From the NCBI GenBank assembly GCA_965276975.1, contig CBDIBR010000009.1, positions 53,938 through 117,937 of the forward strand: a DNA stretch of 64,000 nt, in the 5' to 3' direction. The notes beneath the pieces are model-generated. The model had not been told where the DNA came from. It saw nothing but the letters and a program-made list of their open reading frames with translations, and did not search any database. How positions within the stretch are numbered: position 1 is the first letter of the stretch; every line of letters begins with the position of its first letter. The stretch is from Rhodopila sp. Lineage in GTDB: Bacteria; Pseudomonadota; Alphaproteobacteria; Acetobacterales; Acetobacteraceae. The position numbers and the translations under genes were made by a program. Positions 1 through 64,000 of this stretch are shown piece after piece.

Positions 1-82
1 CCAGGTCGTGGTGTGCCCGTCTGGCTTGCTTGTCCATTCCATGACGTTAGCGCATTGTGCGACCGCTGCAACAGGGGCGCCA

Positions 83-850
83 ATGCTGCTGACCAACGAC
101 GACCCATCGCCGGTACGCGTGCTACGCGAAGCCGCCGCTTCCGACCTGTTCCTGACCGCCGATCATGCCGGCCGCCTGATACCGGGTGCGCTGAACCAGC
201 TTGGGTTGCCCGAGGCGGAGTTGCGACGCCACATCGCCTGGGATATCGGCATCGCCGGGGTCACCGAACGTCTGTCCGCGTTACTTGACGCCACCGCCGT
301 GTTGCAGAGCTATTCGCGTCTGGTGATTGACTGCAACCGTGATCCGTCATGGCCGACCGCGATGCCGGAGATCAGCGAATACACGGCGATCCCGGGGAAC
401 CTGGACCTCAGCGACGAGGCCCGGCGCGCACGGGTTGACGCGATCTTCGCGCCGTACCACGACCGCATTCGCAGCCTGCTGGACGCCCGGGCGAACCGGC
501 GCAGCGTGGTGGTCGCGATGCATAGTTTTACACCGTCTTTCAAAGGTGAAAGTCGTGCGATGCAGGTGGGCATGCTCTACAACAAAGACCCGCGACTGGC
601 TCGCATCCTGCTGGAGCTGCTGCGCGAGCAGGGCGGGCTGACCGTCGGCGATAACGCGCCCTATGCGATCACCGAGGACAGCGACTACAGCATTCCAACG
701 CACGCCGAGAAACGCGGCCTGCCGCATGTCGAGATCGAGATCCGTCAGGACCTGATCGCGAGTGCCGCCGGTCAGGAAGAGTGGGCCCAGCGCGTTGAAG
801 GATTGCTGCGCGAGGCTGATCGGCGACTGCGATCCCTCCAAGGCCGGTGA
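83..850 (+). CDS. N-formylglutamate amidohydrolase family protein
   Basis: Motifs LTADHAG, HIAWDIG, YSRLVIDCNR, MHSFTP, HVEIEIRQDLI. Start placed at ATG 83; the ORF is open from 8. Confidence 0.88.
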   Translation: MLLTNDDPSPVRVLREAAASDLFLTADHAGRLIPGALNQLGLPEAELRRHIAWDIGIAGVTERLSALLDATAVLQSYSRLVIDCNRDPSWPTAMPEISEYTAIPGNLDLSDEARRARVDAIFAPYHDRIRSLLDARANRRSVVVAMHSFTPSFKGESRAMQVGMLYNKDPRLARILLELLREQGGLTVGDNAPYAITEDSDYSIPTHAEKRGLPHVEIEIRQDLIASAAGQEEWAQRVEGLLREADRRLRSLQGR

Positions 851-1555
851 ATGTCCGCGACACCGCGCAAACCGCCGCTGATGACCAAAGCCGATGTCCG
901 GGCCTTCATCGAGGCCTTGGCGACCCACAACCCGGCGCCGGAAACCGAGCTCAGCTTTACCGACCCGTTCACCTTGTTGGTCGCGGTCGTGCTTTCAGCG
1001 CAGGCGACGGATCTTTCGGTGAACCGCGCCACGGCCAAGTTGTTCCAGGCGGCCGCTACGCCGAACGCGATGATCGCGTTGGGTGTCGCTGGGGTGGCCT
1101 CGCATATCCGCTCGATCGGCCTGTGGCAGACCAAGGCACGGAATGTCGTTCAAATCGCCCGTGACCTGCAGGAGAAGCACGGCGGCCAGGTTCCGTCTGA
1201 GCGAGCGGCACTGGAAGCGCTTCCCGGGGTTGGCCGCAAGACGGCGAACGTGGTGATGAACGTGGCGTTCGGCGCCAGCACGATGGCGGTCGACACCCAC
1301 ATCTTCCGGCTTGGCAACCGCACCGGTCTGGCCCCCGGGAAGACGCCGCGGGAGGTTGAGGACGGCTTGATCAAACGCATCCCGCCGGGCCGCCTGCGCG
1401 AGTCCCACCACTGGCTGATCCTGCACGGCCGCTACATCTGCAAGGCCAGGCGGCCAGAGTGCTGGCGTTGTGTGGCCGCGACCTGGTGCCGCTATGGCGA
1501 CAAGACACCGGCATCCGAGACGCCGGCATCCAAGACCGGGATTCAGGCCACCTGA
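851..1555 (+). CDS. nth: Endonuclease III
   Basis: LVAVVLSAQATD, HhH motif LPGVGRKTANVV, VDTH and the C-X6-C-X2-C-X5-C Fe-S motif (ICKARRPECWRCVAATWC). Confidence 0.96.
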   Translation: MSATPRKPPLMTKADVRAFIEALATHNPAPETELSFTDPFTLLVAVVLSAQATDLSVNRATAKLFQAAATPNAMIALGVAGVASHIRSIGLWQTKARNVVQIARDLQEKHGGQVPSERAALEALPGVGRKTANVVMNVAFGASTMAVDTHIFRLGNRTGLAPGKTPREVEDGLIKRIPPGRLRESHHWLILHGRYICKARRPECWRCVAATWCRYGDKTPASETPASKTGIQAT

Positions 1556-1833
1556 CGCAGACAGGGACGGGCGACGCGCGACACACTGCGAACGCCGACA
1601 ATCTGGCGAAGATTGCCCTCAACGAGATGGACGACCTGCGCCGGCATCGCCTCCATCGCGATCTCGACATGGATCGTGTCGCCGGCTCGGTGCGACCACA
1701 TGCGGTCCGGCACCAGGTCACGCTTGGCATAGGGCTGCAGCAACCGGGGCAACAGCCCGGGTGAGGGGTCGGCATCCAGCAGGAAGCGCACGAAGACGGC
1801 AGGCGGTTGTTCAGGTGTCGGATGTGCGGACAT
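1543..1833 (-). CDS. Small ACT-like (amino-acid-binding fold) protein
   Basis: 96 aa with GGAG RBS about 7 nt upstream. The pattern ADPSPGLLPRLLQPYAKRDLVP...NLRQIVGVRSV resembles stand-alone ACT/IlvM-like domains (fold assignment is inference). Confidence 0.65.
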   Translation of the reverse strand: MSAHPTPEQPPAVFVRFLLDADPSPGLLPRLLQPYAKRDLVPDRMWSHRAGDTIHVEIAMEAMPAQVVHLVEGNLRQIVGVRSVSRVARPCLRQVA

Positions 1834-1854
1834 CGAATTTCTCCAGGCAGAAGG

Positions 1855-1906
1855 TCGAATAAGCGGGACTAATCCCGGCTGCTAGGCAGCCGGGCCGCTA
1901 ATTCGA
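1855..1906 (-). promoter_or_regulatory. Long bulged hairpin in the 5' leader of the ACT-like gene
   Basis: Minus strand: TCGAAT-TAGCGG-CCCGGCTGC-CTA-GCAGCCGGG-ATTAGTC-CCGCTT-ATTCGA. It has a 9-bp perfect inner stem plus an 11/12-bp outer stem. Confidence 0.7.
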
Positions 1907-1929
1907 ATGCTCTGGATCGCTTTTCGCAT
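1882..1929 (-). CDS. Candidate leader peptide (uORF) MRKAIQSIRISGPAA*
   Basis: ATG at 1929 to TAG at 1882-1884, in frame with the ACT-like gene. A TAGAAT -10-like hexamer ends 4 nt upstream of the ATG. Confidence 0.4.
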   Translation of the reverse strand: MRKAIQSIRISGPAA

Positions 1930-1944
1930 GAATATTCTATAGCA

Positions 1945-3084
1945 TCATTGCGCTGGCCAGTCGAGCTCCGGCAACCGCAGCAGAGGCACCTGGCGCATCG
2001 ATAATGTGCGATATTGAAGTGTCAGCGGTACATCTACGGTGGTCGCCCGCTCATTGTCATCGGCTCCGGCGATCAGCGAAAGCACGGCTTTGGCGACGGT
2101 CGCCGCCGATCTCGACAGCACGCCATCCTCTGCCAGCTTGTCCAGGGCTTTATCATAACCGACGAATCGCCCGTTGCCGCTTCCCATTGGCTGAAGCTGA
2201 TCATCCAAGGCCAGGGTCGCCGACCCGGTCAGGCCCAGCGGCCCCCAACCCATCGTCAGGCGGGCGATGTCCAACGCGCCACCGCGGTCGCGCCACCGCC
2301 GCGCCCACCCTGTGATACCGCTCTGGGTCGGAAAAGGTCCCCGCACCTTGCCATCCACGGCCAGTGAAGAAATATTGCGACCAAGCGGCCATCGGATCGT
2401 GCCAGGAAGAGCAATCGCCTCGGAACTGACGCGGAAGACCGCGGCGGCCGGGGCTTGATCAGCGGCAGAAGCCTCCGCCTGGGCATTCAGCAGGCCGATC
2501 GACACGTGCCACGCTCCGGTCGCGGCCTCGATCCGCAAGCCCCTGGCCTGCAGCACCACCGGCCGCGGTCCGGCCTGGTCAGAGCGGGATGGCGTAAGGT
2601 TGACGCGATCATGTTCTGGTCCCGGTTGCCTGACAGGGCGATTGACCTCCGAGGCTGGCGCACCCTTGGACGATCGCGCGCCAAGCGGCACCGACATCGC
2701 GGTCTGATCGCCGGTCACGATGATGTCGGGTATCCCGCCGGCGCGCACATGGGTTGGTCCGCTGATGGACAAGCGCAGATGGGTCGGTTCGAACAGGGAG
2801 ACGGAAAGCATCACATCGGCAGCGGCCACATCCAGGGTGCCTGGAATTGTCGGCCCGGCGTGACGTAACGTCAGGTCAGGGACGGTCAGCGTGGCCGCCC
2901 GGGGCCATCCGCCGATCGACAGCGGACCCGAACCGACGTCCCAACCCTCGGCGATCCGCGCCGTCATCCAGCTTCGGTAACCAGCTTTCAGCTGGTCGGC
3001 CGCGACCTTCCAGTACGCGACCTGCGCGGCGGCGACAAGAACAACCAGTATGGCAACGATGGACCAGGCGACGCGGCGGGTCAT
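1945..3084 (-). CDS. DUF2125 domain protein with an in-frame repeat insertion
   Basis: N-terminal TM/signal, GGWP motif and WGPLGLTGSATLALDDQLQPMG. Lies in the usual position downstream of ftsEX-plsC. Confidence 0.8.
   Translation of the reverse strand: MTRRVAWSIVAILVVLVAAAQVAYWKVAADQLKAGYRSWMTARIAEGWDVGSGPLSIGGWPRAATLTVPDLTLRHAGPTIPGTLDVAAADVMLSVSLFEPTHLRLSISGPTHVRAGGIPDIIVTGDQTAMSVPLGARSSKGAPASEVNRPVRQPGPEHDRVNLTPSRSDQAGPRPVVLQARGLRIEAATGAWHVSIGLLNAQAEASAADQAPAAAVFRVSSEAIALPGTIRWPLGRNISSLAVDGKVRGPFPTQSGITGWARRWRDRGGALDIARLTMGWGPLGLTGSATLALDDQLQPMGSGNGRFVGYDKALDKLAEDGVLSRSAATVAKAVLSLIAGADDNERATTVDVPLTLQYRTLSMRQVPLLRLPELDWPAQ
2581..2680. repeat. About 100-bp palindromic dispersed repeat (family A), copy inside the DUF2125 CDS
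   Basis: 70/100 ungapped identity to 17221-17320; shares GGTTGACGCGATCA, CCGGTTGC, GGGCGATTG and GACGATCGCGC. Confidence 0.85.
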
Positions 3085-3327
3085 CCGGCTGTTCCAGAGC
3101 CATGGCCGGCTACGAGCATCCGGATCTCGCAGCGGGAATGATCAAAAAATTCGCACGGGGGTCGCACAACCAACGGGCGAGTAAGCAAATTCTGTCCCCA
3201 GTCGTGAAGATCATGCGCGATCCGACAACGTTTGGCATGGATATCATTCTTCTCAATGAACTACAGCTTTTACCTTACACGCTCTTAAAGCCGTGGCGCG
3301 GATTTCCGCACAGGGTTTTCCACAGGA

Positions 3328-4050
3328 TCACGCACTTGCAGCCGGTCTGTCGCGGAGCTCGCTGTCGGCTACGGCGAGGCCTTCTTCCAGAGCTCGCATG
3401 AACGCCTTTCTTTGCAGCCGGGGTTCAATCTGGCGCCCGATGACGATACGGATCGTTCCCGCTCGTTTGCGAAAAGCCCGGCGCCCCCAGAACCGACCAG
3501 AATTCGTAGAAACCGGAACGACCGGCAGGCCGGTGTACGATGCCAGAGCGGCAACACCGGATTGCAAGATCCCAGGGCGATCCGGTTCGCCGCGGGTTCC
3601 TTCAGGGAAGATCACGATCTGACGCTTTGCCTGCGCGGCCTGATCGGCCTGCCGCAGCAGGGACCTGATCGCGACACCACCGGCGGCACGATCGACGATG
3701 ATCATGCCCGAGGCCCTGACCAGCGCGCCGAACAGCGGGATGCGCAGCAGTTCCTGCTTGGCCACGTAGCAGCAGTGCGGCAGCAGGGCCAGCCAGACGA
3801 AAGTGTCGAACGCCGACTGATGGCGTGACGCAATCAGAACCGCGCCGGGCGGCACGTGCTCCAGTCCCGTGACATCAAGCCGGATGCCGCAGATGATCCG
3901 CACCGCGGCGATCAGAACACGGGCCCACAGCATGGCAACGGCGATGACATAGCCAGGCGCCACCAGGCGAGCCACTGTCGCGGCCAAGCTCAGCAGGCCG
4001 GTGACGGCAAAGAAGACGAGATTGAACAAAGCCGAACGGAGCAGCGTCAC
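3328..4050 (-). CDS. plsC: 1-acyl-sn-glycerol-3-phosphate acyltransferase
   Basis: HQSAFD (HX4D), FPEGTR and PVVPVSTNSG motifs. Confidence 0.9.
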   Translation of the reverse strand: MTLLRSALFNLVFFAVTGLLSLAATVARLVAPGYVIAVAMLWARVLIAAVRIICGIRLDVTGLEHVPPGAVLIASRHQSAFDTFVWLALLPHCCYVAKQELLRIPLFGALVRASGMIIVDRAAGGVAIRSLLRQADQAAQAKRQIVIFPEGTRGEPDRPGILQSGVAALASYTGLPVVPVSTNSGRFWGRRAFRKRAGTIRIVIGRQIEPRLQRKAFMRALEEGLAVADSELRDRPAASA

Positions 4051-4664
4051 CCGCTTGAGCCTGTCGGAACGGCGGACCTGTAGGCGGTCTCACGCGGTGG
4101 CAGCCACATGGAAAGGCCTGTTACGGAAATGAGATATTTGGTAAATTCCTCGGCCGTCAGGGTCAGACCGGGGCCGTCTTCGGCAGTTCGCGGCATGACC
4201 GGCAGCGGCAACAGGCGGACGTCCGGCAGCGCGCGATGGAGTTCTGCCAGAGCCCGCGGCATATGATAAGCGGCGGTGACCACGATCAGCGTGTTGATCC
4301 CGTTCTGCTCCGCCCAAACCGCCGTTTCGACAGCATTACCACGCGTCGACACGGCATAGCGGCCAAGTGTGATGCGATCCGCGCGGCGCTTTGCGTCGAT
4401 CCCGGCCAAGCGGCCAAGGGTGGCCAGGTCGGTGCCTCCGCCGATACCCGTGAGCAGCAACTTGTCGGCGTCACCGTGCATGAGAACGTGCAAGGCCATT
4501 TCGACCCGTCCCGCTCCGCCGGTGAGCGCGACAACACCATCGCTGTGGGCCAGCGGCGGCGGGGCCGGGAGGCGGCGGGTCATGTTCATGAACCAGATCA
4601 AGCCACCGACCCAGCCCAAGGCGCCCGCCATGACGATGGTGACAACCAGGTTCGACAGCCTCAT
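4047..4664 (-). CDS. YdcF/DUF218 family protein
   Basis: VALTGGAGRV, STRGNAVE and IVVTAAYHMPRA. The ATG at 4664 overlaps the ftsX stop. Confidence 0.88.
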   Translation of the reverse strand: MRLSNLVVTIVMAGALGWVGGLIWFMNMTRRLPAPPPLAHSDGVVALTGGAGRVEMALHVLMHGDADKLLLTGIGGGTDLATLGRLAGIDAKRRADRITLGRYAVSTRGNAVETAVWAEQNGINTLIVVTAAYHMPRALAELHRALPDVRLLPLPVMPRTAEDGPGLTLTAEEFTKYLISVTGLSMWLPPRETAYRSAVPTGSSG

Positions 4665-5581
4665 GGCAACCGCCGCAGCCACTGCCGGACGGCGCTTTGG
4701 GCGGTGGCGAAACCGATCACGGCGGCACAGAGCGGCAAGCCGGGCAAGGCCAGCCACAGTGACGTCGGCAAGGTCTCCAGCGCGTCCCGCAGCGTGCCGC
4801 CCGCGCCGCCGGCTGCCGGTGTGAATGGGGCCGCCATCCAGGCCAGGGTCAGCAGGACCGGCAGCGATAGCATGGCGCCCCCGGCCGCCCCCAGCGCGGC
4901 CAGCACGGTCGCGCGCGCGGCGAAACGGGCGGCGATGTAGCCGTCGGTCGCGCCGAGGCCGTGGACAATCTCGATCGCTTCGCGCCGCGTCGACAAGCCT
5001 GCCCGCGTCGCGACCGCGATCACCGCCGCCGCGACGGCGGCGACCAACAGCAAGGTTAGGCCGGCACAGGCCTGCAGACTGCGAGCGAGGACGGTCAGAC
5101 GGCTGATCCACAGACTATGATCCTCAACCAGGGTGCCTTGCGCGACTTCGGCCAGACGGCGGGAAAGCGCGTCGAGATCCCCTGCGCTTTGGGTCAGGCG
5201 AACCGCGATCACCGCGGGTATCGGGATCGCCAGTCGTTCGGCACCCTGGCCAAGCCATGGCTTCAGCAGATCCGTGAGTTCCTGGTCGGACAGCGCATGG
5301 GCCGAGGCAACGCCAGGTGTACCGAGCAGCAGTGTCAGCACAGCGTTCAGCCGCGTCTGGTCGGTATGCGCCGCGGGTTCCGCGGCCCGCGGGACCTGGA
5401 TGGTCAAGGATGTGCCGGCGCCTTCCCGCCAATGGCGCGACAGCGCCGCCGTGGCGAACCAGCCGGCGATCGCGAGTGCCGCGAGGAAGGCCATCGCTGC
5501 CACAAGACCTGGCAACATCCGGTCTGACAGCGCGCGCCGCAGGCCGAGTTCGTCAAAACCCGAGGGGCGCAGCGAGGTCAC
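4661..5581 (-). CDS. ftsX: Cell division permease FtsX
   Basis: Four-TM permease with [15 protein letters not shown], translationally coupled to ftsE. Confidence 0.9.
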
Positions 5582-6276
5582 GCGCCGCGCCCGATGGTTC
5601 CGGTCAGCCGGCCGCCGGCAATACGCAGCGCGGTCGCGGGATGTCGCGCCACCAGCGTTTCATTATGCGTCGCCACGATCACCGTCGTACCGATGCGGTT
5701 CATCTCCTTGAACAGTTGCATCAACCGCTCGGCCTGTCCGTCATCAAGGTTGCCTGTTGGCTCGTCCGCGAGAAGCAGGGCGGGCCGGGCGATCACCGCT
5801 CGGGCGATCGCGACGCGCTGCTGTTCGCCGCCGGAAAGTGTGGCGGGGCGGGCTTCCAGATGACGAGAGAGACCGACCCAGCGCAGCAGTTCCCCGACAT
5901 CAGCGCGAATCTGGCCCTCCGAACGGCCGGCGATGCGCAGTGGCAAGGCAACGTTATCGAATGCCGAAAGATGCGGCAGTAGGCGGAAGTCCTGGAATAC
6001 CACGCCGATGCGCTGACGCAGTGCGGGTAGCGCCTGTCTTGGCGCCTTGGTCACATCGGTGTCCAACAGGATCAGCCGCCCGCGGGTGGGCCGCACCGCG
6101 AGATAAAGCAACCGCAACAGGCTGGTCTTGCCCGAACCCGACGGCCCCAACAGCCAGCGAAAGCCGCCCGGTTGCAGTGCGAAATCGATGTCGTGCAGGA
6201 CTTCCGGTTCAGCGGACGTCGCCATGCGGACGCCGCTTCGCTGATAGCGCAGTCCGACCGCTTCGAAACGTAGCAT
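5578..6276 (-). CDS. ftsE: Cell division ATP-binding protein FtsE
   Basis: [27 protein letters not shown] and [11 protein letters not shown]. Confidence 0.93.
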
Positions 6277-6438
6277 GGCGTGTGTTTAGCCGGATCGGAC
6301 GGTTCTTGCCATTCGGTCCGGTGGATGAGAGGTTCAATCGCTGTAACCGAACGCATGCGCCAGCCCAACCTGCCGCGAGACGGGCTGGAACCATCGAGCA
6401 CCGGCCCTGATCAAGCTGCGGGTTTTCATCGAGTTGCC

Positions 6439-6897
6439 ATGATAATCGTCTGCCCGAGTTGCGCCACCGAGTACGACGTGCCAACAGCCCGATTGACGCC
6501 GGGCAAGACGGTTCGCTGCGCGCGGTGCGGGGGTGAGTGGGCACCCACACAGCAGGCCGCGGAACCCGTGCCGCCACCGGAACCAACCGCACCCGCCGTG
6601 GCACCTGACCCAGACGCGGCAGCTGATCCAGACGCGGTGCCTCCGCCGACCGTCACAGCGCCCCTGCCGCAAGTCACGGCGATGGATCGGCTTGTGGCCT
6701 CCTCCGCGCCTCCGGCGTCACATGCCGCTCTGCTGGGCGCCTGGGTGCTGACCGGTGTCGTGCTGGTCGGCGCGATCACCGCGACTGTCCTGTGGCGGGC
6801 GGAGGTCGTGCGAGCCTGGCCACCGACGAGCCGCATCCTGGGGCCGACCGCGCCTTCGTCCGAGCGGTTGCCAACGCCGGGCAAGACCGCGCACTGA
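6439..6897 (+). CDS. Zinc-ribbon (MJ0042-type) membrane protein
   Basis: MIIVCPSCATEY...VRCARCGGEW followed by a Pro/Ala linker and a TM helix; divergent from ftsE. Confidence 0.82.
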   Translation: MIIVCPSCATEYDVPTARLTPGKTVRCARCGGEWAPTQQAAEPVPPPEPTAPAVAPDPDAAADPDAVPPPTVTAPLPQVTAMDRLVASSAPPASHAALLGAWVLTGVVLVGAITATVLWRAEVVRAWPPTSRILGPTAPSSERLPTPGKTAH

Positions 6898-7025
6898 CCG
6901 CCGGGGGCGGACTCCGCGGGCGGATGTCAGATTCTTGCAGAATATGGCGATTATCCGAGGCGTTTCGATCCGAATCGGCGCGATCCGCCTCAAACGGTTG
7001 ATACGCTCCGGCCAAACATGCTTTC

Positions 7026-9566
7026 GTGCGAAGCAACGAGATCGTTAAAAGGTTAAATCGCGTGGCGTTTGAAACGGATGAGTCGGCTTATCTCGCCGGC
7101 GAAGCTGACGATCATGATTCGGTACGGAACGATGAAGACATAGCGGCTTTGCAGACCGCGATTCTTGAGAAACTCACCTATCGTTTAGGCAAGCGACGCG
7201 CCATCGCGACCGAACGCGACTGGCTGATGGCGGCGTCCTATGCCTTACGCGACCAGATCGTGGATCGTTGGCTGGCCGGCGTCGACGAGGCGTATCGCAA
7301 TGGCTCGAAGCGGGTTTACTATCTTTCACTGGAGTTCCTGATCGGGCGCCTGCTGTTCGACAACCTGAACAACCTGAACAAGCTGGATACGATGCGGGCC
7401 GCGTTGGCCGGTCTGGACGTCGATCTAAGCAAGCTGCGCGCGCTGGAGCCCGATGCCGCGCTTGGCAACGGCGGGCTTGGTCGGCTTGCCGCGTGCTTCA
7501 TGGAGAGCATGGCCACGCTGAATATTCCCGCGTACGGCTACGGCATCCGCTACGAGCACGGTTTGTTCCGTCAAGTAATGAAAAACGGCTGGCAGCAGGA
7601 ATTTCCGGAGGACTGGCTGGCCTTGGGAAACCCATGGGAATTCCATCGGCCGGAGGTCAGTTACGAGATCGGCTTCGGCGGTTCGATCGAGGCGGTGCCG
7701 ATCTCAGAAGCCGCGATGCGGCATGTCTGGCATCCCGCCGAAACCATCGAGGCCGTGGCCTACGACACGCCATCCGTCGGCTGGCGCAGCCGTCGTGTGA
7801 ACACGCTGCGGCTGTGGTCGGCCCGCTCGGCGAACTCCTTGCGGCTGGACGCGTTCAATCACGGCGACCACGCCGGGGCGTTGGCGGAACAAGTCAAGGC
7901 CGAGTCGATTTCGAAGGTGTTGTATCCGTCGGACGCGACGCAAGCGGGTCAGGAATTGCGGCTGCGCCAGGAATACTTCTTCGTTTCGGCGTCACTGCAA
8001 GACCTGGTGCGCCGTCACATCAAGGCGTTTGGTCATATCAATAATCTGGCCGAGAAAACGGCGATCCAGCTAAACGACACCCACCCGGCGATCGGTGTCG
8101 CCGAACTGATGAGGATACTGCTGGATGTACATCAGGTTCCCTGGGAGGACGCCTGGCGGACCACGCAGGCGACGTTCAGCTATACCAACCACACCCTGCT
8201 GCCGGAAGCGTTAGAGGTCTGGCCGGTTCCGCTGATGGAGCGGTTGCTGCCGCGCCACATGCAGATCATCTACCTGATCAACGCCCTGCACCTTGGTTCC
8301 GTGCGGAAGGAACATCCCGACGACGATGCGCTGCTGTCGAGCGTTTCGATGATCGACGAGCAGCAGGGACGGCGCGTTCGCATGAGCCACCTGGCGTTCC
8401 TGGGATCACACCGGGTCAACGGCGTCTCGGCCCTGCACACCGGGCTGATGCGGGAAACCGTGTTTCGGGATCTGCATGACCTGTTCCCGGACCGGATCGT
8501 CAATGTCACGAACGGCGTCGCGTTTCGTCGTTGGCTGCACGAGGCGAACCCGCGGCTGACCCGGCTGCTGGTGGATGCCGCGGGCGTTCAGGTGCTGGAC
8601 GATGAGTCAGCGTTGGTCAAGCTGCGCCCCCTGGCGAACGATCGCGCGTTTCAGAAGCGCTTCGCCGCCAGCCGCTACGTCAACAAGCTTGCGCTGTCCG
8701 ACCTGATCCGGCGCGAATTGGAGATCCGTGTCGACCCCTCGGCGCTGTTCGACGTCCACGTCAAGCGGATCCACGAATACAAGCGGCAGCTGCTGAACAT
8801 CCTGGAGGCGATCGCGCTCTACAACGCGATTCGCGCCCGGCCGATGGACGACTGGGCGCCTCGGGTGAAGATCTTCGCCGGCAAGGCGGCGGCGAGCTAT
8901 CAGCAGGCCAAGCTGATCATCAAACTGATCCACGACGTGGCGAAGGTGATCAACAGCGACCCGACCGTGCGCAACGTCCTGAAAATCGTCTTTTTGCCCA
9001 ACTACTCCGTCAGCCTGGCGGAAGTCATCATGCCGGCGGCTGATGTGTCGGAGCAGATCTCCACGGCCGGCATGGAAGCATCCGGCACCGGCAACATGAA
9101 GTTCGCCCTGAATGGCGCGCTGACCGTCGGGACGCTGGACGGCGCCAACATCGAGATCCTGGAGCACGTCGGGGCCGAGAACATGTTCATCTTCGGCCTG
9201 ACCGCGGATCAAGTGGCTGCCCGGCGCGGCCTTGGCATCGATTCGGCCGACATCATCGGCGGGTCGCCGATCCTGACCGAGGTGCTTGCCAGCGTCGAGG
9301 CCGGCGTGTTCTCGCCCGATGAGCCCGATCGGTATCGCGGGCTGGTGGAATCGCTGCGTTACCACGACCATTTTCTGGTCTGTGCCGACTTTGACGACTA
9401 CTACGCGACGCAACGCCAGGTTGCCGATCTCTGGCGCCGGCCGACGGACTGGTGGCAGGCCTCGATCCTCAATACCGCGAATGTCGGCTGGTTCTCGTCG
9501 GATCGTTCGATTCGCGAGTATGCCGGTGAGATCTGGAACGTGCCGACCTACACGCCACCGTCCTGA
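7026..9566 (+). CDS. glgP: Glycogen/alpha-glucan phosphorylase
   Basis: LGNGGLGRLAACF, IQLNDTHP, KRIHEYKRQ and EASGTGNMKFALNG (PLP lysine). The exact start is uncertain. Confidence 0.96.
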   Translation: MRSNEIVKRLNRVAFETDESAYLAGEADDHDSVRNDEDIAALQTAILEKLTYRLGKRRAIATERDWLMAASYALRDQIVDRWLAGVDEAYRNGSKRVYYLSLEFLIGRLLFDNLNNLNKLDTMRAALAGLDVDLSKLRALEPDAALGNGGLGRLAACFMESMATLNIPAYGYGIRYEHGLFRQVMKNGWQQEFPEDWLALGNPWEFHRPEVSYEIGFGGSIEAVPISEAAMRHVWHPAETIEAVAYDTPSVGWRSRRVNTLRLWSARSANSLRLDAFNHGDHAGALAEQVKAESISKVLYPSDATQAGQELRLRQEYFFVSASLQDLVRRHIKAFGHINNLAEKTAIQLNDTHPAIGVAELMRILLDVHQVPWEDAWRTTQATFSYTNHTLLPEALEVWPVPLMERLLPRHMQIIYLINALHLGSVRKEHPDDDALLSSVSMIDEQQGRRVRMSHLAFLGSHRVNGVSALHTGLMRETVFRDLHDLFPDRIVNVTNGVAFRRWLHEANPRLTRLLVDAAGVQVLDDESALVKLRPLANDRAFQKRFAASRYVNKLALSDLIRRELEIRVDPSALFDVHVKRIHEYKRQLLNILEAIALYNAIRARPMDDWAPRVKIFAGKAAASYQQAKLIIKLIHDVAKVINSDPTVRNVLKIVFLPNYSVSLAEVIMPAADVSEQISTAGMEASGTGNMKFALNGALTVGTLDGANIEILEHVGAENMFIFGLTADQVAARRGLGIDSADIIGGSPILTEVLASVEAGVFSPDEPDRYRGLVESLRYHDHFLVCADFDDYYATQRQVADLWRRPTDWWQASILNTANVGWFSSDRSIREYAGEIWNVPTYTPPS

Positions 9567-9763
9567 CAGCGACAGGTCGCGGTCGACCTGTGACTGTGAC
9601 GGGTATGGTTGATCGTCCCGGCCGCTACATCCCGGTGCCGACCATCGGCGGCTGACTGGGCGAACTAAGCCGGTCCGCGGTCGTTCGGCTTGGCCCTGGC
9701 GCGTTCTTGGATGCGTGCGTAGTGTGAAGAGATAACAAGAACCGCGGGCACACGAGAGGTGCG

Positions 9764-11047
9764 ATGGCTCAGCGTCCTGGATTGCATGCGCCGATCGTCC
9801 GTGACGCGATGGCCTACGTCCTGGCGGGCGGACGTGGGTCACGGCTGCTGGAACTCACTGATGTACGTGCCAAGCCAGCGGTCTACTTTGGCGGCAAGAG
9901 CCGGATCATCGACTTCGCGCTGTCCAACGCGGTGAACTCCGGCATCCGTCGGATCGGTGTGGCGACACAGTACAAAGCCCACAGCCTGATCCGACACCTG
10001 CAGCGTGGGTGGAACTTTTTTCGCCCGGAACGGAATGAGGGGTTCGACATTCTGCCGGCCTCGCAACGGTCAGGCGATAGCTGGTACGCCGGAACCGCCG
10101 ACGCGCTGTATCAGAACATCGACATCATCGAGGGCTACAACCCGGAATACATCGTCATCCTGGCCGGCGACCACATCTATAAGATGGATTATGCGCCGAT
10201 GCTGCTGCAGCATGCCGAACAGGCCGCGGATGTTACCGTGGGTTGCATCGAGGTGCCTCGGATGGAAGCGACTGGGTTCGGTGTCATGCATGTTGATGCC
10301 GCCGACCGCATTATCGGCTTTATCGAGAAGCCGCCCGATCCCCCACCGATGCCGGACAACCCCGCCATGGCGCTCGCCAGCATGGGCATCTACGTGTTCA
10401 ACACGCGGTTCCTGATCGAGCAGTTGCGCCGGGATGAGGCGGACAAGTCATCCAATCGCGATTTTGGCAAGGACATCATTCCGTATCTGGTTCGCCATGG
10501 CAAGGCTGTCGCGCATCGGTTCGCGGTGTCCTGCGTGACCTCGGGCGCGGAACGCGAGGCCTATTGGCGCGATGTCGGAACGCTCGATGCCTATTGGGAA
10601 GCCAACATCGATCTGACGGCGATCATCCCCGCGCTGGACCTGTACGACAGGGACTGGCCGATATGGACCTACGCGGAGATCACGCCACCGGCCAAATTCG
10701 TGCATGAGGAGGCCGGCCGGCGGGGCGAGGCGATCTCTTCGCTGGTCTCAGGCGGATGCATCGTCTCCGGGTCCTTCCTGCGCCAGTCGCTGCTGTTCAC
10801 CGGCGTTCACGTGCACTCGTATGCGCGGGTGGAACAGGCGGTGATCTTGCCGGATGCCGATATTGGCCGCGGGGCGCGGCTGCGGAATGTGATCGTCGAG
10901 AAGGGTGTGAGGATCCCCGCCGGGCTGGTGGTGGGTGAGGACGCCGCCGCCGATGCCCGCCGATTCCGCCGCACCGACCGCGGCATCTGCCTGGTGACGC
11001 AACCGATGATTGATCGGCTGGCGATGAGCGATCGGCTGGAAAGCTGA
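9764..11047 (+). CDS. glgC: Glucose-1-phosphate adenylyltransferase
   Basis: [19 protein letters not shown] and [12 protein letters not shown]. Confidence 0.96.
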
Positions 11048-11048
11048 T

Positions 11049-12497
11049 TTGATCCGCGTCCTGGCTGTCGCCTCGGAAATCTTCCCGGTCGTGAAGACGG
11101 GTGGATTGGCCGACGTCACCGGCGCATTGCCGCTGGCGCTTCATGCCGCCGGCGCCCAAACTGTCACGCTGGTGCCAGGTTATCCGGCGGTGCTGGCCGC
11201 GCTGACCGACGTCGTCGCGGTGCATCGCTTCGCCGACCTGTTTGGCGGTCCCGCAGTGATGTGCCGCGGCAGGACCGGGTCGCTCGACCTGCTGGTGATC
11301 GATGCACCGCATTTGTATGGGCGTGCCGGTAATCCTTATCTGGGACCGGATGGACAGGAATGGTTCGACAACGGCCTTCGGTTCGCGGGTCTGGGCGCGG
11401 CGGCCGCGGCGTTGGCCACTGGCGCCGTGCCCGGGATGAGCTTCGACATCCTGCATGCGCATGACTGGCAGGCGGCGATGGCTGTGGTTTATCTGCATTT
11501 TCATGACGGACCGCGGCCCGGTACGGTGCTTGCAATCCACAACCTGGCATTCCAGGGACGCTACGCCGCCACACTGTTCCCCCGCCTGGGCTTGCCTGCG
11601 TCTGCTTTTAGCGTTGACGGTGTGGAATTCCATGGCGACGTCAGCTTCTTGAAAGGCGGTCTGGCGTACGCCGACCGGATCACGACGGTGTCGCCGAGCT
11701 ATGCACGGGAAATCACCGATCTGGCGAACGGGATGGGTCTGGACGGCTTGTTGCGCCATCGGTCAGGTGTGCTGTCGGGCATCTTGAACGGCATCGATAC
11801 CGCGACATGGGATCCCAGCACGGACAGCCTGATCCCTGCCCGGTTCGGCCGCGGCAGGTCAGGCCGGCGTGCCGCCAACAAGCTGGCGCTGCAAAAGCGC
11901 ATGGGTCTGCAAGCGGCCCCTGATGCGCTGCTGATCGGCGTGGTAAGCCGGCTGACCTCGCAGAAGGGGTTGGATATGGTCCTGGACCAGCTTGGCGGTC
12001 TGGTGGCGGACGGCATGCAGCTCGCCCTGCTGGGTTCCGGCGATGCGGACCTGGAGCGCGCCTTCGTCGCCGCGGCCGAACGGCACCAGGGGGCGGTCGG
12101 TTGTATCCTTGGGTACGATGAAGCGCTCGCGCATCTGATACAGGCCGGCAGCGACGCGCTGCTGGTGCCGTCCCGCTTCGAGCCTTGCGGGCTTACCCAA
12201 CTCTGCGCGCTGCGCTATGGCGCCATCCCGGTGGTGTCACGGGTCGGCGGCCTGGCCGATAGCGTGATTGATGCGAATGAGGCCGCCTTGGCCGCGGGCG
12301 TTGCCACCGGGCTGCAATTCTGGCCAGCAACATCCCAGGCCCTGGCCAGCGCCCTGCGCAGGCTGCTGGGGATCTGGCGCGACCGGCCGGTCTGGGCGCG
12401 CATGCAGCGCAACGCGATGGCCGCGGACGTTTCCTGGCGAGCCTCGGCCCAGCGTTATGTCGAACTCTATGGGTCGTTGATGGCGGCACGGTCTTGA
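11049..12497 (+). CDS. glgA: Glycogen synthase
   Basis: KTGGLADV, HAHDWQ and PSRFEPCGLTQL; TTG start. Confidence 0.96.
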   Translation: MIRVLAVASEIFPVVKTGGLADVTGALPLALHAAGAQTVTLVPGYPAVLAALTDVVAVHRFADLFGGPAVMCRGRTGSLDLLVIDAPHLYGRAGNPYLGPDGQEWFDNGLRFAGLGAAAAALATGAVPGMSFDILHAHDWQAAMAVVYLHFHDGPRPGTVLAIHNLAFQGRYAATLFPRLGLPASAFSVDGVEFHGDVSFLKGGLAYADRITTVSPSYAREITDLANGMGLDGLLRHRSGVLSGILNGIDTATWDPSTDSLIPARFGRGRSGRRAANKLALQKRMGLQAAPDALLIGVVSRLTSQKGLDMVLDQLGGLVADGMQLALLGSGDADLERAFVAAAERHQGAVGCILGYDEALAHLIQAGSDALLVPSRFEPCGLTQLCALRYGAIPVVSRVGGLADSVIDANEAALAAGVATGLQFWPATSQALASALRRLLGIWRDRPVWARMQRNAMAADVSWRASAQRYVELYGSLMAARS

Positions 12498-15400
12498 GCC
12501 GGATCAGCGTGGGGGTCGCTGACACCCTGGGCGTCAGCGTCGTGGCGGACGGCATCAACGTCGCGGTTCATGCGCCCGATGCCGATGCCGTCGCCCTCTG
12601 TCTGTTTGATGCCGATGACAGGGAGACCGGCCGCTTTCGGCTACCGACGCGGACCGGCGCGGTTTTGCACGGCCACATCGCCGATGTTTCACCCGGCACG
12701 CGCTACGGCCTGCGGGCCTATGGCCCATGGGCGCCGAACAACGGTCATCGGTTCAACCCGAACAAGCTGTTGATGGATCCATGGGCAACCGCCATCGACC
12801 GGCCGTTCCGCCTGCATCCGCTGCTGTTCGACCGGGATGGCCCGCGCGCAGAGGACACCGCCGGGCTGATGCCAAAGGCGTTCGTCAACAGCCCGATCGA
12901 TCAACCGGTCACCGACCGTCCGGCTTTCGAGTGGCACCGTCAGGTTATCTTTGAGCTGCATGTCCGCGGCTTCAGCATGACCCACCCTGACGTTCCGCCC
13001 CTCCTTCGGGGGACGTTCGCCGGCCTGGGTCATCCGGCGAGCATCCGCCACCTGACCCGCCTGGGCGTCACCGCCGTGGAGCTGATGCCGAGCGCCGCGT
13101 GGATCGATGAGCGGCATCTTCCGGCGCTGAAGCTGTCTGACTATTGGGGGTACAATCCGATCGCGTTCCTGGCGCCAGACCCGAGGCTGGCGCCAGGTAG
13201 CTGGGCGGAGGTTCGCGCCGCGGTCGATGCGCTGCACGCGGCCGACATTCGGGTCATCCTCGACGTGGTGCTCAATCACTCGGGTGAAAGTGACGAGCTT
13301 GGCCCCACGGTTTCGATGCGTGGTCTGGACAACCGTGGTTACTATCGCCTGGCCGACGACAAATCGCGCTACGTGAATGATGCGGGCTGCGGCAACATCC
13401 TGGCGATGGACCGGCCCGCCGTGGTCCGCCTGGGGATGGGCGCCTTGCGGGCCTGGGCGCGGTTCGGCGGCGTGGACGGCTTCAGGCTGGACCTGGCTGC
13501 CACGCTGGGGCGCCGCGCCAACGGCTTTGACGCGGATGCCCCGTTCTTCGTGGCGGTGGAGCAGGATCCGGTGTTGTCGCGCTGTGCGATGATCGCCGAA
13601 CCCTGGGATATCGGTCCGGGCGGCTATCAGCTTGGCGCATTTCCCGCGCGCTGGGGTGAGTGGAACGACCGGTATCGTGATGCGGTCCGTCGCTTTTGGC
13701 GCCGCGACGCCGGTGCCTTAGGTGCCTTCACCGCCGCCTTCGCCGGTTCGGCCGACGTGTTTCCGCAGCGGCCGTTGTCGCGGAGCATCAATTACATCAC
13801 CGCTCATGACGGCTTCACCCTCGCCGACTGTGTTTCCTTCGAGCGCAAGCACAATCAGGCAAATGGTGAGGATAACCGCGATGGCGCCGATGAAAACCAC
13901 TCCTGGAACAACGGCGCGGAAGGTGCGTCCTCCGAGGCGTCGGTGCTGGCGGCGCGGACGCGCGATGTCCAGGCGTTGCTGGCGACGCTGCTGCTGTCAC
14001 GCGGCACACCGATGCTGTCGATGGGCGACGAACTCGGCCGCACGCAGTGTGGCAACAACAACGCCTATGCGCAGGACAATGCTGGTTCATGGGTGGATTG
14101 GGCCAACGCCGACGATCAGCTGATCGACTACACGGCAACGCTGATCAGATTGCGCCGCTCCCTGTGGCGGTTGTTCGGCGACCGTGCGCTGCGCGGCCCG
14201 CCGGCCGCGGGTGAGGAGCTAGCGGATGTGACATGGCAGGCGGCGGACGGGCGTGTGATGACCGAGGCGGATTGGGCGCGCGACAGCAACAGAACCTTGA
14301 TCGCCGTGCTTTACGCAGCGGGCGCGCGAGCAGCGCTGATCTTTCATGCTGATGCGGCGGCCATGGAGATTGTTCTGCCGCCGCCGCGGTCGGGGCATGA
14401 TTGGCGTCGGGTGCCGGATGGTTCGGCCGCACGCGACTGGCTGACGATCGAGGCACGATCGGTGGCGGTCTTTCGTGAGGAAGCGCGAGACGGCAGCACC
14501 GCCACGCTCGTGCATGCGACGACGCGCCAGTCGTCGGGCGGCCATTGGTCAGACCACGAGTCGTCAGGCGGCCAGTCGTCGGGCGGTGGTGCCGGCGGGG
14601 TGACAGACGCCGATCTTGACCGCCTGGCGGAATTGGCCGGCATCGATCCGATCTGGTGGGACGTGGCCGGCGGCTACCACAAGGTGAGCACAGAAACAAA
14701 ACTGTCTTTATTGGCTGCGATGCGCCTGCCGGCCATCACGCGAGGCGATCTGAACGAGAGCCTGGCGCGTCTCGCACGAGTCCCCGCGCTGCCACCTGTG
14801 CTGATCGCTCGGACGCAACAGACGATCTGTTTCAAGCCGGGTCGACCGCGCCCGGCGTGGATCACGTTGCTTCGCGAGGACGGCAGCCTGGACCGCTTCA
14901 ACGTGGACGATGCCGGGCTAGTCCTGCCGCCACAGCCCATCGGCCGGCACCGGATCCTGAACGAGGACAGACCAGAGCAAGTCTGCCACCTGACCGTCGC
15001 GCCGGAGACCTGCTTCCTGCCGGCGCCGCTGGTTGCCGGCGAGCGTCGTTTCGGCATTGCCGCGCATCTGTATGCATTGCGATCCGAGGGCGACCAGGGC
15101 ATTGGCGACTTTACCACGCTTGCCCGGTTCGCCGCCGAGGCGGGGCGCGTCGGCGCGTCCATGATCGGCCTCAACCCGCTCCACGCGCTGTTTCCCCATG
15201 ACCGAAGCCGAGCCAGCCCTTACCAACCTTCCGATCGGCGCTTTTTGGACCCGATCTATATCGATGTTGCCCGGTTCCCTGGTGGGTCCGACGTCCGTTC
15301 GTCATCCGGTTCGGTGGACTACAGATCCGTCTGGGACAATAAACGCGCAGTTCTGCGCAAGGCATTCGGAACTGGTGGCGATGATGACATTTCCCCGGAG

Positions 15401-16582
15401 CTGCTCCGCTTTGCCATCTTCGAGACGATCGCGGAAGAACTGCGGTCTTCAGATTGGCAGCGCTGGCCGGCTGACCTGCGCCACCCGCTTGGGCCGGGTG
15501 TCGCGGCGTTTGCCGCACAGCATCGGCAGGCCATTCAGTTTCAGGCTTTCCTGCAACGGGTCGCCGACCAGCAACTTCGCGAAGCCGCCGCTGTTGCCAA
15601 GTGGAACGGGCTGTCGTTCGGCCTGTATCGCGATCTGGCGGTCGGTTCCGCGCCGGACGGTGCCGAAGCCTGGTCGGCACAGGATCTTCTGATGTCGGGT
15701 GTTTCTGTCGGGGCGCCGCCTGATCCGTTCTCAGCCGAGGGGCAGATCTGGTGCCTGCCGCCGCCGAACCCGCGCACCATGCATCGTGACGGCTACGCGG
15801 CGTTCAACGAACTGCTGGTCGCGAACATGCGCCACGCCGGTGCGTTACGGATCGACCATGTCATGGGTCTGCGCCGGCTTTTCGTGGTTCCGGAGGGCGC
15901 GCCTGGCATGGATGGCGCCTACGTCAGCTATCCGCTGGCAGACCTGCTCGCGCAGGTCGCGTTGGAAAGCCAGCGGGCGCGGTGTCTGGTGGTCGGCGAG
16001 GATCTGGGAACCGTTCCCGCGGGCATGGCGGAGACTTTGGCTGCCTCCGGCGTGCTGTCCTATAGCGTGCTCTGGTTCCAGCAAGACAACGGCCGCACCC
16101 GGCCGCCCGAGGCGTGGCGACGCCTGGCGGCGGCCTGTGTGTCTACGCACGACCTGGCGACATTGCGGGGTTGGTGGGAGGGCGCGGACATCATCGAGAA
16201 GCAGGGTCTGAAGCTGCTGATCGATCCTGGCGCGGAACAGCTGCGGCTAGACGAGAAATGCGCCTTGATCGCGCTGCTTCGGCAGCAAGACCTGCTGGCC
16301 GACGATGTCGATCCGCGGCGGCCGATGCCGCCCTGCTTCGCCGCGGCGGTCCATGCGTTCATTTCGGCCACCCCGGCGCTGCTCGCCCTGGTTCAGGCCG
16401 ACGATCTGGCGGGCGAGACGGTCGCGGTGAACCTGCCCGGCACCGATAGGGAACGACCCAACTGGCGGCGCCGCCTTGATGTTGATGTCTCAGAGCTCTG
16501 CGGAACGCCCCTTGCCCGGGCCATTCTGGGTGCATTTCGATCGCGCAGGGGCGGTCGGGTGGTATCCGCATCCCCAGGCTGA
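12494..16582 (+). CDS. glgX: Fused glycogen debranching enzyme GlgX (GH13) and 4-alpha-glucanotransferase MalQ (GH77)
   Basis: N-half: YWGYNP, DVVLNH, VDGFRLDLA, MIAEPWD, NYITAHDGFTL. C-half: SPYQPSDRRF, LRIDHVMG, VGEDLGTVP, STHD, VNLPGT. The halves are joined by a Ser/Gly repeat linker. Confidence 0.92.
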   Translation: MSRISVGVADTLGVSVVADGINVAVHAPDADAVALCLFDADDRETGRFRLPTRTGAVLHGHIADVSPGTRYGLRAYGPWAPNNGHRFNPNKLLMDPWATAIDRPFRLHPLLFDRDGPRAEDTAGLMPKAFVNSPIDQPVTDRPAFEWHRQVIFELHVRGFSMTHPDVPPLLRGTFAGLGHPASIRHLTRLGVTAVELMPSAAWIDERHLPALKLSDYWGYNPIAFLAPDPRLAPGSWAEVRAAVDALHAADIRVILDVVLNHSGESDELGPTVSMRGLDNRGYYRLADDKSRYVNDAGCGNILAMDRPAVVRLGMGALRAWARFGGVDGFRLDLAATLGRRANGFDADAPFFVAVEQDPVLSRCAMIAEPWDIGPGGYQLGAFPARWGEWNDRYRDAVRRFWRRDAGALGAFTAAFAGSADVFPQRPLSRSINYITAHDGFTLADCVSFERKHNQANGEDNRDGADENHSWNNGAEGASSEASVLAARTRDVQALLATLLLSRGTPMLSMGDELGRTQCGNNNAYAQDNAGSWVDWANADDQLIDYTATLIRLRRSLWRLFGDRALRGPPAAGEELADVTWQAADGRVMTEADWARDSNRTLIAVLYAAGARAALIFHADAAAMEIVLPPPRSGHDWRRVPDGSAARDWLTIEARSVAVFREEARDGSTATLVHATTRQSSGGHWSDHESSGGQSSGGGAGGVTDADLDRLAELAGIDPIWWDVAGGYHKVSTETKLSLLAAMRLPAITRGDLNESLARLARVPALPPVLIARTQQTICFKPGRPRPAWITLLREDGSLDRFNVDDAGLVLPPQPIGRHRILNEDRPEQVCHLTVAPETCFLPAPLVAGERRFGIAAHLYALRSEGDQGIGDFTTLARFAAEAGRVGASMIGLNPLHALFPHDRSRASPYQPSDRRFLDPIYIDVARFPGGSDVRSSSGSVDYRSVWDNKRAVLRKAFGTGGDDDISPELLRFAIFETIAEELRSSDWQRWPADLRHPLGPGVAAFAAQHRQAIQFQAFLQRVADQQLREAAAVAKWNGLSFGLYRDLAVGSAPDGAEAWSAQDLLMSGVSVGAPPDPFSAEGQIWCLPPPNPRTMHRDGYAAFNELLVANMRHAGALRIDHVMGLRRLFVVPEGAPGMDGAYVSYPLADLLAQVALESQRARCLVVGEDLGTVPAGMAETLAASGVLSYSVLWFQQDNGRTRPPEAWRRLAAACVSTHDLATLRGWWEGADIIEKQGLKLLIDPGAEQLRLDEKCALIALLRQQDLLADDVDPRRPMPPCFAAAVHAFISATPALLALVQADDLAGETVAVNLPGTDRERPNWRRRLDVDVSELCGTPLARAILGAFRSRRGGRVVSASPG

Positions 16583-16724
16583 CCGGCCGACGCAGGGTTT
16601 GGGTTCAGTCCTGATGCAGCGGTTGGCCCGATGCAGCGGTTGCCTGACGTGGCGTTGATTCCGCGCATCTGTGTTCATAGGTATGCCCCATGCATACAAA
16701 GACGGTTGGCGAGCGTTCGACATC

Positions 16725-17096
16725 ATGAGTGATCTATTCGCGCCCGATGGTGGCTGGCGGGTTCGTATTCTGGACCTGTCGGCGGACACCAAGGACAATG
16801 TCACCGAGGAAGTCCCCGGCTTCGACACGCTGATGCACGCCAACGCCTTCGCGCGCCGGTACGTGCGCGATTCGGTCGAGCGATGCCGGGTCCCGGGCAT
16901 GTCGTCCAAGGATGTGCTTGAAGCATGGTTCGCCTTTGGTGAAGACGCGGTGGTCGCCGATGCGGCCGAGGGTGGCTGGAAAAGTGCCACCGAACTGGGT
17001 GACTTCGTTGATGGTCTCGCAAGCCGGGAAGAGCGTGATTGGCGTTCGCTTGACCCGCGGCGAGAGGACCTCGACCTCGATGAGGACGATGCGTGA
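16725..17096 (+). CDS. Hypothetical acidic protein
   Basis: Coding-like 123-aa ORF whose stop overlaps the GTG start of the next gene. Confidence 0.7.
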   Translation: MSDLFAPDGGWRVRILDLSADTKDNVTEEVPGFDTLMHANAFARRYVRDSVERCRVPGMSSKDVLEAWFAFGEDAVVADAAEGGWKSATELGDFVDGLASREERDWRSLDPRREDLDLDEDDA

Positions 17097-18526
17097 TTCG
17101 CGTGCGGTTCGCGCCGGTGCTGGCGGGCAGCGTGTTCGTCAGCAGCGCTCGGATTGCCCTGGCCAACGACTTGTTTGCTCGGCGAAACAATGGCGAGATG
17201 CTGCTTCGACTGGATGACTTAGGCCGCGATCGCCTCGGGTTGACGCGATCACACCCTAAATCCGGTTGCTTGAGCGGGCGATTGGCGTCCGGGGTTGATC
17301 CAACGTCAGACGATCGCGCTGTAGACACCAGGCGAGCCGACCCGGTTCCTATCGAGCAGATCGTGCAGGATCTGCGCTGGTTGGGTATCGAGTGGCAAGC
17401 GTCCTTCCGCCAATCCGAGCGATTGGAGCTGTACCAAAACGCGATCGAGCGCCTGAAGCGAGACAAGCGCCTGTATCCCTGCTTTGAGTCGGAGGAGGAG
17501 CTGAAAGCCAAACAGGCGTTCCGCCGCAGGCACAACCAGCCGACGATCTATGACCGCGGTATGCTGTCGCTGACTGAAAAGCAGCGTCGGGATGCCGAAG
17601 CAGGCGGCAAATCGGCGCACTGGCGGTTCAAGTTGCCTGACCGATCGGTGGCATGGGACGATCTGGTTCTGGGACCACGAAGTGCGGCTCTGTCGGCTGT
17701 GTCCGACCCGGTTCTGGTGCGCGCTGACGGCCAACCCACGCCCCTGCTCGCCGGCGTGGTGGACGACGTCGAGTACGGCACCACCCATATCATCCGCGGC
17801 GACGACAGTGCCGGCAACACCGCTGTGCAGATCGCGTTGTTCGACGTCCTTGGCGGCGGGCAGGTTCGCTTCGGCCACCTGCCTGGCTTGCGCAGCGGCG
17901 GACCGGCGAGATCGGGCGGACGGCGCGCCGAGGACCCGGCGATACGGGGTCTACGCAAGGACGGCGTCGAGCCCGGAGCGATCGTTGCCTGCATGACGGG
18001 CCTGGCGGCTGGCAGGATGCTAGCATTGGACGACCTCGCGAAGCAGTTTGAGATCGCCAGCATCGCGGCGTGCCGCTTCGACATCACCCGCCTACTCGCC
18101 GTTAACCGGCGGCTGCTGAGCGAGCTTGATTTTCCGGCGGTGGCCGACCGCCTGCCGGAAGGAGCCACCGAGCGCTTCTGGCAGGCGATCAGGGGCCATG
18201 TTGAGCTGTTAAAGGATGCGCGTGATTGGTGGGATGTCGTGGCTGGGACGATCAGACATCCTGTGCTCGAAGGCCAGCGGGACCTGTTGCTGCGTGCCGA
18301 GGCACTGCTGCCACCTGAACCTTGGGATGATGCCGTATGGACCGGCTGGATCCGCGCTGTCGAGACTTCCACCGGACGAAGCGGCGACGCCGTTGTCGCG
18401 CCGCTTCGCCTCGCGCTGACCGGCGAGAGCAGCGGCCCGGATCTGGCGCGATTGCTGCCGCTCATCGGCCGCGAGCGGGCTTCGAAGCGGCTCATCGTTG
18501 CCGCCGCTGATACCAATCCGTGTTGA
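17093..18526 (+). CDS. Glutamate--tRNA ligase paralogue with degenerate HIGH/KMSKS motifs and an in-frame repeat insertion
   Basis: RVRFAP, DLRWLGIEW, LYPCFESEEEL, SDPVLVRADG, VVDD, HIIRG and PLRLALTG identify the GluRS fold. The HIGH position reads VFVSS and the KMSKS position reads RSGGR. Confidence 0.85.
   Translation: MIRVRFAPVLAGSVFVSSARIALANDLFARRNNGEMLLRLDDLGRDRLGLTRSHPKSGCLSGRLASGVDPTSDDRAVDTRRADPVPIEQIVQDLRWLGIEWQASFRQSERLELYQNAIERLKRDKRLYPCFESEEELKAKQAFRRRHNQPTIYDRGMLSLTEKQRRDAEAGGKSAHWRFKLPDRSVAWDDLVLGPRSAALSAVSDPVLVRADGQPTPLLAGVVDDVEYGTTHIIRGDDSAGNTAVQIALFDVLGGGQVRFGHLPGLRSGGPARSGGRRAEDPAIRGLRKDGVEPGAIVACMTGLAAGRMLALDDLAKQFEIASIAACRFDITRLLAVNRRLLSELDFPAVADRLPEGATERFWQAIRGHVELLKDARDWWDVVAGTIRHPVLEGQRDLLLRAEALLPPEPWDDAVWTGWIRAVETSTGRSGDAVVAPLRLALTGESSGPDLARLLPLIGRERASKRLIVAAADTNPC
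17221..17324. repeat. Family A palindromic repeat, copy inside the GluRS-like CDS
   Basis: Terminal inverted repeat CGCGATCG (17225-17232) / CGATCGCG (17311-17318); homologous to 2581-2680 and 47875-47959. Confidence 0.85.
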
Positions 18527-18551
18527 AAATGACCCTCCAAGGAAGCAAGAG

Positions 18552-18656
18552 CAGGGCGCTGCCCTGGACCCGCTCAAGGCTGAGCCTTGAGAATCCCCTC
18601 ATTTAACAGAAGGTTTCCAAAGGCTAGCCTTTGGCGGGGCTTGGGGCAGAGCCCCA
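18552..18656. repeat. Inverted pair of REP-like units (REPIN/BIME-like)
   Basis: CAGGGCGCTGCCCTGGACCCGCTCAAGGCTGAGCCTTGAGAATCCC and, inverted, TGGGGCTCTGCCCCAAGCCCCGCCAAAGGCTAGCCTTTGGAAACC. Each unit has two hairpins, and the pair sits between convergent genes. Confidence 0.8.
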
Positions 18657-21005
18657 ATCTTGCTTGCCTGATCGGTCATCCGCTCGAATGGCCGCCCACA
18701 CCCGCGCCGGGGTAGCGGGCATGTCGAAGTGCCTTATACCCGTTGCCGCAAGGGCATTATTGATGGCGTTCATCGCCGCACCCAGCGCGCCAACCGTGCC
18801 GGCCTCACCGACCCCTTTGGCGCCCAGCGGGTTCACCGCGGTCGGCACTTCCCGGGTGGTCAGGCGAAAGTCGGGATACTCGGCGGCCCGCGGCATCTGA
18901 TAGTCCATGAACGACGCGGTCAGCATTTGCCCTGACTCGGGGTCGTGAATGATTGCCTCGCCGAGTGCCTGACCGATGCCCTGGACCACGCCACCGTGGA
19001 TCTGGCCCGCCACGATCATCGGGTTCAGCACCCGCCCAAGTTCTTCAACAGCGCTGTAGCGAACGATCTCGGTCACACCTGTTTCCGGATCGATCTCGAC
19101 CTCGCAGATGTGCGTCCCGTTGGGAAAGGTGACCGCGGTCGGGGTGAATTCACCGGACTCCACCAGTTCGCCGGCTTCGCCGGGGAGAACATGCGCCGGG
19201 TCATGAGCGGCCTTGGCCACATCGGCGAGCGTGACCGAACGGTCGGTGCCGGCGATGGCGAAGTGACCGCGGGTGAATTCCACGTCCACGACCGCGGCTT
19301 CCAGCAACTCGGACGCGATCCGGCGGGCTTTCTCGATCACCTTGTCGACCGCCAGCGTCACCGCCGACCCGCCGATGCACAACGCACCCGAACCGCCGTT
19401 GCCCTTGCCGCTGGGCAGAAGGTCGGTGTCGCCGCCTTCCCAACGCACGCGCTCCTGGTCGACCTCGAACCGATCGGCCACGAGCTGGGTAAACGTCGTC
19501 TCCAGCCCCTGCCCGACCGACATCGAGCCAGAGCGCAGGATCAGGCTGCCGTCCTCCGCGAGGCGCAGCGTGGCGTAGTCTTTCGCCGGACGCAGGAACG
19601 GGCCACCCGCGACCTCGATGCAATTGCACAGGCCGATGCCGCGCAGTCTGCCGTTTTCCGCGGCCTGCGCGCGGCGTTGCTCAAAGGTGTCGAAGTCGGC
19701 CAGCGCCGCCGCCTCGCGCATGTTGCCCTCGAACTCGCCGCAGTCGTAGGTGAAGGTCAACGCGGTCTTGTAGGGCATCGCCTCGGGGGGGATCAGGTTG
19801 CGGCGCCGGAGTTCGTATGGGTTGATGCCGATTTCGCGGGCCGCGACATCGATCAGGCGTTCAATCGCATAAGTGGCTTCGGGTCGGCCGGCGCCGCGAT
19901 ACGCCGCTGTCGGCACCGTGTGGGTCAGTACGCCACAGACCTGGGCGGAAATCAGAGGGATCATGTAGACGCCAGCGATGCCGCCGATGTTGCCAACGCC
20001 CCAGCCGGAGCGGCCGGACACGTAGGCACCGAGATTGACGTCCCATCGCAGCTTGAGCGCGGTGAACCTGCCTTGCGGATCCAGCCCCAGAGAGGCGGTG
20101 ACCCGCATCTCCCGCGCCTGTTCGTCCGTGAGAAAGCCTTCAGTTCGATCCGAGATCCATCGCACCGGCCGGTCGAGGCGACGTGAGGCCCAGGCAACGA
20201 GCACCGATTCCAGGTGGACGCCCGATTTCATTCCGAACGATCCGCCGACATCGCCCGGCAGCACGCGGATCTCATCCGGCGCGATCCGAAAGTTGCCGCT
20301 GGCGATCCCGTTGCGAAGTGCGAACGGTGACTGGTGCGATGCATGCAACTCGATCCGTCCGTCGGCGGCTATGCATGCCCAAGCCCCGCGCGGCTCCAGC
20401 GAATTGGCGGTGACGCGAGAGACAGAAAAATCCAGCGTCGTCACATGCGCCGATCCGGCAAGCGCCTTCGCGGTGCCGTCCGCGTCACCGCGTTTCCACA
20501 GGAAGCCAATGTTGTCCGGCACATCGTCCCACACCCTGGGCGCGCCGGGCTGCACCGCCCCGATGGGTTCAGTCACCACCGGCAGGCCCTCATATTCGAC
20601 AACGACGGCTTCGGCCGCTTCCAGGCCGGCGCCTCTTGAGTTGGCAACCACCAGGGCGACGGGTTCACCAACGAAACGCACACGATCGGTGGCCAGCAGG
20701 TCGCGGTCGGTCTTGGGCGCGGAACCGCCATCCGGACGTGGAAAGCCGATGCCGCCCGGAATGGGAGCGACATCGGTCAGGTCGCTGCCGGTGTAGACGG
20801 CGATAACCCCGGCAACGGCCAGAGCGGGCGCGGCGTCGATATGGGCGATCCGCGCGTGGGCGTAGGGCGAGCGAACGAAGATCGCCACCGCCATGCCGTC
20901 CGGCGCGGCATCGGCGGCGTAGTTACCCTGCCCGGTGAGTAGCCGAAGGTCCTCGCGCCGCCTGATCGATTTTGCCTGAATCGATTTTGCCTGGATGGTT
21001 GCCAC
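18624..21005 (-). CDS. Xanthine dehydrogenase family molybdopterin-binding large subunit (CoxL/CutL-like)
   Basis: RREDLRLLTG, VGGSFGMK, AYRGAGRPEA, QIHGGVVQGIGQAL, GAKGVGEAG and HFDMPATP. Confidence 0.92.
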   Translation of the reverse strand: MATIQAKSIQAKSIRRREDLRLLTGQGNYAADAAPDGMAVAIFVRSPYAHARIAHIDAAPALAVAGVIAVYTGSDLTDVAPIPGGIGFPRPDGGSAPKTDRDLLATDRVRFVGEPVALVVANSRGAGLEAAEAVVVEYEGLPVVTEPIGAVQPGAPRVWDDVPDNIGFLWKRGDADGTAKALAGSAHVTTLDFSVSRVTANSLEPRGAWACIAADGRIELHASHQSPFALRNGIASGNFRIAPDEIRVLPGDVGGSFGMKSGVHLESVLVAWASRRLDRPVRWISDRTEGFLTDEQAREMRVTASLGLDPQGRFTALKLRWDVNLGAYVSGRSGWGVGNIGGIAGVYMIPLISAQVCGVLTHTVPTAAYRGAGRPEATYAIERLIDVAAREIGINPYELRRRNLIPPEAMPYKTALTFTYDCGEFEGNMREAAALADFDTFEQRRAQAAENGRLRGIGLCNCIEVAGGPFLRPAKDYATLRLAEDGSLILRSGSMSVGQGLETTFTQLVADRFEVDQERVRWEGGDTDLLPSGKGNGGSGALCIGGSAVTLAVDKVIEKARRIASELLEAAVVDVEFTRGHFAIAGTDRSVTLADVAKAAHDPAHVLPGEAGELVESGEFTPTAVTFPNGTHICEVEIDPETGVTEIVRYSAVEELGRVLNPMIVAGQIHGGVVQGIGQALGEAIIHDPESGQMLTASFMDYQMPRAAEYPDFRLTTREVPTAVNPLGAKGVGEAGTVGALGAAMNAINNALAATGIRHFDMPATPARVWAAIRADDRSGKQDWGSAPSPAKG

Positions 21006-21235
21006 GACATGTCTCCCCGGTGTGAGCGGCGATCATAGCGATTGCGCCAGGAAGCGCGATCCTGGGGTGGCGGACCGGGGTTTCGCGGTCAGCGGCTGAA
21101 GGCGATGAGGGTGCGACGGGAAGCTGCTTCCTGACCCAGGCGGCCTGCGCGAAAAGGCCGGTCGCTAATCCGTTCAACGTCGCTGAAGTAACGATGTAAG
21201 CCGAAAAGCGCGGCCATTGTCCCGGTTGCCCGTTA

Positions 21236-21445
21236 TCAAGGTTGCCCGGTTACGAGGATGTCGCAATCGGCGCGTCCAGACATCAGGCAGTTCTCGATCG
21301 TGGCAGCCTTGTGCAATTGTTGGACAAGGAACAGACCGCTGACCAGCAACAGGAGGATTATGACGATAGCGAGCAGACTTGTGGTTTGACGTTGGGCTGC
21401 CGTTTCGTCTGGCTCTTGACCCAGCCACTGGTGACGCCTTTGCAC
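21236..21445 (-). CDS. Small single-TM protein with a C-terminal Cys pair
   Basis: 69 aa with a hydrophobic LLAIVIILLLLVSGLFLV segment and an ENCLMSGRADC tail. Confidence 0.65.
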   Translation of the reverse strand: MQRRHQWLGQEPDETAAQRQTTSLLAIVIILLLLVSGLFLVQQLHKAATIENCLMSGRADCDILVTGQP

Positions 21446-21585
21446 CGAAGCCCCCTTGGGAACGGGCCGAGATTAGCGCATAGATGAGCCGGATGAAAGC
21501 ATTACAAAAGCTGGGCACCCGCCGCCTGTTCGGGCCGCCTGTTCGGGTAGGCATGCACGCCTGGTGGTGGAGCGGGACCTGAAGC

Positions 21586-22215
21586 GTGGAAGGTGTGCGG
21601 CACCTCAGCAGGGACTTGCGGTTCGCCGGGCTTATCAAGCGAGTCGGTGCGCCTCGGTTGGGCATTCAGCGACAACGCAGTCCATACGAGGCGCTGATCC
21701 GTGCGATCGCCCATCAGCAGCTGCATGGTCGGGCCGCCGAGGCGATCCTCGCGCGCTTTGACCGGCTGTTTCCCAATGACGGGTTCCCCGCACCGGAGGC
21801 GGTCATGGCGACCGCCGAAAGTGCTCTGCGCGGCTGCGGTTTCTCGGCTGGCAAGATCGCGGCGATCCGCGACATCTGCGCCAAGGCGCTGGATGGAACG
21901 GTCCCCACCCGCCGCCAATCGCATCGCCTGAGCGATGAGGCGCTGATCGAACGGCTGACGACCATCCGAGGCGTCGGCCGCTGGACCGTCGAGATGCTGC
22001 TGATCTTCACCCTGGGGCGGCCGGATGTGCTGCCGGTCGACGATTACGGTGTGCGCGAGGGGTACCGCGTGCTGCACGGACTGGACGCCCAGCCAAAACC
22101 GAAAGCGCTTGCCGAGATCGGCATCCCCTGGGCACCGCATCGGTCGCTGGCGACCTGGTACCTCTATCGCGCGGCCGAAGAGGCCAGGCGCCCGGGACCA
22201 ACCAGTCGGGCCTGA
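21586..22215 (+). CDS. DNA-3-methyladenine glycosylase II (AlkA family)
   Basis: AIAHQQL, LTTIRGVGRWTVEM, DVLPVDDYGVR and WAPHRS. Confidence 0.9.
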   Translation: MEGVRHLSRDLRFAGLIKRVGAPRLGIQRQRSPYEALIRAIAHQQLHGRAAEAILARFDRLFPNDGFPAPEAVMATAESALRGCGFSAGKIAAIRDICAKALDGTVPTRRQSHRLSDEALIERLTTIRGVGRWTVEMLLIFTLGRPDVLPVDDYGVREGYRVLHGLDAQPKPKALAEIGIPWAPHRSLATWYLYRAAEEARRPGPTSRA

Positions 22216-22290
22216 GTTCTTGTTCGACGAAATCGCCGCTGTTACGAACCGCCGCGGCAGATCGGCATGACGACAGACGGGCCGGCGGTT

Positions 22291-24852
22291 TCAGCCTTGC
22301 GCGCCTTCGTGCAGGGCCGGAAGCGACACGGGTGAGAATCCGACGGCGTCGACGAAGCCCAGCTGCGCGGAGGCAATGCGCGGCACCTGCTTCCAGGCCA
22401 ACAAATAGTCGCTCACGAATAGCTCGCGGTCCTCGACAGCGACCCGCCACCAAGCTTGACGCCCGCTAACCATGCGGCCGTGCAGGTAGATGAACCGATA
22501 GGACGCAACCGCCTGCGCGGCATCGAGTGCCGCTTGCAAACGGGCCAGCGTGCCGATGTATGGATCGTCGCGGACGATGTTGAACGGATGAAACGACACC
22601 TGAAGGAACGGCTGACGCTGGGCCAGCAGCGATGCGATCGCCGGGAGCACTTCATACTCCGCGCCTTCGATGTCGATCTTCAGCAAGGTGGTCGCATCCA
22701 GCTCCAATTCCTCCAGCAGCGCAGCCGCCGCGCGCACTGGCACATCGGCTTCCTTCTGCCCCTGCAGAACAGCGCTCCGCTCGACCGAGCGGAAGAGACT
22801 GCTGCCGGAATCGGCGTACGCCTTGCGGAACAGCGCCGCTGTCCCGTCGGCCCTGCCAATGGCGCAACAATGCACCCGGATCCGATCCGCGAGTTCGGGA
22901 TTGAGAGCGATGTTCGCGCGCAGCAGGCCCTGATGGGTGGGGCTTGCCTCGACCGCGTGAACCTCGTGGACATGCAGCGCCGCGTACAGGCTCATCATGC
23001 CTACATAAGCGCCGACATCGATCACCCGGGTGCAGCGTGGCAGCACCGCGTCGAAAAAGCCGAGGGTGGCGGCTTCCGCGTCACCGAGAAAGGCGTCCGC
23101 GCCGTCACGACAAAACGGCTGGTCGGCGACGCGAAAATGTCGGCCGCCGCGGCTGATGACGCGTGTGGCGGCACCGGCGGAGACGGGCGCGGCGCCAATG
23201 GGACCGGCGGCAACGGACACGGCGACCGGGATCGCTTCGGGCAAGCTGGGTGGTGCCGCGACCAACCCATGGCGAGCCCCATGGCGGCCATAGATGTGGA
23301 AGTCGGCAAACGAGGTGTCCGAGGGTCGTGCGGGGTCGTACGGATAGGGATTGGTGACGTGCATCACGCGCTCCCACTCGGGTGCGTGACGGCGAACCCA
23401 GGCCGAGACGGCGCGGTGTCGTACGTGGCTGTCGCGCGTCACCTCGTCGCGGTCGCTGGCGTAGATCGCGACCAGACGGCTGGCGTGGGCAAACAGCGTG
23501 GTCATGTACTCATGGAAGACGTCGTCCTCCACTAAATGGAAGATAACGTCGAGTGAGAGGACAAGGTCGGCCATTCCGGGATCGTCGGTCCCCGCCAACA
23601 AGAAGCGCTTGCTCGCGTCGGGTGCGAACAAGTCGCGACACTGGTCCACGGCGGCGGGCGAAACGTCGACGCCGACATAGGCGGGGTAGTCTGCCAAGCC
23701 GAGCTGGCGGCCATCGCCGCAGCCTAGTTCCAGCACCGAGCCGACCGCGTTCTCGGCGACGATACGGTTGATCGTGGCTGCCTTGAAGGCGGCGAGCCGG
23801 CCCTGGGAACCGGCGCCTGAATCGCCGCCTCGGAGGTAACGCTGATCCCAGTAGGCGGCTGAACCGGCGAGCCGGGTGGCGCCCTTCGTGGTGGCCGGCG
23901 CGGCCAGGATGTCGAGCACAGCGGCGACCTGGCGGGTGAGCGAGACCTGTTCGGCGACCAGATCACGCCACCGGTTCGGCACGGCTGCGCGGATCAGCCG
24001 CAGCGCATCCTCGATCGCCACGAACCGGATGGCGTCGGGCCAAAATTCCGCCGCGCCGACGTGGTCGAGCACGGCGAGATCGCAGCCGGCCGCCGCGGCT
24101 TCGGCGATGGCGTAGCCGAAGCTCTCATGCAGGCTGGTCGAGAGTAGAATGCCATTGTGTGAGTGCCAGGTCGGCATCTGGTCAGCCGGAACCCGACCAT
24201 CCGCCACGATAGCCTTGGTCACGCCCAGTCGCGCGGCCTGATGGCTGAACGAATCGGAGGTCAGACGGTCTGCCGATTGACATACGATGTGCAGCCTGTA
24301 GCGCGGGTCTTCGATGATCAGGCGCTGCAGGATCTGTAGCGCCAGCGTCGGGTTCTTGCGTGCGATGAAAGAGCCGCACCAGCCGATGCGGTGCGGGTCG
24401 AAGGATCGGCGCGCCGCGTAGCGGTTCAGGTCGACGCCGTTGTGGACCACGCATAGCCGCACCAACTCGTCGATGCCGGGGCGTACTTCGCGCACACAGC
24501 GCGCCATTCCTTCGCTCACCACGATCAGAATGGTGACACGCGACCAGTCCGTGCGGGCCACATGGTCGGTCTCATAGGCCTCGATGCGATGCACACGGAC
24601 CACAACGCGGCGGCCGCCGAAATCCGTCGCGCCGATCAGGGCGGGGAAAGGCGGCCAGCAGAACTCAAACCAGACGGTATCGGCGTCCGGATGGTCGGTC
24701 CATGCCAGAGCAACAGCCAGATCGTTTCGGTTCCGCACCGGGAAGACGCGCACCTCGATCCGCGCACTATCCCGCAGGCCATGCAGGAGATCCGGGATGA
24801 AATGATCCAGACCGGGGAGTGTCATGATAGCCAGTCGGGGCAGCCTTGGCAT
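22291..24852 (-). CDS. Three-domain protein: GT4-type glycosyltransferase, class I SAM methyltransferase and FkbM-family methyltransferase
   Basis: HNGVDL and STSLHESFGYAIAEAAAAG (GT-B); YWDQRY...SGAGS and VLELGCGDG (methyltransferase); VIDVGAYVG and LLKIDIEGAE (FkbM). Confidence 0.85.
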   Translation of the reverse strand: MPRLPRLAIMTLPGLDHFIPDLLHGLRDSARIEVRVFPVRNRNDLAVALAWTDHPDADTVWFEFCWPPFPALIGATDFGGRRVVVRVHRIEAYETDHVARTDWSRVTILIVVSEGMARCVREVRPGIDELVRLCVVHNGVDLNRYAARRSFDPHRIGWCGSFIARKNPTLALQILQRLIIEDPRYRLHIVCQSADRLTSDSFSHQAARLGVTKAIVADGRVPADQMPTWHSHNGILLSTSLHESFGYAIAEAAAAGCDLAVLDHVGAAEFWPDAIRFVAIEDALRLIRAAVPNRWRDLVAEQVSLTRQVAAVLDILAAPATTKGATRLAGSAAYWDQRYLRGGDSGAGSQGRLAAFKAATINRIVAENAVGSVLELGCGDGRQLGLADYPAYVGVDVSPAAVDQCRDLFAPDASKRFLLAGTDDPGMADLVLSLDVIFHLVEDDVFHEYMTTLFAHASRLVAIYASDRDEVTRDSHVRHRAVSAWVRRHAPEWERVMHVTNPYPYDPARPSDTSFADFHIYGRHGARHGLVAAPPSLPEAIPVAVSVAAGPIGAAPVSAGAATRVISRGGRHFRVADQPFCRDGADAFLGDAEAATLGFFDAVLPRCTRVIDVGAYVGMMSLYAALHVHEVHAVEASPTHQGLLRANIALNPELADRIRVHCCAIGRADGTAALFRKAYADSGSSLFRSVERSAVLQGQKEADVPVRAAAALLEELELDATTLLKIDIEGAEYEVLPAIASLLAQRQPFLQVSFHPFNIVRDDPYIGTLARLQAALDAAQAVASYRFIYLHGRMVSGRQAWWRVAVEDRELFVSDYLLAWKQVPRIASAQLGFVDAVGFSPVSLPALHEGAQG

Positions 24853-24896
24853 TTTTTGCGCAATCCCTGTCGCTTGATCAAGGATGACCGCGCCGG

Positions 24897-24912
24897 GTTA
24901 ATCGGCGGTTAA
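24897..24912 (-). promoter_or_regulatory. CtrA-binding consensus site
   Basis: The minus strand reads TTAA-CCGCCGA-TTAAC, an exact TTAA-N7-TTAAC match about 45 bp upstream of the ATG at 24852. Confidence 0.7.
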
Positions 24913-25087
24913 TCGACAGGCCGCGGACCATGGTGGGGGAAGGCTGACGTGGGGGCAGACTGGCGTGGGGAAAGACGCAACTGCCATGGCGATCAACGAG
25001 GTGAGGTGAAAAGACGGCCCTCGGACCCTGCGTCAGCCTGCCGGCTGGGCGGAAAGCCGATCAGCGCTGGTTTATCCGGCGCGACGC

Positions 25088-27208
25088 CTATCGCACCAAG
25101 GCGGCGGCGATGCGTTCTCGGGTCAACGGCATGTCGCGGATCCGTGCGCCCAGCGCGTGGGCGACCGCGTTGCCGATGGCGGCGGCGGTGGGGCCGAAGG
25201 TGCACTCGCCCATGCCCAGGGTCGGAAGGTCCGGGTTGTCGACGATCACCACGTCGATCTCCGGCACCTCGGAGAAGCGCAGGATGGGGTATCGGGTCCA
25301 GTCCACCGAGGTGATGCCATCGCCGTCCAGCGTGACCTGTTCCTTCAATGTCATGCTGGCGGCGTGGACGATGCCGCCTTCGAGCTGGTTGCGTGCGCCG
25401 TCGGGGTTGATCACCAGGCCGGCGTCTGCGGCGCACCAGACGCGGCGCAGGGTAATATCCTGGTCGACGTCGAGTTCCACCGCGACGCAGGCATAGGCCG
25501 CCTTGTTCTTGTAGCGGCTCCAGGCCAGGCCAAGGCCTCGGCCGGTGCCGGCGGACCCACGCGAGGCCCAGTCGCAGCGACCAGCGACGTTCTCGATCAG
25601 CAACCGAACGCGCGGGTCGGACAGCAGCGACAGCCGGTAGGCGACCGGATCGACGCCGGCGCGTTCGGCCAGCTCGTCGATGAAACATTCCAGTGCGTAG
25701 ACGTTCGGCAGGGCGCCGAGGCCGCGCAGCGACGACGTGCGCACCGGGGTTTCCAGTGCCAGGTGGTGGATCACGCGTTTGGCCGGGAAGTCGTACGGCG
25801 GGAAGGCATTGCGGGTGCCGCCGCCGCCGTTGGCCTCGGTGGGGTCGTTGGCCTTGGGCGGGGGCGGCGGGTTCGGCATGGCCTCGTGCGCCAGCATGGT
25901 GCCGCCGAACACCGGGCGCTGGACGTGCGATCCGGCCCAGACCTCGGCGGTCCAGTCGAACGGGCGGCCATCGTCGCCGAGTGCGGCCCGCAGGCGGATC
26001 ATGTGCGCCGTGCTGACCGGTTCGAAGCCGAACTCCTCCTCGCGGCGCCACTGCACGCGGATGCAATGGTCGGGGATCTGCATGGCGATGACGGCGGCAT
26101 CCAGGGCGGCATCATCGGCGCCGTTGTGGCCATAACAGCCGGCACCGTGGGCATGGCGCACCGTCACTTGCTGCGTGTTCAGACCGAGGATGCCGGCGAG
26201 GCTATTGCGCAACGGGTAGACGCCCTGAGTGTGCGACCACACCGACAGATGTCCATCGCGGAACTCCGCCAGGGCGCAGGATGGCGCCAGGGCGGCGTGG
26301 GCGACATAGGGGCGGCTGTAGGTCGCGCTGACGATCACGCCGGTTGTCGCGGGCGGGTTTGGGTCACCGATATGGCGATCATCGGCCGGTTGGTCGCGGA
26401 ACCACGCGGCCTCCTGCTGGTCGGGCCGCAGCACGCGCACGCCGGTCCACCGCGCGTGGGCCGGTGCGGCCACGGCAGCGCGCTGGACGGCGGTCTCGTC
26501 GGTGCCGACGAAAGCCACGAAGTCGCCGACGCGGACGATGCGGATCGAGTCATCGCTGGCCGCGCGGGCGGCCTTGCGGATGCCGGCTTGGTCCAGCGCC
26601 TGCAACCGAGCGCCGCGCGAGGGTTGGCGGAGTATGCGCGCATGCAGCATGTCAGGGCGGGCTATGTCATGGATGAAGGCGGCACCGGTGACCTTGGCGA
26701 TCAGGTCGCGGCGCGGCACCGGCTGGCCGACCACCTTGTAGGTGGCGGGGGACTTGGGGCGCGCCGAACCCTCGATGTCGCCGGCGAAGTCCTCGGGGCC
26801 GGCGAAGCTCCAGTAGTCGTGTTCGGTTGGGTTGCCGTCCTGCAGGATGACGCCGTCGTCCACCGACAGGTCTTCCGGCGCGCAATTCAGCCGCTGGGCG
26901 AGGCGGGCGAGCACGCGGGTGCGCAACTCGGCGCTGACCAGGCGGACGGACCGGCCGGAGACCTCGATCGATTGGCTGGAACTGGTCGATCCCTCGTCCG
27001 GGGCGTCTTCGGTGTCACCGGACAGGATGTCGATGCGCTCGATGCCGACATCGAGTTCCTCGGCGGCGATCTGTGACAGGGCGATCAGTACGCCCTGGCC
27101 GATCTCCACCTTGCCGACGGCGAGCTTCACGGTCCGGTCGGGCTGGAAGCGCAGCCATTTTTCCATGCGGCGATTGTTCAGGATGCTGAGTGGCAGTGTG
27201 TCGCTCAT
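25088..27208 (-). CDS. Molybdopterin-binding oxidoreductase subunit (isoquinoline/nicotinate dehydrogenase beta-like)
   Basis: GKVEIGQG, GAGCYGHNGADD, TSSLRGLG, GARNQLEGG and GMGECTFGPTAAAIGNA. Start ATG 27208 overlaps the upstream stop. Confidence 0.88.
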   Translation of the reverse strand: MSDTLPLSILNNRRMEKWLRFQPDRTVKLAVGKVEIGQGVLIALSQIAAEELDVGIERIDILSGDTEDAPDEGSTSSSQSIEVSGRSVRLVSAELRTRVLARLAQRLNCAPEDLSVDDGVILQDGNPTEHDYWSFAGPEDFAGDIEGSARPKSPATYKVVGQPVPRRDLIAKVTGAAFIHDIARPDMLHARILRQPSRGARLQALDQAGIRKAARAASDDSIRIVRVGDFVAFVGTDETAVQRAAVAAPAHARWTGVRVLRPDQQEAAWFRDQPADDRHIGDPNPPATTGVIVSATYSRPYVAHAALAPSCALAEFRDGHLSVWSHTQGVYPLRNSLAGILGLNTQQVTVRHAHGAGCYGHNGADDAALDAAVIAMQIPDHCIRVQWRREEEFGFEPVSTAHMIRLRAALGDDGRPFDWTAEVWAGSHVQRPVFGGTMLAHEAMPNPPPPPKANDPTEANGGGGTRNAFPPYDFPAKRVIHHLALETPVRTSSLRGLGALPNVYALECFIDELAERAGVDPVAYRLSLLSDPRVRLLIENVAGRCDWASRGSAGTGRGLGLAWSRYKNKAAYACVAVELDVDQDITLRRVWCAADAGLVINPDGARNQLEGGIVHAASMTLKEQVTLDGDGITSVDWTRYPILRFSEVPEIDVVIVDNPDLPTLGMGECTFGPTAAAIGNAVAHALGARIRDMPLTRERIAAALVR

Positions 27209-27678
27209 GTCGGGGCTCCGGCCGTTTCCTGGGCGGCTTGCTGAACCGCGGCGATGATCCGCATGTGGGTGCCGCAGCGACAAAGATGGCGGTCCAGCGC
27301 GGTCACGATGTCGGCTCGGGAAGGTGCGGGGTTGCGATCCAGCAGGGCCTTGGCGCTGATGATGATGCCGGACAGGCAGTAGCCGCACTGGCCGGCCTGT
27401 TCATCCAGGAAGGCACGCTGCAGCGGATGCGGGGCGTCCGGGGTGCCTAGCCCCTCGATGGTGGTGACCGAGCGGCCGGCGACGGAGCCGATCTCGCGGG
27501 TACAGGCATAGGCGGTGTCGCCGTCAATCAGCACCATGCAGGTGCCGCACTGTTCCAGCCCGCAGCCGTAGCGGGAGCCTTTGAGGTCAAGCTGGTTGCG
27601 CAGCACGTCGAGCAGCGGCGTGGTTGCGTCCGCCGCGACGGCGACGGGCCGCCCGTTGACGGTGAGATCGATGGTCAT
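27205..27678 (-). CDS. (2Fe-2S)-binding small subunit
   Basis: GCGLEQCGTC, QCGYCLSG and LCRCGTH. Confidence 0.93.
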   Translation of the reverse strand: MTIDLTVNGRPVAVAADATTPLLDVLRNQLDLKGSRYGCGLEQCGTCMVLIDGDTAYACTREIGSVAGRSVTTIEGLGTPDAPHPLQRAFLDEQAGQCGYCLSGIIISAKALLDRNPAPSRADIVTALDRHLCRCGTHMRIIAAVQQAAQETAGAPT

Positions 27679-27701
27679 GGTCGCCCCCTGCCCTGTTCGG
27701 C

Positions 27702-28493
27702 TCAAGTCTTGAGCGTCTCCGACGTCCACGGCAATTCCCATAGCGCGGGGTTGCATAGCTTGTCGGCCAGCGCGGTGGCGATCGCGTCGAACAGCGCCTC
27801 GCCCTTTTGCGGCGTCGCGGCATCGGGGTTGCCGATCACGCCGGATGCCGAACGACTGCCGATGCTGCGCCAGCGGTAGACACCGCCGCCGGCCACATCG
27901 GCAACGTCCGGGGTCGGGTTGGATTTCGCCAGCTTGATGCGATCGAGCGCCACCAGATCGGGTCGCACCGCCATCATCATCGACGTCTCGGCCTCGCAGG
28001 CGTGCTGCAGGCCGCCCTGGGTCTCCAGTATCTTGGCGATCGCCACGGCCGCCGCGTACCAGTAGGTGAACTGCACGATCGGCACGCCCAGCCTTGGCGT
28101 CAGGTCGTCGGTGATGGTCCGCAGCGCGTTCTCGTTGCCGCCGTGCGCGTTCAGCAGCACGATCCGGCGGAAGCCGTGGCGGATGACGGATCGTACGACG
28201 CCCTCGACCAGCGCGGCGAAGGTGGCGTTGTCCAGCGTGACGGTGCCGCCGAAGCTCATGTGATGTTCGGACAGGCCGGTCCATAACACCGGCAGCACCA
28301 GCACTTTCTGCCCCTTCGCCAGCGCCTTTTCGGCGGTCCGGGCGGCGACGGTCTCGCCCAGCAGACTGTCGACCTCGACCGGCAGATGGGGGCCGTGCTG
28401 CTCGAGCGAGGCGACGGGCAGGATGACGATCGCATCCTGACGCGCCTGTTCGCGCAGTTCATCGGCCCGCAGCCTGCGCCATTCGTAGCTCAT
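27702..28493 (-). CDS. Creatininase family protein
   Basis: LEQHGPHLPVEVD, SEHHMSF, NAHGGN and HACEAETS. Start chosen from a GGGAG RBS. Confidence 0.9.
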   Translation of the reverse strand: MSYEWRRLRADELREQARQDAIVILPVASLEQHGPHLPVEVDSLLGETVAARTAEKALAKGQKVLVLPVLWTGLSEHHMSFGGTVTLDNATFAALVEGVVRSVIRHGFRRIVLLNAHGGNENALRTITDDLTPRLGVPIVQFTYWYAAAVAIAKILETQGGLQHACEAETSMMMAVRPDLVALDRIKLAKSNPTPDVADVAGGGVYRWRSIGSRSASGVIGNPDAATPQKGEALFDAIATALADKLCNPALWELPWTSETLKT

Positions 28494-28674
28494 GATGTTG
28501 TGCTCCCGCTCCATGTCGTGCGCCCGCGCCGGCGACGGCGACAGGAAGCCACGGCGGTGGTTTCGTTGGAAGAGCCGCGGGGGCGCAACCGACAACCCCG
28601 ACGCCGGCAGGCCGGCTTTCGTCTCGCCATCGAGGCAAGAACCCCAACCGGGGACAAGGTCCATGGCCGCGCCA

Positions 28675-28729
28675 TCTAGTGTTGCGATGCTAACGGATGG
28701 TTCCCATCCGTTAGCATCGCAACACTAGA
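28675..28729. repeat. Perfect 26-bp-arm palindrome with CTAG ends
   Basis: TCTAGTGTTGCGATGCTAACGGATGG-TTC-CCATCCGTTAGCATCGCAACACTAGA. Confidence 0.95.
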
Positions 28730-28789
28730 GAGTCGCTGGTGGGCCGACTTGTCCTGACGCTGCGGGACGCAAGCGTCAGGGTCGGACCA

Positions 28790-30256
28790 CTAGTCGGTGA
28801 GTGCCGGGACCTTGCGGGCCAGCCGCCTGCGCAGCGCATTGCGTCCGAGCGAGCGAACCTCGCCCACGTCCAGGACCAGGGCACTGGCGATGTAGAGGGT
28901 CCCACCGAGCAGGATCGCGGCGAACAGGCCGAACCAGTTGAGCGGAAACTGGATCACGGTCAACGCGACTGTCATCGGCACGATTGCCAGAACGCAGCGG
29001 ATCACCTGGCCGACCGGCAGCCAAACCGGGAACAGCGCGGTTCCGAGGAACCAACCGCCCACGACCGTCGCCGCCTGACAGATCAGCGCGGTCCAGGCGG
29101 CGCCGAACATGCCATAGCGGGGTACGACATACAGGTTGAGGGCGATATTCACGACGGTGGCGGGTCCGTAGGTCCACAGCATCATCAGCGGCCGGCCGGA
29201 CAGATGAAATGCATGGTCGACGAAATGTGCCCGCAGGCCGCGCGCCAAGGCGGTGAAGCTCATGATCGGCAGCAGCGCGGCGACGCCGCCGCGAAAGGCC
29301 GGCCCGACGAGACTTGCCGCGACGTGATCGGCGGTCAGGGCTAGGCCCGCGCAGGCCGGCAGGGTGACCGCGAGCAAGGCAATGCCGTTTCGCCCAGCCT
29401 GCACCCGCGCGGCCTCCTTGCCATCATGCTCCAGCACTTGGACGACCAAGGGGAAGGTGGCGGTTGAGATGGAGGAGCAGATGAGCGTGGTGGGCCGCTC
29501 CACCAGGTTATAGGCGACCGCGAAGATCCCGAGGGCTTCGGTGCCAGCTAGGGATCCCAGCAGGAACCGGTCGCTGTACTGCAGGATCATGGCGGTGGCG
29601 GCGACCGCGACCAAGGGCCAGGCATACTCAACCAGCCGCAACAGTTCGGCCTTGTCGAGTCTGCCGGCGCCGCGGCGGACCGGCGAGAGCAGGAGATTGA
29701 CGTCGATGGAGGAGCAGATGACGGCGGCGATCAGCAGCCCGACGATGATAGCGTCGGGGCCGCGTCCCAGCACTCGCATCGCCATCAGGCCCAGCGTGAA
29801 GCCCAGCACCGCGTGCAGGCACTCGATGGTGTTGAACCGGCGCATCCAGTTGCCGGACCGGTTGACCGACTGATTGAGCTGCACCAACGAGCGGAACAGC
29901 AGCATCGGCACTGCCAGCCAGGCCGCGAGGCGATATTGTGCGGGCAGATCGACCAGCAGCGCCACGGCCACGCTGATCGCGAGCATGGCCAGCGCCATGC
30001 CGTAAAACACGACGTATGCCTCCTTGAGCAACCCGTCGCGACGATTGGTCAGGGAGGCGGCCGGGAAAAACCGCATCACGGCGATCGGCAGGGCGTAGAA
30101 CAGCGAGGTCTGCAGCACGAGGACGGCGGAAAACACGTAGCTGTAGGTGCCGAACGCGGCCGGCGACAGCAGGCGCGTGTAGGCGTAGATCATCAGAACT
30201 GAAACTATTGCGGGGATTACATTCGACGGAATGTAACCGAAAATCTGACGATACAT
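28790..30256 (-). CDS. Polysaccharide flippase (Wzx-like)
   Basis: About 12-14 TM segments, with RLLSPAAFGTYS, DRFLLG, LGIFAVAYNL and PRYGMFGAA. Confidence 0.85.
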   Translation of the reverse strand: MYRQIFGYIPSNVIPAIVSVLMIYAYTRLLSPAAFGTYSYVFSAVLVLQTSLFYALPIAVMRFFPAASLTNRRDGLLKEAYVVFYGMALAMLAISVAVALLVDLPAQYRLAAWLAVPMLLFRSLVQLNQSVNRSGNWMRRFNTIECLHAVLGFTLGLMAMRVLGRGPDAIIVGLLIAAVICSSIDVNLLLSPVRRGAGRLDKAELLRLVEYAWPLVAVAATAMILQYSDRFLLGSLAGTEALGIFAVAYNLVERPTTLICSSISTATFPLVVQVLEHDGKEAARVQAGRNGIALLAVTLPACAGLALTADHVAASLVGPAFRGGVAALLPIMSFTALARGLRAHFVDHAFHLSGRPLMMLWTYGPATVVNIALNLYVVPRYGMFGAAWTALICQAATVVGGWFLGTALFPVWLPVGQVIRCVLAIVPMTVALTVIQFPLNWFGLFAAILLGGTLYIASALVLDVGEVRSLGRNALRRRLARKVPALTD

Positions 30257-30607
30257 CGGAAGGCGACCTCATTAACCATAAGGTGACCGAGCCGGTGCAT
30301 ATGTCGGCCGTTACCCTACCCGTGGTTTAGTAGACTTTAGCCGCGCGCGTGAAGTGTGATTTTTCGAAGGAACCGTACCATCATCATACTGAATTAGCTG
30401 TCACGCGCCATTGTCGCAAGCGTTTCGGACAAACCGATCACGTTGCCACGACGACGGTTCCGCCTGCTATCGGCCGGAACTAGCCAGGCGGAGAGCACAT
30501 TCTTAAGTCGATTTAATCACGTTTTTCAAACTATCCGCTCGAGCGGTCGGGTTGCCGGAAGCCGCAGGGTCTCCGGATGGCTAGATCGGTTTCAGGCTGA
30601 CTATAAA

Positions 30608-31744
30608 CTAAGCTCGATCGGACGCCAGGTCGGGCCAATACCGTGCGAGGACGGATGTGGCGATGACAGCTTGCACTGCGTCCTGATCCTCCGCCGTCAT
30701 GGTGTGGCGCCAGCGGTCCGGGACAAACTCGGAGGCTCGGAAGACATCAAAATAGCCGAACGGTCCGTCGTGCTGGGTGCTGACGCCAAGGAACGCCGCG
30801 GTCTGCGGGTGCCAGTCGAGGCCGGCGAAGGCAAACAACTCCTTAGAGGCCGGTTCCGGCTGACGGCAAAGATCTTCGTAGAGGACGATCCTGGCGTTGG
30901 GCAACGCGGCGAGTGCGGCGACCGCCGGTTCGTTGAACGCGCGCCAGCCCCAGGCATATTTGGCAGCGTCCGGCAACGCGTCGAACGCGGCGGCATCGAT
31001 GCCCTGACGACCGGCGGTGGCGATCGCGGCCGCTATGGCTTCACGTGTTTCGGATCGGGCGAAGCTGTGCTTGGACCGATCGGCGGCCGGTCCTGTGCTT
31101 TGTCGGGTCGCCAGCCCGGCCATCACCGATGCGATCTGGCCGCATGGGTGGCGCAGGATAAACACACACCGCGCGTTCGGCATTGTCCTGGCCGCGAGGG
31201 TTCCGTCCCAGTTCACCAACTTGAGCAGGCCACGGACCGATTTCTGTCGGGTCGGCGCCACCAGATCGGGGACACCGATCGGTGCGGCCAGGCGCGACAG
31301 GGTCGGCAGGCGTTGTGCGATGGCCAGTGCGACCACGAAGCCTCGGCGGATATTCTCCAACGGCGGCGGGCGCCAGGATTTACGGAAGTAGGGACGCTTG
31401 GCGGCGGCGCGCAAGCCGCGCTGCCGCAGCCACTGACCGATCTGTTCGGCTGGATCGAGTCCGGACGTCGCCAGGACCAATTCATCTGGCTCATGTCGGT
31501 ATAAAGTCTCCGGATGGCTGTCAAATATCTTGGCCAGCCAAGTTGTTCCAGAGCGTGGCGAGCCGAGCACAAGTATAGCCGAGTCGGCGATGCGCTGCCA
31601 TCTGCTGCCACGCGGCCGCGCGGCTTCCTGCCTAAAGCCGATCTGGGGGGGAGAAACCTCCGTTTGCGCCTGAAACATGCCGAGCATGATTAGCTTCTGC
31701 TCCATCGGGAAGGAATACGCTTTGTCTTTGCGTGGACCAGACAA
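30608..31744 (-). CDS. Sulfotransferase family protein
   Basis: 5'-PSB motif LGSPRSGTTWL, RHEP, LRHPCGQIAS and YEDLCRQP. The true start may be downstream. Confidence 0.85.
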   Translation of the reverse strand: MSGPRKDKAYSFPMEQKLIMLGMFQAQTEVSPPQIGFRQEAARPRGSRWQRIADSAILVLGSPRSGTTWLAKIFDSHPETLYRHEPDELVLATSGLDPAEQIGQWLRQRGLRAAAKRPYFRKSWRPPPLENIRRGFVVALAIAQRLPTLSRLAAPIGVPDLVAPTRQKSVRGLLKLVNWDGTLAARTMPNARCVFILRHPCGQIASVMAGLATRQSTGPAADRSKHSFARSETREAIAAAIATAGRQGIDAAAFDALPDAAKYAWGWRAFNEPAVAALAALPNARIVLYEDLCRQPEPASKELFAFAGLDWHPQTAAFLGVSTQHDGPFGYFDVFRASEFVPDRWRHTMTAEDQDAVQAVIATSVLARYWPDLASDRA

Positions 31745-31895
31745 ATCCGGCTATACGCCGCCACCTGATGATGGGCAATTCAGCCTTTGTATCGAAGTGT
31801 GAAATCAGCCCCCCATACAACACGATAGATTGAGCTTGCCCAAAAAGATGTTTATCGATTTTGACCGAACCAATTTCGATTTCGGCCAGGATCGC

Positions 31896-31998
31896 GCATC
31901 AGAGAAACGCGATCTGTTGCTGTTTGTCTGAAGTAGCCGATTTGCGCGGCGAAACGCGGCCGCTTCGCGTCTCGCGGTTCTCTACGATCGGGTACTAG
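31896..31998. repeat. Structured dispersed repeat (family B), copy 1
   Basis: Shares GCTGTT.GTCTGAAGT.GCCGA...CGGCGAAACGCGGCCGCTTCGCGTCTC...CTCT.CGATCGGG.ACT.G with 42370-42471. Confidence 0.85.
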
Positions 31999-32194
31999 TC
32001 GTTCGTCGAGTTTCATTAGGACGGTTCTTCGCGCGATGCGGCAGCCGACAAACATCCATACAGTTCGATCATTGTGCGCCGGCGTCGTCATGCTCCCCGG
32101 TGCAGGTAAGCTGTGACGTAGGTAAGCTTCCCGCGGCGATCGGCAACCGCAGGATGCCGTGAACGACATGCCGTATTGCCAGGCTACAAGTTGC

Positions 32195-32993
32195 TATTAT
32201 CCTGTCCCGCAAATACCAACTAGGAACGACCACTGGCTTGGATGCGGGGAGACTTGCTTTGGGACGGCCGATCAAGCGACTGCATGCGGAGCCCGGCGCC
32301 GTCAAAGAGCTTGAACGCCGATCGCGCTCGGCAACGGTCGACGTACGGGATCGCGAGCGTGCCGACATCATCCTGCTTCGGCTCGACGGGGTCGGGGTTG
32401 AAGCCGTCGCCACGCAGCTGAAAACGACGTCCAAGCGCGTCTCGACCTGGTCGAGGCGGTTCGAAGTGTCCGGCCTTAATGGGCTGGCGGACAGGCCGGG
32501 TCGCGGTCGCAAGGCTTCGATCCTCAGCCAGTTGACCGGCAAGCTGATCACCCGCACCGAGGCGACCCTCACCCATGTTGAAGGGCTCCGTTTCCTCAAG
32601 CAGATCGACCGTGAAACGCCACGCGACGTCGACCTGCATCTGATCGCGGACAACGACGCCACGCACAAACACCCCACCGTGCGGGCATGGCTGGCGAAGC
32701 AGCCTCGCTTGCACATGCATCTCACGCCGACCTCGTCCTCGTGGCTCAATCTGGCCGAACGCTTTTTCGCCGACCTGACCGGCGATGTCGTCCGGGCTGG
32801 CAGCTTCACGTCGGTCAACGAACTGGTCCGTGACATCAAAGCCTACCTTGCCGTGCGCAATGCCGATGCGAAGCCATCCCTGTGGAGAGCCGCGGGCGCC
32901 GAGATCCTCGCCAAAATCAAACGGGCACGCGTCGCGCTTACCGCAGCCGCAGCCGCGTGAGTTCTTGGTCAGCAATTCAGAAACGGCACACTA
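32195..32993 (+). mobile_element. Internally deleted IS630-family element (transposase remnant 32238-32960)
   Basis: An N-terminal HTH region (RVSTWSRRF...DRPGRGRK) joins directly to the late DDE part (DLHLIADN, HKHP, TPTSSSWLNLAERFF). The right end reads GAAACGGCACACTAG. The left end is approximate, with only a weak inverted-repeat match. Confidence 0.85.
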
Positions 32994-33004
32994 GGAGAGA
33001 TCCA

Positions 33005-33751
33005 ATGAACATTGATTTGGCCGGCCGCAGAGCGATCGTGTGCGGCGGCAGCCGGGGCATCGGCCGTGCCATCGCGCTTGGCTTTGCCGCCCACGGCGCG
33101 GACGTTTCGATCTGCGCGCGTGGTGCGGAGATGCTGGCGAAGACCCGAGCGGAGATCGCCGAGCTGGGTCGCACGGCTCATGCGGAGTCGGTTGATCTTG
33201 GGGATGCCGCTGCGATCAGGCGCTATATCGGCAAAGCTGCGGCGGAACTGGGCGGGATCGACGTGCTGGTGAACAACGCGTCGGCCTTCGGGTCGGCCGA
33301 TGACGAGGCGAGTTGGGTGCAGAGCCTGTCGATCGACATGCTGGCGATCGTGCACGCCACCCAGGCGGCTCTGCCGTTCCTGAAGCAGTCGAAGGGAAAC
33401 GTCGTCAACACGTCCTCGATCTCGGCCATGCGCGCGGCGGGTCGCCAGCCACCCTATGGGGCGATCAAGGCGGCAGTGATCCACTACACGAACACCCAGG
33501 CGGCGATGTACGCGCGCAGCGGGATCAGGGTGAACGGGGTCGCACCTGGGTCGATCGAGTTTCCCGATGGTGTGTGGGATCGGCGCAAGACGGAGAACCC
33601 AAAGCTGTATGGGGCCGTGCTCGACTCGATCCCGTTCGGCCGGCTGGGGGCGCCGGAGGAGGTGGCGAACGTGGTGATGTTCCTGGCGTCGTCATTGGCG
33701 TCGTGGGTGACGGGACAGACCGTTGTCGTTGACGGCGGGCAATTGCTGTAG
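33005..33751 (+). CDS. SDR family oxidoreductase
   Basis: GGSRGIG, LVNNAS, YGAIK and VNGVAPG; AGGAGA RBS. Confidence 0.92.
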   Translation: MNIDLAGRRAIVCGGSRGIGRAIALGFAAHGADVSICARGAEMLAKTRAEIAELGRTAHAESVDLGDAAAIRRYIGKAAAELGGIDVLVNNASAFGSADDEASWVQSLSIDMLAIVHATQAALPFLKQSKGNVVNTSSISAMRAAGRQPPYGAIKAAVIHYTNTQAAMYARSGIRVNGVAPGSIEFPDGVWDRRKTENPKLYGAVLDSIPFGRLGAPEEVANVVMFLASSLASWVTGQTVVVDGGQLL

Positions 33752-33779
33752 CCGCACCGGCGTTCGCGAGCTGATCGCT

Positions 33780-34781
33780 TCAGCTTGATGCGCTCCGGCT
33801 CGCGGTCAGGTCGGCCAGCAATGGCAGTACGTCGCGGGCGAACCAGGCGATCTGTTCGGCCTTCTGTTCATACGGGCCGACCAGATCGAGCGCGATGTGG
33901 CGGACCCCAGCGGCGTAAAACTCCCTGATCCGTTCGGCCACGATCTCCGGCGGGCCAAGCGCGCAGTAGCGCTGCGCGGCCTTGCGGAAGTCCATCGCGT
34001 ACCGCACGCTGAGCGTCTCGGTCGCTCGATCCAGGGCTTGCTCGTAGGTATGATCCAGCCGCGCGAACAGCAGATGCCCGGTTCCGAAAGATAGCGCGCC
34101 GCGACCGGCCTGTTCCGCGGCGGCCGCTATCGTTACGAGGGCGGCGCGATACATCTCGGGCGAGACGACGTAGGACAGGTAGCCGTCGCCAAGCCGCCCG
34201 ATCCGGCGCAGTGCCAGGTCCTTACGACCAGCGAACCAAATCGGCGGACCGCCTGGCTGGCGCGGCGGCGGGTTCATCGGCACATCCTGGAACGGGCCGT
34301 AGAATTTCCCGTGGTGGGTGACCGGTTCGCCGCTGAAGAACTTTCGCAGCACGGTCACGCCTTCGGCGAGGCGTGCGCCGCGCTCGTTGTGGGGCACGTC
34401 ACAGGCGGCGTATTCGCGCGGGAACTCGCCGCCCACACCGACACCGAGGATGAAGCGCCCCTCGGTCAGGTGATCCAGCGTCGTGACCTGCTTGGCCACC
34501 GGCGTTGGGTGGCGCAGCGGCAACAGCAGGACCGCTGTCCCAAGCAGCAGTCGGCGGCTGGCCACGGCGGCCTGGGCCAGCTGCAGCAACGGGTCGAGGA
34601 TCGCGAGCGTGAACGAGATATGGTCGCCGACCCAAAGTGAATCATAGCCGCTATCGTCGACCAGCCTGACCAGATCGACCAGTTCATCGATACGCGGCAG
34701 CCAGGGTCCGTCCGCGGGTTCGGTGCGGCGGTGAATGGTCTGGATGCCGATGCGCAGGCGTTTGTCGAGGATCAGGGTCAT
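33780..34781 (-). CDS. LLM-class flavin-dependent oxidoreductase
   Basis: YDSLWVGDH, LGTAVLLLPLRHP, GRFILGVGVG and PPIWFAG. Confidence 0.9.
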   Translation of the reverse strand: MTLILDKRLRIGIQTIHRRTEPADGPWLPRIDELVDLVRLVDDSGYDSLWVGDHISFTLAILDPLLQLAQAAVASRRLLLGTAVLLLPLRHPTPVAKQVTTLDHLTEGRFILGVGVGGEFPREYAACDVPHNERGARLAEGVTVLRKFFSGEPVTHHGKFYGPFQDVPMNPPPRQPGGPPIWFAGRKDLALRRIGRLGDGYLSYVVSPEMYRAALVTIAAAAEQAGRGALSFGTGHLLFARLDHTYEQALDRATETLSVRYAMDFRKAAQRYCALGPPEIVAERIREFYAAGVRHIALDLVGPYEQKAEQIAWFARDVLPLLADLTASRSASS

Positions 34782-34872
34782 GTGGTCGTTCCCATCCATT
34801 GCCGGGCACAGTGTTGCAGCCGGCGGCACCTGGCGCCAAGCTGGCGCGAACCGAGATCGCGGAGAAACCTCC

Positions 34873-35655
34873 ATGCCCGACCTGATCGAAACCGTCGAAG
34901 ACGGTGTGGCCACCCTGACCTTGAACCGGCCGGAAAACCTGAACGCGCTGTCGGACGAAATCCGGTTGGGCCTGTTGGATGGCTTTTCTCGGCTGGGCGC
35001 GGATGACGCCATCGGCTGCATCGTACTGACCGGATCCGGGCGCGGCTTCTGCGCCGGCGGTGACGTGAAGACGATGGGCAGCCGATCGGCCAAAGGGTTC
35101 GAGGAACGCGCCGCCGGTGTCGCGCAATCGGGCCGCATTCCGATGCTGATGCACAACACGCCCAAGCCGATCATCGGCATGATCAACGGTGTCGCGGTCG
35201 GCGCGGGATTAAGCATGGCGGGGGCCTGCGACATACGCATCGCCGCCCGGTCGGCTCGTTTCGGGACCGGGTTCATCAAGATTGGCCTGTCCGGCGACTG
35301 GGGTGGCACCTGGACGCTGACGCGGCTTGTCGGCACCGCCAAGGCGCGGGAGTTGTTCTTCACCGGCGACATGATCGATGCCGATGAAGCGCTTCGGATC
35401 GGCCTGGTCAACAAGGTCGTGGACGATGCGGATCTGTCGCAGGCCACCATGACCCTGGCGCACAGGATCGCAGCGATGCCGCACGTGGCGCTGGGGTATA
35501 CCAAGCGAAACCTGGCCGCCGCCGAGACCGGTGATTTCGTTACGTCGCTGGAGCTGGAGGCGTTCAACCAGGCGCGTTGCTCGCAGCTGGAGGACCACCG
35601 CGAGGCGATCCTGGCGTTCAAGGAAAAGCGTAAGCCGGTGTTCACGGGACGCTGA
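34873..35655 (+). CDS. Enoyl-CoA hydratase/isomerase family protein
   Basis: FCAGGDV, AVGAGLSMAGACDIR and DADEALRIGLVNKV. Confidence 0.92.
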   Translation: MPDLIETVEDGVATLTLNRPENLNALSDEIRLGLLDGFSRLGADDAIGCIVLTGSGRGFCAGGDVKTMGSRSAKGFEERAAGVAQSGRIPMLMHNTPKPIIGMINGVAVGAGLSMAGACDIRIAARSARFGTGFIKIGLSGDWGGTWTLTRLVGTAKARELFFTGDMIDADEALRIGLVNKVVDDADLSQATMTLAHRIAAMPHVALGYTKRNLAAAETGDFVTSLELEAFNQARCSQLEDHREAILAFKEKRKPVFTGR

Positions 35656-35658
35656 TCC

Positions 35659-36708
35659 ATGCGGGTCTTGAACACGTTGCCGCAGGGCGATCTGAGGCAG
35701 ACCGCTGCGTCGGCGATCGCATCCGAGGCCAGCGGCTACGACGGGCTGCTGACGATGGAGAACAAGCACGACCCGTTCCTGGCGCATGCCATCGCCGCGG
35801 TGAACACGGCGCGGGTCGAGCTGGGCACCTCCGTGGCGATCGCGTTCCCGCGCAGCCCGATGGTGGTGGCGAACGCCTGCTGGGATCTGCAGACGGCGTC
35901 GCGCGGGCGTTTCGTGCTGGGGATCGGGCCACAGATACGGCCTCATAACGAAAGGCGGTTCAGCGTGCCTTGGACCGCGCCGGCGCCTCGGCTGCGGGAC
36001 TATGTGCGGGCGCTGCGGGCGATCTGGACCACATGGGAGACCGGGGCGAAGCTGGATTTTCGCGGCCAGCACTACAGCTTCACGCTGATGCCGCCATATT
36101 TCATGCCACCCTCGAGTGGGCAGAAGATGGTGCCGATCACGCTCGCGGCGGTGGGGGAGCATTCGTTGCGTCTGGCTGGCGAAGTCGCTGACGGGGTTCG
36201 GCTGCACGGTTTCTGCACCCGCCGCTACATCGAAGAGGCGATCATCCCCCGGGTGGGCGAAGGCATGGCGCGCACCGGGCGGACCCGCGAACACTTCGAG
36301 ATCACCGGCGGGGGTTTCGTCGCCACCGGCAAGGATGCCGACGCCACCGCCAAGGCGTTCGAGATCGTGCGCGGGCGGGTGGCGTTCTATGGTTCCACGC
36401 CCGGCTACTGGGGAGTGCTCGAACTGCATGGGTTGGGCGATCTGGGTCGCGAACTCAATTCGATGTCGAAAGCCGGGAAGTGGGACGAGATGGCCGGCCG
36501 CGTGTCCGACGATGTGGTTCATCTGTTCGCCGCTGTCGGCACTCACAAAGAGATCGCCGAGCGGATCGATGCACGTTTCGGCGGCGTCAGCGACGCGCTG
36601 AACCTGCGAGCGGACTCCTCGTCAGCCGGCGGCGACGTGCCGCCGGATGTGATCCAGGAGATCAAGCGGATCGGGACGCCGTTCCGCGGCTACGCGACAG
36701 CATGGTAA
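35659..36708 (+). CDS. LLM-class oxidoreductase, probable F420-dependent type (TIGR03617-like)
   Basis: ENKHDPFL, IAFPRSPM, GRFVLGIGPQIRPHNERRFS and FYGSTPGY. Confidence 0.82.
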   Translation: MRVLNTLPQGDLRQTAASAIASEASGYDGLLTMENKHDPFLAHAIAAVNTARVELGTSVAIAFPRSPMVVANACWDLQTASRGRFVLGIGPQIRPHNERRFSVPWTAPAPRLRDYVRALRAIWTTWETGAKLDFRGQHYSFTLMPPYFMPPSSGQKMVPITLAAVGEHSLRLAGEVADGVRLHGFCTRRYIEEAIIPRVGEGMARTGRTREHFEITGGGFVATGKDADATAKAFEIVRGRVAFYGSTPGYWGVLELHGLGDLGRELNSMSKAGKWDEMAGRVSDDVVHLFAAVGTHKEIAERIDARFGGVSDALNLRADSSSAGGDVPPDVIQEIKRIGTPFRGYATAW

Positions 36709-36742
36709 CCAGATGCGCCGGCTTGAGAGGCAATGGTGATCC

Positions 36743-37555
36743 TTATCCTCGTTGCCATTCCAGCCAGTCGATGACGGCTTGGCCCATCACCTTTTCCTGG
36801 TCCCGGCCCTTCAGCCATGGCAGTTCCTCGGTAAAGAACGTTACGCATTGTCGATAGCTGCACGGCATCCGCGTGATGTCCGTTCCCCAAAAGAAACGGT
36901 CTGGGCCAAAGGCGTCAAAGATCCGGTGCAGGCCGTCGTGAATGTCGCGGAACGGATAGGCCTGTTGCGAGTAGCCCGGTGCGCCGGTGGCCTTGATCGC
37001 CACGTTCGGCAGCTTTGCCAGCGGCAGCAGATCATCCAGCGTGGCGAACGCCGCCTGGCCCTGCGCCGACCGCACCAGGCCCAGATGATCGACGATCAGC
37101 TTCAGATGCGGGTGCCGCTGCGCGATTTGCCTGAACAGTGGCAGGAAGCGCCACGCCATGGTGGCGACGGGCGTGCCGGCCTGTTCGGCCGCCGGCCATA
37201 GCCAATCCATCGTGCCGTCCTGGTGCCAGGCTTCCTGTCCGTCCCGCGTCAAGGACCAGCGTAGGCCCAACATGCCGGGCTGCTGCTTCCAGGTCTCGAT
37301 CCGCTTGCGCTGAGACGGGTCATCCAGCGGGAACCAGCCCAGGCTGCAGAATCTGTCCGGATACGCAATTGATGCGGCGATGGCCATTTCGTTGGAGTTC
37401 GGGTCCCAGCTTGGCGGATGCAGCACCGCGCCGTTAACGCCCGCCTGGCCCATTTCCAGTATCAGTTCCTGGGCTGTATAGACCGAGGTCTGACGATGGT
37501 GCCCGCTGGGTTTGCCGCTGCCCCAGATATGAACCTGTGCGTCGATGATCAGCAT
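36743..37555 (-). CDS. Amidohydrolase_2 family protein
   Basis: IDAQVHIW, LIVDHLG and FFWGTD. Confidence 0.88.
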   Translation of the reverse strand: MLIIDAQVHIWGSGKPSGHHRQTSVYTAQELILEMGQAGVNGAVLHPPSWDPNSNEMAIAASIAYPDRFCSLGWFPLDDPSQRKRIETWKQQPGMLGLRWSLTRDGQEAWHQDGTMDWLWPAAEQAGTPVATMAWRFLPLFRQIAQRHPHLKLIVDHLGLVRSAQGQAAFATLDDLLPLAKLPNVAIKATGAPGYSQQAYPFRDIHDGLHRIFDAFGPDRFFWGTDITRMPCSYRQCVTFFTEELPWLKGRDQEKVMGQAVIDWLEWQRG

Positions 37556-37644
37556 TGGGTGTCCTCCCTTTTCTTGGCCCGATGCTGGCCTCTTGCCGGG
37601 CGGGATGCAACCGGGCCAAACAGAGGTGGCGACAGGGAGTGCCG

Positions 37645-38421
37645 ATGGTGCTGGATCGGGTCATGCTGACGAACGACGATGGGATCGACGCGCCCGGCAT
37701 GGATGTGCTGGCGGAAATCGCGGCGGCGATCGCCCGCGAGGTCTGGATCGTGGCGCCCGAGCATGACCAGAGCGGCCAGTCTCATGCCATCAGCCTGCAC
37801 CACGCGCTGCGCATCAGCGAGCGTGGCGAGCGCCGGTTTGGCGTTTCCGGCACGCCCGGGGACTGTGCCGCGATCGGGCTTTGTCATCTGATGAAGGACG
37901 CGCCGCCGCAACTGGTTTTGTCGGGCGTCAACCGCGGCCTCAACCTGGGGATGGAGACGGTGTTTTCCGGCACCGTCGGGGGTGCCATGACGGCGATGAT
38001 GTTGGGGTGTCCGGCGCTGGCGCTCAGTCAGGCGTTCGCCGACCGGAACAATGTTCCGTGGGACACCGCGCGCACGTTGGGGGCCGAAACGATCCGACGG
38101 GTGTGGGCCATGGGCTGGAGCAAGAGCGCTGTGCTGAACATTAATTTCCCGCCCGTTCCGGCCGCCGAGGCGGGGCCGATGACGCTGGCGCGTCAGGGCG
38201 AGGGCGCGGTTGCCGGCATGCATGTGGAGACCCGGGTCGATCCGCGCGGGATGTCGTATCACTGGCTGAACTTCAAGCGCGGTGAGATCGAACAGGGGCC
38301 GGAGAGCGACTACCGCGCGATGCGGGCGGGCAAGATCGTTGTTACGCCGTTGCGGTATGACCGAACGGACGATGAGGCCTATGCCGGGCTGACCGCGCAT
38401 CTGCCGCGGTTTGGGGCTTAG
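37645..38421 (+). CDS. surE: 5'/3'-nucleotidase SurE
   Basis: LTNDDGIDAPG, VAPEHDQSG, GTPGDC, LSGVNRGLN and SGTVGGAM. Confidence 0.93.
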   Translation: MVLDRVMLTNDDGIDAPGMDVLAEIAAAIAREVWIVAPEHDQSGQSHAISLHHALRISERGERRFGVSGTPGDCAAIGLCHLMKDAPPQLVLSGVNRGLNLGMETVFSGTVGGAMTAMMLGCPALALSQAFADRNNVPWDTARTLGAETIRRVWAMGWSKSAVLNINFPPVPAAEAGPMTLARQGEGAVAGMHVETRVDPRGMSYHWLNFKRGEIEQGPESDYRAMRAGKIVVTPLRYDRTDDEAYAGLTAHLPRFGA

Positions 38422-38477
38422 TGGGCGCTGAGCTGATGGCGCGGATCAGCCGGATAATCCACCTGTTACATCGATCG

Positions 38478-38691
38478 TCAGTTCTGTAACGAAATTCGCG
38501 TCGGCTGATGCTGGTCCAGCGCGTCGCACCAGCATCCATGTGTCCGATTACCGAGCGCCGCGACCGCAGCCGCGAGCCGTTCAGAATGGTTGTCGACGCA
38601 GATCGCACTGGCCCCTTCCCGCACCATGATCTCCTCGACCGATCCCATTCGCCACTGCCGTGATCAGCGCTAGCTTGTTCTGGAACCGCAT
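38478..38691 (-). pseudogene. Frameshifted, truncated SDR 5' fragment
   Basis: MRFQNKLALITAVANGIGR continues in a second frame as EIMVREGASAICVDNHSERLAAAVAALG...CDALDQ, then reaches a stop. A good RBS is present. Confidence 0.75.
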
Positions 38692-38708
38692 CGCTCCCTC
38701 CAGCTTGT

Positions 38709-39746
38709 TTAATTCAGGCGCGCGGCCTGTGCCATGACCTCGATCGCCTCGGGCTGGCGGGACCGCACGGTGATGCTGGTGGCGCCGGAGCCCTGCCACG
38801 CGCGGAACCGCTGGCGGATGCGGTCCGAGGGCCCGACGAGCGATTTCATGTCGACCCATTCATCCGGCACGGCCGCGATCGCTTCCTCCTTGCGATGCGC
38901 CAGATAGAGTTCCTGCACCCGGTCGGCGGCTTCGGCGAAGCCGCGGCGGATCATCTGGTCCTTGTGGAAGTTCTTGTCCTTGTGTCCCATGCCGCCGACG
39001 TAAAGCGCGACCTCGGGCTTTAACCGTGCGAGTGCTGCCTTCACGTCGGTCGCAACCTCGACATGGATCGATGCCTGGATCGCGAAATCCTGCAGGCTTT
39101 TATGGTTGCCGGCGCGACGGAAGCCTTCCTGCAGCCAGGGTCCATATTCGGCCATGCAGCCTGGGACAAAGCCCATCGGCAGCCAGCCGTCGGCGATTTC
39201 CGCTGTCAGCTTCACGGTCGATTCGCTGCCGGTGGCGAGGTAGATCGGAATCTCCGGGTTCATGTGCAGAATCGATTTGAGCGGCTTGCCGACGCCCGCT
39301 GCCCCCTCGCCGCTATACGGCAGACTGATCTCACGGCCGGCATGGGTCACCGGTTCCTGTCGCGCGAACACCTTGCGCATGATCGCGACGTAGTCCTTCA
39401 ACCGGTAATACGGACGTCCCCACGGTTGTCCATACCAGCCCTCGACGATCTGAGGTCCGGAGACCCCAAGCCCGGCGATGAAGCGCCCCCCGCCCGCCAT
39501 GGCGTCCACGGTGCCGGCGCACATCGCGGCGTTGGCCGGCGTGCGAGCGGCCAACTGCATGATCCCGGTTCCCAGGCGGATCTTCTTGGTTTTCGCGGCC
39601 AGGAACGCGAGCGGGGTCACGGCGTCCGAGCCGTATGCCTCGGCACTCCAGACGGAGTCGTAGCCAAGTTCCTCGGCGCGCTGCACGAGCGCGACGGGCA
39701 GGTCCATGGTTGCCTTCGAGTAGCCGATGGACAAACCAAGTTTCAT
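38709..39746 (-). CDS. LLM-class oxidoreductase, probable F420-dependent type (Rv3520c-like)
   Basis: YDSVWSAEAYGSDA, LGTGIMQLAARTP and GLGVSGPQIVEGWYG. Confidence 0.85.
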   Translation of the reverse strand: MKLGLSIGYSKATMDLPVALVQRAEELGYDSVWSAEAYGSDAVTPLAFLAAKTKKIRLGTGIMQLAARTPANAAMCAGTVDAMAGGGRFIAGLGVSGPQIVEGWYGQPWGRPYYRLKDYVAIMRKVFARQEPVTHAGREISLPYSGEGAAGVGKPLKSILHMNPEIPIYLATGSESTVKLTAEIADGWLPMGFVPGCMAEYGPWLQEGFRRAGNHKSLQDFAIQASIHVEVATDVKAALARLKPEVALYVGGMGHKDKNFHKDQMIRRGFAEAADRVQELYLAHRKEEAIAAVPDEWVDMKSLVGPSDRIRQRFRAWQGSGATSITVRSRQPEAIEVMAQAARLN

Positions 39747-39799
39747 GACAACTCCTATGCGGGACCTGGCGGTTTTTCCGCGACTACTTTGGTGCTTTA

Positions 39800-40669
39800 T
39801 CAGAACGGTTTGTCGCCGCGGATCGTCACGCGATGCATGATGCGGGTTTCGGCCGGATAGTCGTTGATGGCGAAATGCTGGGTGCAGCGGTTATCCCAGA
39901 ACGCCAGCGACCCTTGTTGCCAGCGGAAACGGCAGGTGAAGGCAGGCTGGGTCGCGTGGTTGTAGAGGTACTGAATGAGCGGCTGACTTTCTTCCTCGGT
40001 CATATTCTCGAGGTAATGCACGTGGCCGCCGATATAGAGCGACTTGCGGCCGGTCTCCGGGTGGGTGCGCACCAGCGGATGGGCCGAGGTGGTCTGCAGG
40101 TCCTTTGGCGGCTGCACCGTCGTCATCGAAATGGTCGCGGCGTTGTGCGCGAGGCGGGAGACACCGCCCTTCTTCTTGTCCCCGACGCAGACGCCGCGGA
40201 TGCCAGAGATCAGCTGCTTCATACCGTCCGAAAGCGTGTCGTAGGCCAGGTATTGGTTGGAGAACATCGTGTCGCCGCCGGCCTGCGGCACCTGCTTGGC
40301 CCACAGCATGGTGCCGAGTGCCGGTTGCGGGGCGAACATCTGATCGGTATGCCAGTCGCCGCCGAAGTTGCGCTTGTCGGCGGGTTTCTTGACCAGCTCC
40401 AGCACTTCCGGATGGTCCGGCATGCCGGCCATGAACGGGTGCATGTGGATCTCCCCCCAGCGGCGGGCGAAGGCCAGCAGGGTGGCGGGGGTCATGTCCT
40501 GATCACGAAAGAAGATGACCAGGTTTTCCAGCAGCGCTGCGCGGATTTCCGCCAGCACCGCGTCATCGATCGGCTGGGCCAGGTTGACGCCGCTGACCTC
40601 GGCACCGAGCGAGCCGGCGATCCGGTGGGTTTCGATGTAGCGAAAGCGGTTGTGTTGCGTGCCGTCCAT
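39800..40669 (-). CDS. TauD/TfdA family Fe(II)/2-oxoglutarate dioxygenase
   Basis: WHTD (HXD), GGDTMF, HPLVRTHPETG and WDNRCTQH. Confidence 0.93.
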   Translation of the reverse strand: MDGTQHNRFRYIETHRIAGSLGAEVSGVNLAQPIDDAVLAEIRAALLENLVIFFRDQDMTPATLLAFARRWGEIHMHPFMAGMPDHPEVLELVKKPADKRNFGGDWHTDQMFAPQPALGTMLWAKQVPQAGGDTMFSNQYLAYDTLSDGMKQLISGIRGVCVGDKKKGGVSRLAHNAATISMTTVQPPKDLQTTSAHPLVRTHPETGRKSLYIGGHVHYLENMTEEESQPLIQYLYNHATQPAFTCRFRWQQGSLAFWDNRCTQHFAINDYPAETRIMHRVTIRGDKPF

Positions 40670-40729
40670 CAGCGGAGCCTCCCGTTTCTTTCGCGGATGT
40701 TCGCGCGAAACCGCCGCCATGCAAAGAGC

Positions 40730-41126
40730 GGCGGGTTATTCGCCCGGCCGTCGCCAGTCGTTCCTTCTCGACCATCCGTTGCTTGAGCTGTTGAGGGGTC
40801 ATCCAGACGATATCTTCGTTCTGGTGCGCGTAGAGGTCATATCGTTCGGTATCCAGATCCTCCAACAGGATGCGTCCGGCCGGAACATCCTGCTTCCACG
40901 CATGCTGTGCCGCCTGTCGGTCATGGAGCTCCAGCATCACTTCCCTGGCGAACAGATCGAGGCTTTCGCAGATATCCCGGTGGCTGGTCCTTCCAGCCTG
41001 GTTCAGCGGGATTACCTGATCGACATGCGCCGCCTCGAACTGGCGCAAGCGCTGGCAGATGGTTTCCGGTGAACCGATTAGACCGTTGCGCAAGGCGAGC
41101 TGCGCTTTCTCGGTATGGCGCCGCAT
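40730..41126 (-). pseudogene. C-terminal remnant of an LLM-class oxidoreductase
   Basis: LIGSPETICQRLRQFEAAHVDQVI and ESLDLFAREVM match the LLM C-terminus, and no N-terminal barrel is present. Boundaries are approximate. Confidence 0.7.
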
Positions 41127-41200
41127 CGGGCGTCAAGGTTGCGCCGCCCGGGGCACGCGCCTAGCTTTGGCGGAACGACAAACCAGGGGAGAGACGAACC

Positions 41201-42358
41201 ATGAAACTGCGCGGCGCGCTGCTGATGTCCTACGCCCTTGTGGCGGCCACGCCGTCGTTCGCCGGCACCCATGACATCCTGATCGGGCTCGACGCAAAGA
41301 TCACCTATGGGCCCGACGGCCAGGTGAACAACGCACCCGGCAAGGACGCAGTCCTGGTCATGGACGTTTCCAATCCCGCCAAACCGCACATTCGCGCCTC
41401 GCTCGCACTGAGCAACTCGCTGCTCGGGCCACCGACCAACCTGCAGATCACACCTGACGGCAAGCTGGCGCTGGTAGCGAGTTCGGTGGTGACGAAGCAG
41501 GATGGCAGCGCGTGGAAGACCGCGCCGGACAACAAGCTGTTCGTGATTGATCTAGACGTCAATCCGCCGAAGCTGACCGATACTGTTGCGGTCGGCACGC
41601 AGCCCTCTGGCATCGCGATTTCCCACAGTGGCGATCTGGCGCTGACCGCGAACCGCGCCGGCAAGAGCGTCTCGGTGTTGTCGATCCGAAACGGTGAAGT
41701 GAAGTCATTGGGCGATGTCGCGCTGGGCGACCAGGCAGCCGCCGTGGTCATCGCACCGGACGGCAAACGCGCCTTCGTCTGCCTGAACCTGGTCAACAAG
41801 ATCGCGGTGCTGACGATCGACGGGCAAAAGGTGACCTATGACAGGGCGATGGACGTTCCGTCCGCGATCAACCCCTACAACATCGACATCACGCCAGACG
41901 GCAAGTACGTCATCGCCTCCAACACCGGCGGGATGCAGAACAACGCCGACGCCGAGGTTGTGATCGAAGCCAATGGCCCACACCCGCACGTTGTCGACAT
42001 CATGAGCCCTGGCAGCGGGCCGGAAGGCTTTGCCATCGCACCCAACGGCAAAACCGCCGCGGCTCCGCTGCTGCTGGGTTCGGGTGCGAAAGCGAACGAC
42101 TGGTTCAAGACCAAGGGCGGTTCGTTGGCGGTGATGTCCATTGGCCCTGCCGGCAAGCTGATGGTCACCGGCAAAGCGCCGCTGGGTGCCCTGCCGGAGG
42201 GCATCGCCTACAGCCCGAACAGCGATTATATTTACGTCGGTAACTACATCGACAAGGATCTGCAGGTGTTCCATCTGGTCAACGGCAAGCCGGTGCAGGT
42301 TGGTGCGAGCATCAAGCTGCCTGGCCAGCCGGCGTCGATGCGCGGTTTGGCACGGTAG
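41201..42358 (+). CDS. Secreted YncE/YVTN-type beta-propeller protein
   Basis: Signal peptide followed by repeated blades (ITPDGK, IAPDGK, FAIAPNGK, IAYSPNS). Confidence 0.82.
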   Translation: MKLRGALLMSYALVAATPSFAGTHDILIGLDAKITYGPDGQVNNAPGKDAVLVMDVSNPAKPHIRASLALSNSLLGPPTNLQITPDGKLALVASSVVTKQDGSAWKTAPDNKLFVIDLDVNPPKLTDTVAVGTQPSGIAISHSGDLALTANRAGKSVSVLSIRNGEVKSLGDVALGDQAAAVVIAPDGKRAFVCLNLVNKIAVLTIDGQKVTYDRAMDVPSAINPYNIDITPDGKYVIASNTGGMQNNADAEVVIEANGPHPHVVDIMSPGSGPEGFAIAPNGKTAAAPLLLGSGAKANDWFKTKGGSLAVMSIGPAGKLMVTGKAPLGALPEGIAYSPNSDYIYVGNYIDKDLQVFHLVNGKPVQVGASIKLPGQPASMRGLAR

Positions 42359-42369
42359 TGCCGGGTGGT

Positions 42370-42471
42370 CTAGTATTGGGCATCAGACGCCGCTGTTCGT
42401 CTGAAGTCGCCGACGCACACGGCGAAACGCGGCCGCTTCGCGTCTCCCGCTGCTCTGCGATCGGGGACTGG
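42370..42471. repeat. Structured dispersed repeat (family B), copy 2
   Basis: Homologous to 31896-31998, including the identical 27-mer CGGCGAAACGCGGCCGCTTCGCGTCTC. Confidence 0.85.
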
Positions 42472-42513
42472 CGTGAATGACGAGATGATCAACAATGCTG
42501 GGGAGGAACCGCC

Positions 42514-43443
42514 ATGAAGCTGGCGTTTTTTGATGACTTCAAACTGGGCGTGGTCAAGGGCGATGCGATCCATGACGTCTCGGCCACTGTCAGGGACATC
42601 CCCCATGTCGGCCCGGGCGACCTGGTCAGCGGACTGATCGCGAACTTCGGTAGCTACCGTGCGAAGCTGGAAGTCGCGACGAGTGGGCCGGGCGCGAAGC
42701 TTGCCGATGTCCGCATCCGGCCGCCGCTGCCGAAGCCGGGCAATATCGTCTGCATGGCGGTCAACTACATGGAAGACGGCACGCTGGCGAAGCCCGCGCC
42801 GATCAACGCCTTTCACAAGGCGCCGACGGCGATCATCGGGCCGGGGGATACGATGGTGCTGCCGGATGTACCTGCGACGATCTTTGAAGGCGAGGCCGAA
42901 ATGGCCGTTGTCATCGGCAAGCGTGCGACAAAAGTGGCCGCCGCCGATGCGATGGACTACGTGTTCGGCTACATCAACTTCATTGACGGGTCGGCGCGCG
43001 GTCTGCCGCCGGCTGGCAACGTGTTCTTCCAGATGAAGTCCCGTGACACGTTCGCGCCGATCGGTCCGTACCTGGTAACCAAGGACGAGATTGAGGGCCC
43101 ACAGAAATTGCCGATCAAGCTTTGGGTGAACGGCGAACTCAAGCAGTCCTTCAACACCGATGACATGGCGCACAACATCGGCCGCTGCATCGAGTGGGCG
43201 ACCTCGATCCACACACTGGAACCGGGCGACATCCTGGCCACCGGCACCAACCATCGCGGGCTGTCCAGTTTCATGGATGGCGACGTGGTGGAACTGGAAA
43301 CCCAGGGATTGGGCAAACTTCGTTTCAACATCCGCGACGAACTGAAACGCACGTGGTCACGGGAAACCCGATTGGACCGGCAGCAGAAGAATGAAGAGGG
43401 ACCCACTCATCAGTTGACCGGCAAGTACGCGAAAACGGCATGA
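42514..43443 (+). CDS. Fumarylacetoacetate hydrolase family protein
   Basis: FEGEAEMAVVIGK, KSRDTFAPIGP and LEPGDILATGT. Confidence 0.9.
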   Translation: MKLAFFDDFKLGVVKGDAIHDVSATVRDIPHVGPGDLVSGLIANFGSYRAKLEVATSGPGAKLADVRIRPPLPKPGNIVCMAVNYMEDGTLAKPAPINAFHKAPTAIIGPGDTMVLPDVPATIFEGEAEMAVVIGKRATKVAAADAMDYVFGYINFIDGSARGLPPAGNVFFQMKSRDTFAPIGPYLVTKDEIEGPQKLPIKLWVNGELKQSFNTDDMAHNIGRCIEWATSIHTLEPGDILATGTNHRGLSSFMDGDVVELETQGLGKLRFNIRDELKRTWSRETRLDRQQKNEEGPTHQLTGKYAKTA

Positions 43444-43754
43444 CGGCCTACCTTGTCGTCCGCGCGGTCGTTGCCGATCCGGCGGATCGAGCCCGGTTCG
43501 ACCACTGGTATCGAACCGAGCACCTGCCGGATGCACTGAAGGCATTCAATGCGGTGTCGGCGATGCGCGGATGGAGCACGGCCGATCCGTCGGTTCACAC
43601 CGCGTACTATCGCTTCGACACCCTGGACGCGGTACAGGCGGTTAGTGAAAGTCCCGCGATCAATGCGCTGATCGCCGAGTTCGACCGGGTCTGGGACACG
43701 CGCGTTATCCGCACGCGCGACATTGTTCTAATCGAGGACGAACTGAAAGGATGA
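43440..43754 (+). CDS. Small EthD-like/dimeric alpha-beta barrel protein
   Basis: FDHWYRTEHLPDA pattern; the start overlaps the FAH stop. Confidence 0.65.
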   Translation: MTAYLVVRAVVADPADRARFDHWYRTEHLPDALKAFNAVSAMRGWSTADPSVHTAYYRFDTLDAVQAVSESPAINALIAEFDRVWDTRVIRTRDIVLIEDELKG

Positions 43755-43757
43755 CCC

Positions 43758-44648
43758 ATGGCAGACGCTGAGATCGCCAAACTGCGGGAGGTTATCGCCG
43801 CGCGTCCGCGGGCATCCGACCTCGTGCAGATGCGGCTTGATTCCGATACCCGTGGCAGGGCGATGGGACTGCCGGCCGATGTGACCGTGCAGCCCGTTGT
43901 CGCCAACGGTGTGAAGGCGGAATGGACAGCGACACCGGATGCCAATCCTTCCAATGTCATCCTGTATCTGCATGGCGGCGGCTACGTCACCTGCTCCTTG
44001 GAAAGCCACCGCCATCTGGTGGCCGAGGTCGGACGTTCGGCGGCAGCACGGACACTGGCGATCGATTATCGTCTGGCGCCGGAACATCCATTTCCGGCAC
44101 CGGTGGAAGACACCGTGGCGGCGTATCGGTATTTGCTCGACAGCGGGGTAACGCCCAACCGCATTGCCTTCGCCGGGGACAGCGCCGGCGGCGGCCTGGT
44201 CGCGGGGTCGATGCTGGCGATCCGCGAGGCCGGGTTGCCGCTGCCGGCGTGCGGCTGGTGCATTTCCCCGTGGGTGGATATGGAGGCGCTGGGTGCATCG
44301 TTCGTCGACCGAGCCCAGACCGATCCAACCGTGCAGAAGGAAACCATCCAGATGATGGCGGGATGGTATCTGGGCGGCGGCGACCCGCGGCATCCTCATG
44401 TTGCCCCGATCTACGGCGATCTTCGCGGCATGCCGCCTTTGCTGATCCAGGTGGGGGCGGTGGAAACGCTGCTGGATGATTCGATCGCGCTGGCCCGCAA
44501 GGCCGGGATCGCCGACGTCATCGTCGATTTACAGATCTGGCCCGAAATGATCCACATCTGGCATCTCTATTTCCCCATGCTGACGGCCGGCCGGCGTGCC
44601 ATCGCCGCCGGCGGGTGTTTCATCCGTGATGCGATAAAAGGAGACTAG
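43758..44648 (+). CDS. Alpha/beta hydrolase (HSL-family esterase)
   Basis: HGGGY, GDSAGGGL, LLDD and EMIHIW. Confidence 0.92.
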   Translation: MADAEIAKLREVIAARPRASDLVQMRLDSDTRGRAMGLPADVTVQPVVANGVKAEWTATPDANPSNVILYLHGGGYVTCSLESHRHLVAEVGRSAAARTLAIDYRLAPEHPFPAPVEDTVAAYRYLLDSGVTPNRIAFAGDSAGGGLVAGSMLAIREAGLPLPACGWCISPWVDMEALGASFVDRAQTDPTVQKETIQMMAGWYLGGGDPRHPHVAPIYGDLRGMPPLLIQVGAVETLLDDSIALARKAGIADVIVDLQIWPEMIHIWHLYFPMLTAGRRAIAAGGCFIRDAIKGD

Positions 44649-44652
44649 CTCA

Positions 44653-45564
44653 ATGGATATTCGTTTCGACGACCGGGTGGCGATCGTGACCGGTGCCGGC
44701 GCGGGCCTGGGACGTCAGCATGCGCTGCTGCTGGCGTCACGCGGCGCCAAGGTGGTGGTGAATGATCCGGGCGGATCGGTCGACGGCACCGGCGGCGCCC
44801 ATGCCGCGGCGGACGCGGTGGTGACACAGATCAAGGAGGCCGGCGGCGAGGCCGTGGCGTCGTATGCATCGGTGGCGGAAGAGGACGCGGCACAGAGCAT
44901 CATCGACACCGCGGTGAACACCTGGGGCCGGCTGGATATCTTGGTGAACAACGCCGGCATCCTGCGCGACAAGGCATTCAACAACATGTCCATGGCGGAC
45001 TACGAGTTCGTCAACCAGGTGCATCATTTCGGCACCGTATATTGTATCAAGGCCGCGTGGCCGATCATGCGCAAGCAGTCCTATGGCCGGATTGTCGTTA
45101 CGACCTCGGGATCCGGAACGGTGGGCAATTTCGGTCAGGCCAACTATGGCGCCGCGAAGATGGCGGTCAACGGGCTGATCAACGTGCTGCGGCATGAAGG
45201 TGGCAAGTACAACATCCGCTGCAACGCGATCTCGCCGTCGGCCTATACGCGGATGACGGAATCGCTGCTGCCGCCGGACATCGCGCCGTGGATGAAGCCC
45301 GAGCTGGTGTCGCCCGCCGTCGCCTGGCTGTGCAGCGAGGCGTGCGACCAGAACGGCGAGATCATCGCCGCCACCGCCGGCGGTTACGCCAGGGTGCAGT
45401 ATTTCGTCAGTGAAGGCGCCCAGTTCGATCCCGCGGAACCGGTGACGATCGAGATGGTGCGGGACCAGCTGGGCAAGATCCGCGATCTATCGGACGCGAA
45501 ACCGTATTTCGGCATGATGGGCAACGTCGTGGAGAAGCTGCGGGAGATGGGGCGGATCAAGTAG
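44653..45564 (+). CDS. SDR oxidoreductase (MFE-2/hydroxyacyl-CoA dehydrogenase-like)
   Basis: TGAGAGLG, VVVNDPGG, NNAGILRD and GQANYGAAK. Confidence 0.92.
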   Translation: MDIRFDDRVAIVTGAGAGLGRQHALLLASRGAKVVVNDPGGSVDGTGGAHAAADAVVTQIKEAGGEAVASYASVAEEDAAQSIIDTAVNTWGRLDILVNNAGILRDKAFNNMSMADYEFVNQVHHFGTVYCIKAAWPIMRKQSYGRIVVTTSGSGTVGNFGQANYGAAKMAVNGLINVLRHEGGKYNIRCNAISPSAYTRMTESLLPPDIAPWMKPELVSPAVAWLCSEACDQNGEIIAATAGGYARVQYFVSEGAQFDPAEPVTIEMVRDQLGKIRDLSDAKPYFGMMGNVVEKLREMGRIK

Positions 45565-45773
45565 CGGCGACCATCCGATGTCCTGCGACGGAGGCGGCGA
45601 ACCGCTGCTGTTTGCTGCCGTTGGTGTGGTGTTCTGGTGGACAAAACGATCAGGGTTGGGTCAGGCCTGGTTGACGCGGCCACGGCCAACGTAGCGGTTT
45701 CCAATTCCACACAATCCTGCCTAAGCTTCGTTCCAGAGTGCGGCCTTGAGAGCAACGCCTGAGGGAGGACGGA

Positions 45774-47099
45774 ATGGGACAGACCGCCACGGCGACCGCA
45801 TGGGCGTGGATGCGCGAAATCACCCGATACCAGTGGATGATCTTCCTGATCGCGTGGCTGGGATGGTCGCTGGACAACACCGATTTCGGCCTGTTCGCGC
45901 TGGTCTTGCGGCCGGCGATGACCGAGCTGCTTGGTGGCCACCCGACGGCTTCGGACATTGGCCGCGTCGGCGGCTTTGTCAGCATGGCCGGGCTGCTGGG
46001 GTGGGCATTCGGCGGCTTCTTTTTCGGCATCCTGGGCGATTACTTCGGCCGCGTGCGAACCTTGATGTTGAGTGTGGTGCTGGTCGCCATCTTCACCGCG
46101 CTGCAGGGCTTCACCCACAGCACATTGACATTCGGCATCTGCCGCGTGCTGACCGGCGTCGGCACCGGCGCGGAGCTTGTCGTGGGCATTCCGATGGTCG
46201 CCGAGGCGTTCGCCGATGCGCATCGCGCCAAGGTGCTGGGCGTCATGATGACCGGTGGCGGCTTCGGCAGCCTGCTCGGTGGCCAGCTTTATGCGTGGGT
46301 CGGGCCTTATGGCTGGCGCTATGTGATGTTCACCGGGGTGCTTCCCGCGGTGATCGTTTTCCTGGTGGCCCGGGGTCTTGCAGAACCGGAGCATTTCCAG
46401 GTGGCGCATGCCAGGCGGGCCGCTATCCGGGCGCAGCGCGAACGCTCCCTCGCGGACAAGGAGTATATGCGGTTCGCACCGGCGCAGTTGTTTGCGCCGA
46501 CGCTGCGTTACACCACGTTCATCGGCGTGCTGTTCTGCGTCGGCACGCTGCTGGCGATCTGGACGAGCGCGATCTGGCTGCCGACGATCCAGGGCCAGTT
46601 GCTGGCCAGGCAGGGCATCACCGGACCATTGGCGGCGCCCTTCATCGGGCACGGCATGGAGCTGTGGGGTCTGGGCGGCATCATCGGCTACGCGGCGTTC
46701 GGCTTCATCGCCGACAAGGTGGGACGGCGTGCGACGATCATCTTCTACAACGTCGGGACGATCGTCGTCGGCCTGTATATGTATCTGTGGGTGGACACGT
46801 ATGACCTGTATCCCTACCTGCTACCGGTGTTCGGCTATTTCGTGTTCGGGGTATTCTCGGGTCATGCGGTGTATCTGCCGGAACTCTTCCCAACGCATGT
46901 GCGTGCAACGGCTGTCTCGTTCTGCAATGGCTCCGGACGCGTGATTACCAGCTTCGGGCCATTGACAGCCGGGCTACTGGCGGCTTCGTTCCACGGCGCC
47001 TTCAACCAGGCGACCGCGGTGATGACCTGCTTCGCCGGTTTGAGCATCGTGGCGGCGCTGCTGGGGCGGGAGACCAAGGATGAAGCTCTGCCGAAATAG
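45774..47099 (+). CDS. MFS transporter
   Basis: Twelve TM segments; GDYFGRVR, ADKVGRR and PELFPTHVRA. Confidence 0.92.
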   Translation: MGQTATATAWAWMREITRYQWMIFLIAWLGWSLDNTDFGLFALVLRPAMTELLGGHPTASDIGRVGGFVSMAGLLGWAFGGFFFGILGDYFGRVRTLMLSVVLVAIFTALQGFTHSTLTFGICRVLTGVGTGAELVVGIPMVAEAFADAHRAKVLGVMMTGGGFGSLLGGQLYAWVGPYGWRYVMFTGVLPAVIVFLVARGLAEPEHFQVAHARRAAIRAQRERSLADKEYMRFAPAQLFAPTLRYTTFIGVLFCVGTLLAIWTSAIWLPTIQGQLLARQGITGPLAAPFIGHGMELWGLGGIIGYAAFGFIADKVGRRATIIFYNVGTIVVGLYMYLWVDTYDLYPYLLPVFGYFVFGVFSGHAVYLPELFPTHVRATAVSFCNGSGRVITSFGPLTAGLLAASFHGAFNQATAVMTCFAGLSIVAALLGRETKDEALPK

Positions 47100-47138
47100 T
47101 CGATGCCATGTTGCGACCGCGCAGTCAGGAGAGAAAGC

Positions 47139-47876
47139 ATGATCAGGCTGTCGATCGCCGTGCCGGCCGGATTGGCGCTTGCTATCGGGGGGCTTTCTAT
47201 TGGGGGCCTTGCCCTCGGGCCGCTTACCCTGGGGGTGGCGCAGGCGGAGAATGCGGGTCATGCCTTGCCGCCGCCGGCCGCGGATGCGACGCCGAGCGGT
47301 GGCGGTTCCGAGACGGCGGTTTTCTCCGGTGGCTGCTTTTGGGGCGTGCAGGGCGTGTTCCAGCATGTGAGGGGGGTCACGCGGGCGGTTTCGGGCTACG
47401 CGGGCGGTCACGTCGCCAACCCGGACTACCAGCAGGTCAGTTCAGGCGACACCGGCCATGCGGAGTCGGTTCGCGTGACGTTCGATCCGGCTCAGGTCAG
47501 CTACGGCACGCTGCTGCGGATCTTCTTCTCGGTGGCGCTTGATCCCACGCAGAAGGACCGGCAGGGTCCCGATTGGGGATCGCAATACCGTTCGGAATTG
47601 TTCGTGAACGGGCCGGAGCAGGAGCGGATCGCCAGGGCCTATGTCGCGCAGCTCGACGCAGCCCATGCGTTCGGCCGTCCGATCGTCACGCGGATCGATC
47701 CCGCCGGGCCGTTCTACCCGGCCGAGGCGTATCATCAGGACTACCTCGATCGGCACCCTGACGCGCCGTACATCGCGATCAACGATCTGCCGAAGGTTCA
47801 GGCCCTGCAGACGTTGTTTCCGGGACAGTGGCAGTCAACGCCGGTCACGGTCGGCAAGCTTGCCTCCGGCGATTGA
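47139..47876 (+). CDS. msrA: Peptide-methionine (S)-S-oxide reductase with N-terminal signal peptide
   Basis: GGCFWG, GHAESV and FYPAEAYHQDY. Confidence 0.95.
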   Translation: MIRLSIAVPAGLALAIGGLSIGGLALGPLTLGVAQAENAGHALPPPAADATPSGGGSETAVFSGGCFWGVQGVFQHVRGVTRAVSGYAGGHVANPDYQQVSSGDTGHAESVRVTFDPAQVSYGTLLRIFFSVALDPTQKDRQGPDWGSQYRSELFVNGPEQERIARAYVAQLDAAHAFGRPIVTRIDPAGPFYPAEAYHQDYLDRHPDAPYIAINDLPKVQALQTLFPGQWQSTPVTVGKLASGD

Positions 47877-47962
47877 GCGCGCTCGCTTCAGGGTGAAGCG
47901 GTCACGTCCTGTTCGAGAAGGCGATCGACGTCCGAAGTTGGTCCAACCTCGGACGATCGTCA
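47875..47962. repeat. Family A palindromic repeat, intergenic copy
   Basis: 47875-47910 matches 17222-17257 at 26/36 and 47915-47959 matches 17272-17316 at 36/45. Internal hairpins are CGCTTCA-GGG-TGAAGCG and GTCCGAAGTTG-GTC-CAACCTCGGAC. Confidence 0.85.
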
Positions 47963-48003
47963 TGTGGGCGGATATCGCCGTTGGGCAGCCGACCTGGACG
48001 GGA

Positions 48004-48855
48004 TCAGTCTTCCAGAAAGGCGGTGAAGGCGGCCTGATAATCAGGGTGCCAGCGGGACAGTGCCGGGCGGTTCTCGGTGATGTCCTGGGTCGCCCATAGC
48101 ATGCGCTTGTTGTCGATCGCGCGGGTCACATCGTTGTCCGGGCATATGATGTAGAAGTCGTGCTGGTTGATCCCCTCGATCAGCTGGTCCACGACCTGAT
48201 CGGGGGTCCAGGCGCCCGGCGGCTTCTCGGTGCGGTCGCCACGGGTCATGCCGGTGAAGGTCGAGCCCGGGACCAGAAGATGGGCGGAAATCCGAGCCCC
48301 TTGCTGATTGCGCAGACTGTGGGCGAGCGCCTCGGTCACCGTCTTGACGCCGGCCTTGCTGACGTTGTAGGCGGCATCGCCGGGCGGGCAGGTGATGCCC
48401 TGTTTCGAGCCGGTGTTGACGATCGCGCATTCGCTGTTTTGCGATAACATTGACGGTGTGAAGGTCTGTACGCCGTTGATCACGCCCCAGAGGTTGACCT
48501 CCAGCACCTTGCGCCAGCGATCGATATGCTCCCACGGGCCGCCGCCGGGCGCGGTGCCGGCGTTGTTCATCAGCACCGCGACTTCGCCAAAGCGGGCGTA
48601 GACCGCATCGCGCAGGGCCTGCACTGCTTCCAGGCGGCTGACGTCGGTGGCGAGTGTCAGCACCGCGTCGGCACCGGATGGCGAGGCGGCGGCAACCGTG
48701 TCAGCGGCGCGCGCCAGTGCCTCGGGCGAGAGGTCGGCGAGGCAGACCTTCAGCCCCATCGCAGCGAAGCGCCGGGCGGCGGCCAGGCCGATGCCGCTGG
48801 CGGCGCCGGTAATGACCGCGACGCGACCGGCATGAAGAGCGGGATGGTTCGGCAT
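48004..48855 (-). CDS. SDR family oxidoreductase
   Basis: TGAASGIG, NNAG and YNVSK. Confidence 0.92.
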   Translation of the reverse strand: MPNHPALHAGRVAVITGAASGIGLAAARRFAAMGLKVCLADLSPEALARAADTVAAASPSGADAVLTLATDVSRLEAVQALRDAVYARFGEVAVLMNNAGTAPGGGPWEHIDRWRKVLEVNLWGVINGVQTFTPSMLSQNSECAIVNTGSKQGITCPPGDAAYNVSKAGVKTVTEALAHSLRNQQGARISAHLLVPGSTFTGMTRGDRTEKPPGAWTPDQVVDQLIEGINQHDFYIICPDNDVTRAIDNKRMLWATQDITENRPALSRWHPDYQAAFTAFLED

Positions 48856-49091
48856 GGGGTGGTTTCCTTCGTCGTGCCCTGCCCCGGGGTTGATGTTATT
48901 GCGCGTCGGACGCAAGGGGGCCGTCAGTCTCTGAAAATAACGCACCAATACACTGGCTTTGCGCGTCGCGCACTGTGGCCAACCACCGAAGCGGCAGCCT
49001 AGCGCGCTGACTTGAAACAGATTGCGCTCTGGCTGGTTATTTGACGCGCAAGTTTGACAGCCAGACTGTTCCCGATCGGGCTGGTGCCGCT

Positions 49092-49493
49092 CTACTCCGG
49101 TGTGAAGTTCATTGCGATACCGTTTATACAATACCGCTGGTAGGTGGGTGCCGGGCCGTCGGGGAACACATGCCCAAGATGGCTGCCGCAGGTGGCGCAG
49201 TGCACCTCGGTGCGGATCATACCATGGCTGCGATCGACAGTCGTTTCGACAGCGCCTTCAACCGGATCGTTGAAGCTGGGCCAACCTGTGCCGCTTTCAA
49301 ATTTCCCTCCGGCTTCGAACAACGGGCGATCACATCCGGCGCAGGTAAAGCGACCGGGACGCTTTTCCGCCAGCAAGGCGCAGCTGCCTGGCGCCTCGGT
49401 GCCGTGCGACCGCATCACATAATACTGTTCGGGGGTCAGAACCCGGCGCCATTCTGCATCGTCGCGGGTGATCGGATAGTCTTTGACGGTCAT
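49092..49493 (-). CDS. msrB: Peptide-methionine (R)-S-oxide reductase
   Basis: HGTE, KFESGTGWPSF, HLGHVFPDGP, RYCING and two CXXC pairs. Confidence 0.96.
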   Translation of the reverse strand: MTVKDYPITRDDAEWRRVLTPEQYYVMRSHGTEAPGSCALLAEKRPGRFTCAGCDRPLFEAGGKFESGTGWPSFNDPVEGAVETTVDRSHGMIRTEVHCATCGSHLGHVFPDGPAPTYQRYCINGIAMNFTPE

Positions 49494-49543
49494 CAGGGGC
49501 TCCTTCCTGGATCCATCTGTGGTGACTACAGCACCCTTGCGCA

Positions 49544-49589
49544 ATACCGGTGATCGCCTTGGACGATACCGGTGATCGCCTTGGACGAT
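49544..49589. repeat. Perfect 22-bp tandem duplication
   Basis: ATACCGGTGATCGCCTTGGACG occurs twice, followed by AT. Confidence 0.95.
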
Positions 49590-49709
49590 GGGGTGGCCGC
49601 GCCGGCCGCACGCCGTTGTCTTGCCGCCCGATTTGACCCAGCGAGACCAACATGCGCGTCATTCAAATGGCAAAGCCGAGAACACAGTAGAAACTGGGGA
49701 GAGAGGTTC

Positions 49710-50483
49710 ATGCGCCATCGTCATCGCGCGCTGCTCGCGCTTGCAGTGGCCGCGCTTGTCGGCTGGTTGCCGCATGCGGCAACCGCGGCTCACCTCACCG
49801 CCGCTCAGGTGCGTGCCGTCGTGGCCGGTCGCCAGGGTCATAAAGTCGATCTATCCGGCAAGGACCTGTCCGGCGACGACCTGAGCGGGCTGGACCTGAC
49901 GGGCGCGAACCTGGCGGGCGCCGATCTTTCCAACGCCAACCTGCATGGGGTGAAGCTGGTGGGCGCCGATCTGACGGGAGCCCGTCTGGTCAACGCGGAC
50001 CTGACGTTCGCCTGGTTCATCGGCGCCAATTTCAACCGAACCGATCTGCACGGGGCGACGCTGCAGACCGTGGTCACCTCCAGCGGCATGGAGAACACCA
50101 AGGAGCAGGCGGCCAGCTTTGTCGACGCCGACCTGTCGGCGACGCACACAACCGTCCATTTCAGCTTCGACGACATGCGCCGGGCCAATTTCTCGCACGC
50201 GAACATGACGGTTGTCATGGCGAACCAGTCGATGGGGTTGTTGCGAACGGAGTTCAAAAGCTGCGATCTGGACGGCGCCAACTTCGAAGGGGCCGGACTG
50301 GGCCACGTGACGTTTCGCTTCGCCAAACTGCGTCACGCGAACTTTCGCGGCGCCGACGCCCGCGACGCGGATTTCATCGGCGCGTATCTGAACGATGCCG
50401 ATTTTACCGGAGCCCGAACCGACGGCGCTGATTTCGAAAGTGCGACGCTGACCGGGGTGACCGGTCTCAGCATCCCGCGGTGA
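49710..50483 (+). CDS. Exported pentapeptide-repeat protein
   Basis: Signal peptide followed by A(D/N)LXX repeats (ANLAG ADLSN ANLHG, ANFRG ADARD ADFIG). Confidence 0.9.
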   Translation: MRHRHRALLALAVAALVGWLPHAATAAHLTAAQVRAVVAGRQGHKVDLSGKDLSGDDLSGLDLTGANLAGADLSNANLHGVKLVGADLTGARLVNADLTFAWFIGANFNRTDLHGATLQTVVTSSGMENTKEQAASFVDADLSATHTTVHFSFDDMRRANFSHANMTVVMANQSMGLLRTEFKSCDLDGANFEGAGLGHVTFRFAKLRHANFRGADARDADFIGAYLNDADFTGARTDGADFESATLTGVTGLSIPR

Positions 50484-50609
50484 GGCCGCGGATTCTGGTC
50501 CACACCGGCTGCGAGCCGATCACCGGACACGGGCCGGCGCCTGAGCGACGAGTTCGATCGACGCTCGGCTGGTTTGGACCGCTGTATCTTCCCGGCTATA
50601 CCGTCCCGC

Positions 50610-51302
50610 ATGTCGATGTTATCGCCGGAAGAATGGGAGGCGGTGTGGCTGACGCTGGCGATCGCCGCGCGGGCGGTCGGATTTGGCCTGCCGATGGCCG
50701 TGCTGGTGGCGTGGATACTGACGCGATACCGCTTTCCGGGACGCGCGGTCCTGAACGCGGTGGTGCATCTGCCGATGGTGCTGCCGCCGGTGGTGACCGG
50801 CTGGCTGTTGTTGATCATCCTGGGCGTCCGCGGCCCGATCGGCTCCCTGCTGGACGAGTGGTTCGGCATTCGCCTGGTGTTCACGACGGCCGGTGCCAGC
50901 CTGGCCTGCGCGGTCATGACCTTTCCGATCATGGTCCGCTCGGTTCGGCTGGCACTGGAAGCGATCGATGGCGGATTGGAACAGGCCGCGCGAACGTTGG
51001 GCGCGGGCTATTGGGACCGGCTGGTCAACATCACGTTGCCGCTGGCCTCGCCAGGGATCCTGGTGGCGGGCATCGTCGGCTATGCCACCTGCCTGGGTGA
51101 ATTCGGCGCCGTCATCACCTTCGCGGCCAACATCCCCGGCCAGACGCAGACCCTGCCGCTGGCGATCTACACGGCGCTGCAGGTCCCTGGCGGGGAGGGG
51201 AAGGCCGCCGAACTATCGATGGTGTCAGTCCTTCTGGCGCTGGCCGGGTTGCTGCTTTCGGAATGGATCGGCAGGCGCTTGACAACCGTGCTGGGCCGGT
51301 GA
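50610..51302 (+). CDS. modB: Molybdate ABC transporter permease
   Basis: LPMVLPPVVTG, EQAARTLGA, LGEFGAVITFAANIPG and TLPLAIY. Confidence 0.95.
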   Translation: MSMLSPEEWEAVWLTLAIAARAVGFGLPMAVLVAWILTRYRFPGRAVLNAVVHLPMVLPPVVTGWLLLIILGVRGPIGSLLDEWFGIRLVFTTAGASLACAVMTFPIMVRSVRLALEAIDGGLEQAARTLGAGYWDRLVNITLPLASPGILVAGIVGYATCLGEFGAVITFAANIPGQTQTLPLAIYTALQVPGGEGKAAELSMVSVLLALAGLLLSEWIGRRLTTVLGR

Positions 51303-52378
51303 GTTCCGCGGTCGCGCTGGATCATCGGTTCGGGTCGTTCCAGGTGAATGTCGCATTCGAGGTGCCGTTGGCGGGGATAACCGTGCTGTTCGGACCATCC
51401 GGCGCCGGCAAGTCGACAATCATCAACGCCGCCGCCGGTCTGTTCCGACCCGACAGGTGCCGCATCGAGATAAACGGGGTCGTGCTTGCCGATACGAGGG
51501 CAGGCATATGGCTGCCGCCGGAGCGGCGGCGGGTTGGTATGGTGTTTCAGGACTCGCGCCTGTTCCCGCACATGTCGGTGGCGGGCAACTTGCGTTTCGG
51601 CATGCGCCGGGTCGCGCCGGGGGCGATCAAATTCGACGAGATCGTCGATCTGCTGGGCATCGGCGGGCTGCTTGGGCGGCGCCCGCACAGCTTGTCCGGC
51701 GGCGAACGCCAGCGCGTCGCCATTGGGCGTGCGCTGCTGGCGCAACCGCATCTGCTGCTGATGGACGAGCCGCTGGCCAGTCTTGATACCGCCCGCAAGG
51801 CAGAGATCCTGCCATTCCTGATCCGCCTGAAGAGCGCCCTTGGACTGCCGACGCTGTATGTCACCCACGCGCTGGATGAGGCCGCGCAGCTGGCCGACAA
51901 ATTGGTGCTAGTGGATGCCGGGCAGGTCGTTGCGGACGGAACCGTGTCCGATGTCGCCGCCCGGGCTGATCTGCCGCTGGCGCGACGCGACGACGCCGGT
52001 GCCGTGCTGATTTGCCGGGTCGAGGAGAACGCTGACCGCCGTGGACTGACACGGCTGGACGGTGGCGGCGCGACGTTCTGGGTGCCGTTGCTCAACCGGC
52101 CGGTCGGGGCAGGCTGCCGCATCCGGATACCGGCACGCGAGGTGATCCTGGCGCGCCAGTCACCCGAAGCGATCAGCTTGCACAATGTCGTGCCGGGCAT
52201 TGTGCGCCGCATCACCGACGATCCGGTCCGAGGATCGGTAATGGTGGAGATCGGCCTGCCGGACGGCGGGCTTCTGTCGCGGGTCACGCCGGATGCGATT
52301 GAGCGACTGAAGCTTTCACCGGGATCTCCGGTTCTAGGGCTGATCAAGTCCACCTCGATCGAGGTGTTGGGGGGCTGA
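51299..52378 (+). CDS. modC: Molybdate ABC transporter ATP-binding protein
   Basis: GPSGAGKS, LSGGERQR, MDEPLASLD and a C-terminal TOBE domain. The GTG start overlaps the modB stop. Confidence 0.94.
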   Translation: MSSAVALDHRFGSFQVNVAFEVPLAGITVLFGPSGAGKSTIINAAAGLFRPDRCRIEINGVVLADTRAGIWLPPERRRVGMVFQDSRLFPHMSVAGNLRFGMRRVAPGAIKFDEIVDLLGIGGLLGRRPHSLSGGERQRVAIGRALLAQPHLLLMDEPLASLDTARKAEILPFLIRLKSALGLPTLYVTHALDEAAQLADKLVLVDAGQVVADGTVSDVAARADLPLARRDDAGAVLICRVEENADRRGLTRLDGGGATFWVPLLNRPVGAGCRIRIPAREVILARQSPEAISLHNVVPGIVRRITDDPVRGSVMVEIGLPDGGLLSRVTPDAIERLKLSPGSPVLGLIKSTSIEVLGG

Positions 52379-52393
52379 TCTCCGAACCTGCGG

Positions 52394-53668
52394 TCAGGGC
52401 GAACTTCTGAGGCCGGACAAATCGCTGGCTTTCGCCCATCGAATGGAAGCGACCGGACCTGGGCGGGTTGTCCTATTCGGCACCGTCCTGGCGAAGTGCG
52501 CGGCCAGACGTCGGGAGGTGAAGCCTGCACCGTAAGCGAACCGCATCATCGGTCCGAAGCTGTTGGCCGCCGCGGTGCCGACGAAGTGCAGACCGGGAAC
52601 CGAGCTTTCAAAGCAACGCGACAGGCGCGGGGTGTGGTTAACGCAGTCGAGCTTTTCCAGCACGGCCGGGGCGAGGAACCGCAGTCGCCGCATGTCGACC
52701 CGATAGCCGGTTCCGGCGATCACGTGATCCGCCATAACCACCCGCTCACCGCCGTCCTGAAGCTTCAACGCAAGCTTTGCTCGTCCGCCGACAGCCTCGG
52801 CCCCGACGAGCCGGGCGCCCAGGATGGTCGGGATGACGCCATCGACCTGAGGTTGCAGCGTCCAACCGGGCGCCGCCGGCAAATGCTTGCGGACTATAAA
52901 GATGCGGAATTTTTCCGGCATGGCGTGAAACAAAGAGGGCATCGCGCAGCAGGCCCAGGACCGCCAGCCGGTGCCCAGACCGGACTCGGGTTCCTTGATA
53001 CGCTCGATCAGGCTGCGAGCCGCCGGCGGCCCGCAGAAGTCGATGGCTTCGCGCCGAGCGATCAATGTCACCTTGGCGCCCTTCTGGTGCATCAGGGCAG
53101 CCAGGTTGATCGCCGAGGCGCCCGCGCCGATGACCGCGACGTCGCGATCGGCGAACGTGTCTACGTCCACGTGTATGGCGCTGTGGGAGGCGAGTTCGGC
53201 AGGCAGGGCGGCGAGCTCCGGCGGCATATACTCGTAGTCGCGAATGCCGGCGGCGACGATGACGCGTCGGGTGGACGCCACATCACCATCCGCCAATTCA
53301 AGGTCGAACCCGTGCGCCGCGGGATTAACCGCGGTGACAATACGATCCTCCAGGTTTGGAACGAAGCGCTGCTGAAAAGCCTTGCCGTAGTCGATGAAGG
53401 TCGAGAGCGGGATCGGGAAACCTAGGTCCTTGTACGGAAGTCCATTGTCCGCGCAGAAGCGTGACAGCGACATTTCGCCGGCCGGATCATACAGGTTTGA
53501 GCCGTTGCCCTCGGACTTCAGCACCATCCCGGTGGGCATCGAGGTCCGCCACGTATGCATCGGGCTGCCGAAGATCCGGAAGCTTATGCCCAGGCCGGCG
53601 AGATGAGCAGCGATCGACAGACCATACGGCCCTGCACCGATAATCGCGACATCGACGATCTTAGCCAT
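52394..53668 (-). CDS. FAD/NAD(P)-dependent oxidoreductase
   Basis: IIGAGPYG, VIGAGASA, GTGY and FESSVPGLHFVG. Confidence 0.88.
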   Translation of the reverse strand: MAKIVDVAIIGAGPYGLSIAAHLAGLGISFRIFGSPMHTWRTSMPTGMVLKSEGNGSNLYDPAGEMSLSRFCADNGLPYKDLGFPIPLSTFIDYGKAFQQRFVPNLEDRIVTAVNPAAHGFDLELADGDVASTRRVIVAAGIRDYEYMPPELAALPAELASHSAIHVDVDTFADRDVAVIGAGASAINLAALMHQKGAKVTLIARREAIDFCGPPAARSLIERIKEPESGLGTGWRSWACCAMPSLFHAMPEKFRIFIVRKHLPAAPGWTLQPQVDGVIPTILGARLVGAEAVGGRAKLALKLQDGGERVVMADHVIAGTGYRVDMRRLRFLAPAVLEKLDCVNHTPRLSRCFESSVPGLHFVGTAAANSFGPMMRFAYGAGFTSRRLAAHFARTVPNRTTRPGPVASIRWAKASDLSGLRSSP

Positions 53669-54030
53669 GATATTCCCGTTCTTAAAAACAGTCTGAATTA
53701 CAAACGTTTCGCCACGAACCGCTATACAAATAACGGGGAGGAGTATGAAATCCGGGACCGCTGTTGGGTTCGCGCATCAGTTCACTTGATACAAACGCGG
53801 TGGATGGTAGCGGTTCCATCACGAACCCCTGCTGTCCCGCATGTGCTGCCATCGTCGCCCAGCCGTTCGCCATCGTAGGCAAACCTCGGATCAAGGTGCG
53901 TAATCAGCTGTTTTCATTTGCCGATCTGGTCGCTGCGGCCGCCGCCTGATGCGACGAGCCGCGCGGGCAGCACGTGTCCGTGGCGGCCGTAATGACGGAA
54001 CGTCCCGACACGTTGCCGTAGCAACATATC

Positions 54031-54588
54031 TCAAGCCTCGAGGTCGGCGTCCCAGTATAAAAAATCGAGCCAAGTCTGGTGCAGGTTTTCGCGCGAGACG
54101 TGCCACTTTGCGGCCTCGTCGATCTGGTGCGGTGTCGGTTCTGAAGGCGAGCCGCGCAGACGCAGGCCGCTTTGCTTCAGCGAGCGGCTGCCTTTGAACA
54201 GATTATCGGCCTGACAGCAGGTGACGACGTTTGACCATGTGGTGATGCCGCCTTTGGAGCGCGGCACGATGTGGTCGAACGTGAGGTCCTTGGCCGGTAA
54301 GGTATGCCCGCAATACTGGCAACTGAACCGGTCTCGCAAGAAGACGTGATAGCGGGTGAAGGCCACCTTGCGGCGCTTATGGAAGCGCTTGAGCGCCACG
54401 ACCGAAGGGATCGGGAACGAGCGGCGGGTCGAATGGACTTCCACGTCGTAGTTGATGACCGGGTTGACACGTTCCTGCAGCACCGCGACCAGGGCGTCTT
54501 GCCAGGACCAGACGGACAGCGGGCCCCAGCTGAGTGGCTGCATGTCGGCGTTCAGCACCAAGGTCTGCAGGCTGGGAATGTGGCTCAT
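54031..54588 (-). CDS. HNH endonuclease (McrA-like)
   Basis: LVLNAD, RDRFSCQYCG, TFDHIVPRSKGG and WSNVVTCC..DN. Confidence 0.92.
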   Translation of the reverse strand: MSHIPSLQTLVLNADMQPLSWGPLSVWSWQDALVAVLQERVNPVINYDVEVHSTRRSFPIPSVVALKRFHKRRKVAFTRYHVFLRDRFSCQYCGHTLPAKDLTFDHIVPRSKGGITTWSNVVTCCQADNLFKGSRSLKQSGLRLRGSPSEPTPHQIDEAAKWHVSRENLHQTWLDFLYWDADLEA

Positions 54589-54812
54589 GGGCGGCACCAA
54601 AGGCGCGACGCCGGGATCAGCGGGAAAAAGGCAATTTCCGATCGGCCGTCAGGCAAAAGCGACTCCCTTGCAGCCGGAGCGCGACACCAAGGGCAGGAGA
54701 ACCGTCGAGCCGCCAATGTCAGTGCGCCGCCGAGAACCTACCGGATTTATGACAGACCGCCAACCATGCCGCAACCCGCGTCGCCAACAATGTCCGTGAC
54801 TTCATTGTTTCG

Positions 54813-55460
54813 TCATGCAAATCCCCGCTGTAACGCCAGCGCACCGAGAGCCAGGCCAGTGTCGTCGATACCATGGCCGAGTCGCGGAATGTAGTGTGCC
54901 TCGACCGGCACCCCCGCGGCGGCCAACGCGACCGCGGCGTCGCGTGAGCGGGACACCGGGACGGCTTCGTCCGCCTCACCGTGTACCAGCAGGACCGGCG
55001 CGCGGTTGGTCAACTCGGCCTGAAGGGTTTCCGGGGCGATCAGCGCGCCGGATAGGGCCAGGATGGCGCGCGGCGCCGATGCTCGGCGCAGGCCGGTGAA
55101 CAGCGAGATCATCGCGCCCTGGCTGAAACCCACGATCGCATAGGCTTCGGCCGGAAGATCGAGGCGCGCCAGTTCGGCGTCGATAAAGCCATCCAGGTAG
55201 CTGGCCGCGGTGCGGGCGCCGGCTGCCATCACCGGCGGCGAGCGGTCGGCCACACTCCACCATTGGCGTCCGAAACCCTGATCATGACGGAACGGCGCGT
55301 CGACCGCTGCGAACAGCGCATTCGGACAGGCATGCTGCCAGGCCGGGGCGAGATCGATCAGGTCATGGGCGTCGGCACCAAGACCATGGCAAAGCACGAC
55401 CAGTTGTTGAGGTTTCGCCTTCGAGGCGGGTCCCCAATGAAGCGCTTCGAGGGTTGGCAT
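54813..55460 (-). CDS. Phospholipase/carboxylesterase
   Basis: LCHGLGAD, GFSQGAM, HGEADEAVP and LGHGID. Confidence 0.9.
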   Translation of the reverse strand: MPTLEALHWGPASKAKPQQLVVLCHGLGADAHDLIDLAPAWQHACPNALFAAVDAPFRHDQGFGRQWWSVADRSPPVMAAGARTAASYLDGFIDAELARLDLPAEAYAIVGFSQGAMISLFTGLRRASAPRAILALSGALIAPETLQAELTNRAPVLLVHGEADEAVPVSRSRDAAVALAAAGVPVEAHYIPRLGHGIDDTGLALGALALQRGFA

Positions 55461-55683
55461 CCGGTATCTCCCCATGGGTGTCGACGCGCCCGTGTCCGGG
55501 TGCAGGCGTTCGCCACAAGCTGGGCAAACCTTATCAGTGGCCTGGCCGACCTCCTCTGGCCGACCCCCTCTGGCGTTCACAAGATAGAACACCCGGCCGC
55601 GGCCGGACATAGCCTGGCCGGTGTTTTCGCCGACCTGCTTCACCGTTAAAGGCCTTTAAATTGATCCCTGGGGGAAAAACCAG

Positions 55684-56520
55684 ATGATCGTCACACGCTT
55701 CGCACCCAGTCCGACGGGCGCCCTGCACCTGGGCCATGCTTTCTCGGCGTATGTCGCCTGGCGCCAGGCGCGGCGCGCGGGCGGGCGGTTTCTGCTGCGG
55801 CTGGAGGATATCGATCCTGGCCGTTGTCGCCCCGAGTATGCCGCGGCGGTGCAGACCGACCTGGCTTGGCTGGGTCTGGACTGGGACGGACCCGTGCGGG
55901 TGCAGTCTGAGCATCTGCCCACGTACCAGTCGGTACTCGACGGGCTGGCGGAACGCGGCCTGGTGTATCCGTGCTTCTGTACCCGCGCCGACATCGCGCG
56001 GGAGATCGCAGCCTCGGCCGCGGCGCCGCATGGGCCGGACGGGGCGCCGCTATATCCGGGCACCTGCCGCCGTCTGTCGCGGGCGGAGCGGGCTGACCGG
56101 ATCGGCGGTGGCGAGCGGTTCGCGCTGCGGCTGGATATGGCGGCCGCGGTTCAACCGGGCTTGACCTATGACGAGGTCGATGAAGGTCGCATTGCCTGCC
56201 AACCCGAGCGGTTTGGCGACGCCGTGTTGGCCCGCAAGGACGCACCGGCGAGCTATCATCTGTGCGTCACGCACGACGATGCGTCGCAAGGCGTGACGCT
56301 GATCACCCGCGGGGCCGACCTCAGGCCGGCGACCGATTTGCACCGGCTGCTGCAAGCGCTGATGGGGTGGCCGACGCCCGCTTACGCGCACCACAGGCTG
56401 CTGACCGATGCCGCCGGCCGGCGGCTGGCAAAGCGGGACCGGGCAACGAACCTGGCGTCGCTCCGCGCCGAGGGGGTCTCGGCGCGGGCGATCATCCAGC
56501 GGTTCGATCAATCCCAGTAG
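55684..56520 (+). CDS. gluQ: tRNA glutamyl-Q(34) synthetase GluQRS
   Basis: RFAPSPTGALHLGH, YPCFCTR, ITRGADL and RLAKR; lacks the anticodon-binding domain. Confidence 0.93.
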   Translation: MIVTRFAPSPTGALHLGHAFSAYVAWRQARRAGGRFLLRLEDIDPGRCRPEYAAAVQTDLAWLGLDWDGPVRVQSEHLPTYQSVLDGLAERGLVYPCFCTRADIAREIAASAAAPHGPDGAPLYPGTCRRLSRAERADRIGGGERFALRLDMAAAVQPGLTYDEVDEGRIACQPERFGDAVLARKDAPASYHLCVTHDDASQGVTLITRGADLRPATDLHRLLQALMGWPTPAYAHHRLLTDAAGRRLAKRDRATNLASLRAEGVSARAIIQRFDQSQ

Positions 56521-56708
56521 TGCCAGCGGCCATGGTCGAAACGACGATGGCGATAGTGCCGATGGTGCCAATAGTAGTCGACCTGGGTGACCGCAAGCGA
56601 CTGTGACATCGCATGAAAGCCCGCCGCCGACGGCGCCGCCGAGGCCCCGAACGCCGTTAGTGCGGACAGACCAACCAGCGCGGCGATCGCGAGAAGTACC
56701 CTGCGCAT
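56508..56708 (-). CDS. Small secreted protein with His/Arg/aromatic tail
   Basis: AGGAGG RBS, signal peptide and the tail YYWHHRHYRHRRFDHGRWHYWD. Confidence 0.78.
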   Translation of the reverse strand: MRRVLLAIAALVGLSALTAFGASAAPSAAGFHAMSQSLAVTQVDYYWHHRHYRHRRFDHGRWHYWD

Positions 56709-56925
56709 TGAAACCTCCTGATGAAGACGTAGGCAACATGGTAATGGAATCCGACGTTAGGAAGACGGGACCTGGGCATTATCGCGGCAAATTGTTACGA
56801 TCCTGCATATGTCGTGCCGGGGCATGTGTCGCGCCGGCATGCGCCCCAAGGGGGATGGACAGCAGAGGATGATCCGGCGGCCGGAACCTCGGTGTGGGCG
56901 GTGCGTTCAGTGGCCGGAGGCCGCG

Positions 56926-58002
56926 ATGACTGATTTGATTGTGCACACGGACATGCCGTTCAACGCGGAGCCGCCACTGGAGCGGCTACGGGTGCGCTTC
57001 ACCACACCGCAACCTGATTTCTATGTCCGGAGCCATGGTGCCGTGCCGCGGTTGGCCGAGGACAGCCACAGGCTGCGGGTTGGTGGTCGGGTCGCAAGGC
57101 CGCTCGATCTCTCGATGTCCCAACTGCGCCACGATTTTCCTGCGCGGACCGTGATGGCTGTCCTGCAGTGCGCCGGCAACCGCCGAGCGGATCTGCACCG
57201 GGTCCGTCCGGTGACAGGTGATCCCTGGTCGGGCGGGGCAATCGGCAACGCCGCCTGGACCGGGGTCGCGCTGGCCGAGGTGCTGCGAGCCGCGGGTGCC
57301 GAGACCGATCCTAAACTGCACGTGGCGTTCGATGCCTGCGACCAGCTCAAAAGCGACAAGACCGAGGATGGGGCGCGGTTCGGCGTTTCGATCCCGATGA
57401 CCAAGGCGCTCTGCCCCGAGGTGTTGCTGGCGTTCGCGATGAACGGCGAGGCCCTGGCGCCGGAACATGGCTTTCCGCTGCGTGTGGTGGTGCCCGGGTT
57501 CGCTGGCGTGCGCAGCCCAAAGTGGCTGGCCAGCATCACGGTGCAAGGTTCGCCGTCCGGCAACGCCATGCAGCAGACCGATTACAAACTTTTTCCGCCC
57601 GATGTAACGCCCGAGACGGTGGATTGGACGCAGGGTGTGACGATCAACGAAATGCCGTTGAACGCCGCCATCTGCCAACCTGCCGCCGGCGCCGAGGTGG
57701 CGGCAGGTGCGGTTAGCGTGCGCGGTTACGCGATATGCACCGGACGCACGATCGAGCGGGTGGATCTGTCGGCCGATGGCGGTTTAAGCTGGTGTCAGGC
57801 GAGGTTGGAACGAGGGGACGATGCGCCGTGGGGCTGGACCTTCTGGGAGGCCGCCATCGATCTGCCCGCGGGCGCGCATGAACTGGCGGTGCGGGCCTGG
57901 GATTCGGCGGGACAGACTCAGCCGTCCTCGGCTGCGGATGCATGGAACTTCAAGGGGTATCTATCCGCGGCCTGGCACCGCGTGACAGTCCGGGCTGTAT
58001 AG
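56926..58002 (+). CDS. Sulfite-oxidase-family molybdoenzyme (no Tat signal)
   Basis: FYVRSHG, LQCAGNRR, HGFPLRVVVPG, KWL and an Ig-like dimerisation domain. Confidence 0.9.
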   Translation: MTDLIVHTDMPFNAEPPLERLRVRFTTPQPDFYVRSHGAVPRLAEDSHRLRVGGRVARPLDLSMSQLRHDFPARTVMAVLQCAGNRRADLHRVRPVTGDPWSGGAIGNAAWTGVALAEVLRAAGAETDPKLHVAFDACDQLKSDKTEDGARFGVSIPMTKALCPEVLLAFAMNGEALAPEHGFPLRVVVPGFAGVRSPKWLASITVQGSPSGNAMQQTDYKLFPPDVTPETVDWTQGVTINEMPLNAAICQPAAGAEVAAGAVSVRGYAICTGRTIERVDLSADGGLSWCQARLERGDDAPWGWTFWEAAIDLPAGAHELAVRAWDSAGQTQPSSAADAWNFKGYLSAAWHRVTVRAV

Positions 58003-58104
58003 CCGCGGCACGCCGGTGTCAGCGCGATGGGCTTGCTTTTGCGATCGCTGCGTCGCCTGTAGTATCCGCTCGATCGATGCATACGGACTGCGGATGGAGC
58101 GCCC

Positions 58105-58325
58105 ATGAGCGCAACAGGCACGGACAGGATCGCGGCGATTACCGAGGCGGCGTCAGGCGGGGCCGCGTCAGGCATCGGCCAGGCCGCGCGGCGCCGCCTG
58201 TTGGAAGCCGGCTGACGGTGTTTGGGTTGGACGTCACCGAGCGCCGGCTGCAAGAGCTTCGTGATGGGTTCACCGGGACGACGATCCCGCTCGACGCCGG
58301 CGTTCATCCCGCCGATTCGGCGTGA
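58105..58325 (+). pseudogene. Frameshifted SDR 5' fragment
   Basis: IAAITEAASGGAASGIGQAARRRLLEAG* continues after a 1-nt shift as TVFGLDVTERRL. It contains an internal 15-nt duplication. Confidence 0.7.
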
Positions 58326-59434
58326 TGGCGCGGTGGGTCCTGCTGCTCGTCGTCGTGACCTTGCCGGGCTGGGTTTTGCCGGGTTGGGCATCGCAAGCCT
58401 GGGCGCAGGACCGCATGGTCAACATATACAACTGGACCGACTACATCGATCCATCGGTGCTGAGCGACTTCACCAAGGAAACCGGGATCAAGACCCGCTA
58501 CGACGTGTTCGACAGCCTGGAGACCCTGGAAGCCAAGATGTATGCCGGACATTCGGGATATGACATCGTGGTGCCGAGCAACGAGCCGACGTTCTCGCGG
58601 CTGATCAAGGCAGGGGCGCTGGCGACGATCGACCAATCGAAGGTGCCGAACTGGAAAAATCTGGACCCGGCGCTGATGCGGCGGGTGGCGTCGTCTGATC
58701 CGGGCAGTCGGCATGGGGCGATCTATCTGTGGGGCTCGACCGGGCTGGGGATCAATCCGGAGCGCATCCGAGCGTTGGCGCCCGATGCGCCGATGGATAG
58801 CTGGGCACTGCTGCTTGATCCGGCATGGGCGAAACGGATCGCCCCGTGCGGCATCATCATGATGGATTCGGCGATCGACGTGGTCCCGTCGGTGCTGCGC
58901 TATCTGGGCCGAAGCCCGGACAGTTCGGCGCCCGAGGATCTGCGGGCGGTGTCGAAGACGCTGATGGCGATCCGGCCATACATCCGCCAATTCGCCAGCG
59001 GTGGCGCCCTGGAAGCTCTGGCGGCCGGCGACGCCTGCCTGGCCATGGACTACTCGGGCGACGTCGATCAGGCGGAAGTCAGGGCCAAGGAGGCCGGACA
59101 GGGCGTGACGGTGAGCTACGTCGCGCCGAAGGAGGGTTCCGAAATCGGCTTCGACATGCTGGCGATCCCGTCTGACGCGCCACACCCGGACGCCGCGCTG
59201 GCGTTCATCAACTTCGTGCTGCGGCCAGAGATCATGGCTCGGATCACCGATGCGACCCGCTATCCGAATGCGATCCCGGCCACCCGGGCGTTAGTACGGC
59301 CGGCGCTGTTGACGGACCTCAACGTATTCCCGACCCCGGCGGTGATGCAGCGGTTCTTCACCATCGGGCCTTCAACGGCCGCCGCCGACCGCGCCCGCAC
59401 CCGGATGTGGGCGCGCTTCAAGGCTGGCGGTTAA
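58325..59434 (+). CDS. Polyamine ABC transporter substrate-binding protein (PotD/PotF-like)
   Basis: IYNWTDYIDP, GYDIVVPS, PKEG and HPDAALAFINF. Confidence 0.92.
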   Translation: MARWVLLLVVVTLPGWVLPGWASQAWAQDRMVNIYNWTDYIDPSVLSDFTKETGIKTRYDVFDSLETLEAKMYAGHSGYDIVVPSNEPTFSRLIKAGALATIDQSKVPNWKNLDPALMRRVASSDPGSRHGAIYLWGSTGLGINPERIRALAPDAPMDSWALLLDPAWAKRIAPCGIIMMDSAIDVVPSVLRYLGRSPDSSAPEDLRAVSKTLMAIRPYIRQFASGGALEALAAGDACLAMDYSGDVDQAEVRAKEAGQGVTVSYVAPKEGSEIGFDMLAIPSDAPHPDAALAFINFVLRPEIMARITDATRYPNAIPATRALVRPALLTDLNVFPTPAVMQRFFTIGPSTAAADRARTRMWARFKAGG

Positions 59435-60552
59435 GCTTGCCGCCAGCCGCGGTCGCGCCGGCCGCCGCGACCGGACTGCTGACGGTCGCCGAACTGACGG
59501 TTCGCTTCGGCGCGACACGGGCAGGTGGGACATTAGCGGGCGGGACAGTGGCGCTCGATCGGCTGGACCTGACGGTGCGACGTGACGAACTGTTTGTGCT
59601 GCTGGGAAGTTCCGGATCCGGAAAAACCACGCTGCTGCGGGCGATCGCGGGTTTCCTGCGCCCCGATGCCGGGCGGATCGTGCTGGACGATGCAGACATC
59701 ACCGCGCTGCCGCCGCATCGCCGGCCGGTGAACACGATGTTCCAATCCTATGCGCTGTTCCCGCACATGTCGGTGGCGGCCAACATCGGCTTCGGCCTGC
59801 GCCAGCACGGCCTGTCGCGGGCGGCGACCCGGCAGCGCGTGGCGGCCATGCTGGCGCTGGTGCGGCTGGACGGCTTTGGCGGCCGGCGGCCGGCGGAGCT
59901 GTCGGGCGGGCAGCAGCAGCGGGTGGCGCTGGCCCGCAGCCTGGCGCCGAACCCGCGACTGCTGCTGCTGGATGAGCCGATGTCGGCGCTGGATCAGGCA
60001 CTGCGGCGGGAAACCAGGGCGGAGCTGGTGCGGCTGCGGCGGTCACTCGGGGTCAGTTTCGTGTTGGTGACGCATGACCAGGATGAGGCGTTGGAGATGG
60101 CGGATCGGGTTGGCGTGATGCGTGACGGCCGGATGGCTCAGGTTGGCACCCCGGCAGCGTTATATGAGTCCCCGGCGGATCGTTTCGTCGCCGACTTCCT
60201 GGGGGCGGCGAACATCCTGCCCTGCGTCGTGGATGGCGTGCATGTGCGGCTGCCCAGCCTGGGGGTCTGCGTGCGGGCGGCGCGGCCGGGTGTCAGCGGA
60301 CCCGGGCTGCTGGCGCTGCGGGCGGAACGGCTGCGTATCGAGGGCGAGCCGATGGCCAACGAAATCCGCGGCGTGGTGATCGAAAGTGCCTATGCGGGCG
60401 ACGCGCTGGCGGTTTCAGTGCGCCTGGCGGATGGTTCGGTGCTGCGGGTCAAACGGTGGCTGGCCGAGGGACTGGCGGCGGCCTCGATCGCCCCTGGGAT
60501 CGCCGTGCGCGTGGGCTGGCAGCCCGAGGCCTGCATGCTGCTGCCCGAATGA
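59407..60552 (+). CDS. Polyamine ABC transporter ATP-binding protein (PotA/PotG-like)
   Basis: GSSGSGKT, RPVNTMFQSYALFPH and LSGGQQQR. The start is uncertain. Confidence 0.9.
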   Translation: MGALQGWRLSLPPAAVAPAAATGLLTVAELTVRFGATRAGGTLAGGTVALDRLDLTVRRDELFVLLGSSGSGKTTLLRAIAGFLRPDAGRIVLDDADITALPPHRRPVNTMFQSYALFPHMSVAANIGFGLRQHGLSRAATRQRVAAMLALVRLDGFGGRRPAELSGGQQQRVALARSLAPNPRLLLLDEPMSALDQALRRETRAELVRLRRSLGVSFVLVTHDQDEALEMADRVGVMRDGRMAQVGTPAALYESPADRFVADFLGAANILPCVVDGVHVRLPSLGVCVRAARPGVSGPGLLALRAERLRIEGEPMANEIRGVVIESAYAGDALAVSVRLADGSVLRVKRWLAEGLAAASIAPGIAVRVGWQPEACMLLPE

Positions 60553-60565
60553 CCACGCACGCTAG

Positions 60566-61462
60566 ATGACCACGCGCGCGCGTCGATGGGTGCTGGCGGG
60601 TCCGGTCGCCTGGCTGATCCTGCTGCTGGCAGCACCACTGGCGATCGTCCTGCTGATCGCCTTCGCGCAGCCGGCGGATCGGGTGCCCCCGTATCTTCTG
60701 GGCCTCAGCCTGGACAGCCTGCGGCTGGTGGCGAGCGATCCGCTTTACCGGGATGCGCTGCTGCGGAGTCTGCGGGTTGCCGGGATTTCCACCCTGGTTT
60801 GTCTGGCGATCGGATTTCCGATGGCGCTGGCGATCGCGCGGGCCGCGGCGCGGTGGCAGAATGCTTTGCTGCTGGCGGTGATGCTGCCGTTCTGGACCGG
60901 GTTCCTGATGCGGATCAACGCCTGGATCGGGTTGCTGGCGGATGATGGGCTGGTCACGCGAGCGTTGGGCGGAACCCGGCTGCTGTATACCGGTACGGCG
61001 ATGTATCTCGGCATGGTCTATACCTACCTGCCGTTCATGGTGTTGCCGCTGTACGCCCGGCTGTCCCGACTGGATCCGGCCTTGACCGAGGCCGCCGCGG
61101 ATCTGGGCGCGAAGCCGTTGGGGGTTTTGCTCCGGGTGACCGTGCCGCTGTCATTGCCAGGGGTCGCGGCGGGGGCGGCGCTGGTTTTCATTCCGGCGAT
61201 CGGGGAGTATGTCATTCCGGCGCTGCTGGGGGGCCCTCGGGCGCAACTGGTCGGGAGGGTGCTGTGGGACGAGTTTTTCGCCAACCGCGATTGGCCGACG
61301 GCCTCGGCTGTCGCGGTCTGGCTGCTGGTGGTGCTGCTGGTTGTGCCAGGTTTGCTGCTTCGAGCAGCCAGTCGGCCGCGGCTGAGCGGCGGCCAGCCGA
61401 GCAAGCGTCGGTTGTCGCGGGTGATGGCGGGGTTGGCCGGCGAATCAAGGTGGGGCGGATGA
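60566..61462 (+). CDS. Polyamine ABC transporter permease (PotB/PotH-like)
   Basis: LPFWTGFLMR, YLPFMVLPLY, EAAADLGA and WPTASA. Confidence 0.9.
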   Translation: MTTRARRWVLAGPVAWLILLLAAPLAIVLLIAFAQPADRVPPYLLGLSLDSLRLVASDPLYRDALLRSLRVAGISTLVCLAIGFPMALAIARAAARWQNALLLAVMLPFWTGFLMRINAWIGLLADDGLVTRALGGTRLLYTGTAMYLGMVYTYLPFMVLPLYARLSRLDPALTEAAADLGAKPLGVLLRVTVPLSLPGVAAGAALVFIPAIGEYVIPALLGGPRAQLVGRVLWDEFFANRDWPTASAVAVWLLVVLLVVPGLLLRAASRPRLSGGQPSKRRLSRVMAGLAGESRWGG

Positions 61463-61544
61463 CGACGGGGCGGATGACGACGGGGCGGCGGCATCGCGCA
61501 CCCAGGGATCGGCATGCGCCGGCATAATTCCGCTTGCATTCGTT

Positions 61545-61561
61545 ATGCTGCGCTGCAACAT
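61545..61561. promoter_or_regulatory. Candidate PhaR-type operator
   Basis: ATGCTGC-GCT-GCAACAT is a near-palindromic TGC-N3-GCA motif about 60 bp upstream of the phasin-like gene. Confidence 0.5.
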
Positions 61562-61620
61562 GAGGTTGCCGGGCCGTTTTGATCCCCAAAGTACCCGTTC
61601 CATCGATCTAGGAAACTGAT

Positions 61621-62094
61621 ATGACAACACTCAACGGCGTGCTGGACGCGGCGACACGGAGCGCCGGTAGCGGCAGTGATCTTGCCGTCGCGGCCGGCCA
61701 GATCATTGCCCGACGCGTCGCGCTGGGGCTGACCGCCGCGTTTGACCCGCTGGGGGCGGACCATACGGAGCTTGGCCGGATGATGCCGGAGAAGGTGGAG
61801 GCGTTCTCGGCCGCCGGCATGATCATGCTGGAACAGACCAATCAGGCTGGCTGGGAAATCACTCGCCTGGCCTCGGACGAGGTCATGACGGGCGCTCTGG
61901 CGACGTTCGCGATGGCCACCTGCGCCACCCCGATGGCAATGGCGGAAGCGCAAGGCCAGTATGCCCTGAGCTGGCTCAATCGCGCCGCGTCGAACTTCTT
62001 CGCCCTGGGCATGCTGGCGTTCGATGCTCATGAAGCCGCGATGGCCCCGATCCGGACCACCGTCGCCGCCAACACGGCACGCCTGGCCGGGTGA
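61621..62094 (+). CDS. Ala-rich helical protein, possibly phasin-like
   Basis: 157 aa, amphipathic and Ala-rich, with RMMPEKVEAF; the upstream PhaR-like motif supports the call. Confidence 0.55.
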   Translation: MTTLNGVLDAATRSAGSGSDLAVAAGQIIARRVALGLTAAFDPLGADHTELGRMMPEKVEAFSAAGMIMLEQTNQAGWEITRLASDEVMTGALATFAMATCATPMAMAEAQGQYALSWLNRAASNFFALGMLAFDAHEAAMAPIRTTVAANTARLAG

Positions 62095-62264
62095 CGCCCG
62101 GGTCGGCCGCAACCATGGGTTACCCAAGAAGTTGAGCAACGGCGGGGTGAGCAACGCGGGGCGAACGGAATTTGATTTCTTAAATTGGCGGCCGACCGCC
62201 ACAACTAGATCACGGTCAAAGCAAGACCGGCAGCAACAACGCCAAGCCTGCGGGAGAGTAGTCC

Positions 62265-63620
62265 ATGCCTTTACCAGCGGCGCCCGCCGTCAGTCCGTCC
62301 GCCGTCGAGCCTGTTGAAGCGGAGACCATGCGTCGGGTTGCCTGGCGCCTGGTCCCGCTTTTGATGGTCAGCTATTTCGCCGCCTATCTGGACCGCGTGA
62401 ACGTCGGCTTCGCCGCGCTTACGATGAACAAGACGCTGGGTTTTTCGGCCGAGATCTTCGGCATCGGCAGCGGGATCTTTTTCTTCGGCTACTTTCTGTT
62501 TGAGATCCCCAGCAATCTGATCCTCGCGAAGGTCGGTGCCGGCAAATGGATCGCGCGCATCCTGCTCACCTGGGGCCTGATCTCCGGGGCGACTGCCTTC
62601 GTGACCGGAACCTGGTCGTTCCTTGGCATCCGCTTCCTGCTTGGCCTGGCGGAGGCTGGCTTCTATCCGGGGATCATTCTCTATCTGACCTGGTGGTTTC
62701 CGTCGACCTACCGGTCCCGGATCATCGGCATCTTCATGACGGCGGTCCCAATCTCTATCGTCACCGGTTCGCTGGTTTCTGGTCAAATTCTCCGCCTGGG
62801 CGCATGGGGCGGCCTCATGGGCTGGCAGTGGCTGTTCATCCTGGAGGCGCTGCCGGCGCTGATAATGGGATTCGTGGTACTGTTCTATCTGACCAACAGC
62901 CCTGAGCAGGCGACCTGGCTGCGGCCGGACCAGCGGGACTGGCTGGTCAAGCGGCTGGCGGCCGAGCGCGGCTTGAAGGAGGAGATTCGCCATTTTTCGT
63001 TAGGCGAGACGATGCGGAACGCGCGGGTCTGGATGCTGACACTGGTGTATTTTGGCCAGAACGTGAGCGGCTACGGGCTCGTCCTGTTCCTGCCGCAAAT
63101 CGTCCGCCGGTTCGGCGTCGGCGTCGGCATGAATGGACTGATCAGCGCCCTGCCCTTCGCCGCGGGCGCGGTCGCGATGGTGTTGTGGGGCCTGCACTCC
63201 GATCGCACCGGGGAACGGCCTCTGCACGCCGCCGCCGCTTGCTTTCTGAACTTCGCCGGGCTCGCGGTCTGCGTCTTCCTGCACGACCCGGTGTACATGA
63301 TGATCGCGATCATCCTGGCGCAGATGGGGCAATCGGCCATCGCGCCGACGTTCTGGACGCTGCCGACAGCGATGCTGTCCGGCACCGCCGCGGCGGGCGG
63401 GATCGCCTTGATCAACGCGGTGGGCAACCTTGGCGGTTTTCTTGGGCCCTACATGATGGGCAGCATCCGCGATGCCACCGGCAGCTTCAGTATCGGACTT
63501 CTAGCCATCGCGATGGGCGCGCTGGTCGGCAGCATCGTGCTGGTCGGCCTGGGCCATGACCGTCGACTGGAGGAGATACCGCGGAACCGGGGGGATGGCT
63601 ATCGCGTCGCGGCCAAGTAG
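62265..63620 (+). CDS. MFS transporter (anion:cation symporter family)
   Basis: AYLDRVNVGFA, FEIPSN, GLAEAGFYPG, GWQWLFILE and AGGIALINAVGNLGGF. Confidence 0.93.
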   Translation: MPLPAAPAVSPSAVEPVEAETMRRVAWRLVPLLMVSYFAAYLDRVNVGFAALTMNKTLGFSAEIFGIGSGIFFFGYFLFEIPSNLILAKVGAGKWIARILLTWGLISGATAFVTGTWSFLGIRFLLGLAEAGFYPGIILYLTWWFPSTYRSRIIGIFMTAVPISIVTGSLVSGQILRLGAWGGLMGWQWLFILEALPALIMGFVVLFYLTNSPEQATWLRPDQRDWLVKRLAAERGLKEEIRHFSLGETMRNARVWMLTLVYFGQNVSGYGLVLFLPQIVRRFGVGVGMNGLISALPFAAGAVAMVLWGLHSDRTGERPLHAAAACFLNFAGLAVCVFLHDPVYMMIAIILAQMGQSAIAPTFWTLPTAMLSGTAAAGGIALINAVGNLGGFLGPYMMGSIRDATGSFSIGLLAIAMGALVGSIVLVGLGHDRRLEEIPRNRGDGYRVAAK

Positions 63621-63690
63621 CCGCAGCCATCGGATGCTTTGTCAGGATAGGCCGGGTGGATTGGCGGCAGCCCGGCTGCCTTGCCGTGGC

Positions 63691-63788
63691 GCCGTCCACT
63701 GGGCGCCGTCCACTGGGCGCCGTTCGCCGTCCACTGGGCGCCGCCCATTGGATGCCGTTCGCTGGGCGGCCTTCCGCTGGGCGCCTGA
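63691..63788. repeat. Degenerate 14-bp tandem array between convergent MFS genes
   Basis: GCCGTCCACTGGGC at 63691, 63705 and 63726, plus decayed copies. Confidence 0.85.
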
Positions 63789-63789
63789 T

Positions 63790-64000
63790 CTAGCGGCCCG
63801 ATTTGACCGCGCCTGGGCGGTCCCGATGGCCGGACAGTTCCGCCCCAGCACCCCGATCCAGGCGGGTCGCCAGCAGCGGCGCCATGAACGACACCGCGGC
63901 GACGAACAGGAACGCCACGGAGAAGTCGGGCAGCATCGCCCGCGGGTGGTGGGTGACGGCGATCGAGGCCGCCAGAGCGGCGGCCGAGATCGCGATGCCC
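63790..64000 (-). CDS. 3' end of an MFS transporter (runs off the window)
   Basis: Hydrophobic C-terminus ...AMLPDFSVAFLFVAAVSF...DRGAGAELSGH, ending at TAG 63790-63792. Confidence 0.75.
   Translation of the reverse strand, partial: GIAISAAALAASIAVTHHPRAMLPDFSVAFLFVAAVSFMAPLLATRLDRGAGAELSGHRDRPGAVKSGR

Follow-up and report, generated by a model that had tools for sequence, protein, structure and literature searches.

Host gene and repeat copies in the window

The window analysed here, a 64,000-nucleotide stretch of DNA from Rhodopila sp., lies on contig C9 of a 5.3-Mb genome with a GC content of 64%. It contains a gene for a DUF2125 protein that carries a copy of a dispersed repeat, together with two further copies of the same repeat. 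The features are as follows.

1945-3084, minus strand: host gene encoding a DUF2125 protein of 379 residues (Pfam PF09898, E 2.6e-35; mean pLDDT of the model 84.6)
2580-2581, unstranded: left dinucleotide, CA in place of the TA that the consensus shows for the target-site duplication, from comparison of the sequence with the consensus
2580-2618, plus strand: hairpin 1, comprising the left terminal inverted repeat and the adjoining inverted copy (consensus positions 2-19 pair with 23-40)
2581-2682, minus strand: 34 inserted codons, GARSSKGAPASEVNRPVRQPGPEHDRVNLTPSRS, residues 135-168 of the DUF2125 protein, from the orthologue gap and the translation (placement ambiguous by 1-2 nt)
2582-2681, plus strand: 100-nt core of the repeat, consensus positions 4-103, GAGCG...CGCTC, aligned to the family consensus
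2646-2672, plus strand: hairpin 2, overlapping the right terminal inverted repeat on its inner side (consensus positions 68-79 pair with 83-94)
2682-2683, unstranded: right dinucleotide, again CA, forming the other half of the duplication, from comparison with the consensus and with empty sites that hold one dinucleotide
17221-17322, plus strand: second copy, in frame in the GluRS-like gene at 17093-18526 (plus strand), where the other of the two open frames is used, giving LGRDRLGLTRSHPKSGCLSGRLASGVDPTSDDRAV
47874-47959, plus strand: third, shorter copy, starting at the 3' end of a plus-strand gene (nhmmer 66 bits, E 6.1e-18)

The first-pass annotation had reported a repeat at 2581-2680 within the minus-strand DUF2125 gene, translated there without a stop and lying in the opposite orientation, relative to the gene, to another copy. 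The repeat is indeed present, its exact core differing from those coordinates by only 1-2 nt, and the peptide is part of the 379-residue open reading frame. This copy and the one at 17221-17322 are both on the plus strand and their host genes are on opposite strands, so the element is read from opposite strands in the DUF2125 and GluRS-like genes. The DUF2125 copy matches the family HMM with 70 bits (E 3.8e-19; nhmmer window 2580-2681), and its best BLAST matches in the genome reach 78.6% identity over 98 nt (E 1e-16). Positions 2585-2679 and 17225-17319, both in the plus-strand orientation, are 72% identical over 95 nt. The folding energy of the DUF2125 copy is -41.6 kcal/mol, compared with a family median of -42.7 kcal/mol.

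An AlphaFold2 model of the DUF2125 protein, built on the orthologue alignment, shows a long N-terminal helix followed by a repetitive β-rich body. Residues 135-168 are modelled as coil with a pLDDT of ~48-57 between strands 127-133 and 176-187, which places the insert in a predicted loop, as had been expected of a structure prediction at the outset. A search with Foldseek gave no significant match to the model in the PDB, the best hit being LptC with an E value of 0.08. This lipopolysaccharide-transport protein (Foldseek probability 0.97) is the sole structural lead for the DUF2125 model, and a weak one.

Orthologues and divergence of the insert

The window protein was aligned with 23 relatives to give an alignment of 24 sequences; a larger alignment of 36 sequences was also made. 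In 22 of the 23 relatives a clean gap of 34 residues falls exactly at GARSS...PSRS, so the indel proposed by the first-pass annotation is present. A frameshifted sequence, L049, aligns poorly at this position. Among the 24 sequences the insert is common only to the window protein and L001, which is 92% identical to it, which puts the insertion in an ancestor shared by their two genomes.

The insert is under relaxed constraint relative to its host gene. Between the window gene and L001 it is 82.4% identical at the DNA level and 70.6% identical at the amino-acid level, compared with 94.7% and 93.6%, respectively, for the remainder of the gene, and this faster divergence is significant (Fisher p 1.4e-4). 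Nei-Gojobori estimates for the same pair give an omega of 0.75 for the 34-codon insert and of 0.28 for the gene outside it, and the host gene thus remains under purifying selection. GC3 likewise differs, being 0.59 in the insert and 0.74 in the remainder of the gene. The frame of the insert has stayed open in both lineages, with no stop or frameshift across the 102 nt.

Five intergenic copies shared between the two sister genomes are 87-95% identical, and the copy at 17221-17322 in the GluRS-like gene, which is also shared (L088), is 85.7% identical. At 82.4%, the DUF2125 insert therefore drifts at least as fast as the non-coding copies. With 34 codons and two genomes as its basis, the comparison suggests that the added loop is neutral, and the DUF2125 protein that carries it is presumably made and working.

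The repeat family

A census of the whole genome by BLAST and three rounds of nhmmer yielded 268 hits, which represent 180 separate loci. Full-length copies number 80, and the modal length is 105 nt when the flanks are counted. The consensus, TTAGAGCGTGATCGCTTCAGGTTGAAGCGATCACGCTCTAATTCCCGTTGTTTGAGAGGGCGATTnACGTCCGAGGTTGGTTCAACCTCAGACGATCGCGCTCTA, is bounded by terminal inverted repeats of ~23 nt, GAGCGTGATCGCTTCAGGTTGAA and GAGCGCGATCGTCTGAGGTTGAA, which agree at 19 of 23 positions. The repeat contains no transposase gene: the core measures 100 nt, with no open frames beyond those of 34-35 codons. An inverted copy of the left end follows directly after the left end and forms a 19-bp hairpin with it, and a second hairpin of 12 bp overlaps the right end. 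The family occurs in 27 of the 36 genomes of the genus that were sampled and was found in none of the 24 other families of the class that were sampled. Full copies and right-half copies also form tandem or nested arrays in which neighbours abut or overlap by a few bases (C10:414410-414635, C10:4215317-4215520, C10:520150-520315 and C10:1785117-1785280).

Pair counting over 42 copies found 82% of the cells of a three-helix structure to be paired, compared with 30-41% when the partners were slid, and changes on both sides of a pair in 61 cells, compared with 31 in shuffles, none of 500 of which scored as high. In helix 1, 12 of the 18 pairs show changes on both sides (82% of cells paired); in hairpin 2, where the paired fraction is again 82%, pair 72-90 occurs as CG in 13 copies and as UA in 11. 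These changes are suggestive of selection on the hairpin, with the qualification that the cells count sequences rather than events and that subfamilies are evident. RNAalifold returned only a weak consensus structure for the 42 copies (-4.6 kcal/mol), and a search of the Rfam covariance models with the DUF2125 copy and six well-preserved copies gave no relevant match at E<=1.

Mobility and target site

Copies have moved since the window genome and its nearest sequenced relative diverged. The latter, the sister genome G001 (= G032), which holds L001, is 94-95% identical in flanking DNA and carries at least 150 copies of the repeat. Seventy of these copies were compared with the window genome: about 24 are shared at a length of 100-111 nt, and eight correspond to clean empty sites in the window genome (L064, L066, L069, L078, L121, L127, L130 and L132), the remainder being in rearranged regions or without a collinear flank. 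The ratio of empty to shared sites is four to six among the 30 best-preserved copies and four to ~18 among the next 40; that empty sites are relatively commoner among the best-preserved copies fits recent activity.

The empty sites contain one dinucleotide and the filled sites two, which flank the 100-nt core GAGCG...CGCTC, so that each insertion gives a net gain of 102 nt. The dinucleotide at the eight empty sites is TA in five cases, TG in two and CA in one, the TG and CA sites being L069, L078 and L132. The consensus has TA next to both GAGCG and CGCTC at its ends; in the DUF2125 copy both flanks read CA. TG and CA are each one transition away from TA, and the non-TA flanks may reflect either decay of TA, which would be quick in a GC-rich genome, or a target that is looser than that of classical IS630 elements.

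Candidate transposase

Outside the loci of the repeat, the terminal motif was also found in an insertion sequence that is present twice in the genome.

C10:3230274-3231344 and C4:107226-108296: 1071-nt IS630-family insertion sequence carrying the terminal motif at its ends

This element encodes orfA, with a weak HTH_Tnp_IS630 match, and orfB, which matches DDE_3 with an E value of 2.4e-28. Its end, TAGAGCACGCTAGCCTGAGGTTGA, agrees with the right end of the repeat at 20 of 24 positions, and a second IS630-family element that is 57% identical to it has the same first 20 bases. The genome contains 32 DDE_3 matches in all. No match to Y1_Tnp (PF01797) was found in the whole genome, where control genomes gave matches, and a REP/RAYT origin was rejected for want of a Y1 transposase. 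The IS630-like ends, the DDE_3 matches and the absence of a Y1/RAYT enzyme from the genome together led us to file the repeat as an IS630-type MITE.

Judged from sequence, the MITE probably depends for its movement on an IS630-family transposase acting in trans. The identity of the mobilizing enzyme is tentative, since the 1071-nt element is absent from several MITE-rich genomes: among the genus genomes searched, a near-identical copy occurs only in the window genome and its sister, and none was found in the MITE-rich members G004, G007, G035 and G028.

Pairs of partial MITE copies 0.6-3.5 kb apart were also considered as the possible ends of an autonomous partner and were rejected, as they proved to be MITE copies inside which IS110- or IS5-family elements had landed. 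The IS110-family element (1636 nt; DEDD_Tnp_IS110 and Transposase_20) is present in seven near-identical copies, one of which splits a MITE copy (C10:3844560-3846195, C10:4363390, C10:2399324, C10:2887575, C10:1913099, C10:3005007 and C8:24068). The idea that it targets the MITE was discarded because only one of the seven copies lies in one; their common feature is a CTAG/TAG junction, with ...CTAG on one side in most copies and TAG... on the other side in all. The IS5-family element, of ~0.9 kb (C10:145646-146540, ends GGGCGTGTCGTCAAATGA), lies at an internal CTAA of a MITE copy with TA duplicated. Three of the other IS110-family copies adjoin relatives of a second dispersed repeat, unrelated to the MITE, which occurs in the window at 31919-31996 and 42392-42469 (85% identity over 78 nt).

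Genomic distribution and other host genes

Genes were called with a simple codon-usage caller of our own (4038 genes, 79% coding), and the intragenic counts given here are therefore approximate. Six of the 180 MITE loci lie wholly within gene calls and 51 more overlap a gene end, whereas 3532 of 5000 random placements of 105 nt (~71%) fall within genes. At least 95% of the loci are intergenic and only ~2-3% are clearly inside genes. Convergent gaps contain 58 copies and divergent gaps of equal total length contain 18; across the 180 loci there is no consistent orientation relative to the neighbouring genes.

Four proteins clearly carry a copy internally or close to a terminus, namely the DUF2125 protein, PhnI, the GluRS-like protein and a PMT_2 glycosyltransferase. 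The PhnI copy is located as follows.

L058:1001-2143 (C10:1701373-1702515): gene for PhnI, a C-P lyase subunit, with an in-frame MITE at residues 146-180 (PF05861, E 1e-162)

The element is opposite to the gene in DUF2125 and PhnI, where orientation and phase are the same, and has the orientation of the gene in the GluRS-like protein and PMT_2. Each of the four occupies the one phase without stops that its orientation offers, and the encoded peptides are hydrophilic. With a looser scan, one more candidate was added close to an N-terminus, along with several copies that form the C-terminal tail of a protein. The GluRS-like gene encodes class I Glu/Gln tRNA-synthetase domains. Its product has PVLAGSVFVSSARIAL where the HIGH motif is expected, and the best catalytic-domain match begins only downstream of the insert, at residue 78. 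The protein could be a paralogue that has diverged or degenerated.

Open frames on both strands

A six-frame count of the consensus gives two open frames out of six, one on each strand, and to this extent the first-pass annotation, which had described the element as open on both strands, was correct. Its further proposal that the frames are selected for survival within genes, as in RPE- or CIR-type elements, is unsupported, since the frame content is at chance level and the family is overwhelmingly intergenic; the consensus also contains no GANTC, and the high intragenic frequency of RPEs is not seen. Dinucleotide-preserving shuffles of the consensus have 1.63 open frames on average, and random 106-mers of the genome have 3.26, more than the two of the consensus. 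A frame is open on both strands in 44% of the shuffles and in 87% of the random genomic 106-mers, and such a property in a short GC-rich repeat is therefore no evidence of selection. The stops in the four closed frames are the TAG created where TA meets G at the ends, the TGA within GTGATCG and an internal TTAG. Both open frames are largely intact among the 46 copies of exact length (in 37 and 38 copies, ~80%), because copies inherit the consensus. Survivorship by itself would confine intragenic copies to the one open phase of their orientation, as is observed for all four clear cases.

Origin of the DUF2125 insert

It is highly likely that the inserted stretch in DUF2125 is a copy of a non-autonomous MITE of the IS630/Tc1-mariner type, which inserted in frame by chance and has been kept because it is harmless. 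The MITE, with its 100-nt core and terminal inverted repeats of ~23 nt, inserts at a TA-like dinucleotide and duplicates it, adding 102 nt each time, and one copy landed in the DUF2125 gene of the common ancestor of the window genome and its sister. As 102 is a multiple of three, the reading frame was not shifted. The insertion also fell in the only stop-free phase of that orientation and at a turn between two predicted β-strands, a combination that left the gene open and added a hydrophilic, probably disordered loop of 34 residues. Since then the insert has stayed open while drifting quickly. Most insertions into genes would have been lost, the survivors being those with an open phase, a length divisible by three and a tolerant loop or terminus as their site. 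Survival in frame is made possible by this divisibility, a coincidence with a one-in-three chance.

Several other explanations were weighed. The element might be adapted to life within genes in the manner of RPEs, with its stop-free frames on both strands and its multiple-of-three length maintained by selection. One open frame per strand, each intact in ~80% of the 46 exact-length copies, a net insertion of 102 nt and four proteins with in-frame copies and hydrophilic peptides all agree with this, but two open frames out of six compare with 1.63 in shuffles and fall below the genomic background of 3.26, 44% of shuffles are open on both strands and a length divisible by three has a prior of one in three. 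At least 95% of the loci, moreover, are intergenic, where open frames are merely inherited from the consensus, and the omega of 0.75 in the insert also argues against adaptation of this kind, which we regard as improbable. We find it very unlikely, too, that the 34-residue loop has been co-opted for a function of DUF2125, for example as a new interaction surface. The absence of any stop or frameshift from the 102 nt in two lineages since their split, in a host gene under purifying selection (omega 0.28), could be taken as a sign of function, but the open frame needs no such explanation, because a stop or frameshift would destroy the 210 residues downstream. The loop itself is only 70.6% identical in amino acids, compared with 93.6% elsewhere, has an omega of 0.75 and is low-confidence coil in the AlphaFold2 model.

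The hairpins and the gene-end bias bear on what kind of repeat this is. Strong hairpins with both-side changes (61 cells compared with 31 in shuffles) and enrichment at the 3' ends of genes (58 convergent and 18 divergent) would suit a repeat of the REP/BIME kind that a RAYT (Y1) enzyme spreads, or a family of structured-RNA genes. Both are highly improbable in view of the lack of a Y1_Tnp match in the whole genome, the duplicated dinucleotide seen by comparison with empty sites, the match of the ends to an IS630-family insertion sequence and the lack of an Rfam match or of a consistent orientation relative to neighbouring genes. There is next to no chance that no insertion occurred, the 34 residues being ancestral to DUF2125 and lost elsewhere or resembling the repeat by accident: nothing beyond formal possibility speaks for this, and it conflicts with the E value of 3.8e-19 against the family model, the lack of the segment in 22 relatives across the genus and family and the GC3 of 0.59 in the insert compared with 0.74 in the rest of the gene. 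A bolder reading, which we consider unlikely, leaves the MITE origin in place: compensatory changes, seen in 12 of the 18 helix 1 pairs, and a threefold enrichment in convergent gaps hint that the MITE hairpins are selected as RNA or as single strands and that the family serves in Rhodopila as a module that stabilizes RNA 3' ends or terminates transcription. Were this so, the family would, through its 102-nt step and hydrophilic frames, incidentally supply a free-living alphaproteobacterium with new protein loops time and again, and would be comparable in this to the RPEs of Rickettsia.

Comparison with known elements

By anatomy, the closest relatives of the Rhodopila MITE appear to be IS630-linked MITEs such as RUP and the Correia elements. 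RUP, the 107-bp repeat unit of pneumococcus, is present in more than 100 copies, is mostly intergenic and uses a TA-type target. It is proposed to be mobilized by IS630-Spn1, and its terminal repeats resemble the ends of IS630-family elements of the same genome. The two elements share a length of ~100 nt, an intergenic location, IS630-like ends, a TA-like target and a copy number above 100. They differ in phylum, and similarity of sequence is not to be expected; the Rhodopila MITE also carries within it an inverted copy of the left end (the 19-bp hairpin) and includes several in-frame genic copies. RUP is listed as a MITE in a review (PMC10969869).

With the Correia elements the Rhodopila MITE has in common duplication of a TA or TA-like dinucleotide, terminal repeats, size, intergenic location and hairpin potential. 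These elements of Neisseria (NEMIS/CREE) are 100-155 nt in length, have terminal inverted repeats of ~26 nt, duplicate TA and are present in hundreds of copies, mostly between genes, with the potential to form RNA hairpins. They also carry an IHF site and promoter elements. We know of no partner transposase for them, whereas the Rhodopila MITE has a candidate IS630-family partner that shares 20 of 24 terminal bases. The Correia elements are covered in two reviews (PMC3184786 and PMC10969869).

RPEs are palindromic repeats of ~100-150 nt that are found in frame in unrelated proteins, where the peptide is compatible with the fold; 44 insertions in genes are given for R. conorii, and RPEs are regarded as the extreme case among documented in-frame fusions by intragenic MITEs (PMC10969869). 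The Rhodopila MITE resembles them as a palindromic repeat of ~100 nt in frame in unrelated proteins, with the insert described here in a predicted loop. It differs in having only ~2-3% of its loci in genes, and in its terminal repeats, target duplication and candidate transposase. Two further papers describe the enterobacterial ERIC/RU elements and QMITE2 of Coxiella as mainly intergenic and as occasionally contributing in-frame protein residues (PMC2759123, PMC5896051), the target duplication of QMITE2 being 7-11 nt. These are separate families with other target duplications, and no homology with the Rhodopila MITE is implied. CIRs are defined by their association with CcrM methylation sites (GANTC). 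The likeness to them lies in being an intergenic repeat of an alphaproteobacterium; direct reading of the 105-nt consensus reveals no GANTC, and the Rhodopila MITE is therefore not a CIR, a class named among other repeats in the same review (PMC10969869). Its intergenic bias is in line with a census of prokaryotic MITEs, ~90% of which are intergenic (PMC11602168).

A literature search for repeats or transposable elements of Rhodopila found no paper. The in-frame insertion in DUF2125 is a new example of a known phenomenon, and it provides a clean and datable case of a MITE adding a loop without breaking proteins in a free-living photosynthetic genus of the Acetobacteraceae. Annotation of the 34 residues concerned in DUF2125, PhnI, the GluRS-like protein and PMT_2 should carry a repeat-derived label. 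Comparison of filled and empty sites with the sister genome, the candidate transposase and the four proteins that host the element, in both orientations, could together show how often transposon insertions into genes survive and how fast an added peptide drifts.

Follow-up and report, generated by a model that had tools for sequence, protein, structure and literature searches.

A GluRS2-type protein without catalytic motifs, conserved under purifying selection in a Rhodopila-like genus of the Acetobacteraceae

Background

Synthetase-like pseudo-enzymes are already known, HisZ and GluQRS being two examples. HisZ is a class II protein, an inactive paralogue of HisRS without anticodon-binding function that acts as the regulatory subunit of ATP-phosphoribosyltransferase. 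The protein described here resembles HisZ in being a synthetase paralogue that selection retains without its aminoacylation motifs, but, unlike HisZ with its known partner and role, it retains a full tRNA-binding architecture. GluQRS, or YadB (TIGR03838; PDB 1NZJ and 4A91), is likewise a paralogue derived from GluRS; it is, however, truncated, lacking the anticodon-binding domain, and keeps HIGH/KMSKS-like motifs and activity, whereas the present protein is full length and motif-less.

Proteobacterial GluRS2 enzymes of the HphiGN class, known from H. pylori and A. ferrooxidans, are specific for tRNA(Gln) and serve the indirect pathway (PMC3927822, PMC2777447), and it is to the alphaproteobacterial type of this group that the present gene is orthologous. 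A complementary distribution of GlnRS and GluRS2 has been described, the two being found together only in Mesorhizobium and the epsilonproteobacteria, where the motifs of GluRS2 are not lost (PMC3927822). Another second GluRS, that of T. maritima and the acidobacterial type, has been called non-functional (PMC3927822) and reportedly charges neither tRNA(Glu) nor tRNA(Gln) by itself, and the title of PDB entry 3AL0 indicates that the T. maritima protein works within the transamidosome. This type keeps HphiGG and arose by another route, in contrast to the motif-less protein considered here. A literature search found no description of a motif-less, selection-maintained GluRS2 clade, or of its link to GlnRS, in the Acetobacteraceae.

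The gene lies in a window of 64,000 nucleotides (the whole stretch of DNA analysed) on a 144.7-kb contig of a Rhodopila sp. assembly of 5.3 Mb in 10 contigs. From its sequence it had been read as a full-length GluRS paralogue stripped of its catalytic signatures, a pseudo-enzyme kept for tRNA binding or a regulatory role, with early decay as the other possibility; this reading is referred to below as the original prediction.

A full-length GluRS fold

The gene, its anticodon-binding domain and the gene directly upstream are placed as follows.

17093-18526, plus strand: motif-less GluRS2-type gene with the full GluRS fold (ORF, Pfam and NCBIfam matches, PDB matches, AF2 model)
18296-18493, plus strand: anticodon-binding domain with the LRLALTGE..GP motif, which is invariant (residues 402-467 in the Pfam Anticodon_2 match; invariant columns; dN/dS 0.13)
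16725-17096, plus strand: conserved 123-aa gene whose stop overlaps the start of the GluRS2-type gene (GTGA), from a homologue search at GluRS2-type loci

The GluRS2-type ORF begins with GTG and runs uninterrupted for 477 aa, and outside an inserted segment described below its codon-position GC is normal for coding sequence. The protein matches the Pfam families tRNA-synt_1c (PF00749, 125.7 bits) and Anticodon_2 (PF19269, 34.3 bits), a sequence search of the PDB retrieves GluRS structures at E values of 1e-39 and below, and the AF2 model (mean pLDDT 76.9, core blocks above 90) reaches a TM score of about 0.6 against full-length GluRS structures. Pfam matches and model together describe the five-domain GluRS fold, anticodon-binding domain included, and agree with the ORF analysis that the 477-aa frame is intact and carries the GluRS scaffold, as originally predicted. 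The family profiles are less accommodating: the score on TIGR00464 (gltX_bact) is 209.2 bits against a cut-off of 289.95, a shortfall of 81 bits, and that on TIGR03838 (GluQRS) is 140.6 bits against 276.7, the protein being full length with its anticodon-binding domain rather than truncated in the manner of GluQRS. A scan of positions 16400-18800 for promoters and terminators gave nothing useful.

Loss of the catalytic motifs

Alignment with intact relatives locates the degenerate active-site elements.

17108-17146, plus strand: degenerate HIGH region FAPVLAGSVFVSS, residues 6-18 (FAPSPTGxLHVGN in intact relatives)
17726-17821, plus strand: second half of the Rossmann fold, with DGQPTPLLAGVVDD, where the Glu-binding Tyr is lost, and IRGDDSAGNT, where RGEDH is lost
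17912-17926, plus strand: KMSKS-equivalent loop SGGRR, residues 274-278 (KLSKR in intact relatives), disordered in the model

Unlike proteobacterial GluRS2, in which HVGN, DDTD, PLY, RGEDH and KLSKR are present, the window protein has all five replaced. The HIGH region reads VFVS, and LFVS, LYVS or LLVS elsewhere in the genus, so that the histidine has given way to Phe, Tyr or Leu; in the window copy the first loop (P-loop) has additionally lost its PTG and reads VLAG. The DDT(D) strand has become DDL, PLY has become PTP, with loss of the tyrosine that we take, from the T. thermophilus enzyme, to be the glutamate-binding residue, and IRGDDSAGNT (residues 234-243) stands in place of RGEDH. At the KMSKS position, where K-L/I-S-K-R would be expected, the window copy has SGGRR and the genus mostly PGGRR or PGGRK. 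The motif replacements on which the original prediction was built hold for FAPVLAGSVFVSS and RGDDS, both present as quoted, but the RSGGR given for KLSKR was one residue off, the aligned loop being SGGRR.

In the amino-acid pocket, R5, A7, D41/D42, R235 and D238 are invariant despite the loss of the motifs, and a basic residue persists at the catalytic (second) Lys position of KMSKS, with GGRR or GGRK instead of KLSKR, on the strength of which the protein may have some weak residual activity.

Orthologues in the genus and the family

The GluRS2-type protein shares 27% identity with the canonical GluRS (GluRS1) of its own genome, 36-41% with the second GluRS from other families of the Alphaproteobacteria and 46-51% with the second GluRS from elsewhere in the Acetobacteraceae. 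With this second GluRS it also shares, beyond the five-domain fold, the GATEAFW..WW and PPEPWD motifs and an operon with a small upstream gene. In the gene tree it branches within the GluRS2 clade of the Acetobacteraceae, a family clade with an SH-aLRT of 100, and so groups with the GluRS2 of the family and not with GluRS1. A recent duplication of the housekeeping gltX is ruled out by the 27% identity to GluRS1 and by the place of the gene in a family-wide GluRS2 operon. Judged by sequence comparison, the window gene is the Acetobacteraceae GluRS2-type orthologue by lineage, not by activity.

Among 24 other species genomes of the Rhodopila-like genus, 19 have orthologues that are full length or nearly so, and every one of the 19 has a degenerate HIGH region (LFVS, LYVS or LLVS), DDL, PTP, RGEDN or RGEDS, and GGRR, GGRK or LSRK. 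The 120 nearest homologues (57-64% identity) in a collection of 5.8 billion proteins all show the same derived pattern of LFVSG, DDL, PTP, RGEDN and PGGRR. That the motifs were lost in the window's genome alone is ruled out by these orthologues and homologues. HVGN, DDTD, PLY, RGEDH and KLSKR are retained in 49 Acetobacteraceae genomes without GlnRS and in eight other families.

Retention in the genus is not universal. In genome G016 the upstream gene is present and nothing GluRS-like follows it, the GluRS2-type gene having been deleted; G003, an assembly of two contigs, carries one frameshift in the gene, and G020 three in-frame stops. The protein is accessory, and some species of the genus can dispense with it.

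Purifying selection

The ratio dN/dS was estimated by the method of Nei and Gojobori (NG86) on codon alignments. For the closest pair of species, in which dS is unsaturated, the GluRS2-type gene gave a dN of 0.059, a dS of 0.42 and a dN/dS of 0.14, compared with a dN/dS of 0.079 for GluRS1. Pooled over five independent species pairs, the values are 0.16 for the GluRS2-type gene and 0.106 for GluRS1. Pairs of intact GluRS2 genes from other genera range from 0.09 to 0.35, and degenerate copies in other genera are more relaxed, at 0.35-0.55. Constraint varies along the protein, as the pooled values by domain show.

Rossmann fold, N-terminal part: pooled dN/dS 0.22
CP/acceptor-binding domain: pooled dN/dS 0.11
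Rossmann fold, C-terminal part: pooled dN/dS 0.18
KMSKS/stem-contact region: pooled dN/dS 0.28, the least constrained
Anticodon-binding domain: pooled dN/dS 0.13

This pattern fits a protein whose tRNA-contacting surfaces are kept and whose ATP site can drift freely. The tightest constraint falls on the tRNA-contacting domains, which agrees with, without proving, retention for tRNA binding.

The reading as a pseudo-enzyme, put forward from a single sequence, gains support from these comparisons: instead of intact motifs and a dN/dS near 1, the 19 orthologues and 120 homologues show the same kind of degeneration as the window copy, and dN/dS in the genus, at 0.14 in the closest pair and 0.16 when pooled, is far below 1. 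Nor does the window copy itself resemble a pseudogene, as its frame contains no frameshift or stop and its sole lesion is an in-frame repeat insertion.

A repeat insertion in the window copy

17222-17323, plus strand: copy of a dispersed repeat of about 96 nt, inserted in frame (102 nt, residues 44-77) (alignment, nhmmer, codon periodicity, model)

The insertion, which the original prediction does not mention, lies in the catalytic core, where it directly follows the active-site strand LRLDDL, and is absent from every orthologue, both in the genus alignment and among the 120 nearest homologues. The repeat contains internal hairpins and is present in 171 copies in the genome by nhmmer; an Rfam search of the insert gave no match. 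The insert lacks codon periodicity, the remainder of the gene having the normal coding periodicity, and in the AF2 model it is disordered (pLDDT about 27), as is the KMSKS-equivalent loop.

The window copy has also evolved faster than its sisters, with a terminal branch of 0.42 in the gene tree compared with 0.13-0.23, about twice as long, and distances between GluRS1 sequences show no comparable excess for this genome. The repeat insertion in the core and the faster evolution together mean that the catalytic site is clearly not under selection in the window copy. Worked out by hand from pairwise values, a three-taxon estimate puts dN/dS for this branch at about 0.2; with dS there, as in pairs that include the window's genome, close to saturation, this value leaves room for a recent relaxation of the window copy. 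The two nearest genomes by GluRS1 (G022 and G005) are 73-80% complete, and in them the GluRS2-type locus is absent or truncated where a contig ends. The early decay that the original prediction had entertained is thus a possibility for this one copy, with its insertion and faster evolution.

Other Glu/Gln enzymes and the link with GlnRS

55684-56520, plus strand: GluQRS gene with HLGH and a Lys-containing RLAKR loop retained (context; profile match and motif reading)

A canonical GluRS is encoded in the genome (GluRS1, 465 aa, 486.5 bits on TIGR00464), together with a GlnRS (702 bits on TIGR00440), GatB, two tRNA(Gln) genes and two tRNA(Glu) genes; no AsnRS scored above its cut-off. As had been noted from the sequence, the gluQ gene in the window keeps its motifs. 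With GluRS1 and GlnRS in the genome, both Glu-tRNA(Glu) and Gln-tRNA(Gln) can be made directly, and GatCAB is still required for Asn-tRNA(Asn). Because its motifs are replaced and GlnRS coexists with it, the window protein is very unlikely to aminoacylate.

Of 121 sampled Acetobacteraceae genomes, nearly every one the only representative of its genus, 20 contain GlnRS and 114 a GluRS2-type match. The motif reading covered 30 copies with top scores, every copy from a GlnRS-positive genome and the 20 GlnRS-negative copies with the lowest scores, with the following outcome.

GlnRS-negative Acetobacteraceae: 49 intact; 1 degenerate (G048); 1 frameshifted (G154)
GlnRS-positive Acetobacteraceae (20 genomes): 0 intact; 14 degenerate full-length; 2 frameshifted (G126, G061); 4 without remnant (G062, G142, G144, G147)

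The 14 degenerate full-length copies are those of the window's genome (G000), of G023 and of 12 genomes from other genera, these 12 being altered differently from one another. In other families of the class, 16 of 17 GlnRS-positive genomes have no GluRS2-type match and all 14 GlnRS-negative genomes have one, counts that agree with the complementary distribution already described (PMC3927822). There are exceptions on both sides: G193, from another alphaproteobacterial family, combines GlnRS with a GluRS2 that is fully intact, and in G048, which has a degenerate copy, no GlnRS was found.

All degenerate copies but one fall in a single clade of the gene tree (SH-aLRT 97), which long-branch attraction could have helped to create. 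Because of this clustering the association between GlnRS and motif loss represents only two to three independent events, and a phylogenetically corrected comparison has two to three independent contrasts, too few for statistics.

The upstream gene

The upstream gene has its true start at an ATG at position 16725, and its TGA stop overlaps the GTG start of the GluRS2-type gene (GTGA). Homologues 60-88% identical lie directly upstream in 72 of 80 Acetobacteraceae GluRS2-type loci, 7 of the other 8 having too little flank to show it; in G048 the gene is elsewhere on the chromosome. It precedes intact and dead GluRS2 alike, and the ATGA or GTGA overlap of stop and start is conserved, so that the translational coupling suggested for the window is both real and ancestral, the operon being a mark of the GluRS2-type lineage to which the window gene belongs. 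The arrangement was not seen in the other alphaproteobacterial families examined.

The 123-aa protein has 32 invariant positions and is better conserved than its GluRS2-type neighbor. Because the gene persists in four of five genomes from which GluRS2 has been lost, its function is independent of GluRS2. No Pfam family matched, and neighbors in the protein Atlas are labelled 'hypothetical' only, with no family. Prediction of a complex between the two proteins scored 0.00, which speaks neither for nor against binding.

A retained accessory protein, a relic or an enzyme

The reading we favor, as moderately probable, is that the window gene encodes a GluRS2 that is catalytically dead, was rendered redundant by GlnRS and is kept in the genus as an accessory, probably tRNA-binding protein. 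Ancestrally, as in its relatives, GluRS2 would have glutamylated tRNA(Gln) for GatCAB. In the lineage that carries GlnRS it would have become redundant for the synthesis of Gln-tRNA(Gln), after which the residues that bind ATP and glutamate would have been lost. The dead protein would then have been kept for a long time by purifying selection in the Rhodopila-like genus in a non-catalytic, accessory role, most probably still binding tRNA, presumably tRNA(Gln), through its acceptor- and anticodon-binding domains, and co-expressed with the conserved small upstream protein. The fold, the loss of the motifs and its conservation in the genus, dN/dS, the other Glu/Gln enzymes and the distribution of GlnRS are observations; the loss of aminoacylation, the binding of tRNA and the causal role of GlnRS we infer.

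A rather unlikely alternative is that the gene has been without function since GlnRS arrived, the intact frames being relics of a slow decay and the window copy being in an early stage of it. All stages of loss do occur in GlnRS-positive lineages, from degenerate copies through frameshifts (G061, G126, G003) and stops (G020) to deletion (G016, G062, G144, G147), selection is looser on the degenerate copies outside the genus, and the window copy has its core repeat, its lost PTG and its doubled terminal branch. Against this, dN/dS in the genus (0.14-0.3) is in the same range as for intact GluRS2 elsewhere, full-length frames persist in 19 species with the derived motifs kept in 120 metagenomic homologues, the window branch itself is still at about 0.2 by the hand-made three-taxon estimate, and constraint varies by domain instead of being uniformly lax. 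Plain slow decay is plausible for the more relaxed copies of other genera, and is possibly beginning in the window copy.

Activity of some kind has also to be weighed. Cyclodipeptide synthases have class-I-like folds without HIGH and KMSKS and use aminoacyl-tRNA, a parallel for a protein that is an enzyme and not a synthetase, whose pocket would bind charged tRNA and either hydrolyse the misformed Glu-tRNA(Gln) of GluRS1 by trans-editing or transfer glutamyl groups without ATP. H. pylori GluRS2 weakly hydrolyses Glu-tRNA(Gln), roughly halving its half-life in vitro (PMC3241645), the replacement residues (LFVSG, PTP, EDN, PGGRR) are conserved across the genus and not randomised, and the amino-acid pocket keeps its invariant residues. 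On the other hand, Glu-tRNA(Gln) would already be removed by the GatCAB that is present, the gene has been lost in some species of the genus, and shared ancestry with structural constraint can also explain the conserved replacements; such an enzyme is improbable. That the protein is a working GluRS with non-canonical motifs, as the name glutamate--tRNA ligase given to orthologues in some sources (NCBI) implies, is the least credible of these readings and very improbable. The basic residue at the second Lys of KMSKS and a purifying selection as strong as that on intact GluRS2 are in its favor, but five active-site elements, the HIGH histidine and the Glu-binding Tyr among them, are replaced together, TIGR00464 is missed by 81 bits, the protein tolerates a foreign insert of 34 residues next to the DD strand, constraint is at its lowest in the KMSKS region, and GluRS1 and GlnRS are already in the genome.

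More speculatively, and with little probability attached, the protein might be an ATP-independent tRNA factor that would police the pool of glutamine tRNA, or buffer it, after the takeover by GlnRS, through trans-editing or sequestration, or that uses charged tRNA as cyclodipeptide synthases do, with the small upstream protein as a possible partner.

Implications

Where orthologues carry the label 'glutamate--tRNA ligase', as they do in some sources, two GluRS genes would be counted, of which only one can work. In the Acetobacteraceae all fates of an indirect-pathway synthetase once GlnRS is present can be seen, from intact through dead but conserved, relaxed and frameshifted to deleted, with the dead form stabilised by selection in one genus. 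Attention is also drawn to the conserved, uncharacterised 123-aa operon partner. The family offers a tractable natural system for learning what use a class I synthetase scaffold has once catalysis is gone.

The neighborhood of the GluRS2-type gene

Features in the window:
12494-16582, 1362-aa ORF
16725-17096, gene of a 123-aa protein
17222-17323, 2588-2679 and 47881-47959, copies of a hairpin-rich dispersed repeat of ~96 nt

The gene of the 123-aa protein directly precedes the GluRS2-type gene, with overlapping stop and start codons, in 72 of the 80 loci searched, and where GluRS2 has been deleted the small gene is nevertheless kept. Its product is 60-88% identical across the Acetobacteraceae and matched no Pfam family. 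The dispersed repeat, of which nhmmer found 171 matches in the window's genome, has one copy (17222-17323) inside the GluRS2-type gene, in frame. The 1362-aa ORF, read by eye, seems to combine two enzymes in one chain, a GlgX-like glycogen debranching enzyme and a MalQ-like 4-alpha-glucanotransferase, with a Ser/Gly-rich linker between the two putative parts.

Distribution of GluRS2-type genes and GlnRS

Loci in other genomes:
G012:C5:171899-173424 and G009:C154:113481-115321, GlnRS matches in two pieces
G193:C38:9863-14020 (L147), region with an intact GluRS2-type gene
G048:C1:3465930-3468040 (L135) and L146, loci of the genome with a degenerate GluRS2-type gene but no GlnRS found

Two intact GluRS2-type copies are present in each of two Acetobacteraceae genomes that lack GlnRS, G113 (L048 and L092) and G125 (L090 and L091). 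In two genomes of the window's genus, G012 and G009, whose assemblies are incomplete (82% and 91%, respectively), the GlnRS match falls into two separate pieces, that of G012 with two TGA codons; the split could reflect either an assembly error or a broken glnS. Outside the family, the alphaproteobacterium G193 carries a fully intact GluRS2-type gene alongside GlnRS. The flanking ORFs there resemble, by eye, those of NAD synthetase and CysRS.

Within the Acetobacteraceae, the complete genome G048 is an exception to both the association of GlnRS with a degenerate GluRS2-type gene and the adjacency of the small gene to the GluRS2-type gene, as GlnRS was not found in this genome despite its degenerate GluRS2-type gene, and the small conserved gene lies apart from the latter, at ~1.90 Mb of the chromosome versus 3.47 Mb.

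Follow-up and report, generated by a model that had tools for sequence, protein, structure and literature searches.

We find that a 100-nt palindromic repeat, read in frame inside a GluRS-like gene of Rhodopila sp., is a copy of a real, genus-level family of IS630-type MITEs that has made at least four in-frame insertions of about 34 codons. The MITE family is previously undescribed, and the kind of element is already known. More specifically, we hold with a probability of roughly 0.85 that the element is a non-autonomous MITE of the IS630 / Tc1-mariner type, specific to Rhodopila. Outside the obligate intracellular Rickettsia, the family is a clean natural case of peptides being inserted by a transposon: four conserved proteins, enzymes among them, each gained about 34 residues and remained under purifying selection in two species, and a two-armed repeat architecture is tied to a specific transposase family. 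Rhodopila is an understudied soil and peat genus, mostly known from MAGs; the copies will confuse gene callers and orthologue alignments, and they are useful as strain-typing markers within the genus.

The window, meaning the whole 64,000-nt stretch of DNA analysed, corresponds to C9:53938-117937 of the genome searched (G000; 5.30 Mb in 10 contigs, 64% GC, 98.6% complete). It holds exactly three copies of the 100-nt repeat, listed here with their hosts and flanks.

17222..17321, plus strand: MITE copy of 100 nt in the GluRS-like gene (nhmmer E=5.7e-28; covariance model 89.6 bits at C9:71156-71262)
17220..17221, no strand: putative left TA target duplication, within TTAG (from the sequence, the family flanks and an empty site elsewhere in the genome)
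17322..17323, no strand: putative right TA target duplication, followed by G (from the sequence, the family flanks and an empty site elsewhere)
17093..18526, plus strand: host gene, a divergent GluRS-like paralogue of 477 aa (ORF; Pfam tRNA-synt_1c and Anticodon_2)
2582..2681, plus strand: MITE copy in the minus-strand DUF2125 gene (nhmmer E=5e-27; in-frame spanning ORF)
1945..3084, minus strand: host gene DUF2125, 379 aa (ORF; Pfam PF09898, E=2.6e-35)
47875..47964, plus strand: intergenic MITE copy with a 10-nt internal deletion (nhmmer E=1.3e-22; between convergent genes)

Size and consensus of the repeat family

The original prediction matched 17221-17320 to 2581-2680 at 70 of 100 nt and named an intergenic copy at 47875-47959, and both claims are borne out. 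In a repeat search of the window, 2585-2679 and 17225-17319 line up over 95 nt at 72% with no gaps, and the third copy near 47875, which extends to 47964, aligns with one 10-nt gap in a MAFFT alignment of the window copies. We built a profile from these three copies and iterated nhmmer over the whole Rhodopila genome. The first pass gives 152 matches, among which the window copies score E=5.7e-28 (GluRS-like), 5e-27 (DUF2125) and 1.3e-22 (intergenic) and are therefore far beyond chance. The converged search returns 156 matches at E<1e-5 and 181 at E<1e-3, which resolve into about 168 non-overlapping loci in the 5.3-Mb genome; the expectation of many copies genome-wide was thus correct.

The profile consensus is 99 nt long (AGCGTGATCGCTTCAGGTTGAAGCGATCACGCTCTAATTCCCGTTGTTTGAGAGGGCGATTGACGTCCGAGGTTGGTTCAACCTCAGACGATCGCGCTC), or 100 nt once the preceding G is counted in, with a GC content of 55%, and full copies are identical to it at a median of 83% and a maximum of 93%. 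The repeat has no ORF of its own and, being shorter than 300 bp and dispersed in many copies, fits the generic description of a bacterial MITE. Alongside the full copies there is a short form of ~62 nt, made of the linker and hairpin 3, with about 49 copies that at times stand in tandem after a full copy and have no obvious left terminal inverted repeat (TIR). Searching Rfam, we find no family at the gathering threshold anywhere in the window, and a consensus-like copy at a permissive E-value yields chance miRNA matches only. A blastn search of plasmids gave no useful match for the consensus or for two out-of-genus relatives, and full-text searches of the literature found no paper on Rhodopila repeats.

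Other repeats also occur in the window. An unrelated second repeat of 78 nt lies at two intergenic sites (31919-31996 and 42392-42469) at 85% identity, and short tandem repeats at 63676-63773 and 49879-49987 consist of 14/21-nt units (CGCCGTCCACTGGG...) and 15-nt units, the latter typical of pentapeptide-repeat coding sequence.

Anatomy of the element

The repeat is bounded by TIRs of about 22-24 nt, GAGCGTGATCGCTTCAGGTTGAA and GAGCGCGATCGTCTGAGGTTGAA, which are identical at about 19/23 positions. The original prediction was right that such repeats are present and put their length too short, the 8-nt CGCGATCG being only their core. According to the family flank profile, the left flank of full copies is typically YT(A/G)G and the right flank T(A/G)G; the flank trimers display no covariation beyond composition, with 9/63 identical pairs compared to 7.4 in shuffles. 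After each TIR comes an inward-facing inverted copy of itself, so that the element consists of two long hairpins and a linker: helix 1 has 18 bp and helix 3 has 12 bp, each of them 82.9% paired, and a small helix sits inside the linker.

An RNAalifold consensus on 40 copies was poor (-2.98 kcal/mol) and was replaced by a structure drawn by hand, which we tested by pair counts. Across 40 copies, 82.6% of the cells are paired, as opposed to 29-41% when the 3' partners are slid. Two-sided pair changes are found in 51 cells versus 27.5 in shuffles, a number reached by 0 of 500 shuffles. Pair 8-34, for instance, is GC in 22 copies and CG in 10, while pair 72-90 is CG in 11 and UA in 11. Covariation supports the hairpins in the family consensus, and part of the signal reflects subfamilies. 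The two internal hairpins that had been described for the GluRS-like copy are clear at the level of the family but decayed in that copy itself, where the DNA fold has z = -0.33 relative to shuffles and most of the pairing is lost.

Set in its CTAG context, each strand of the consensus can be read without a stop in exactly one frame, and the genic copies use these frames. We considered the open frames on both strands as a product of selection for survival in genes and rejected the idea as unsupported, since 24% of mononucleotide shuffles show the same.

The insertion in the GluRS-like gene

The copy in the GluRS-like gene is read in the element's plus frame as residues 44-77 (G44-V77), immediately after an invariant RLDDL. 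The element together with the duplicated target makes 102 nt, or 34 codons, so the in-frame insert of about 33-35 residues that had been proposed is real and exactly 34 residues long, with boundaries that were off by a few residues. The GluRS-like protein has 477 aa with the insert and 443 aa without it, compared to 434-467 aa in its homologues; it scores 209 bits against NCBIfam gltX_bact, below the cut-off of 290.

Comparison with relatives locates the empty site. The protein match to 30 relatives breaks into two parts that lie on adjoining DNA, residues 1-47 and 77/78-472, and the alignments with relatives have a gap of exactly 34 columns after RLDDL. We do not find the 34-residue insert in 7 further congeners, nor in any of those aligned among the best 119 homologues from 5.8 billion proteins. 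Taking the 102 nt out restores RLDDL-DTRR, to be compared with RLDDL-D.ER in the family. Among the sampled congeners the insert is common only to a sister genome (G043, Rhodopila MAG CBDIBO01). The orthologue alignment that had been suggested as a check has in this way delivered the empty site, in the 30 relatives, the 7 congeners and the best 119 homologues alike. The two outcomes named in advance as fatal to the proposal, that distant orthologues should all carry the segment or that the genome should hold no further copies and the alignments be insignificant against shuffles, are both contradicted, with 119 homologues lacking it and 168 loci present.

One could also read the 34 residues as an ancestral part of the GluRS-like protein, lost in other lineages, whose resemblance to the repeat is a coincidence. 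Nothing beyond the open reading frame speaks for this, and the data refute it: the segment is missing in the 119 homologues and in all sampled congeners but one, and its match to a DNA family of 168 loci, at E=5.7e-28, comes complete with that family's TA(G) flanks. We give the ancestral reading virtually no weight and treat the segment as an insertion.

The GluRS-like genes of G000 and its sister G043 share 94% aa and 96% nt identity, and they differ at 13/102 nt in the insert and at 43/1311 in the rest of the gene. Because of these differences, and because pN/pS between the two genomes is 0.28 for the host gene and 0.46 for the insert, we conclude that the host gene is under purifying selection and that the insert is much less constrained and evolves faster. 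In an AlphaFold2 model built from 39 sequences (pLDDT 83, pTM 0.79), residues 48-83 fall below 50, and the insert is predicted to form a disordered loop between the strand at 35-41 and the helix at 87-96.

Some observations concern the host family. The GluRS-like paralogues of Rhodopila and Acidisphaera have a consensus without the canonical HIGH motif (GNLFVSGxR in its place) and without a KMSKS-like motif. The same genome has a canonical-length gltX-like gene at C10:3472488-3473429, and the window holds a 286-aa GluQRS-like ORF at 55813-56496.

Other genic copies and genome-wide placement

To count genic copies we use a frame-rank coding test; a first classifier, with fixed 240-nt open flanks and absolute score thresholds, overlooked known genic copies. 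By the frame-rank test, 8 copies are spanned by a supported ORF. Four are internal insertions in hosts with Pfam matches: the GluRS-like protein, DUF2125, PhnI and an FAD amine oxidase. In a TsaB-like protein copies form the C-terminal tail, in an OEP-family protein a copy lies at or before the N-terminus, and one of the two remaining insert-spanning ORFs has no Pfam match.

The DUF2125 copy is read in the element's complementary open frame (ARSSKGAPASEVNRPVRQPGPEHDRVNLTPSRS), and nine congeners lack the corresponding stretch of about 34 residues (about 137-170), which G043 alone has as well. For DUF2125, PhnI and the amine oxidase alike, G043 matches contiguously and the other congeners are without about 34-35 residues at the site. 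Together with the GluRS-like gene this makes four protein-level empty sites of 34-35 codons, and the claim of in-frame insertion into unrelated proteins holds for all four, each with orthologues that have the site empty. In-frame copies do exist, as had been proposed, but they are a small minority: about 4-6 of the 168 loci (~3%) are genic, 4 of them internal and about 2 terminal.

Placement across the genome differs from that of random positions. Both flanks are coding on the same strand for 10% of copies versus 43% of random positions, and 13% of copies lie between convergent genes versus 1.1% of random positions. Non-genic copies favour the 3' ends of genes, standing downstream rather than upstream. 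The intergenic copy of the window is a case in point, lying between ORFs at 47103-47876 (plus strand) and 48004-49131 (minus strand), with its first bases completing the TGA stop (47874-47876) of the upstream msrA-like ORF.

This enrichment between convergent genes and downstream of genes, along with the hairpin pairing kept by compensatory changes, would also be expected if the repeat were mainly a selected structural element (a hairpin at transcript 3' ends, a terminator or an RNA stabiliser), with genic copies incidental and mobility secondary. We regard this as quite improbable. There is no Rfam match and no run of T after the hairpins in the consensus, and transposase binding alone would conserve the hairpins, since they are built of TIR sequence. 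A structural role is, moreover, compatible with the MITE explanation and not an alternative to it.

Insertion site and source of mobility

Returning to the MITE reading, mobility is supported by a filled and an empty site at the DNA level. The filled site, at C10:1380473-1380570 of G000, reads GACGGCTAG[99 nt]TAGTCG, and the empty site in G043 reads GACGGCTAGTCG. The pair is an insertion into CTAG with TA or TAG duplicated; the two are inseparable here, since G is the first base of the element and C the last. This is the only clean DNA-level empty site that we recovered. Four further apparent empty sites within G000 were discarded, two as artefacts of neighbouring repeats or tandem copies and two for implausible gap sizes.

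We next ask which transposase the element's ends resemble. In a genome this rich in GC, looking for the 12-nt end motif in IS-sized pairs gave mostly noise; self-BLAST, used in its place, yields 31 IS-like repeat families. One is an IS630-family IS at C10:3230274-3231345, for which the self-comparison gives four matches, one of them partial, and which encodes HTH_Tnp_IS630 (E=3.7e-4, just under the Pfam cut-off) and DDE_3 (E=3.6e-29). Its ends read TA followed by GAGCACGCTAGCCTGAGGTTGAC and are identical to the MITE right end at 18/22 positions. Elsewhere in the genus the resemblance is closer: an IS end in G040 (GAGCGTGATAGCTTTAGGTTGAC) matches the GATAGC variant of the MITE left end at 22/23 positions, one end of that IS being seen at a contig edge, and an IS end in G049 (GAGCATGATCGTTTTAGGTTGAC) shows 15 matches to a MITE end, its identity being put at about 20/23. 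All of these IS630-family ends are flanked by YTA, and the similarity between IS and MITE ends at the TIR. For the transposase with matching ends that had been called for, the candidate is an IS630-family enzyme, with an end that matches at 22/23 in G040, but within the element's own genome the best IS reaches 18/22 and none has ends identical to the MITE. The insertion target of the element is CTAG/YTAR; IS630 itself inserts into TA (CTAG) and duplicates 2 bp, TA. Taken together, the TIRs, the single clean pair of filled and empty sites (CTAG, with TA(G) duplicated) and the matching IS630-family ends support the view of the original prediction that the repeat is MITE-like.

A second candidate mobiliser is an IS5-family (IS1031/IS427-like) transposase that would duplicate TAG or CTAG. 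An IS of 921-933 bp with 11 copies has a TIR (GGGCGTGTCGTCAAAT) that starts like the MITE end (G.GCGTG), uses the same CTAG/TTAG sites and has split one MITE at an internal CTAA (C10:145636-146557), and the G000/G043 empty site is equally compatible with a 3-bp TAG duplication. The local alignment of its TIR with the MITE scores only 8-9, however, whereas the IS630-family ends match at 18/22 to 22/23, and we consider this mobiliser unlikely.

The two hairpins with compensatory changes and the alternation of TAG and TGG in the flanks also bring to mind a REP/REPIN-type element, spread by a RAYT (an HUH tyrosine transposase) that acts through hairpins and a (G)TAG/(G)TGG flank; REPs with GTAG/GTGG are reportedly the subject of Nunvar 2010 and Bertels & Rainey 2011. 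A six-frame search of the 98.6%-complete genome finds no match to Y1_Tnp (PF01797), with controls that do match, and the MITE has long TIRs matching a DDE transposon as well as a duplicated target, whereas REPINs have neither. A RAYT origin is in our estimation highly improbable.

For the IS630-type MITE we propose the following mechanism. The DDE transposase of an IS630-family IS, supplied in trans, would bind the MITE ends, and the element would enter the TA of a YTAR (mostly CTAG) site with duplication of TA. A full-length insertion would never shift the reading frame, because element and duplication together make 102 nt, or 34 codons, and about half of the permitted combinations of orientation and frame would give a stop-free insertion of 34 residues, because one frame per strand is without a stop. 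Selection would then remove most genic insertions, leaving a few in tolerant surface loops; in the GluRS-like case, the tolerated loop would be the one between the RLDDL strand and the next helix. Three points of this account are inferences: the identity of the acting transposase, the duplication of TA rather than TAG, and the production and function of the insert-bearing proteins.

The copies also have mobile-looking neighbours. A 20-mer, TAAGTCCGACAGGCTGCTAG, adjoins several MITE copies and the IS630-family IS (C10:4417839, 994701, 1111209, 1865855, 3230257) and has the look of a further mobile element's end, with a terminal CTAG that is a preferred target. In G043, a small palindromic repeat (TAGAGCATTTTCGGTCTGCAC.GTCAGGCTGAAAATGCTC) directly adjoins MITE copies at L023:7520-7560 and L045:1360-1400, which suggests clusters of nested small elements. 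On a larger scale, C10:3393-19240 and C9:1-15864 have 15.9 kb in common at 96% identity, which might reflect a large duplication, a second replicon or an assembly that mixes strains.

Distribution across genomes

A search with a 20-nt core pattern in one genome per prokaryotic species gives 35 stretches, 33 of them in records of Rhodopila sp.; of the other two, one comes from an Acetobacteraceae MAG and one from a Verrucomicrobiota MAG, where it sits on a short contig. A covariance model (R1) detects the element in 33/41 Rhodopila genomes, with copy numbers per genome that range from 0 to at least about 95. In other alphaproteobacterial families the same model gives weak matches, of 35-63 bits, in 7/200 sampled genomes. 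The family is thus lineage-specific, as had been supposed, and its relatives elsewhere are weak and distinct: the out-of-genus matches (L072, L073, L074) are repeats of 118-141 nt with shared termini CTAGAGCnnGATCG...CGATCGnGCTCTAG and a linker motif GAGAGnGCGATTCACG, and with hairpin bodies that differ from those of the Rhodopila element. One genome outside the genus, G079, has at least 18 copies of a related repeat.

Tentatively, the Rhodopila element might be a branch of a pan-alphaproteobacterial superfamily of two-armed repeats (~100-140 nt), possibly including CIR, Bru-RS and RIME, although we would sooner bet against this than for it. If it is true, the IS630-type ends and the CTAG/TA insertion would supply the missing mobility mechanism for CIR, Bru-RS and RIME.

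Comparison with known systems

Among bacterial MITEs, the one with the firmest link to an IS630-family transposase is RUP, the repeat unit of pneumococcus, which is 107 bp long and for which mobilisation in trans by IS630-Spn1 has been proposed (PMC2229807). Like RUP, the Rhodopila element is ~100 nt long, non-coding and present in around 100 copies, with TA termini and a target duplication (PMC2229807), and in both cases the TIRs resemble those of IS630-family IS of the same organisms, here at 18/22 to 22/23. The Rhodopila element differs in having one open frame per strand and at least 4 in-frame genic copies, and in phylum, sequence, GC content (55% here) and its two-arm fold.

It is not unusual for intragenic MITEs to form in-frame fusions, and the Rickettsia palindromic elements (RPEs) are the extreme case (PMC10969869). 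The original prediction likened the repeat to RPEs and to the CIR repeats of Caulobacter; the first comparison stands and the second does not, CIR being reported not to occur inside genes (PMC2229807). RPEs too are alphaproteobacterial palindromic repeats of ~100-150 nt that lie in frame in unrelated conserved proteins, with inserts predicted to be compatible with the host fold (PMC10969869, PMC2229807). Nearly half of the copies of three RPE families are in ORFs, however, compared to ~3% here, and RPEs have no identified transposase or clear target duplication, both of which are indicated for the Rhodopila element. The hosts differ as well, Rhodopila (Acetobacteraceae) being free-living with a 5.3-Mb genome; the comparison with RPE is by description.

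CIRs, the CcrM-associated intergenic repeats of Caulobacter, are described as alphaproteobacterial, two-armed and about 110 nt long, with TA termini and, in a hairpin loop, a conserved GANTC, the CcrM site; none is reported inside a gene, every frame has stops, and the mechanism of their mobility is given as unknown (PMC2229807). By description, the Rhodopila element shares the two inverted-repeat arms and linker, the length of ~100-110 nt and the TA termini. It departs from CIR in its GANTC, which is held by 25/76 full copies, mostly at positions 55-59, the base of a stem and not a loop. The related Bru-RS1/2 repeats of Brucella are palindromes of 103/106 bp associated with IS711 (PMC10800456), and, again by description, the 921-933-bp IS inside one MITE copy recalls IS711 in Bru-RS. 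The Correia / NEMIS elements of Neisseria (107-155 bp) have TIRs of ~24 bp and TA termini with duplication, and their 107-bp form has open frames and is fused to ORFs (PMC2229807); they differ in their unrelated host and sequence and in forming a single end-to-end stem instead of two arms, and they carry promoters and an IHF site. Judged by such descriptive likeness, the Rhodopila element would work like RUP in its mobility and like RPE in its effect on proteins, with an architecture of the CIR type.

Follow-up and report, generated by a model that had tools for sequence, protein, structure and literature searches.

A dispersed 107-bp repeat with a hammerhead-like core in a Rhodopila genome is very probably a non-autonomous IS630-type MITE

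Introduction

The RUP element of S. pneumoniae is 107 bp long, is present in about 108 copies, targets TA and has ends like those of IS630-Spn1 (Delihas 2008, PMC2229807). IS630-Spn1 has been proposed as its mobiliser, and RUP often lands beside or within IS elements (PMC2229807). The Correia or NEMIS elements of Neisseria are MITEs of ~100-155 bp with 24-bp inverted repeats, a terminal TA and a target duplication, and their transcripts are predicted to fold (PMC2229807). For IS630 of Shigella sonnei, Table 1 of PMC2577343 gives, after Tenzen and Ohtsubo 1991, insertion at the TA within 5'-CTAG-3' with a 2-bp duplication. A MITE with a longer duplication is MITEPsy1 of Pseudomonas syringae, which inserts at CTAG or YTAA and duplicates 4 nt (PMC3189936).

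Here we describe a dispersed repeat, family B, of which two copies lie in the window, the 64,000-nucleotide stretch of Rhodopila DNA that was analysed. An earlier note on this DNA had read copy 1 as a variant or decayed hammerhead ribozyme, with an IS630-related MITE as the fallback. The inverted repeats, the duplication of TA and the empty sites in related genomes support the fallback: copy 1 is very probably a non-autonomous IS630-type MITE, most likely one that would be moved in trans by an IS630-family transposase. The coordinates of the features are collected in Table 1.

Table 1. Positions of family B copies, their parts and neighbours in the window, and empty sites in other genomes of the genus
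Feature	Position	Strand	Description
MITE family B, copy 1	31889..31995	+	107 bp, GGATCGCGCATCAG...CGATCGGGTAC; full 111-position model matched
Left flanking dinucleotide	31887..31888		CA in copy 1, decayed form of the duplicated TA
Left terminal inverted repeat	31889..31916	+	family consensus GTATCGCGCAT-CAGAGAAGCGCGATACG
Hammerhead-like core CTGAAG...GAAA...GTC	31928..31971	+	lies in the interior of the MITE; no conservation across family B
Right terminal inverted repeat	31968..31995	+	reverse complement in copy 1 is GTACCCGATCG-TAGAGAACCGCGAGACG
Right flanking TA, target-site duplication	31996..31997		within CTAG (31995-31998); flank logo, empty sites
Internally deleted IS630-family insertion sequence	32197..32991	+	795 bp vs ~1,135 bp for the full element; TA at 32195-96 and 32992-93
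MITE family B, copy 2	42373..42468	+	nhmmer 72.7 bits; alignment of 93 copies
Empty site	C10:3963283		vs L031 (G047); target CTAA, overlap exactly TA
Empty site	C4:46947		vs L065 (G047); overlap exactly TA
Empty site	C10:2197683		vs L067 (G047); overlap exactly TA
Empty site	C10:4191064		vs L034 and L038, two other species (G049, G011); overlap exactly TA

Results

Extent, copy number and distribution of the repeat

The window is part of an assembly (G000) of 5.30 Mb in 10 contigs, with 64% G+C; loci outside the window are given as contig and position in G000 unless another genome is named. The earlier note had placed a dispersed repeat at 31896-31998. A dispersed repeat is indeed present there, but this span misses 7 nt of the left end of the unit (Table 1). 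Copy 1 scores 104.7 bits with nhmmer and 115.3 bits with covariance model R1, and it occupies model columns 1-111 (window 31887-31997, the element together with its flanking dinucleotides). As had been claimed, it ends in CTAG. That the repeat is dispersed is confirmed by 109 matches in G000 with BLAST and 137 with iterated nhmmer, 93 of them near full length, which is far above chance. The unit of 107 bp lies below the <300 bp limit for MITEs, is without an ORF and exists in many dispersed copies. Copy 2 lacks 11 nt of its left inverted repeat, at model columns 17-27, and has cTA as its left and TG as its right flank; the congener G013 is without an element at this site.

The median pairwise identity among family B copies is 0.74 and the copies are, judged by sequence, old. 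In a search of the genus with a covariance model made from 34 gapless copies, family B was present in 32 of 77 genomes; 49 was the highest count that this search could give for any one genome, so that counts of 49 are lower bounds. The family was absent from 16 sampled genomes of other families of the class in a DNA search. A 26-nt degenerate exact pattern run against species-representative genomes matched the sister genome alone and is little informative on the spread. The patchy distribution inside one genus is as expected of a mobile element.

Two further arrangements of family B were noted. Several contigs of the congener G067 gave repeated covariance-model scores among many family B hits (for example 123.8 in two hits, and 118.5 and 115.1 in three hits each), and these equal scores suggest identical copies and a recent burst in that genome. 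At C10:4001485-4001812 three copies stand head to tail, with a single TA common to neighbours.

Ends and target preference

The terminal inverted repeats of family B are imperfect and ~28 bp long, with columns 3-30 pairing with columns 82-109. Within them lies a core in which columns 14-26 are complementary at 13 of 13 positions to columns 86-98 in the consensus, and this 13-nt core coincides exactly with what the earlier note had called "stem I". In reverse complement the consensus right repeat reads GTAYCCGATCG-CAGAGAAGCGCGAGACG, to be compared with the left consensus of Table 1. The outermost 16 nt of the two ends match at 9 of 16 positions, and the well-matched part of the inverted repeat is subterminal.

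To define the borders, the raw flanks of the 93 copies were lined up on fixed internal anchors. Conservation reaches C-T-A/G on the left and C/T-A-G on the right (the slash marks the element border) and falls to background within one base. The left TA is preceded by C in 75 of the 93 copies, the first element base is G in 81, the last element base is C in 74, and G follows the right TA in 69; the T and the A of the left flank are each the majority base, in 57/93. Across G000, CTAG occurs at 0.52 per kb against 3.3 expected, a six-fold under-representation, and only 3.3% of TA dinucleotides are within CTAG. Because CTAG is rare genome-wide, the CTAG flanks are not an effect of base composition. 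Family B prefers TA inside CTAG, the hallmark of IS630.

Empty sites in related genomes

The joined flanks of 24 copies were compared with the other genomes of the genus, among them the close sister genome G047, in which flank identity to G000 reaches 100%. In four cases (Table 1) the alignments of the left and right flanks to the empty site have precisely the two bases TA in common, where G000 has TA-element-TA. The flanks at the three G047 empty sites are 89-95% identical to G000. At C10:4191064 the single TA of G049 and G011 is part of the TAG stop codon of the upstream gene, and in G047 this site is occupied by a 100% identical element. A single TA is also found at the empty sites C3:3244 (L066, L070) and C10:1638339 (L036). 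Conserved terminal inverted repeats together with TA duplications, the combination that the earlier note had said would make the repeat a MITE, are therefore both present, as seen in the flank logo and at the empty sites.

Some candidate empty sites were set aside. L033 (G047) was rejected as the element is present there and the BLAST row across the junction is misleading, and for C10:1372077 (vs L032) and C10:4048104 (vs L068) the intergenic sequence is too diverged to place the junction.

Other short repeats use similar targets. At C10:1638339-1638445 a TA in the stop codon of the upstream gene carries family B in G000 and is empty in G012 and G008; the same target in G047 (C3:1749428-1749529, L041:229-330) holds another TA-flanked repeat of ~100 bp, GAGCATTTTCAG...GATCATGCTC, which suggests that two families inserted independently at one target. 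A third family of short repeats, ~140 bp long, has perfect inverted repeats GCAGCCTGTCGGACTTA with flanks cTA...TAg and about 31 copies (62 termini) in G000, among them C3:19562-19704, C4:109996-110137, C10:227669 and C10:314821; none is in the window. Its ends often adjoin family B at a shared TA, and the close similarity of its printed copies suggests recent IS630-type activity in G000. In the right flank of the family B copy at C4:140059-140165 there is a further repeat of ~120 bp, GTGTTGCGATGCGAACGG...GGTCGGACCAC/TAG, with more than 20 copies in G047.

IS630-family elements and the likeness of their ends

The earlier note had pointed to an IS630 remnant about 200 bp from the repeat, and an internally deleted IS630-family element does start 199 bp downstream of copy 1 (Table 1). 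Its ORF at 32238-32960 carries Pfam DDE_3 and HTH domains. By tblastn and alignment this insertion sequence has six genomic copies, four of them full length, and the reading frame is uninterrupted in those at C4:12131-13207 and C10:229530-230606. The 360-aa product of the uninterrupted element, counted from the first ATG, scores 246 bits on the NCBIfam model NF033545 for IS630 family transposases (cut-off 100). These insertion sequences are flanked by TA in (C/A)TAG, and family B adjoins the right end of two of the copies, with the TA shared at C4:12092 and T alone left at C10:2696533.

We compared the ends of family B with those of IS630-type elements in G000 and in its congeners. The first 17 nt of the MITE left end agree at 14 of 17 positions with an end of an IS630-type element, degenerate and frame-broken, at C10:116513-117713. 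The sequence GTACC..ATCGC..GAAGCGCGAG is common to the MITE right end and the left end, GTACCCACTATCGCTGAAGCGCGAG, of a 1,124-bp IS630-family insertion sequence that is intact and present in at least five copies each in the congeners G003 and G091, with a protein of 355 aa in the G003 type; this type is absent from G000. The ends of the uninterrupted IS630-family copies in G000 are less like those of the MITE. When the terminal 16-18 nt were searched in G000 outside the known copies, no insertion sequence with identical ends was found, and the only matches were to C10:116513 (degenerate), C10:971590-972500 (truncated) and C10:3331057 (a short solo end). The best end match within the genome is C10:116513-117713, and the closest intact insertion sequence is found in other species of the genus. 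The lack of an identical-ended insertion sequence in G000 and the modest agreement between the outermost bases of the two MITE ends weigh against the IS630-type reading.

Two observations concern the IS630-family copies themselves. The element in the window and a second one at C10:4307014-4307733 have the same ~340-bp internal deletion at different loci; from this common deletion it seems that the 795-bp derivative itself moved in trans, as an intermediate between insertion sequence and MITE. The full-length copies at C10:2695397-2696461 and C10:2322956-2324056 both carry a TAG in frame (gaaaagcTAGtgcc) in place of the gaaaagcCAAtgtc of the uninterrupted copies, and this divides their transposase into parts of 216 aa and 181 aa.

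For the movement of family B we propose that a candidate IS630-family (Tc1/mariner-type DDE) transposase, most likely supplied in trans, would bind both inverted repeats, cut out the element and integrate it at a TA, preferably that of 5'-CTAG-3', with duplication of the TA. With G as its first and C as its last base, the element would regenerate CTAG on both sides, and a TAG stop codon would stay intact after insertion.

Gene context

Gene calls came from a crude ORF filter based on GC3, with 71% of the genome covered, and the figures for gene context are accordingly approximate. By this measure 118 of the 137 family B copies lie outside predicted genes (p=3e-43 against the 71% coding fraction). 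Orientation relative to the neighbouring genes is unbiased, with 43, 34, 31 and 27 copies over the four classes, which argues against an RNA role tied to one strand. In about 14 of the 137 copies the insertion coincides exactly with the stop codon of an adjacent gene, for example at C10:4191064, C10:1047105 and C10:2655287.

Alternative explanations

The hammerhead reading takes copy 1 as a variant or decayed type I ribozyme on a dispersed repeat, whose transcript would cleave itself 3' of the GUC at 31971. Hammerheads carried on repeats are familiar from eukaryotic retrozymes and satellite DNAs, and the letters cited for this reading are indeed in place. The order CUGANG, 4-bp stem, GAAA, 5-bp stem and GUC is confirmed in copy 1, with CTGAAG at 31928-31933, GCCG and CGGC at 31936-39 and 31947-50, GAAA at 31951-54, ACGCG and CGCGT at 31954-58 and 31966-70, and GTC at 31969-71. 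The upstream strand AGAGAAACGCGA (31901-12) does pair at 11 of 12 positions with TCGCGGTTCTCT (31972-83); the spacer from this upstream strand to CTGA is 15 nt and not the 19 nt given before. Copy 1 is one of 19 among the 93 copies in which CTGANG, GAAA and GTC follow the hammerhead order and are separated by short stems. However, the family does not conserve the core: CTGANG is found in 30 of 93 copies, GAAA in 25, both in 19 and the canonical CUGANGA in none, and the C of CUGA is T in 47. The search with the Rfam hammerhead models that the earlier note had proposed gave no match; with Rfam 15, neither a hammerhead nor any other ribozyme was matched in the window at the gathering score, in 31700-32200 at E<=10, or in 20 copies with 1.5-kb flanks at E<=10. 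Nor do the stems covary across copies better than shuffled alignments. In the 34-copy alignment 17 copies cannot form the stem II pair 51-63 and 23 cannot form the stem III pair 68-84, the three helices pair in 76.6% of cells against 75.7% after shuffling, and their covariation score of 0.099 compares with 0.094 for shuffles, 121 of 500 of which scored as high. The 15 nt between "stem I" and the core and the random orientation to genes also speak against a ribozyme, variant or decayed, and we regard this reading as highly improbable. The hammerhead-like features are by-products of the palindromic build of the MITE, in which "stems II and III" are GC-rich internal palindromes. A separate idea, compatible with an IS630-type MITE, is that the internal palindromes are also kept as nucleic-acid structure, either as an RNA hairpin module for the stability or termination of neighbouring transcripts or as a single-stranded DNA hairpin in transposition. 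Copy 1 has a left-end hairpin, GATCGCG/CGCGATC, which the earlier note had overlooked, and transcripts of bacterial MITEs have been reported to form long stem-loops (PMC2229807). The palindrome set 3-11:21-29, 47-56:100-109, 57-63:79-85 and 69-73:86-90 pairs in 85.8% of cells against 82.8% after shuffling, and shows 47 double-sided changes against 23 expected (for both, 0 of 500 shuffles as high). These figures are driven by three pairs with compensatory changes between subfamilies (49-107 AU/GC, 63-79 CG/GU and 71-88 CG/UA), which a pure transposon reading does not need, and several G-U pairs would be C-A mismatches on the opposite strand. Yet the three pairs split only two or three subfamilies and may thus stand for no more than about three events, and relatedness by itself, with no structure at all, can lift a set of sequences above all its shuffles. 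The RNAalifold consensus of the 34 gapless copies is weak (-6.7 kcal/mol), the single-sequence fold of copy 1 is no more stable than shuffles (z -1.07 on the + strand, -1.84 on the - strand), two of the four helices could form together only in a pseudoknot, and the unbiased orientation to genes counts here as well. Selection for a defined fold of left-end hairpin, long-range stem and two inner pseudoknot helices, in which the long-range stem may close the right two-thirds of the element, is therefore a tentative suggestion that we consider unlikely.

Other routes of mobility have also to be weighed against an IS630-type MITE. The CTAG at both family B ends would equally suit a MITE derived from an IS5-family element with a duplication of 3-4 bp (CTAG, YTAA or TNA), as in MITEPsy1. 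The two can be told apart at targets other than CTAG. At the CTAA target, cccccTAAgcc has become cccccTA[G...T]TAAgcc, with TA alone duplicated, and in all 3 TA-flanked copies with a -3 base other than C the last element base remains C. In view of the CTAA case and this uncoupling of the -3 base from the last element base, a 2-bp duplication is favoured over one of 3-4 bp. The insertion sequences that neighbour family B, and those with similar ends, moreover belong to the IS630 family, and an IS5 origin is very unlikely. Least likely of all the readings is a REP or REPIN-type element spread by a RAYT, an IS200/IS605-like tyrosine transposase. It is prompted by the GTAG at the head of the internal palindrome GTAGCCGATCG...CGATCGGGTAC, as a palindrome preceded by GTAG resembles REP sequences. 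The spread of REP and REPIN sequences is not known to leave a target-site duplication, and this reading is contradicted by the TA duplications at several pairs of empty and filled sites; the 107-bp unit with its distinct IS630-like ends does not fit it either. The reading as hammerhead ribozyme is held to be less probable than the IS5 origin and somewhat more so than the REP-type element.

The permissive Rfam scans returned only weak, chance-level matches, to SraB, raiA and miRNA families. One of these, to raiA RNA at window 30792-30985 (L001:433-626), scored 26 bits where the gathering score is 101 (E=0.018); its span falls within a minus-strand ORF of 378 aa, and the match is most likely due to chance.

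Discussion

A plausible ribozyme motif is here explained by the palindromic build of a transposon, and the motif is not one to be followed as a ribozyme. A full-text literature search for Rhodopila together with MITE gave nothing relevant, and family B appears not to have been described before; as an IS630-type MITE it would be ordinary. With it, the few bacterial MITEs for which filled and empty sites support the duplication of TA and a link to IS630 gain a member from a GC-rich alphaproteobacterium. With family B and at least two other CTAG/TA-flanked families in G000, these genomes are heavily colonised by IS630-type MITEs. Recognition of such elements should be of use in annotation, with fewer false calls of sRNAs and ribozymes and with an explanation for variation in intergenic length, and the elements could serve as insertion-polymorphism markers among close relatives. 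The regeneration of a stop codon upon insertion at TAG is perhaps of wider interest. Should the unlikely case of a selected fold be true, the ~137 copies would be structured RNA or single-stranded DNA modules that influence the ends or stability of neighbouring transcripts, or the fold would be needed for transposition.

The order CUGANG, stem, GAAA, stem and GUC in copy 1 is like that of type I hammerheads (Rfam RF00163 and relatives), whereas the core in family B is neither canonical nor conserved and comes without model match or covariation. With IS630 and the IS630/Tc1/mariner superfamily, family B has in common the TA within CTAG and the 2-bp duplication; it differs in having no transposase gene, and would need a transposase in trans. 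Similar to the Correia or NEMIS elements, it has many copies, long inverted repeats and a duplication of TA, although the sequences are unrelated, and the IHF site, the promoter-like ends and the RNase III substrates are features of the Correia elements' own. By analogy RUP is the closest counterpart of family B, with the Correia elements next. The sequence of RUP is unrelated and its inverted repeats are listed as 9 bp, as opposed to ~28 bp in family B, which is further set apart by its GC-rich alphaproteobacterial host, its strong preference for CTAG and ends that match no insertion sequence of G000 exactly. What the two share is a length of 107 bp, some 100 copies, an intergenic location, inverted repeats with some likeness to IS630-family ends, insertion at TA and a place beside insertion sequences.
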